DNA from: Leucoraja ocellata
Lineage: Eukaryota
Length of the DNA: 64,000 nucleotides
Direction: 5' to 3'
NCBI GenBank assembly: GCA_036785375.1
Contig: JAWMAR010000002.1
Location: 15,190,001 to 15,254,000 of the forward strand
Shown here: one piece after another, positions 1-64,000 of the stretch
Layout of the letters: every line of letters begins with the position of its first letter
Position numbering within the stretch: the first letter of the stretch is position 1
Position numbers and translations under genes: made by a program
The notes under the pieces: generated by a model
What the model saw: only the letters and a program-made list of their open reading frames with translations
What the model was told of the DNA's origin: nothing
The model's database searches: none

Positions 1-1040
1 TTAAATGTTGTTACTGTATCTACCTCAATTGCTAATGGCATCCTCCCTCTAGCAGGGTAACCAAAAGATAACTGTAAACTGTTGTACAATGCAACATAAC
101 ACCCCAACTTCTATACGCAAAACCCTTCCTGATAAAGGCCAGTGCCAAAAGCCTTCTTCACGCCCTGTCCATCTGTGACGCCACTTTCAGAGAACTGTGC
201 TCTTGCGCTCTTAGATTGCTTTGTTCTACAATGCTCTCCATGGCCCTACCATTCGCTGTGAAAGTCCTATCCTGGTTTGACTTCCAAAAATGCAATCCCT
301 CACATTTATCTGAATTAAGCTCCATGACCCACATGGACATGATCTTGCGCTAATTTTTGATAACTTTCATCACTGTCTATGATACCACCTATTTTAGTCC
401 CATTAAGGGACAGAAGTTTAGGGGTAATATGAGGGGGAACTTCTTTACTCAGAGAGTGGTAGCGGTGTGGAATGAGCTTCCAGTGGAAGTGGTGGAGGCA
501 GGTTCATTGGTATCGTTTAAAAATAAATTGGATAGGCATATGGATGAGAAGGGAATGGAGGGTTATGGTATGAGTGCAGGCAGGTGGGACTAAGGGGAAA
601 AAAAATTTGTTCGGCACGGACCTGTAGGGCCGAGATGGCCTGTTTCCGTGCTGTAATTGTTATATGGTTATATGGTTATTGCAAACTTACTAATCATGCT
701 GTGTGCATTCTTATCCAAATCATTGATGACAAACCATAATTGGCCCCGAATGACCCCTAGTCATGGGTCTCCAGTACAAGAAAACAACCTTCCACAATCA
801 CCCTCTGCTTCCTACCATCAACCCAATTGGGCATGCAATTAGCTAGCTCTCCCTGAATCCCATGGGATGTAACCTTCCAGAGGAGTCCATGTGGAATGAT
901 ATCAAAGGCCTTACTGAAGTCTATATAGACTATGTCTACCACCCTGCCCTCATCAACCTTCTTGGTTACTTCAAACAGATGTGTGAGACATGATCTGCCA
1001 GGCATAAATCCATACTCAATATCCCTAATTAACCCCTGGA
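1..1040 (-). mobile_element. Old degenerate CR1-type LINE, reverse-transcriptase region
   Basis: Minus-strand ORFs 757-1005 (GRSCLTHL..VDEGRVVDIVYIDFSKAFDIIPH...GRKQRVIVEG) and 158-340 (NSDKCEGLHF...) are CR1 RT motifs. Interrupted by a younger element at 404-677. Confidence 0.85.
404..677 (+). mobile_element. CR1/HER1-type LINE 3' end nested in the older CR1
   Basis: KFRGNMRGNFFTQRVVAVWNELP...FKNKLDRHM C-terminus, 3'UTR and (TATATGGT)n tail. Confidence 0.85.
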
Positions 1041-1090
1041 ATTCCTCAGAATCTCTGCATGTGCATGAATATCTTATTCCTTCAGAATCC

Positions 1091-1207
1091 CCCCCAAATG
1101 TTGTGTCTTGGGTCTATGTGTTTTGTAATGTATGGCTGCAGAAACGGCATTTCGTTTGGACCTCAAGGGGTCCAAATGACAATTAAATGTATCTCTCTTG
1201 TATCTAA
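1091..1207 (+). mobile_element. Rex1/Babar-type LINE 3' terminus with stem-loop
   Basis: catttcgtttggacc-tcaagg-ggtccaaatgacaattaaa followed by a short tandem tail; same architecture as other Rex-type tails in the window. Confidence 0.55.
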
Positions 1208-1827
1208 ATGCACATACGTTTCTCGGAATCCACGTAAAAATGCCGAGTAAAGGCTTGTCCTATTCATTTCTTTATTCTTTTCCCTCACCTCTTAACAGTG
1301 ATGTGCATATAACATTTCATTAGACAACTTGACTATGAGCTTCTAATAACAAATTAACAGTTTGCTTTTATTTCCTACGCTCTGGTGCTTTGGAATTTTA
1401 AAAATACCAGGCTGCCTCTGAACTATTTATCAGGAAGTCGTTTGATAAAGTTCTAAATGGTAAATCCTCTTTCAATTGAGATTTATGTGTTCACTGCTGG
1501 AACTGGCCCTTGAAATACCCAGCAAGTTACTTCCTTGCAGTTTCTCTTGGTGTCCTTCATTGTCACTGTCACTGCTTCTCCTCCTGAGTTCAGCTGATGC
1601 AAGAAATCTCCATGGAAGAATCCACATTCTATCATTCTTGGTCAGACCTGGTAAAGTGTTTGAAGTTTCGTGCTAAACATGGTAAAAGGAAGGTTGATGG
1701 ATGAAAGCTTTTTCGTTGTAGGTGTTTCTTTTATAAATGTTGTTGATTAATTTACTCTGTAATATAAATGGCATTAATATGCTGTGTACACTTTATTGCA
1801 TGACTGTGGATGTGCAGTTGGCAGCAA

Positions 1828-1912
1828 AAAACCTTGGGATGAGAAGATTAAAAATTGAGATTAAATGTAAAAGTTAAATTGGATGAGAAGGTTAAAACCT
1901 TGGGATGAGAAG
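1828..1912. repeat. Short local direct duplication (aaaaccttgggatgagaag x2)
   Basis: 19-mer at about 1828-1846 and 1894-1912, plus a partial ggatgagaag at 1881. Confidence 0.7.
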
Positions 1913-3137
1913 TAATGTAATTGGGGGCAATCTTGCCTTGAAACTGGTAAATGGGTTATAAGGGAGTGTTTTTGTTAAAGGATTAATTATGTATATATAT
2001 TTTTTAAATCGTGTCATAAACCAGGAGAATAATAATTTATTGGCAGTTTGCTGTGTAATTTATTTGATATAAGAAAATAAATGGATTAATTTCATAGTAC
2101 ATCATGATTTAGTTTTATCACATATTTCTTCCATGTATTATATATTTGAATAGAGGTCTTGTCTCATTTCTGCTTTTGTTGTTATCTTGAGGCTTGCCAC
2201 GGTTTCTGTCCCGCTAAGTTTCTGATTGCCTTTGCATGTGCTCACTGTATAGTCTGTTTATGTGGAACACAAGGAGAATTGGTGACTGACACCAGGCTGC
2301 GGGTCAAATGCATTTTGGAAGGGGCTAACATGCAATGACAAGGAGTGATATAAATTTGAATAACACACATTTTGGTCAACGGGATTTTTTTTTTCTTCCA
2401 CAAACCACTGTATCCATGTAAAGATTTGAAACTGAGCTTCGGAACAACATGCATGCAAAATGTATGGGAGAGCTGATATTTTGCCTTGAAGAAGTCGAGG
2501 CTTGTGTTGGTGGGGCGACTTGCTCCTGCAGTCCCTCATGGCTTGTTCAAAGGTTCCTATCTGAATTATGTTTAAGTGGTGCACCAGCCAGTTTCTCACA
2601 AATACTGCACTTTTCTGTTAAGCAGTGTTGAAAGGACTCTGGGCAAATCTTTGAGTTGATTACAATCTGTCTGGAAAGTAACCCGTAGTTTTTGTTGAAT
2701 ACATGCCCAGGAGACCTCTGTGTATTGTGTATTCTCTTGCAGCATTCACACTGCTGCACAATGTAAGGTTTTTTTTTTATTGAGGGCAAACATATTAAGA
2801 GAATGTTAAGGAAATCTCCTGTCACTTTGGATTCTATGCATTTTAGTTTTCAAGTTTGTTAAATATTTTCAAAATATATGTGGCAACAGTTTTCAGAAAG
2901 ACTAAATCCTATTTAAATTTTGTTTTAGCGTGGCTGTTTGATGCTCTGATGAATGATCCCATGAATTCTATGTTGAATAGGGGACAAAATATTGAGATAA
3001 AACAGTATCCAGCATAGATGTTACTTCATCATTTGTCATGTTATTAGATCTATAAAATAAGGTTAAATAAAAGAAAGTTATATTCAAGTGAAACAGTTAA
3101 CTGCAAGTTGAAAATTGCAACAAGTCACCTGAGCAAT

Positions 3138-3253
3138 CTTTGGCCCGAAACGTTGCCTATTTCCTTCGCTCTATAGATGCTGCTGCACCCGCTGAGTTTC
3201 TCCAGCACTTTTGTCTACCTTCGATTTTCCTGCATCTGCAGTTCCTTCTTAAA
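3138..3253 (+). mobile_element. Penelope-like terminal-repeat fragment with tail, flanked by a 12-bp TSD
   Basis: Body ggcccgaaacgttgcc...gatgctgc...ctgagtttctccagca...gcatctgcagttcc. TSD cacctgagcaat at 3126-3137 and 3254-3265. Confidence 0.75.
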
Positions 3254-5467
3254 CACCTGAGCAATGAATTGTATGACTTTGTTTTTGAGGTACAGTGTAA
3301 TTCTTTGCAGAAGAACTATGCGGAAAGTATTTTCATTACACTTTGTGGTGGAGCTTTCCATTTGCTGAAGGCCATTTCAAGGCAGCCAATAAGCATTTGT
3401 AACTATAGTACATGAGTTGAATGTGTCTGCAATTTCAAAACACGATTCACCTAATGACAATGTTGGGTTATTGCATCAAAGCAAAACAGTGAAAGGAAAG
3501 CAGGACAAATCAGAGATATTTCTTTACAGGAAATATATTTTCCTACAGAATGTGTTTGATAAAGGCCCACAGTTAACAATGCCTTCTATTTATTTTCAGA
3601 CTTGTCCATTTCTGTGTTATTCTTTTTACACTTTTGACAAATTGATAAGCTGCGATGATAGGCCATAATTGGTAAAGGTCCTCCCTATCTTGTACATTAG
3701 AACAGCAGAAATGAGGCTATCCAACAGATCCAAGATGTGCTGCAAATTGGGATGAGTTACATGTCACAATTCAGCATCAACCTTAGAGACATTCCTAATG
3801 CCTTTTGACAGGTTCTTTCTAATTGGTTTCAACTAAACGTTCGCACACAAACATATGCGACTTTGTGAAAAGAAAGCTCAATAGTTCAGTCTCTTAATTG
3901 GTCAACTAACCCTTTGGTTCCCTTCCTTGGTTCTAGAATAGCCATGGTCTTTTGTTATTTTAATCTGAATAAAATATTTTGAAAGTATTCAGGTGCCCAA
4001 CATGTTCTATAAAACTTTTCCAGTTAGTCAATTGAACTGTCATAATAGCCCTGCCAGCAGTGTCTGGACATTAATTTGATTTTATCCAAAACTATTTCCA
4101 TGAATGAGGGAAACAAACAATTAGTTCTCACTCAGATATCCTTTCTTAGAAAAGTGAAGTAAAACAACAGGCACTTTTGATTGCAATTTGATTAAATTGT
4201 TTTGCAGTCAATTTTATGAATAAAAGCCATCAGCCCATTTTCTGTCATGTTAGCGCCTCTGGGAGAGGTGTACCTGATCTCTTTTCAGGGGGAGAGAGGA
4301 ACTTTTGTCATTCGTTCCCGAACTGCATCTCAGTGGAGGTGAGAATGAGGATACATGCCTGATTAAGAGCGAATAAGCCATTAAAAAAAATCCAAAAAGC
4401 TTTAGTTGTTGAGAGCTTATAATAAAAATAGACAGCAGTGAAATATGTAATAGCCCTTGTTTTATTATTCAGTGCATCAAATGTTTCTTAAATTAGCCAG
4501 GTGTATTGGCGTCAGACCTCCTGGCTACCCATCCAGCTAATCGGAATGTTTTGTCCACATTGGATGTTTTATTCCTGAAAGATGGGAGACCATGTCATCA
4601 AAATCACCCCTAGTTCATTGTCAAATCGACATTGTCATGCAAAAAGATAACAAGCAGGATAGTGCGGAAAACACAAAGAATACAGTTCTCTCCTGTCATG
4701 GTTTAACAGACATTGTATTTGATGTACATGGTATGGGAAAGCAATTGGATGAAAAGGGTGAGACTCATAGAGTCATATAATATAGAAACATGCCTCTTGG
4801 CTCATTTCATCTCGCTAACCAACAAGAACCTATCTATACTAATCTAATTTACCAGCACTTGGGCCAAAGCTTACATGCTTTTTTTCAAAATGGACACTAC
4901 CTCAGCAGATCAGAGGACTTATCAATATAGTGTGACATCATTAAGACCAGCTAAATGCAAAATATCTATACGGAACGTGCTCTACTTGTGCACATCTGTA
5001 CCTGTGGTTAACTTAGTGTAATGCAAATAATACAGCCAGTGTACACATGCCACACGCCACCTGTCACTCCCTTTTAATCTGACATACTTCTGAATTACAG
5101 CTTCAAAATGACAACCACCTGCCAAGCTTCAAAATTCCTTAACCAAACAATTATACGCTGAGTGACCTCAGCCCTTGTTAGTTTAAGAATTAGACTTTCT
5201 GGCCTTATGGAGACACTGTGTGTGCCACCTTAGCACAGTAATACGGGGTGCGTTTCATGGCACGATGCCTCTTTCCATGTGAAAAACATCATCATCCAAA
5301 CTTTGCTATGTCCCGCAGCCCTCACTTTTGCCTTGTTCCTGTACTGCTCTTTCTTCCTCTTGCAATTTTAGTTTGTTTTTGCTCGCCTGAATTCCTTTAT
5401 ATTTTCCTCAATCTTTATCTTGTATTTTCAATATTTATTTGTACTGTCTCTTGTTCCCTTTGCCTTC

Positions 5468-5640
5468 CAAGTCAAGTCAAGTTTATTTGTCACATACACA
5501 TATGAGATGTGCAGTGAAATGAAAGTGGCAATGCTCGCGGACTTTTGTGCAAAAAGACAAACAACCAAACAAACTATAAACACAATCATAACACACATAT
5601 ACCTTTACATAATAAATAATGGAAGGAAAAACGTTCAGTA
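5468..5640 (-). mobile_element. Rex1/Babar-type LINE 3' end
   Basis: Minus strand catttcactgcacat...atgtgtatgtgacaaataaa followed by a (CTTGA)n tail. Confidence 0.6.
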
Positions 5641-5770
5641 GATGTCTTCTCATCTATTGCACGCTCTCTCTTTTTGATGCCCAGTGGACCACATTGGTAG
5701 AGTGCAGTCAAACACTGGAAGTGCCAGGATATGCAGTAGGATAGGATTTGGGTAGCAGCCTGGATGAAGA

Positions 5771-5866
5771 TAGACACAAAATGCTGGAGTAACTCAGCGG
5801 GCCAGGCAGCATCTCTGGATAGAAGGAATGGGTGATGTTTCAGGTCGAGACTCTTCTTCAGACTGA
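5771..5866 (-). mobile_element. Penelope-like terminal repeat with degenerate hammerhead motif
   Basis: Minus strand tcagtCTGAAGAagagtctcgacctGAAAcatcacc...gatgctgcctggcccgctgagttactccagca. Confidence 0.75.
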
Positions 5867-6094
5867 GGGATTCTAAATCAGCGGTGTGTTACCGTAACCT
5901 TCTAATCCACAAAACTCCTTCAAATAAGTGAAATATCATTAAATTGGGTGTCCTTGTTCATTGAATGTGGCTGCCACCTAAACGTGCCAGTGAAAACTAT
6001 TGAAATGGAGACGTAGTTCTAGATTATAATATCATGTTTAACACTTGAAGACAAGGCCTCTTGACAGGTTAAAGGTGTTAAAGGAGCTGTAAAT

Positions 6095-6262
6095 ACCGGG
6101 AGTAGTCAGCAGGTCAGGCAACATCTGTGGAGGGAGAAACAAAAGTTACAGCTTAAAATTAGTCATTTTTCAGTCAAAGCCAAAGGCCACCTTTCCCTCT
6201 TCACAGCTGCCGCCTGACCTGTTGAATATTTCCAGTACGTTCTGTCTTGCTTTAAAATCTCC
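6095..6262. mobile_element. Old inverted pair of Penelope-like terminal repeats
   Basis: caggtcaggcaacatctgtggagggaga ... ccctcttcacagctgccgcctgacctgttgaatatttccag (diverged self-complementary arms). Confidence 0.55.
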
Positions 6263-6460
6263 AGTTACACCTGTATTATACTATTATATTTACAACACAA
6301 ATCATAGAGAATTGCTCACCTTCTAACTAGATGATTAAAGTTCTAGGTTTTTTGGCTATTGATTACACAATTGATATTTTGTACTTTTAAAATCATCTTT
6401 ATGAACTTTGTGTTTATCAAGGTGAAGGATATCAATGCTGAGAAGCTAAATATAGTTACC

Positions 6461-6670
6461 ATAAGATCATAAGATAGTAGAATAAGACCATTCGGCCCAT
6501 GAAGTCTACTCCGCCATCCAATCATGGCTGATCTATCTCTCCCTCCTAACCCCATTCTCCTGCCTTCTCTCCATAACCTCTGACACCCATACTAATCAAG
6601 AATCTATCTCTGCCTCAAATACTTTGCCTCCAAGGCCTTCTGTGGCAAAGAATTCCACAGTTCCACCACC
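6461..6670 (-). mobile_element. CR1/HER1-type LINE 3' end
   Basis: Minus-strand RVVELWNSLPQKALEAK; 3'UTR cagccatgattggatggcggagtagacttcatgggccgaatgg; (TTATGATC)-like tail. Confidence 0.8.
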
Positions 6671-7351
6671 CTTATCCTTTCCCCTCCAAAATGATGGCAG
6701 CATTTATTGAGAGTAGGTGTACCTTGGATTAAATGCAGAGTAAAAGTATTTGGCAAAATTACTTTATCCATTAATCTCAGAAAAGACTCCAAATGGCACA
6801 CACTCAGCAAGTGGCCATTGTTTGCGACATGTAGTGTTGATTATTGCTGAATTTGGCCAAATTGCAGATTCCTGTCATGCACATTCTAATGAAGTGAAAC
6901 AGGTTATAGCATACATTGGACCAATTCAACACTGGTGGTCTTGTGTTACTGTGGTATCCTGGCATTATCGGGAAGTTAGGCCCAAATGGCGTTTTCAAGC
7001 GAGAAAACAAACAATTTCAAATTTTGCAACTTTTCAACATTACATAGTGGCCCACTCCTGCTTCTCTTATTATATTCCAATATTTAAATGGCTCATTAAT
7101 CCATTAATTTCAAGCAAACTGTTGTAAAGATCAGCCAACTTTCACCTGTTTACTCTTCTCAACTTTATGAACGAGGTTGTTGGAAATTTCTACGCTGTTT
7201 TCTGGAAATTTGATGTCAAGGATATGACAAATAGTTCAGAATTATGTTTACAGTTTTTCCCCTGCATCCTCCTTGTCTTTGACGCATTGCTTGTGGTTGG
7301 AACTGCATGTGAGATTGGATTTGCAATCAACCAGGCAAGTAGGTAGGGACA

Positions 7352-7548
7352 AAAAGCCGGAGTAACTCAGTGGGACAGGCAGCATCTCTGGAGAGAAGGA
7401 ATGGGTGACGTTTCGGGTCAAGACCTAGGATCTTGACCCAAAACGTCACCCATTCCTTCTCTCCAGAGATGCTGCCTGACCCACTGAGTTACTCCAGCTT
7501 TTTGTGTCTATCTTCGGTTTAAATCAGCATCTGGTGTTCCTTCCTTCA
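7352..7548. mobile_element. Penelope-like inverted terminal-repeat pair (palindromic insertion) with 16-bp TSD
   Basis: Self-complementary arms of about 75 bp around 7427, a tail on the right arm only, and TSD caagtaggtagggaca at 7336-7351 and 7549-7564. Confidence 0.85.
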
Positions 7549-9343
7549 CAAGTAGGTAGGGACACACTTCTCCTTGGGGCCTCAAAACCAGGCTCTGTGT
7601 TGGGTCATTTAACTTCCAATTTCTTATTCCAGTACGATCCTTTCTGCAACCAGTTGGCCTGATCTTATCTCAGTAACTTGATGTGCCATTTGAGGGAGCC
7701 AGTTGGTGGTGTACATTGAGTAGTACAGATCAAGGAAGCTAGCTCATCCTCTCTGTCTCCTTCATTCTCTTGAGCTTGGACGTTCCTCTAAAATTAGGAC
7801 TGGGACCTCCATATAGGAACGGGATGTGCACCATTAACTTAATGACTGCCAATCTCCATTGCAGCTGTAATTTTAGAATAAGATGGAGTACATTTCAAGT
7901 GTAGTGGGGAATTGGAAGATGGCATTACTGGAAGAATAATTTTAAGAGCATTTTCGTGCCAGGAATTGAGTATTTTTGCAGAGGTGGAATGAATGGTTTC
8001 AGATAAGCAATTTATCTGGCTCCCCATTGTCCTGGCAGTGTATGTGCTAGTTAAAGGAAACTTCACTGCATCTTCTGGTCCACAGGGAAGGAATCAGAAG
8101 ATCAGTTCTTCAGTTATTAAGAATATGGGTATGAACATCCTTGATGCTGGAATTACATCATCTCTCGGTATTCTGCCTACTTTCTCACAGAATGAACTGC
8201 TTTACTGCAAGTCATTCCCAGTGAGGTTATTCCACATTAGGTCAGTTATACTACAGCTGTGACTGTTAACATTGTCAGATAGCTGCTCATTCCATTTGTG
8301 TTCTTGTAAAGACACAGATGGAGAAATTGTTACTTATTCTCATTCTGATTGGAACAATTTTACAAATAACATGGATAAATTGAATAATAATAGTCCCACA
8401 AATGAGAAATAAAGATCCTCGAACAGATGGACAAGTATTGACAACCGTTTATGTCAGTGAAAATCTAAAATAGGCAGAGGGAAAATAACCTTTGGTTTGA
8501 ATATGTGTTTTTTTGGCAAAAAAAGGGAATATGTAAATGACTTATTGGAAAAACCATTGACTGGGAAATAAAATTGCGGGCCATCTGAGCTCGAGCATTG
8601 AAAGGTTTGGATGGGGGGAATAATAGAGCAAAGGGACCATTGTTAGGCAGAAGAAAAGACAAGGCTGGAAGAGGAGCTGGCTGCACTGAAGCCCAGTTCA
8701 AGAGGGTACATGTTCAGCGTTAGATTTGCAACTTAAAGAAGCTTGAAAAAAAAGTAGTTTTTGACGCAGTAGAAGGCTCATGTAGCCCAGAGTGGTCAGA
8801 ATTATCAATTCATTGAGAAATGTTATGAAAAAGATTCTGTGCAGGGAGGGGATGGCTGGAGAATAGAATGAAATAAGTTTTACATTTTCGATATGACTAC
8901 ATTATCTCTGTCTGAAATGTTTAGGTTAATTCTGCTTTCTGTTTCGACTGTAAACCAACAAGTAAAGAAAGGTAGCAAAAATAGTGGTACGTAACTGGTC
9001 TTATTCGCATTGGTAAGGATTATTTTCATGAAACAAGATTGAAGGTTAGTTCCCTGACAACCTTCCTGAAGAAAAATAAAACTGATGTAATGTGGAAGGC
9101 ATATAACCATATTGAAAACAAACTTTTAACATCTTTGCAAAAGTACATGAACTTGTATTGATACATTATGGTGTTAATGAACAAATTATTAAGATAAATC
9201 TCAAATTCAAATGATGTACTTGCTATTTATAATATTAAAAATAGTTTTCTATAATACTTTTCTGAAAGAAATGAAATTAGATGTTGTTCTGCAAGGTTGC
9301 AATACTTTAATTAATTGCACTGGATTTTATCAAAAATGTAATT

Positions 9344-9720
9344 AGAGTCATACTACAAAGAAACTGGCTCTTCGGCCCAACTTTACCATGCTGACCAAGA
9401 TGCCCATCTACGCTCGTCACACCTGCCTGTGTTTGGCTCATATCCCTCTAAACCTTTCCTTTCTATGTACCTGTCCAAATGCCTTTTAACTGTATTAGTA
9501 ATTGTTTGTGGAAATATTGTAACTTGGCTTAAGATCATGTTGGTATAAATCAGCATCTACAGTTCCTTCCTACACATCATAAACCCATGTGATAGTAGAA
9601 TTAGGCCATTCGGCCCATCAAGCCAAATCTGCCATTCATTCATGGCTGATCTATCTCTCCCTCCTAACCCCATTCTCCTGCTTTCTCCCCATAATCTCTG
9701 ACACCTGTATTAATCAAGAA
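9344..9720 (-). mobile_element. Two CR1-type 3' fragments (9344-9492, 9578-9720) with a PLE tail remnant (about 9545-9575) between them
   Basis: Same 3'UTR sequences as other CR1 copies; cagcatctacagttccttcctacac matches the PLE tail. Confidence 0.7.
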
Positions 9721-10619
9721 CATCAAACCACATACTACGCACTTGTTATTACGCTAAATATTGCAAAAAACGACCTCCTATAAATACTCTTGGTGGACGA
9801 TGGCCTTGGAATAAAATGCTGCAGTAATTCTCAGAAACCTTAAAACGGACATCATCTAGAAATTATTTATAATTAATAACTTGGAAGTCCGATGCTTGCT
9901 TTTTATAATATAATTTGATACATGCCCTCCTCAACAATGATGGACCAGAACTCAACCCTCCCGTTAACTCTTTCACTATCCGTCACACCCGCCTACCCCA
10001 CCTGCTGCTCAATTGCTTTCAATTTCCCCCCATCCCCAGCCCATTTTCTGTTCATCACCAACCAATGTCCACCCCACCGCCCTTTCCCCCCTCACAAAAC
10101 TTTGGGTTCCAGTCTTTCTGACAGACCCTTGTAACATAAAACTCCTCCCTGTACTCCTCAGTTCTAACTTTGCAAACACCAGTCCCTGATTCTCTCAGCA
10201 CCACTTTACCAGGACCCGGCCTTGGTCCAATATAGTTTGTTTTGGACACTGAATTTTGTTGTGTCGCAGCCTCAATTAAACAGTGGCTGGCAGCAGATTA
10301 AAGCCCTTTGAATAGGAGGCTCCGCAGTAGTATGGGATCGAAATTTGGCCAAGTGACAAGAAACAGTTGGTATTTTCTCAGCCTAGATGGAAGCACACAG
10401 TAATGCTCCCAAGAGCCAGTGCTAATTAAATACTTTCAAGGTTTGGTCACTGTTGCAACATAAGAAATACAACAGTTAACTTAGACTTCGCAAAGTCTGA
10501 CAGATAGAATTATGATAATAACTGGGTCGTCTGTTTTCAAGAGTGGGTTAATTGATAAATATTGGTCAGAATACTAGAGTAACTGCATTTCCTGCAATAT
10601 AGGTCCATGAGATTTGGAC

Positions 10620-10918
10620 TTTAGATCTTAGACCTTAGAGAAACAGGTGCCCTTTAGCCTGCCGAGTCAGCGCCGAGCAGCAATCACCCCGCACACTAGC
10701 ACTATCCTACACACAGGGGACAATTTACAATTTTACCAAAGCCAATTAACTTACGAACCTGTACACCTTTGCAGTGTGCGACTAAACAGCTTCGCCCAGA
10801 GAAAACCCACGCAGTCACAGGGAGAACGCCTAAAGTCCGTACAGACAGCACCCTGTAGTCAGGATCAAACACGGATCTCTGGCGCTGTAAGGCAGCAACT
10901 CTGCTGCTGCACCACTGT
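10620..10918 (-). mobile_element. tRNA-derived V-SINE (HE1-like)
   Basis: Reverse complement of the family at 29300: tRNA-like head, central gtgactgcgtgggttttctc domain, CR1-like tail. Confidence 0.8.
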
Positions 10919-11049
10919 ATGGAGAGGACCAGGTCCCACTGAAATTTCCCCAGAAATTCTGTATTTCCAATCACAATATTTGTTTCTGTGGTGGTTTTGT
11001 GTTGTTTCTCTCAGCATTTTAAACTCTTAACACTCAGATTGGTGCTGTG

Positions 11050-12545
11050 ACTATCAGGCTTCAGGCCCATTTCTTACGAACCTCTGATGGACATGGTGGT
11101 CCAAACCCTGCATCACACAGGCAGAGTAGGTACCGTACCTGGAAGCGCCAAGGAGGCCTCCATTGTGCCCAAAAACCTAGTCACCGGGGTAGTCTCCAAG
11201 TACGGAGGACGCATCAGAGAATCCCACACCCCCAGCATTCTCTTGGCCATTGTACAGTCGATAGAAAATAAGACTGAGGGCTTAAAGGCAAGACTGCTTT
11301 AGCCAAGGGACAGGAGCAAATGCAGTGCTCCCTGTTTCACAGGCATGACTTTCTCCCATCTATGCGCAAAGGCTTCTAAATCCATTCATATGGACCAGAC
11401 GGCATTATCGGATAAAGAGAGCGGTGATGGCATCTGACGCATGGTAAACTCCTCATGGTGCCTGGATGTGGTCCAACTCCTGCTCTTGAAGGACCGTACA
11501 CTGTGATCAACAGACACCAGACAACATACTCTGGTGTCTTCTCCATCTGTGCTGGGGTCTTTAGAAAAACTATCTTGACAAAGACATCTCAAAACTGAAC
11601 ATGTCTGCTGCAGCAGCAGAGGATCAAACACTCTCAGCCAGCACCACTTCATCATCAGGATTGGCCTATTGCTCCATCCCTCTCCTGCTCATTGGAAAAT
11701 TGGACCACTTGGCTGTGCTTCTCCTTTGTGCATATACGCAGCGACTGAGCTCTGGTGAAGAGGGTTGTACAGAGCTGGTCAAGGGTGGCAGAGGAGTGAC
11801 ATAACAAGTGCTTGGACTGAGCGATGTTTGAGGACTTGGCAACGGACCTGAACGAATATGCCACAATTTTTATGACTTCACAAGGAAATATGTGGGGGAA
11901 TGTGTTCCTACCAAGTGTTCCATAACCACAAGTCTGCTGGATGAGAAGATCAGCAATCTGCTGAAAACAAGACCTGGGAAGTTCAAGTCAGGCAATCAGA
12001 GTCATACAGGATGTCCAGGTGTAACCTCCAGAAGACCATTGCAAATGCAAAGTATCCCTTGAGAACTAAATTGAGGCTCAGAAGGAAGCTCAGCAACTGT
12101 GACAGAGCTCACGTCACTGCTTCCGACCGTGAATCTGAGTAGCTCCTGTGACGGAATGACAGCAGCCAGATGAGCTCAGTGCTTTCTAGCTTAGAGAGGA
12201 AGAACAACAATGTACCTTCACGAACCTCTATGACCCTCTGACCACGGTATCCAAGACCAACGTCTGAAGGTCTGTCACCAGGGTGAGCCTTTTGGCCCCA
12301 ATGACGCACCTAGTTGTTTTTCAAAACCTGCTCAGACCAACTGTCTGGACCGTTAACCTCTCACTACTATGCCCGATGTTCCCACATGCTTAAAGAGGAC
12401 GTCCATAATACTGGTGCCCGTGAAGAGCCAAGTGAGATACTTCAACTACTGACTGTTGGCACTGACACCCATTGCAATGAAGCGCTTCAAGAGATTGGTT
12501 ATCATGCAAATCAATGCCTGCCTCAGTAATGACCTGGACCCACTT
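11050..12545 (+). mobile_element. Degenerate Rex1/Babar LINE, APE endonuclease through start of RT
   Basis: Frameshifted remnants PSILLAIVQSIENKTEGLKARLL (APE N-terminus), AYCSIP..GKLDHLAVLLLCAYTQRL (APE SDH motif region), KTCSDQLSG...VPTCLKRTSII...LALTPIAMKRFKRLV...DLDP (RT N-terminus). Confidence 0.8.
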
Positions 12546-12606
12546 TAATTCATCTGCCGATCTACAACAGATCAACAGCAGATTCCGATCTCGTTGGATC
12601 TCCATT

Positions 12607-12702
12607 CTGAGAAGGGTCTTGTCCCGAAACATCTCCCATTCCACTCACTCCAGAGATGCTGCCTGTCCCGCAGAGTTACTCCAGCATTTTGTGTCTATCT
12701 TC
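12607..12702 (+). mobile_element. Penelope-like terminal repeat with degenerate hammerhead
   Basis: ctgagaagggtcttgtcccgaaacatctcccatt...gatgctgcctgtcccgcagagttactccagcattttgtgtc. Confidence 0.7.
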
Positions 12703-12780
12703 CATTCTGCATTAGTCCACTTGGGCAAAAGGTGAATTTGACGTAACAGCAAAACAAAAAAGAAAATTGCAGCACATAAG

Positions 12781-12930
12781 GGTAAGGGTATGGAAGACAG
12801 GAGTTGGGGAATGTAATACTACAGCTGTACAAGATGCTGGTGAAAGCACATTTGGAGTATTATGTGGAGTTTCTGGTAACCTTGCTATATGAAGGATGGG
12901 GTTAAGTTGGAAAAGGTGCCAAAAAGGATG
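12781..12930 (+). mobile_element. CR1 RT C-terminal fragment
   Basis: Translates to ILQLYKMLVKAHLEYYVEF..., the CR1 LYKxLVRPHLEYCVQFW motif. Confidence 0.65.
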
Positions 12931-13360
12931 TAGACTACAACCAAATCCAGATCATAGCTTTCTTTAAAAATAAATTACCCTGCAAGTGAATTGAAATTTT
13001 TAACAATAAATCACATTAGTGATGGCCACAAATGACATGATATGTTGCAGGTGACAGGGACGTGTTCTGTTTATTCTTGAACCCTACTCTGCTTCAAGGT
13101 CATTATCAAGAGTGAAAGGGAAGTAGCAGTGGCAGAAGATTTTATTTACTACAGCTCTACAAATCAGAAACATAACCAAGAACTTTAACTAGTGCATCCC
13201 ATGGGCTCTTGGGAGAAATGTACCCTCAATCAGCAGTGCCAAACTCACAATGTAGCAGCAGTCCTTTCCATCCCTTCTGAAACTATGTTCCATTAACTTC
13301 AGGGGAACTAGCCTTTGGAAAATCCAGAATACAATGCACTGATGCTGCTTGGACGTAATC

Positions 13361-13610
13361 TTTACTTTAGAGATACAGTGTGGAAACAGGCCCTTTGGCA
13401 CACCGAGTCCACGCTGACCAGCGATCACCCCCGTACACTAGCACTATCCAACACACTAGGGACAATACACACTTTTTTACCAAAGCCAATTATCCTACGC
13501 GGTCACAGGGAGAACGAACATACTCCGCACTGACAGCCCCCGTACTCAGGGTCGAATCCGTGTCTCTGTAAGGTGCTATAGGGCAGCAACTCGACCGCTG
13601 CGCCACTGTG
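13361..13610 (-). mobile_element. V-SINE (HE1-like)
   Basis: Minus strand cacagtggcgcagcggtcgagttgc head and ...ctgtatctctaaa tail. Confidence 0.8.
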
Positions 13611-13844
13611 ACATCCCTGCTTTGCTTTATCACCAATGACCAAAGATATCAGCTACATTTCTCCGTCTTGTGCTCACCTGACATTTCAGAAGTCTTATTC
13701 AGCACGCTGGGTCTAATTCATATTCCATTGATGGTGAGAGTTGGGGCTGAGGGACTGAAATACACCAGGAAAGAACCAGGCACTCATTCACCTCCATTCT
13801 CCATCAGGAAATAACTAACCTGTTCACACGAAGTGTGACCAGTT

Positions 13845-13877
13845 GTCTGAAGAAGAGTCTCGACCCGAAACGTCACC
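13845..13877 (+). ncRNA. Minimal type-I hammerhead ribozyme motif in a Penelope-like terminal repeat (element about 13845-13945)
   Basis: gt-CTGAAGA-a-gagt(ctcg)accc-GAAA-c-GTC-ac: both core boxes and the GUC triplet are intact, with one mismatch in stem II. Activity untested. Confidence 0.6.
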
Positions 13878-13969
13878 CATTCCTTCTTTCCGGAGGTTGC
13901 TGTCTGTCCCGATGAGTTACTCCAGCTTTTGTCGGTCTGTCTTTGGTTAGTAGGCAAATGTGGCAGCTA

Positions 13970-14050
13970 GTTTTGTTTAGTTTGGTTTATTATCACGTGT
14001 ACCGAGGTAGAGGGAAAAGCTTTCGTTTTTCGTGCAATCCAGAAGCAAAT
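13970..14050 (-). mobile_element. Rex1-type 3' tail fragment
   Basis: tttattatcacgtgtaccgaggtag...aaaagc; same family as 35180, 42165 and 62563. Confidence 0.6.
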
Positions 14051-14896
14051 CTCAGCACGGCATGATCCCAGAAATAACGAATGAGGGTGTAGTCGGCTAA
14101 TCTGTTTTGATTGAGGACTGAATGCTGACCAGGCCCCCGAGAGAGTACCTCCCCGAAAGTCTTTTCTCTTCACCTTGACACAGAGATACACTGTGACATA
14201 TCGTCTTACTCAAAGGACTGCACATTAGTGCAGGACTGTATATCCTCAGTACAACACTAAATTGTCGGCCTGGGTCTGTTTTTTTGGCGATAATATGTGG
14301 CAGCACCTCTAAAAAAATGAACGGTCATTATTCCATGTTACAGCCATGCTTATTAGTATATCAGCACCTTCTTGTCCACAAATAAAGCACCAGCCTAGAT
14401 TATGCAGTTGAGTTTGAATTTAACCCGAAGGTTTTCAGTTTCTAATGGAAACAAACTGAGAAAGTGAAGCAGTGTACAAAACGTCCCCACTTTTACATCT
14501 TGCCTCTGTACTGTATGGGGCCTGCCCATCGATACAGAATCAGGGCTGTGAATTTCCATCCCTGCCTCTCCAGACTTGACCACCACTGAAGTTTCCAGTA
14601 TCAATGGGCAAGGGGCTCATTTAGATGAAATGAAAGGTAGAGGGAGATGGAGAGCCTTCCTGCCGACTCATGCAAGCGGGGACTTTGTTGCCCTCTGCTC
14701 TGGAAGTAGATCAATAGTTAGTTTGTGCAGATACTTGCAATCGGTACCACCACTGCACCCCTCCAACAACTCCCTCCCCTTCCATTTATAACACTAACCC
14801 CCATTGACCTTTGATATGAGGGCCAGTCACATAATTTTGTTTCTTGAGTTTAAGGGTTCCTGTCAAATCTGTGGACCATGCCCAAATAATCTCCAT

Positions 14897-15630
14897 TGAG
14901 TCATTCAGCATGGAAGCAGGCCCTTTGGCCCAACATGTCCAAGATGCCCTATCTGCACTAGTCCCATTTGCCCAATATCCCTCTGAACCTTTCCTTTCCA
15001 TATACCTGTCCGAGTTTATTTTACATGCTGATATAGTATCTCTCTCAACTACCTCCTCTGGCAGTGCCTTCCATGTACCCACCACTCTCTGAGTGAAAAA
15101 GTTGTCCCTCAGGATTGTATTAAACCTTGTCACTCTCACTTTGAACATTGTCCTCTTCTTCACCCTACCCTGGGTAAAAGACTCTTGCGCTCTTGGTAAT
15201 GTTGATCCCTGCCATTTTATCGATGGCACATTGTTACGCTTAGATCCAAATTCAGAACAAGGATTGCAAATGCTTGGCTCAAAGGAGGGGCGAGGGAAGA
15301 ATCCATGATTGAATGGCGGAGTAGACTTGATGGGCCAATTGGCCGACTCCTGCTCTTATAACTTGTGAACTAAGATGGAGGGCGGTGAGGAACCTTTACC
15401 TCCAATCCCATCTCAGACTATTTCCTGTGTAAGAGGTTGAGGGTTTCACATCGGTTCCGTCTCTTTCAAAGCAACCCAAAATCCCGTGAAGGTATGTCAG
15501 AGGTTATGGGGAGAAGGCAGGAGAATGGGGTTAGGAGGGAGAGGTAGATCAGCCATGATTGAATGGTGGAGTAGACCTGATGGGCCGAATAGGGCCTGGT
15601 TCTACTCCTATCCTTTAAGATCTTATCATG
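14897..15630. mobile_element. Cluster of CR1 3' fragments (14897-15190 minus; 15300-15375 and 15491-15630 plus)
   Basis: Minus-strand ORF containing NFFTQRVVGTWKALPEEVVE...DRYMERKG; 3'UTR cagccatgattgaatgg motifs. Confidence 0.75.
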
Positions 15631-16452
15631 TAACTGCTTCTCTTTCATTTTTCTTTGGGGTTTTGCTCCACAAGTTAACCTGCAAAAGGGACGTGAGGTT
15701 ATGTTTGTGTCTGAGCCTCCATAGAACTCCCTCAGCCACAGTAAATCGGAGCAACCACTACACTGTGCCACCACAGTCGGGTTGCTTCTAACTTTCAAAT
15801 TGAAGTAAAGGTACAGGCAGACGTGGGTCCCTCTAACAACTCAACCGGGAAGCATAATTCATGCTGGTATTATTAACACAGGCTGTAGCCATGGCCCATG
15901 AACTGTGGGGCACCAGCTACACAAATAAACCATTGCTGCAGAACTGCATACCTTAGTAGCAGTAAGTATAAACAAAGGAAACAACAGCCTTGGGGCTCCA
16001 GATAGAGGTGCAGTGAGGGGTTTCAAGGGAGTGATTCCTTTGTATGTTCAGAAAGTGACTTGTGCCAGTGGTGATATGGGTCATTCTGCTTATAAAAGAA
16101 CACCTAGAAATTCTTATTGGTAGGCATTACAGTAAAAGGACACCAGTAAGTGATGTGGTCCTGTTGATTGATTAAGACCCAAACTCAAATGTCATCTGAG
16201 TCACAGCAGTTATCAATTTGGCAATCAAGTAAAAAAAAAAAAAATGTGAAGACATTTAGTACTATTGATCTTTATCGGGATTGTACATGTGCTCATTCTT
16301 CAAAAAGAGATGCCATTAATAATTGGTGTTAATAGTGATTAAAGATATATATACATTGAGATATTTTAGCTAGTTTGATTGCATTTATTGGTGAAGGTTG
16401 TTACTTGTTCAAGGAGTGATTGATGCATTTCAGCTTTAAGATCAGCATAGTT

Positions 16453-16730
16453 AACACAGTGGCACCACTGGTAGAGCTGCTGCCTCATACGATCCTCACC
16501 TCCGGTGCTGGCCAATGTGGGGTTCGAATGTTCTCCCAGGGATAGTATGGGTTTGTCCCAGATGCTTCAGTTTCCTCTCACATCCCAAAGGCTAATTGGC
16601 TGCTGTAAATTGCCCCGAGTGTGTAGGTGAGTGGAAGCATCTTGGGGAAGTGGATGTGAATATGGAACAAAATCAGTGGGGAATAGGATTGCCTTAGTGG
16701 GCTGAAATGGCCTCTTTTTATTTTGTAATC
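16453..16730 (+). mobile_element. Degraded V-SINE
   Basis: cacagtggcaccactggtagagctgctgcctca head and tttcctctcacatcccaaag central domain. Confidence 0.65.
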
Positions 16731-16789
16731 AAATGTGAAGAATATGAAATGTGGAATACCTATAGGGTATACATAACATTTATTCCCAT

Positions 16790-17104
16790 GGTGTACCACC
16801 AGACTCGGGAATAGTTTCTTTCCCTCTGATATCAAGCTTCTTAATGGTCCTTCCTTCAGCCAGGGTACTGTTTGATTCACCTCTACCCTACTGTGTACAT
16901 TGGACTTTGTCGTGGGAATTGATGTACGACGATGCTGAGAACTATAGTCTACACTCTGCATCTTCCCCTTTGCTCTATGCATTGTGGTGGAGTTTGACTT
17001 GATTGTATTTATGTACAGTGTTATCTGATCTGATTGGATAGCTTGCAAAAACAAAACATTTTCCTGTACCTCGGTACATGTGACAATAATAAACACAAAC
17101 CAAA
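16790..17104 (+). mobile_element. Rex1/Babar LINE 3' end
   Basis: TTRLGNSFFPSDIKLLN C-terminus, then 3'UTR ending ctgtacctcggtacatgtgacaataataaa. Confidence 0.75.
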
Positions 17105-17276
17105 ATCATCTTTTTCTTGTCATCTGAAACATGGAATTAATATCTGGATACAACTTTCTCGGCTTGGGATATCAATAAATTATAAAAGGTACGTGGAGGT
17201 TTAGATTATCGGTATTTTGCCAACGTGTGTAAAGGCCGAGTTGGTAACAAAAGGTGATCTAACAAAGACCGGTTTT

Positions 17277-17675
17277 GGAGGAATAACACCTCATATTTTG
17301 CTTGGCCAGCGGTATGAACATTCTCTAACTTCAAGTGACCCTTGATTTCCCCCTCTCTCTCCATCTCTCCCCCTTCCCAGTTCTCGGATCAGTCTGACTG
17401 TCTCCGACTACATTTTATCTCTGTTTGTTGTTACCTTCTCCCAGCTAACAATGATCTATCCTACATTTAATTTCCATCCACTTTGTCCCATTTTCACACC
17501 TTACACTTCCTTATCTATGCATCTCCCTCTCCCCTGACATCAGTCTGAAGAACGGTCTCGACCCAAAACATCACCCATTCCTTCTCTCCAGAGATGCTGC
17601 CTGTCCCGCTGAGTTACTCCAGCATTTTGTGTCCATCTTCGGTTTACACCAGCATCAGCAGTTCCTTCCTACATA
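17277..17675 (+). mobile_element. Penelope-like element 3' end: end of GIY-YIG ORF, 3'UTR, hammerhead-bearing terminal repeat and tail
   Basis: EE*HLIFCL..PSGMNI..SNFK* (same C-terminus as the 37749 ORF), pyrimidine-rich UTR, cagtCTGAAGAacggtctcgacccAAAAcatc at 17541, tail gcatcagcagttccttcctaca. Confidence 0.85.
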
Positions 17676-17772
17676 AGACCTGCTTGATTGACCTGGTTGA
17701 AGATATGAGTGAGTTGAACAGGAGATCATGGGTGCATTAATTTTGAAACTGGGGCCAGAGTGTTCCGAAACT

Positions 17773-17864
17773 ACACAAAAAAGCTGGAGAAACTCAGCGG
17801 GTGCAGCAGCATCTATGGAGCGAAGGAAATCGGCATCGTTTCGGGCCGAAACCCTTCTTCAGAC
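17773..17864 (-). mobile_element. Penelope-like terminal repeat (second subfamily) with TSD
   Basis: Minus strand gtCTGAAGAagggt(ttcg)gcccGAAAcgat. TSD gtgttccRaaact at 17760-17772 and 17865-17877. Confidence 0.8.
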
Positions 17865-19459
17865 GTGTTCCAAAACTGTTGGGTTTCCGTGACCCAGTAC
17901 ACAAGATGGTGCCAGTGTTTTTGACTGTACAGGAGGATTCCCATTCACTGATGAGAGCTGGACATTGTAGTATAACTTGAGAAGGTACCGCCTGCTGTTC
18001 TGCCTGAGGTCAGCTGTTGCCTCCTAACTGAGTCTGTTGTCCGCCAGAATGTGTGTGTGGGTGGGAAGACAACTTTGTTATTGCTTGGATTTTATGACTT
18101 ATCCCTCCTTTCACACCTCCCCCCCACCCCACACCTCCCATTCTCAGCAGCATCGACCTTAGCCATCCAGAAGCAGGGTGATTGCTTCCCACATCTGCCC
18201 CGGACTTTCTCAGTGAGAGAGATTTGCAAGCCGTTGATTGATACACTGGTTGTATCCGTCAGATTTGTGTTGAAGGCATTTTGCTTTTCATGTAAGCTTT
18301 TATTTTCAGGTGGGTCGGGTGCCTTCTGAAAGGATACTTCACCCCAGCAAATTAAACGCTACCAATGTGGACTGATTAACTCTCCACTGCATTTGTTTTA
18401 AGTGAACCATTTTTTTGCCGATCGGGAAGGGTTTAGAAAGAAGGCAAGGCCTAGTCTGACTCCGGGAAGGTGTGAGTTTACCTGACACAGAGATGGGGTG
18501 GGTTGGGGGGTGGGGGCTATGTGGAGCTTTCCTACATAATGCACAACCCTGGCTGCTCGAAGACTGTGAGGTGTATTATATTTCCTTGGTTATTGGTGTA
18601 GATTCTAAATAAAGATAATGGGAGAGAAAAATCAACAGTAACGTTTTATTTTAGGCAACATTTCACTTGCCTTGGTGCGGGGACCGAACTGAGTTCAACA
18701 AATTCATTTTTTTCCATGAATGAAGTCAGCAATGTGGAAAGATTTTGCCTTTCAGGGCTGGATGAATGTATATCTCAGCCACACATTAAGCCGCATTAAC
18801 AGGCAGTGGAGTGCTTAATGTGGCCATTTTTCACAGGAGCCAACAGAGGAGATGATTAGCATAATTAGTACAGGCAAGCCTATACATATGGAAATGCCAA
18901 CTGCATAAATGCCAGCACCAGTGGAAATTTATGTCAAGGCTGACAGGAATCTCAGGGCTCAATAGTTTCCAGCTGTACCTCTTTGGGTCACACTGTCCTC
19001 AACCCAGCTAGGGTCTTTGGTTTCCGAATCTAAGTGTGAACCGGCTAAAGGCAGGCCGCTATCGTTGCTCTGGCTCGTAAAACAGCCAGGATCGCAGCAC
19101 TTGCCCGCACCCTTAATCACTCAACTTTGTCCCCCCTTCCTAATTTTACAAAGATCTTAATTATTTTCAATATGATCAATACCTCTCCCCCCTCCCCCAC
19201 ATTCCCCAGCCCCGGCCTTCTCTTCTCCACCCACTTTCTTTGGTTTATTTTTTTTTTATGTGGGGGCTTTGGTCTCTTGCTTTTGTTGTAGAGAATTCTT
19301 TTTCTCCCCCTGTTTGTTACAGAACATCTCTGACGGACATTCATGGTGGTGACAAAGCCTTGCATTCATTCACTGGAGGCTTGATGAGCCCAGCCTATTG
19401 GGCCTGGGGTGGAGCACACATCTGCTACTCGATTCAGGCAATGGAAAGATTTATTTTCA

Positions 19460-19932
19460 NNNNNNNNNNNNNNNNNNNNNNNNNNNNNNNNNNNNNNNNN
19501 NNNNNNNNNNNNNNNNNNNNNNNNNNNNNNNNNNNNNNNNNNNNNNNNNNNNNNNNNNNNNNNNNNNNNNNNNNNNNNNNNNNNNNNNNNNNNNNNNNNN
19601 NNNNNNNNNNNNNNNNNNNNNNNNNNNNNNNNNNNNNNNNNNNNNNNNNNNNNNNNNNNNNNNNNNNNNNNNNNNNNNNNNNNNNNNNNNNNNNNNNNNN
19701 NNNNNNNNNNNNNNNNNNNNNNNNNNNNNNNNNNNNNNNNNNNNNNNNNNNNNNNNNNNNNNNNNNNNNNNNNNNNNNNNNNNNNNNNNNNNNNNNNNNN
19801 NNNNNNNNNNNNNNNNNNNNNNNNNNNNNNNNNNNNNNNNNNNNNNNNNNNNNNNNNNNNNNNNNNNNNNNNNNNNNNNNNNNNNNNNNNNNNNNNNNNN
19901 NNNNNNNNNNNNNNNNNNNNNNNNNNNNNNNN
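19460..19932. other. Assembly gap (N run)
   Basis: Run of N. Confidence 1.
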
Positions 19933-20721
19933 CTCCCAGCCATTCTGCCCCCCCCCCCACCCCCCGACTCATGCTACCATAACATTAGACCCCCTAACAA
20001 ACGTAGAAGGTGGTGCTGGGAAAAGTCCTGACAACAATGATGTAAAACAAAGAAAACATTCGGGCCAATACATGTTGTGACAGCCCTTGGCTGGAGAGCA
20101 CTTATGAGCCTCTGGGGCTTGTGTCTCCCTCTCCCCTCCCCCTTCCCTCTTATAATAGAAGGCAGGAGTAGCTTGGACAGGTATAAAAAAAAGTCTCTTT
20201 CAACTAGTCCACAGTGAGACTTCCTCCAAAGCAGCATGGGTCTTTTCAGTGGAGCCCTAATCCAGCTAATCCTACCCACAACACTTTGAAGGTGGCCTTT
20301 ACCACGTACGCCGTGCCATTGGAAGAAAGGCCCGAGTGCAGGGCATGTCATTTTTTTTCTCTTTTTTTCTGGATGCTGCTGTATGACAGGGACACGCTTG
20401 TTTTTAATCACCAATTAAAATAGATGTGTAACTTTAAAACGAAAGCTCATCTATGAGTTGGCATTTGCCTGAGCACTGTGGCATTTGTGTAATTTTTCCT
20501 AACAAATTCATGATTTCTGTAACCCAGTACAAGAGAGGTGCATATAATGTGCTCATAGTTATATCTCCAAAAGGGGCACGCTGTTACTCAATCCAGGACT
20601 CTAGTACAATGTAGCAAATGGGGCTTTATTGCCCACTGATAACTTTAGTGGGAATTAGCTCCAGATTATTCCTCAACAAATTTGCGCTGCTTTTGATAAT
20701 TCATCCTTTAAGATAGCAAAT

Positions 20722-21150
20722 TTCCGGTAGGCGGCGCCGCTCTGGCCAGCAGCGGCCTCTGCAGCCTGTCCGCGTTTTTATTATTTTTTGTCTGTGTTTC
20801 TGTGTAGTTTTTGTTATTTTATGTTGGGGTGTGTGTGTGGGGGGGGGGTGGGGGGTGGGGTGGGAGGGGTGGGAGGGGGGGGGGGGGGGAGAAACTTTTT
20901 GAATCTCTCCCTGCACTGAGACCCGACCTTTTCTCGTCGGGTCTCAGTCGTCGTTGAGGGCCGTAACGAGGAGCGGCCTCCAACGGGAAGAGACCGGGGA
21001 CTCGGGTGTCGACTCACCTCACCGTCGCGGAGCTGGCCGGGTCCGGAGCGGTGGAGGAGCGCTGCTGCTGCTGATGCTGTTGCTGCTGCTGCTGCTGCTG
21101 CTGCCGGAGAGTCGGAGGCTCTCTACAGGTCTGTGGTCGACGGCGCCGAG
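20722..21150 (+). mobile_element. CpG-rich young repeat 5' region with poly-G tract, perfect 13-bp hairpin and (GCT)n microsatellite; unclassified, related to 47421-48066
   Basis: Abrupt GC/CpG-rich block starting ttccggtaggcggcg; hairpin 20915-20948; (GCT)n about 21061-21103; alignable to the minus strand of 47950-48066. Confidence 0.55.
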
Positions 21151-21240
21151 GATTCTGGGAGGAATTCCATTGACTGACAGATCTGGTACTATTTCAGTAC
21201 TATATCCACCACAGAACGAGAATGGAATTGTACAATACTG

Positions 21241-21420
21241 CTACGATGTATTCAAGAGAGAGTTAGATATAGCTCTTAGGGCTAACAGAATCAAGGGATA
21301 TGGGGAGAAAGCAGGAAAACGTTACTGATTTTGGACGATCAGCCATGATCATATTGAATGGAGGTGCTGGCTCAAAGGGCCGAATGGCCTACTCCTGTAC
21401 CTATTTTCTATGTTTCTATG
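21241..21420 (+). mobile_element. CR1 3' end with (TTTCTATG)n tail
   Basis: DVFKRELDIALRANRIKGYGEKAG C-terminus, then gatcagccatgatcatattgaatgg...ctattttctatgtttctatg. Confidence 0.85.
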
Positions 21421-21819
21421 GAACAAATTTCAGAGATCGAGTACAATGCAAAGATGGAGCATAAGGCTGGTACACACTCAATGGCCTGCTTGCAGCAATT
21501 TATGAAAATAGGAACTCAGACATGGCATTAAACCTATTTCAGGGTTTATGACGCGTTCTTTGGTATCCTCCCCCACATTTGACATTTTAATTGTAGGAAT
21601 CGCTGATCATAGTCAATGGTGAGATCACTGAGTGTGAATGGCTTCATGCTTCGATGATCCACTGGGACTACATTGCCTTTGGATGATCGTGTGAAAGGAT
21701 AGATTTCATAAATTCCACTCATTAAACATCTTTCCCAATTTTCATTTCATTGGAACTTTCCAAAAAAATTGTCTTCTTGGGACTGTGTCAACTTGAATCA
21801 TCCAGTTAGCCCCATACAC

Positions 21820-22415
21820 AACCAAGATTGTGTGCGCTCACCTTATCCATGACCCTTTGGATTTTATACACTTCTATACGTTTATGCCTCAATCTCTTAC
21901 ACTCCACGAGTAAGGTTGTAGCCTACCCAACCTCTTCCTGGCATTGTTCTTGTGAATCTTCTTTGCACTCACCAGTTTAACAAAGTGTTTCCCAAAGCAA
22001 GGTTACAAATGCTGTACGCAATAAGTGTAGCTTCACCAACATCTTGTACAACAGCAGTTTAATGTCCAAGCTCCTGCACTCAATGCCCTGGCTTATGAAG
22101 GCCAAAGTGCCAGAATGCTTCAACACCTATCACCTAACGCCACTGACGCTGTTTGACATCCCTAAATGCAACATATTGCATTTATCTGAATTGAACAACA
22201 TTTGCCATTTCTCGGCCTAATTATATTTGATAACTTTCTTCATTCTACAACATTTCCCAAATCATTTATATAAATGACAAATAACAATTGGCCCATCACT
22301 CATGCCCATGGCACTAGTCACAAAATTGCTGCTCATAAAACAACTTTTGAACAACACCCTCAGCTTTGTAACATCAAGCCTTTTATCTGTACAGGTGGCT
22401 AGTCATCTCTGGATT
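21820..22415 (-). mobile_element. Old degenerate CR1 fragment
   Basis: Diverged similarity to the minus-strand CR1 at 1-1040 (e.g. cttgtacaac..., gcatttatctgaattgaa, aaatcatttatataaatgacaa). Confidence 0.5.
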
Positions 22416-23950
22416 CCTGGTTTTGTGCAGGAGCTGGCTCTTCTGTTTCAAGTGGGATTTAATAATCAAATTTGAAAGGAGGCAGTAAATGTATTGCACT
22501 GTTATATTTGGATTAGAATTGGTTGGAACCATTTATGCTTGATATAGAATATCACGGTAACACTGTCACGTTTTGTGAACCGTTAGACTTTCCCTCAAAG
22601 CCTTGGGATAAAAAATCATGTTGACAATTCCACCCATGCCCAAATTCCTGATTATCCTTCCTCTCAGTAAGGATGCACTGGGGAAAAGAAGCAAAGCAGA
22701 CAGCTTAATATTTCCCTGAAGACAAGTTGCCCTTCCCTCGTAAAGCATTGCTGCATAGTTCCAAACATTCCAAGACCCCTGGAAGCAAGCTGTTTTCTGC
22801 ATCTTGTACTTGAGGAGTAGTGCATGGTTACTTGGAGCATGGAGCGGCGGACCTCAGTGAAGGGGTAAAAGTGAGCTTTACCTAGCATTTCAAAGATCAT
22901 CTTAATGTGTATAATAAAATTCTGCTGTGTGCTTTTCCATGTAACACCTCACAAAAATATGAGAGACACGTCTCTCAATGTGCTTAAAATGTTACAAGGT
23001 TTTTCCTGATCCTCATTCAGTTACTACGCTGGAAGTTTTCTGCAGGGGTGAAGCTGTTGACAGGCCTAATTGGTCTTCAGTAAAGAATGGAATACATTTT
23101 GGTTAACATCAGCATCTGTGTTAAATGTACAAGAAGATTGATTCTTCATGACTGGTGCTTTGATATTAATATTGCACACGTCAGTGGGATTTGTAGGTAC
23201 ATTCCTCTTGGGGTATATTGTTTAGTAGTGTACTGATGAGTGAAAGGAATCTCCATGAAAGTGCAAGATATCCTGCCCTGCATTTACCACACCGATTAAC
23301 TTCAAAGAAATCATCACCACATCCAGGTTTTAAAATCTCAAAATGCAAGCTATTTACTCATGGCAAGTGGAGTTTCTACATTAATAGTTTCTTCAAGAAA
23401 CAAAATCCTGATCCAGGCCATCAGAATCGTAATTTTGTGCACCAAGAGCAGTCTCCCCACATTTAGACTTCACCACAACAACATATTAGAAGTCTAATCA
23501 GTGTTGTATAAAGTAACACTTTTGTTAAATGTTTTTTTGTTGCTTTTATTTAAATTGAATTGCTGAATGAAAGCTTCAGCTGAGCTGAGATGCAAGGATC
23601 TGCCAGTTGGCTATTTTGACCTAGCGTTTATAGAATTCCTGAATCAACCACAACATTTCTTGGCAACGTGAGTATTAGGATTCAGCAGGTGTAGTTTCTT
23701 TTCTCTGTTCGCTGCGAAGGGAAGAAAATAGTAAAAAAGAGTATGAGTGCGTGAGCAAAAAAAAATCATAGGTACCAATGTCACCGGGCGGAATGTAAGT
23801 TCGGAGATGAATTTCAGGTCATTTATTGAGGAGTGTGCAACGATCCCTCACCATGCGGATGTTGGGTATCTAAATATTCATTTCTCAGTTTTCAAATCTC
23901 TTTGTGAGATTTCACCTTGTGTTTGAACTTGTTGATGAGAAACAAAAGCA

Positions 23951-24255
23951 GGGCCGGCACGATGACACAGCGGTAGAGTTGCTGCCTTACAGCGCCAGAG
24001 ACCCACATTCCATCCTGGCCACAGGTGCTGTCTGTACGGAGTTTGTATGTCCTCCCCATGGCTGCGTGAGTTTTCCCCGGGTGTTCCGGTTTCCTCCCAC
24101 ACTCCAAAGATGTACAGGTTTGCATGGTAAATGGCTTCGGTAAAGTTTGTAAATTGTCCCTAATATGTAGGATAGTGCTAGTGTGTGTGGGGAATGCTGG
24201 TCTGCTAGGACTCGGTGGGCCTGTTTCCACGCTGTATCTCTAAAGTAAATGAAAC
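23951..24255 (+). mobile_element. V-SINE (HE1-like)
   Basis: ggcacgatgacacagcggtagagttgctgccttacagcgccagagacc head; ccggtttcctcccacactccaaaga V-domain; ctgtatctctaaa tail. Confidence 0.85.
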
Positions 24256-25164
24256 AAAACAGATGTACTCCATTTGGCCACACAAGGCTATTGCACCATT
24301 CAACAGATCATGGCTGATCTTATTTTGGCTTTGAAGTCATTCTGGTGGTACAGCATGGACTCATTGCCTGGTACGAAGAAATGCAAACACGAAGAAACAC
24401 TTAAACATCACTTACTGATTACATTGGAACAGAGGAGAACACGTCACATGAGAGGTGTTTAAAATTATGAAAGAATAGAGGCAGCACTAAAGAAAAGAGA
24501 CAATGGAAGAAGTTTGTTCTTGGTCACAAGATGTATACGCATTGTATAAAGACAGCAGAGTGTTATATCCTACTTCAATTCAACTCACTTTAATTTTAAA
24601 AGCAGAATGTTATGTAAACCTAGAACTACATTGTGTGACTGGTGCTACCAGCCAGGGTGTTTGTAGACCCTGCCGCCAGTGATTGAAAGCTTTTAACCTG
24701 AAAGATAAAGCAATGTAGGATTAAGTGGTGGAGGTTGAGAACTGGCAGCTGGACAAACCTTTTTTAGAAGGAGGGTTGTGATACCTCAGAATAAACTACC
24801 AGAGCTCATGACTTGCACCCACTGTGCCTGTACATCAGAGAAAGATAGATGTGTGGAAGGAAAGCAGCGTAAAGACATTACCTTGAATAGAATAGGCTAA
24901 GCAAACCGAAGTCTTGGGCCAAACTCTCCGTATATGTGCTATCATTGTCACCAATAAAGATTAATCCTTGATAATTAATTTTCAGTGTACACAAAATTGT
25001 CTTACAAAAGATGTTAGACATAATTGCAGTGCATTGATGTAGACACACTGGATGATCATTGCATGGGTCTATAATCATTATGTTAAAGCCCACATAACAG
25101 AAGCATTTATCAGGTAGGACTGTATAAGCTATGACATCCAACAGTTGGACACCTGTATGCCCCT

Positions 25165-25372
25165 TAGCTAGGATACACTATGGATCATTTCCAATTTGTA
25201 CCAAAACCAATTAACCTACAAACCTGTACATCTTTGGAGTGTTGGAGGCACCCAGAGAAAACCCACGCGGTCATGAGAAGAATGTACAACCTCTGTACAG
25301 GCAGCACCCATAGTCAGGATTGAACCCGGGTCTGTAAGGCAGCAAATCTTCCACTGCACCACCATGCTGGCC
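25165..25372 (-). mobile_element. V-SINE (partial)
   Basis: Reverse complement of the family, including the B-box region cccgggttcaatcctgac. Confidence 0.75.
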
Positions 25373-26479
25373 CTCTGTTTCAGGATCAATTAGTGAATAA
25401 AAGTAAGGAACCGTATGCACATTTTTCTGACATGCAGAATTACATTTCAAAACTTGTTGAATGTAATGTACTTGTACAAAATAAAACTCAGAGCAGTTTA
25501 GCTAGAAAACTGTTCTGGGTTTGATGATGAATTAGGACTTGCACACTCATTGACGTATTTTAAGTGCAGTTTTGTTTTCTTCTGGTATGTTGGGTTTTCT
25601 TCTTGTGCTGTTCCCTGTGCTGGACTTTTCTAGTTCTATGTTCTAATTGCAAAAGGAACTAGGATTCTAAAACAGAATGTTTGTCCTACACTTCCACTGG
25701 AGATGCAACAAGAGATGGATCCACCCAAGAAATCTTTTTAAAAAAAGCTAAAGCAACATGAGATCAATCTCCAAATTTGATTCATTTAATCCCGGGAACT
25801 ATTATGGACAGTAACTCTGTGAATGGACTGGAGAGATTGAATTCTTACCTGTTTTTGGACCACAAGGGTATGGAGAAAGTTTCATTCTTGATAAAGGACC
25901 CTGGAAATAGGAGCCTGGTCCTTCATTTCATTCTGCTATTGAATCAGGTCATGGCTGATCGCCATATCAATTCTGTTTCTTTTCAGGACCTTGTTACTGT
26001 CCCTGCAAAGAGATGATTGATTTTGGCATTGTGGGCCCATCCAGTGTTAACCCTAAGCTTTTGTCTGTCTGAAAAGGACCAGGTTTTGAGTTTGAGTCCC
26101 ATTGTGTGGATCCAATATAAACAAACTACGTACAAATTCATAAAACTAATGTGGCTAGTAAAATGATCACTTGTTATTCGGCCGTCCAGTAGCTCAGCAG
26201 GTTTTCTTGTGCACTGATTGATAGGGTGCCAGGTAACATCTGTCAACCTTCTGACTGCAGGGAGGGTGCAGAGCAGAGGCTAAGTGCTTATCCGCAGGAA
26301 GGAATGGAAATATTGGCAGGACTAGCCTCCCAGGTCTTCTGCTGTGTACAGTGTGACAGCTGTTCAAAGAACCCGAATGGTAGTGAAGCTATTTAATCAA
26401 CATTCGTATGTTCAATGGCGAATAAAACAAAGGTTCAGTGAAAAAACAATTAAAATTGTGGTTTCAAAAATTGTGGTTT

Positions 26480-26735
26480 GGGGCGGCACGTGTGTCTCAG
26501 TGGTAGAGTTGCTGCCTTACAGCACCAGAGACCCGGGTTCGATTCGGACTACCGGTGCTGCCTGTACGGAGATTGTGCGTTCTCCCTGTGACCACGTGGG
26601 CTTTCTTGGTTTGCTCCCGCACTCTACAGATTTGTAGGTTAATTAGCTAGTGTGTGTGGGGTAGTGTAGGTGTGCGGGGATTGCTGATCGGCATGGACTC
26701 AGAGGGCCAAAGGGCCTGTTTATCTCTAAACTAAA
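26480..26735 (+). mobile_element. V-SINE
   Basis: gggcggcacg...gtagagttgctgccttacagcaccagagacccgggttcgatt. Confidence 0.8.
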
Positions 26736-27159
26736 CATGAAAGTATTATGATAATCAGTGGTACTGGAGTGAAGTGGAGGTAGATCACAAATCCAACCCA
26801 AAAAAATACCTTGGTGATGAAGAGGGGGCAACAACAATGTCCCAACCAGCTGGATGAAGAGCTTATTAAAACAAATCTAATAATTCACTTTTGATTTTCC
26901 CATTACAAAACATCTTTCTATAGCCTATTTGTCTGCAGATAAAGTGAAGATACTACCTTGTGTATTTGTGTTGGCTTGTTGCTACTGAGGCTCTAGTGCA
27001 GCTGTGGCAGCTTTGCTGAGTCCCAAAGAAACCACTCAATGAGAACCTTTGGGACTGTGCTTCCAACATCGACCCCATTGACTTAAAAATAGGCAAAGCA
27101 GAAATGGCAAATCAAATCCAAATCTGCTTAAAGTGGTTGACTGGAATGTTTAGTCTGTG

Positions 27160-27372
27160 TAGTTTAGTTTAGAGGTACAGCGCGGAAACAGGCCCTTCGG
27201 CCCAACGAGTCCGTGCTGACCAGCGATCCCCGCACATTAACACTGTCCTACACCCTTTAGGGACAATTTACAATTTCACCAAGCCGATTAACCTACAAAC
27301 CCCGTAGGTCTTTGGACTGTGGGGGGGAAACCGGAGGACCTGGAGAAAACCCACGCAGGTCACGGGGAGAAC
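27160..27372 (-). mobile_element. V-SINE (3' two-thirds)
   Basis: tttagtttagaggtacagcgcggaaacaggcccttcggccc...gaaaacccacgcaggtcacggggagaac. Confidence 0.8.
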
Positions 27373-28743
27373 ATGCTTATGCAGTTTAATATAAAGTATT
27401 TCAGTAAACAAAGGAATGAGAGAAACCAACAAAATATACAGTAATTGTTCAACAAAGATGATGAATTGGAAGACTGTATTTGTGCTGAGCCAAGGTTTGT
27501 CTGACAGACAGCAGTCCACATTAACTTGGAACACACACTTGAGACTGTCATTGAGAACAGTCTCTTTTGTGCAGGGAGTATGAATGAAACAGATTCACAC
27601 TGGACGGAAACCACCCACATGCATCACCCAAAGTCATTTCAGAACGGTTTACTTTGGGCTTCAAACCCTCAATTACAGTACTGCTTTGAAACTTGCCCAG
27701 GTAGCCATTACTCTGTGCACACACCATCTCATTTCCTCAACTAGATCACAACCTTATAATCATTCCAAGACAACCATTTTTCTTGAATCATCTTCAAGTA
27801 TCCATTATTTCCCACATAATTTACAAAATGCTGCACTTCAAACAGCAAAGCATTCCTCTTTTCCCAGTCCTTCCTGTTACTTGATGTAAGATGCTTCCTA
27901 ATACTCGCCCCCCACCAAGCTATGGCACCCATTACATCATTTAATACTTACCATCCACTAGAATAGATGGGGCTGCTTTTTTGTTGCTGAATGTGAATTT
28001 GCCATTTTCTTGCGCTTTTGGATATGTGAGGCATTTGAGTATTCATAATCTCTTGTTTTTCCCAATGAAATTTCAATCTTTCTTGATGTCTGCCTGTACT
28101 CTTTATTCCTTGTTGTAGATTAGGGTTGGTGTGTGTTCATTCTGTTATGGTTAATGGATAATTATCGAATAACATTGACAGAGGTCTGCAGTGGAGAATG
28201 GATTCTGATGTTTGATGCCAAGGCATTAATGTTGTTATAGATAAGGATTTAAGGAGATGAAGGGAAATTTGTTTTTCAAGGATGTTGTGGCTTTACAGCA
28301 TGTTGGAACTGGCAGCTTGTTGTCTCGACAAAGATTCATGGCTATCATTCTCAATTGCTTATCTCTCTCCTTATAATTTCATGAGGCGCAGAGTACCTTC
28401 CACCCCACAGTTCACCTGTGTGATACAGCTTATGCAGATGGAGGGGTGCAACATTGACAAGGCCAACTATCATGTTAATTTGTTTGACGAAAGAGTTTGG
28501 TTGACCAGGAGGGCTTCTGTTGTGTTGTGTAATAATGCCTCGTAGACAAAAAGAAGGAACCGGACTTGTGTTAATGGCAGCATAAACTAAGCATTGAGAA
28601 AATAGCATGTGGTTGCAGGAACAAAGCCAGTCGAAGAAAGAAGCAGTTTCTCGTCCCTCCATGACTTTTTTTAAACTGGATATTGCATGGGCATTTGGGT
28701 ATGACAAGATGGGGTGTCAGCCAATTTTGATGTTTAGATATTC

Positions 28744-28752
28744 TGGGTGGTC
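28744..28752. promoter_or_regulatory. Perfect GLI consensus site (TGGGTGGTC) in intron 2
   Basis: Exact reverse complement of GACCACCCA. Ptch genes are established GLI targets; function here is untested. Confidence 0.5.
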
Positions 28753-29299
28753 CAGGCGAAAGAACAGGAGATAGCAAATAACTGTAATTTAGTTCACCAA
28801 TCCTATAATTATAGAGATAGTCCACATTTTGTTTGTTTGCAAAGTAATGAAAAGAACACAATTTGAAAAGGCTTTCCTGGCCAGCGGATCATTTGAAGCA
28901 TGGTTTAGTTCACAGCCTAAACCATCCAATCCACTAAGTTAAACTAAAAAATGAAATTGAAGCTGAACTGAAGTTTATGCAATGTTGGCAAAGTCACATG
29001 TCATTTCTTTTAAGTATAGAATTCGAAGAAATGTGTGGGGTTTTCATAGAGTTCCTGCCATAACCTCTCTGCTGGCCGCATAGTCTTTGAGTGTGGGGGG
29101 TACATTATCTATAGTGGTGGGATTTGAGATGCGAGCAGCTGGAGGTCAGTTCAACAGCTGGCAACCCACCAGCAATGACTTATGATACCCAAACACTGAT
29201 AGTGGCCACCCTTTCCAAGTTAAATAAAGATAATTGATCATGAAATTCCTTTTGTAAAATGCAGACTGAAAGCAGGGTTATGGTTTCTTGCTACAGTTT

Positions 29300-29606
29300 G
29301 GGGCGGCACAGTGGTTCAGCGGTAGAGTTGCTGCCTTACAGCGCCAGAGACCCGGGTTCGATCGTGACCACGGGTGCCGTCTGTACGGAGTTTGTATGTT
29401 CTCCCCGTGACCTGCATGGGTTTTCTCCGGGTGCTCCGGTTTCCTCCCACACTCCAAAGACGTACAGGTTTGGAGGTGAATTGGCTTTGGTAAAATTGTA
29501 AATTGTCCCTAGTGTGTGTAAGATGGTGTTAGTGTGCAGGAATCACTGGTGGGCCGAAGTTTCTGTTTCTGCACTGTATCTCTAAATAAAACTAAAACGA
29601 AACTAA
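29300..29606 (+). mobile_element. V-SINE (HE1-like), near full length
   Basis: A-box tggttcagcgg, B-box ggttcgatc, V-domain gggttttctccgggtgctccggtttcctcccacactccaaaga, tail ctgtatctctaaataaaactaaaa. Confidence 0.88.
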
Positions 29607-29799
29607 ACCATACTCTTAGCCATCCATGGGATTTTTTTAGGGTGGGGTGGGGGGAGGGGGGGGAAGTGTTGCATGTCCTCTTGAGATGCTGCCTGACCCA
29701 CCGAGTTACTCCAGCCAATTGCACAAGAATTTCTCAAGAAACAATTACTGTACATCCCACATTAGTAATAGGGTACCCCCCCATTTATTCCCTGTAACC

Positions 29800-30302
29800 C
29801 CCATTTCTCCCACTATCAAGTCCTCTTTCCTCTTCCCCCTGTCCCTTTCCACCCACGCTCCTTCCTCTGGCTTCGCACTTCGTGCCTCCTCTCTCCTCAC
29901 GTTACCCTTGTGGCTAAAGGGGTCAGGGGGTATGGAGAGAAGGCAGGGATGGGATACTGAGTTGGATGATCAGCCATGACCATATTGAATGGCGGTGCAG
30001 GCTCGAAGGGCCGAATGGCCTACTCCTGCACCTATTTTCTATGTTTATGTTTCTATGTTTACACCTTCTGTCTCCTTTGTCCACCTGTCAAAATCCCCCT
30101 ACCTGTATCCTCCCATCACTTGTCAGCTCTTTTCCAGTTGTCTCCCCACCCCACCCCCAATACCTGCAATCAGTCTGAAGAAGGGTCCCAACCTGAAACT
30201 TTGCCTATCCATGTCCTCTAGAGATGCTGCCTGACCCACTGAGTTACTCCAGCAATTTGTATTTTGTTGAAGAATCCAGCATCTAAAATTCCTTGTGTCT
30301 CC
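29800..30302 (+). mobile_element. Penelope-like 3'UTR plus terminal repeat, interrupted by a CR1 3' end (29905-30058)
   Basis: Pyrimidine-rich UTR, cagtCTGAAGAagggtcccaacctGAAActt at 30171, tail cagcatctaaaattcc. The CR1 tail ctattttctatgtttatgtttctatg lies inside. Confidence 0.7.
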
Positions 30303-31782
30303 ACATACTAATAATCTATATCTAAACCATCATGACATTGCCAAAATACATCTTCTTACCCTTTTGAAATAACAATGTTTTACGCTGCAGTTCTATATTT
30401 TAAGGTTAAATGGTACCAATGTAAAATAGAGAAAAAAGTAACTCAAATGCATGGCCGTAATTCCCATCACACGAAGAGCCAAATCAGAGGATGTTGCTGC
30501 CAATTAGTCTTCAACTGCACAGTCTTTATGTAAAAACACAAACAGATTAAACATCCTTTGCATAATACTTGAAATAAAATTCACTGTTGACTTTATTTTC
30601 ATCAAAATATTTTGTTGTTGTTTGTGAGAATCCACGATGTATAAATACCAGGTAAATGAGAGTGTGCTGCAGAGGCAACTTGCCTCTCCAAATCACTTTT
30701 AATGCAGCACCATGTATGCAGTGTTGGAGGTTTGCGCTGTTGTGAAAATCTAGGTGTGAAAACTGTAGAGATCAGAAGCCCAGTGGGTCCTAACCAAGCT
30801 CCATTCTAACCCCCACATGCGCCTATTACATTCCTACCCCATGGGCAGGTTGTAATTACTGCTAACATCTTTAATAGGTGCCCTGATGAAGGGGTCTTAA
30901 AAGGGTCAAAGTGTAACACTGCCTCTTCAAGAGTGCAGTGGTCGATTGATGCTTATGTTGACTGGAAATTATCTTAAGACAAACTATGTGCTTTGGCCAG
31001 GTTGAAGAGGGAGCAGCAGTTTGTAATTATCACAGAACTTTTATCAAATGAGACCATGTCTTCTTTAACGTGTAGCTTTTCAAATGGTTAATTTTTATCG
31101 TGCCTTGTTGTGTTTGGCCTGGTTAATCCCATTTTGGAATTTGAGGATATTTTCTCTTTCTTGTGAGCTTAAAGAGTTTGGCATTAAATCACATTGCTGA
31201 TTTTAAATAGGAATGGATTTCTTTTATTTTCTTTAAAGTTTCCAATTATTTGCTATTTCTTTTCAGAAATGCAACACGGTTTATCCATTTTCTGCGCCTC
31301 TAGTAAAATTAAATTGGGCTTATTTTACATGCAGGTCATTTAAGACAGCACACCAGAGGCTTCAATAAAACTGTTTGTGCCCATGGAGTTCTGACTGCTT
31401 AGTGTGGCCTGCATTTATTTCTCTCAGCTAAAAAAAAGGAAGATATTTTTAACAAGAATTTGTTTAATTCTGTTTTATTGCATATCTTTTTATTGCCTGC
31501 TGTGCCACATAGCTACCCCAAATCAAGTGGTGAAACGACTTGTTCCCAGTGTTGGTCTCTAACTGGCTGCTAAACGGTGCACGACCATTGCCTTTGAGAT
31601 TGACTCTCCATCCAATATCCCACCCCCACCCCATCCCCCACTCTACAGTGGAGAAAATTCAGTGGTTGAAGTCAAATGGCTCCCCTGTGAGGGAATTGCA
31701 AAGGAACACTTGGACTCTTGCCCAAGCTGGCCTTTTCAAAATAACACTCTTTGTGACATTACTTGTCCAGGTTTAAATTAAA

Positions 31783-31783
31783 G

Positions 31784-31814
<31 letters not shown>
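31783..31814. repeat. Poly-C tract
   Basis: About 30 consecutive C. Confidence 0.95.
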
Positions 31815-31815
<1 letters not shown>

Positions 31816-32127
31816 TCTCCAGTGCAGTGACAGAGTATTGGATCGTTTTAGTTCACAATATAGAATTACCATGCAAAACAAGAATGCATTTGAGTTGTGC
31901 TGGCAGAAAAATACAGAATATAGCACAATCAAAGCATAAGAGAATATGCAACAAATATTTGTGTAGAAAATCATCCATTCCTTTCACTGATGTACTCATG
32001 AAGTGGAGGTCTTATGCAAGATGTCAGTCGTTTGGTTTTGTGGCACATGGAAAACCCCTATGATGAATCTACAGTTTTATTCTCTACTGCGTAATATCAC
32101 AAACACTGAAAGCGAGGTGAGGTTTAA

Positions 32128-32432
32128 AGCCCCTGTCCCACTTAGGAAACCTGAACGGAAACCTCTGGAGACTTTGCGCCCTACCCAAGGTTTCCGTGTG
32201 GTTCAGATTCAGATTCAGATTCAATTTTAATTGTCATTGTCAGTGTACAGTACAGAGACAACGAAATGCATTGCCGGAGGTTCCCAGAGGTTTTTGTCAG
32301 TCTCCCTACCTGCTTCCACTACCTGCAACCTCCGGCAACCACCTGCAACCTCTGGGAACTGCACAGAAACCTTGGGTGGGGCGCAAAATCTCCAGAGGTT
32401 TCCGTTCAGGTTTCCTAAGTGGGACAGGGGCA
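32128..32432. mobile_element. Non-autonomous DNA transposon (MITE), PIF/Harbinger-like, about 76-bp TIRs, TAA TSD
   Basis: gcccctgtcccacttaggaaacctgaacggaaacctctggaga... is mirrored by ...tctccagaggtttccgttcaggtttcctaagtgggacaggggc. TAA at 32125-32127 and 32433-32435. Contains a LINE tail at about 32205-32272. Confidence 0.85.
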
Positions 32433-34164
32433 TAAGTTCCTGCATTAGGGCAGTGGTTGAGTTAAAATCTGATAGCAAAGGAAGGTGTCTCTGCAACGTT
32501 GCTATTAGTGGAATAAAAGTATAAATCTGTTGATCCTGCAATTCATGCAGGAAGACAGAGGGAGTAAGCAGTAGGGATAAGGCAACATTAACTCTCTGAC
32601 CTGCTTTTACACACACACACACTACTGGGAGAGCTAGATCAACAAACACGTGCTCGAAAAATGTTCCTTTAATAATTATACCTTCGGTAATCTACTTTAA
32701 AAACGTAAAGACTGCTTTTTATCCGGAAAAATTGAATGGTGCGGCATAAATGGAAGGTTTTGTTTAGGCTTTGACATAGATGTTCTTTGAGCAGGCCCTA
32801 CCACCCCCTAGTAGCACAAGTATTAAACTGCCAATCTAAAGAAGCAAGTAGACAGCAGTGTTTGGCTATCCACAGTAAGGGGAGGGAACTCAGCATCTGT
32901 CAGGATATTAAAAATAATGCTCCCTGTTTGTGGTCTTGCTCTATGATGCTGGCTTACCTCACATTGGACGTCTGCCAGCCTTTCAATTTGGAATGTGTTG
33001 TAGACTAAAGCATGTAGGAAATGGAGCCGTACTGTGGGGAAGTGGGAGCAGGGTTAGTTATCAGGGAATGAAAGTGAGAGGCATGCACCATACAAGCCAG
33101 GAAATGTCTTACGCACTCCAGGCCAAGAGAGGCTGTACTGTCTCAGTGTAGATTTTTATGAGTGAAATGACAGCTCAATACTGTAATCAAGGCTTGGACT
33201 GTTCTTCTTTTAAAGGCACACTGTGCTTTGTTTCGACTGATAGTCCATTTAGTGTCTTGCATTTGAGGATGTGGTGCACAGCAAAAACATTTAAGGGCAT
33301 CACCTCAAGTCTCAAAAACAATTTGCTGTTCCTGACAAAGATCGAATACTGTGGGAAGTTACTAGTTCAGGTCTACAAGTGTAGGGCAAGAAAAATATGT
33401 ATTTCCTTCTTGTGGATCATGTGATACTTATTTTGAATATCCAATCTTCTCTTGCAATCATTTTTCCATCTCGTTTGGCTTTCTCCAATTGATGCAGAGG
33501 GAATGAGGCTGACAGTTTGCGATGTACCACGGCATAAATAGTTCTTATGATTATTATTATTATTATTGTAGGTATTCAGGTTATTATTTTGCCTATATTA
33601 AGGAAATATTCTGGAGGGAAGAGATATAATTTATCATTGATACCAAAGCAACTGTAAAATATACAATTCCGTGTTTGAGATAACGTGACACACCAAATTT
33701 TGGTTACATTAAACAAATGTTTTATGCCCAAGAGTAAAGCTTGTACAGATAAATGCTTTCCGTGAACTATTTAAATAATGGATCACTTAGGCTTAAGGAT
33801 TTATCTCCCCCACCCTGAGATGCTTTAGTGTGGACATCTAGACAATATTGCTGCAAGCTTTGGGTCAGGCTGCAGGTGTCTTAAGTATAACCAGCCATTC
33901 CTTATGATCAGCTCACGGGGATTTTAAATGGAAGTGGTATCACTACAAACATGCGTAATTTGAAGAAGAGGTTATTAACATTATGGAGCAGATATTTGCT
34001 CTTTAAGTATCAGAATCTAACTTCCCAAGTCTTGAGATAATTGCACGATAAAATTATTTAAACTAAATGTGCCTTAATTCTAAGTTGACTAGAAGTTTTC
34101 AAGTCACTCATCTCCCATCTTTATGTGGGATTGTCCCATTAGTACCACTTTCTTCCATTGGTTT

Positions 34165-34472
34165 TTTAGTTTTGTTCAGTTTAGAGATACAGCGTGTAAA
34201 CAGGCACTATGGCCCACCGACTCTGCGCCGACCAGTAATCCCTGTATACTAGCACTATCCTACACACTAGGGACAATTTATCATTTTTACCGAAGCCAAT
34301 CAACCTACAAACCTGTACGTTTAGTGTAGGAGGAAACCGGAACACCCGGAGAAAACCCATGTGGTCACGAGGAGAATGTGCAAACTCAGTACAGACAGCA
34401 CCCGTCGTCAGGACTGAGCCCGGGTCTCTGCTGCCGTAAGGCAGCAACTCTACCGCTGTGCCAGCCTGCCGC
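34165..34472 (-). mobile_element. V-SINE
   Basis: Near-full reverse-complement copy about 300 bp upstream of exon 3. Confidence 0.85.
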
Positions 34473-34775
34473 TTATTGCCTATTAGGAATTAATTAAAGA
34501 TTGGTTTAAAATAATTTGGTTAAAGACACTTAAAGAGAAGACTTCCATTCCAACAGTCCAAGTTCCCAAAAGCGAAGAAGGGTTTTTTAATTGAACATGC
34601 CACTCTGACCAAAGCAAATATCGCAAGCCAGAGTTGGTTACTGTTGGCGGAACTGATGCTGGAGTGAGTGGATCTCTTGCCGAACAGGTTTCCAAGGTTT
34701 ATTGTCACAGTAATTACAGGTTAGATTTCCTGTTAATAACGTGGCTTAAATGTTCTTTCCTGTGTTTTCCTTCAG

Positions 34776-64000
<29,225 letters not shown>

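Follow-up and report, generated by a model that had tools for sequence, protein, structure and literature searches.

Hammerhead motifs in Penelope-like elements (PLEs) were described in 2014 as minimal ribozymes (min-HHRs), found as thousands of dispersed single motifs with low activity as dimers (PMC4209133). The Neptune/Nematis clade of PLEs is defined by a Zn-finger-like Cys motif between the reverse transcriptase (RT) and the endonuclease (EN) (PMC8557442), and the Penelope element of D. virilis has an internal promoter (PMC2377424). In PAc, a Poseidon element of Anolis carolinensis, reverse transcription starts at two internal sites, and cleavage by the ribozyme depends on the protein, while insertion can do without such cleavage (PMC11167929). 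Moreover, the supplements of a preprint (bioRxiv 10.64898/2026.07.22.740005) list families of one chondrichthyan and may include the repeat considered here.

This repeat was found in the window, i.e., the whole 64-kb stretch of Leucoraja ocellata DNA that was analysed. Its motif shares with the min-HHRs of metazoan PLE pseudo-LTRs (pLTRs), as given in PMC4209133, the type I order, an additional nucleotide separating positions 9 and 10.1, the G10.1-C11.1 pair and a palindromic 15.2-16.2 with no helix III; both likewise occur mostly as dispersed single motifs, ascribed in that article to truncated PLEs. Helix I has 2 bp here, compared to 4–5 bp in Schistosoma and 2 bp in the D. virilis variant, whereas the 4-bp helix II of the skate repeat is unlike that of the published min-HHRs (PMC4209133). 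Judged by its sequence, the motif is a minimal type I hammerhead of this published kind.

The parent element has the same RT, Zn-finger-like linker and C-terminal GIY-YIG domain as the EN-containing Neptune/Nematis PLEs (PMC8557442), and the same inverted truncated repeat overlapping a direct one as Pen2a_Av, in which the overlap is 15 bp (PMC3846280). With all of these it shares a one-ended tail of 30–40 bp, target-site duplications (TSDs) of ~9–18 bp and partial tandems (PMC8557442, PMC3846280); what sets the skate repeat apart from the elements in these two sources is that most insertions consist of the ends alone, 100–230 bp long, at about a million places. As in PAc, there are two end sites ~35–40 nt apart downstream of the hammerhead, and the copies retain an uncleaved motif; PAc, however, has been assayed in vitro and has an ORF that begins within stem II, whereas the skate element is known from sequence alone (PMC11167929). 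Non-LTR retrozymes are likewise short, non-coding and pLTR-related and carry a type I hammerhead, but they form head-to-tail tandems and circular RNAs with mostly canonical hammerheads (PMC7229834; 10.64898/2026.07.22.740005), while the skate repeat, with its minimal motif, is found scattered as singles and in head-to-head pairs. We regard it as the terminal repeat of a PLE carrying a minimal hammerhead, with its short copies likely being dead by-products of that element rather than a separate family (a probability of about 0.7).

The original link to a Penelope-like element was based on one copy, reported at 17277–17675 as running directly on from the end of a GIY-YIG open reading frame. By alignment, this repeat (17275–17673) is colinear with an endonuclease-linked copy elsewhere in the genome (L015), and the continuity thus stands; what adjoins it, however, is ~21 degenerate codons and no ORF. 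A fragment at 37749, which had been given as the same C-terminus, does stem from the end of the same domain in a related subfamily, yet it has its own TSD, is cut early and lacks a hammerhead. The features are as follows.

17275–17338, + strand: degenerate last ~21 codons of the GIY-YIG endonuclease (alignment to L015; translation)
17339–17542, + strand: pyrimidine-rich 3' UTR of the about 205-nt subtype (alignment; UTR spacings)
17543–17574, + strand: relic of a minimal hammerhead, with CUGAAGA at 17545–17551, the extra A and stem II at 17553–17564
17575–17640, + strand: conserved terminal stretch that reaches as far as the short class of 3' ends (loose ends; TSD-defined ends)
17641–17673, + strand: optional PLE tail of ~35 nt (loose ends; the tail enters the 5' body in L206 and L208)
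37749–37913, + strand: C-terminal GIY-YIG fragment, a separate insertion with a 10-bp TSD at 37739 and 37920 and no hammerhead

The coding remnant contains an internal stop and deletions of 12 and 5 nt before its stop codon at 17336–17338. The predicted cut of the hammerhead lies after 17572, and the motif is mutated at 17553, 17565 (G12) and 17570, the changes in this copy being G10.1>C, G12>A and G16.2>A. Loose read ends from public sequencing runs pile up at 17633, 17640 and 17673, and no direct repeat of at least 9 bp flanks the copy. In one run (X24), whose species may differ from the skate, mates over the EN and 3' UTR (17262–17470) show a 2–4-fold direction bias, and no such bias is seen over the short unit. 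A 98% identical duplicate of the region lies ~163 kb before it on the same contig (L002, 15044117), and is either a segmental duplication or a haplotype copy. As for the separate fragment, it ends before its stop codon; a TSD-flanked endonuclease end devoid of the terminal repeat (37739–37929) suggests priming inside the end of the ORF.

A profile search, based on endonuclease-linked copies and copies from the window, yielded 25 arms for the window, compared to zero for the reversed sequence. All 16 positions originally listed for the repeat were assigned to the family (16/16), and the window copies other than the focal one are listed below.

3138–3255, + strand: short single of the UUCG-loop subfamily, without CUGANGA, with tail and a 12-bp TSD
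5765–5868, − strand: short single starting at ~−7
6095–6263: old fold-back remnant without hammerhead core, of which only 6182–6263 scores
7352–7548: head-to-head pair joined in stem II, with a short and a tailed end and a 16-bp TSD (7336 and 7549)
12606–12706, + strand: short single with a 9-bp flanking repeat
13839–13974, + strand: short single with intact core and a stem II mismatch
17773–17868, − strand: short single of the UUCG-loop subfamily
29677–29720, + strand: fragment from downstream of the hammerhead
30159–30293, + strand: older-subfamily copy with core and stem II intact and ACGU lost
38322–38534: head-to-head pair overlapping at the 5' edge of the hammerhead
44451–44591, − strand: short single with tail
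46473–46642: head-to-head pair, older subfamily
47021–47219: head-to-head pair, older subfamily, with a 10-bp flanking repeat (46987 and 47250)
52278–52597: head-to-head pair (52278–52444) followed by a sense copy (52471–52597)
54771–55044: head-to-head pair overlapping at the 5' edge of the hammerhead, with a short duplicated end
59066–59181, − strand: short single with a 9-bp flanking repeat

The same profile found 222 arms in 600 kb sampled outside the window (60 stretches of 10 kb at arbitrary coordinates on large, middle and small contigs), where the repeat makes up 3.6% of the bases and arms are denser on large than on small contigs. Extrapolated to 3.44 Gb, this amounts to ~1.27 million arms (bootstrap 0.99–1.57 million). 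A tight pattern for the intact motif has 46,417 exact matches genome-wide and none in the control; ~4,000 motifs are given for the coelacanth and ~9,000 for Xenopus, counted by a different method (PMC4209133). The copies are mostly short and ORF-less, as had been proposed: just 20 of the 222 arms reach more than 50 nt upstream, i.e., ~9 short copies for each extended one (57 clean references of 76 were used for this).

The link to PLE coding regions recurs elsewhere in the genome. The repeat lies downstream, on the same strand, in 28 of 30 loci selected with a piece of the RT, and a hammerhead occurs at most 500 nt past the stop in 22 of 30 that were chosen with the endonuclease protein as the sole criterion (both sets contain a few duplicated loci), which bears out the claimed tie to Penelope-like ORFs. 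The order of the element is RT, CxxxxCxxC linker, GIY-YIG, 3' UTR, hammerhead, ~60 nt and the optional tail, which at the 5' side of the element runs on into the body. The 76 spacings from EN to hammerhead correspond mostly to UTR lengths of ~110 and ~215 nt. RT motifs and the GIY-YIG domain are readable in the translations, and the linker that joins RT to EN was read in L063, L064, L070 and L073; this linker motif, rather than an RT tree, points to an element of the Neptune/Nematis type. On decayed copies, Pfam gave GIY-YIG at E=0.003 and RVT_1 at E=0.15, both under the cut-off, and nothing on short EN fragments; the PDB gave no match for the RT-EN piece, and GIY-YIG is annotated in 13–21% of the members of Atlas neighbours at 0.95–0.96.

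The terminal repeat is present at both ends of the element, as in L206 (at 1908 and 4861), and one group of 48 loci contains a tandem PLE junction (a partial tandem); the loci examined included no intact full-length element or full-length ORF. This group (L218–L245 and others) represents one decayed junction together with its flanks, on small contigs (e.g., G000:C1230, C1394 and C1708) and often twice per contig, 120–155 kb apart; it probably reflects a large unit repeated in the genome or a cluster of genes. The 5' body holds GC-rich expanding minisatellites whose length varies between copies (L206:2800-3660, L208:3430-4500, L209:3900-5000). At the 5' end of the near-full-length copy L209 (2800–3350), about seven tandem 66-nt units correspond to the repeat segment from +20 to +86, inverted and without CUGANGA (C3 of CUGANGA being position 0 in our numbering). 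In L206, a splice-donor-like site at ~2068, ~35 nt past the tail, also contains a possible start codon; no splice joint matching it was present in the reads of one poly(A) run.

In its majority form, the motif reads CUGAAGA with an additional A, followed by stem II of 4 bp, GAAA, the ACGU palindrome and either C or U as position 17, and thus agrees with the predicted order of CUGANGA, extra A, stem II, GAAA, CG and UH. A motif descriptor gave 26 matches, compared to 0–4 in five shuffles. Stem I was 2 bp in 16 of these 26 and reached at least 4 bp in none, the third pair being A-C in most copies; the subfamilies differ in stems I and II by one-sided changes (U-A to U-G), with no notable two-sided change. 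While the family majority form carries a minimal hammerhead, as had been claimed of the repeat, its individual members are eroded. In the window, 14 of the 25 arms span the motif, 4 keep the core and none keeps core, stem II, ACGU and stem I together; in the sample, the motif is spanned by 116 of the 222 arms, with the core kept in 44 and everything kept in 12.

The core was expected to be better conserved than its flanks, which it is not: its non-CpG positions are 92.2% conserved, compared to 92.8% for 37 of the 47 downstream columns (the variable ones being dropped) and 88.1% for all 47. G12 and the centre of ACGU lie within CpGs and decay accordingly. The suggested comparison with Rfam recovered no hammerhead family, neither in the window (no match at gathering score) nor on four loci with near-intact copies (E<=10). 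In predicted folds of four intact copies, the catalytic form of the monomer (−2.9 to −3.5 kcal/mol) is less stable than the alternatives (−5.1 to −6.0 kcal/mol), and the same holds for a partial dimer (−12.7 to −13.3 versus −21 to −25 kcal/mol). The hammerhead may have had a role in the active parent alone, either as a dimer or assisted by the protein, its copies presumably now being in neutral decay. Selection against sense-strand hammerheads was considered and is not apparent, since 9 of 13 singles in the intron are sense.

The ends of the copies are sharply fixed. Many copies begin at −8 to +2 (100 of the 222 sampled arms start at −15 to +4), and the 3' ends fall into two classes, at about +88 to +95 or +126 to +136. 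Ends at the cleavage site are rare: of the 222 arms, 6 start at +27 to +29 and 2 end at +24 to +26. It should be noted that a minor third class of 3' ends lies ~50–120 nt past the tail, inside the 5' body (L282–L311), and that a tail-to-body junction pattern has 522 matches genome-wide. Flanking repeats of at least 9 bp were found at 13 of 44 pairs (1.6% in mismatched flanks) and at 18 of 134 singles (1.9% in mismatched flanks), a few of them being neighbouring copies rather than TSDs; 15 of the 18 TSD-flanked singles start at −8 to +2. The claim that the units have their own TSDs thus holds in part: a direct repeat of at least 9 bp flanks 3 of 19 insertions in the window, with 2 more in a wider test, but not the rest, including the focal copy. 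These sharply fixed ends likely record the copying mode of the element rather than mark a new one.

Many arms are joined head to head, an arrangement that the original account had overlooked. In the window, 12 of the 25 arms form 6 such pairs, and 88 arms in the 600-kb sample form 44, compared to 6.5 by chance (maximum of 16 in 2000 simulations). Among these 50 pairs, 27 combine a short and a tailed arm, 6 have two tails, 5 are short on both sides and 12 include a truncated arm; 9 of the 11 pairs with a TSD of at least 10 bp end at +83 to +95 on one side and +126 to +136 on the other (short plus tail). Both arms belong to the same subfamily in 35 of 36 callable pairs (14 were not callable), and the arms diverge by 14.3% within pairs and 21.8% between pairs, which agrees with one RNA pool and also with fold-back self-priming. 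The junctions vary from pair to pair, with 21 of the 50 located at two palindromes, namely 12 that overlap a near-palindrome (~−5 to +3) and 9 in stem II.

By analogy with PAc, we propose that the PLE protein would nick the target and start reverse transcription inside an uncleaved RNA at either end site, and that synthesis would stop just before the hammerhead, most likely as the RNA begins there. Priming in the 5' repeat of this RNA would yield a product of 100–140 nt, the short stub. If both nicked strands prime, one at each site, their cDNAs could anneal at the short palindromes, so that a single target duplication would enclose a head-to-head pair. L206 and L208, both near full length, have their starts at +1 and −5 and run through the tail into the body; they share the start before the hammerhead with the short units, which would fit internal priming near the RNA 5' end followed by run-off. 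Eight independent body-linked groups were found, of which four start at −7 to +2, three start later and one (the 48 loci) reads through. At 30 tail-to-body junction loci, the repeat scored in 16 and not in 14; none of the 16 reaches the 3' UTR, and 12 start at +6 or later. An RNA starting just before the hammerhead, with stubs arising from priming in its 5' repeat, is to us the simplest reading. One poly(A) run, perhaps from another species, showed no transcript start and no place where molecules begin or end, both orientations being equal over the short unit; this speaks neither for nor against cleavage or a particular start site.

A stall at the hammerhead, or microhomology between palindromes, would produce a 5' edge of the same kind, with too few junction loci available to tell these readings apart. 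All copies might be made from the 3' repeat of the RNA, the edge reflecting a pause or template switch in which the enzyme falls off at a folded or bound hammerhead or the cDNAs anneal there. The palindromic pair junctions (12 of 50 at −5 to +3, 9 of 50 in stem II) fit this account, as do the 20 of 222 copies that pass the edge, and palindromes at head-to-head junctions have been interpreted as a sign of self-priming that used an antisense template (PMC3846280). We nevertheless find it unlikely, given that TSD-flanked singles start at −8 to +2 (15 of 18) with no need of a palindrome and that near-full-length copies run past the hammerhead on the 3' side and terminate at that on the 5' side. 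An RNA start at the hammerhead's front edge might also be due to a promoter in the repeat, from which a ribozyme unit of 100–135 nt would be transcribed and re-inserted alone by the Penelope protein, a proposal that we put forward as speculative and improbable. If true, it would make the short units a SINE-like parasite of the Penelope element, with about a million copies landing as two-strand-primed hairpins, and the densest natural record of Penelope integration chemistry. For a parasite of this type in general, with its own internal promoter and re-mobilised in trans by the PLE protein, one could cite the sharp 5' and 3' ends with TSDs far above control (13/44 and 18/134, against 1.6% and 1.9%), the nine or so short copies per extended one, the internal promoter known from D. 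virilis (PMC2377424) and the reported ability of solo pLTRs to act in trans (PMC3846280). Such a re-copied unit should, however, carry flank or a fixed pair junction, whereas the junctions vary between pairs; the window contains no tRNA gene, a long copy and a short one show no difference over 90 columns, and the tree, at low resolution, contains no young short-only clade, so that we consider the general case quite unlikely.

This tree, of 119 rows, was built from 90 columns and leaves 65 of its 115 forks open, and some long copies are labelled short. Labels of short and extended copies are mixed in it, with 14 changes compared to 14.4 when shuffled (231 of 500 shuffles were as low); one clade, made up of 12 old copies, lacks long members, and a nearest-neighbour test of the labels was uninformative (77 of 119 versus a shuffled mean of 92.6). 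The separate non-autonomous or retrozyme-like family that had been proposed finds no support, given this mixing, the lack of tandem arrays in the window and the 600-kb sample, and the lack of an accumulation of ends at the cut site. Spread of the short units as non-LTR retrozymes, i.e., as ribozyme-cut, circularised RNAs multiplied by rolling-circle copying, is in our view very improbable. Retrozymes do originate from pLTRs, and their number in one chondrichthyan genome has been reported (10.64898/2026.07.22.740005); the 46,417 exact intact motifs would suit them. Yet the window holds no tandem array of the unit, the 18 same-strand neighbours in 600 kb include no regular multimer, ends do not pile up at the cut site, stem I has 2 bp and the catalytic fold is predicted to be less stable than its alternatives in both monomer and partial dimer. 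We therefore retain the reading of the short units as by-products of PLE copying.

Concerning the host gene, an exon at 62106–62561 (+) matches Patched in the PDB (E 9e-21), and Pfam places a Patched match at 58336–58470 (+); Atlas returned no usable match for the exon at 62106. From motifs that we recognise, we take 48398, 55627 and 59448 (+) and L212:2763-2930, ~7 kb before the window, to be further Patched exons, and the gene is presumably PTCH2 rather than PTCH1. Because there are exons both within the window and ~7 kb before it, the window appears to lie inside the Patched gene, and is intronic. Thus, the copies do sit in the introns of a developmental gene, as had been stated, but without any preference for such genes, since the density here (25 in 64 kb) equals that of the genome sample (222 in 600 kb). 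Elsewhere in the genome, a cluster of at least 6 Patched-domain (PF02460) genes with open frames of 570–616 aa occupies G000:C68:8.6-9.1 Mb. Fragments at 757–1113, 14786–15355, 38530–38800 and 57685–58128 of the window resemble what we take to be CR1/L2-type LINE ends.

The link between hammerheads and Penelope is already known, and the finding as posed is ordinary. Our literature search found no report of this repeat family in cartilaginous fishes, and a term search of the main text of the little-skate genome paper found Penelope absent there (PMC10115646). The value of the family is one of scale, since a single vertebrate genome contains about a million insertions, with intact motifs by the tens of thousands; no paper was found that reports such a scale for hammerhead-bearing Penelope repeats in a vertebrate. 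Moreover, it is mechanistic, as the fixed ends, the short-plus-tailed pairs and the palindrome junctions lead to predictions on two-strand priming and on the RNA start. For the host, fold-back pairs would form long hairpins in pre-mRNA (predicted at −85 to −155 kcal/mol in the window), and such hairpins could matter for editing or small RNAs.
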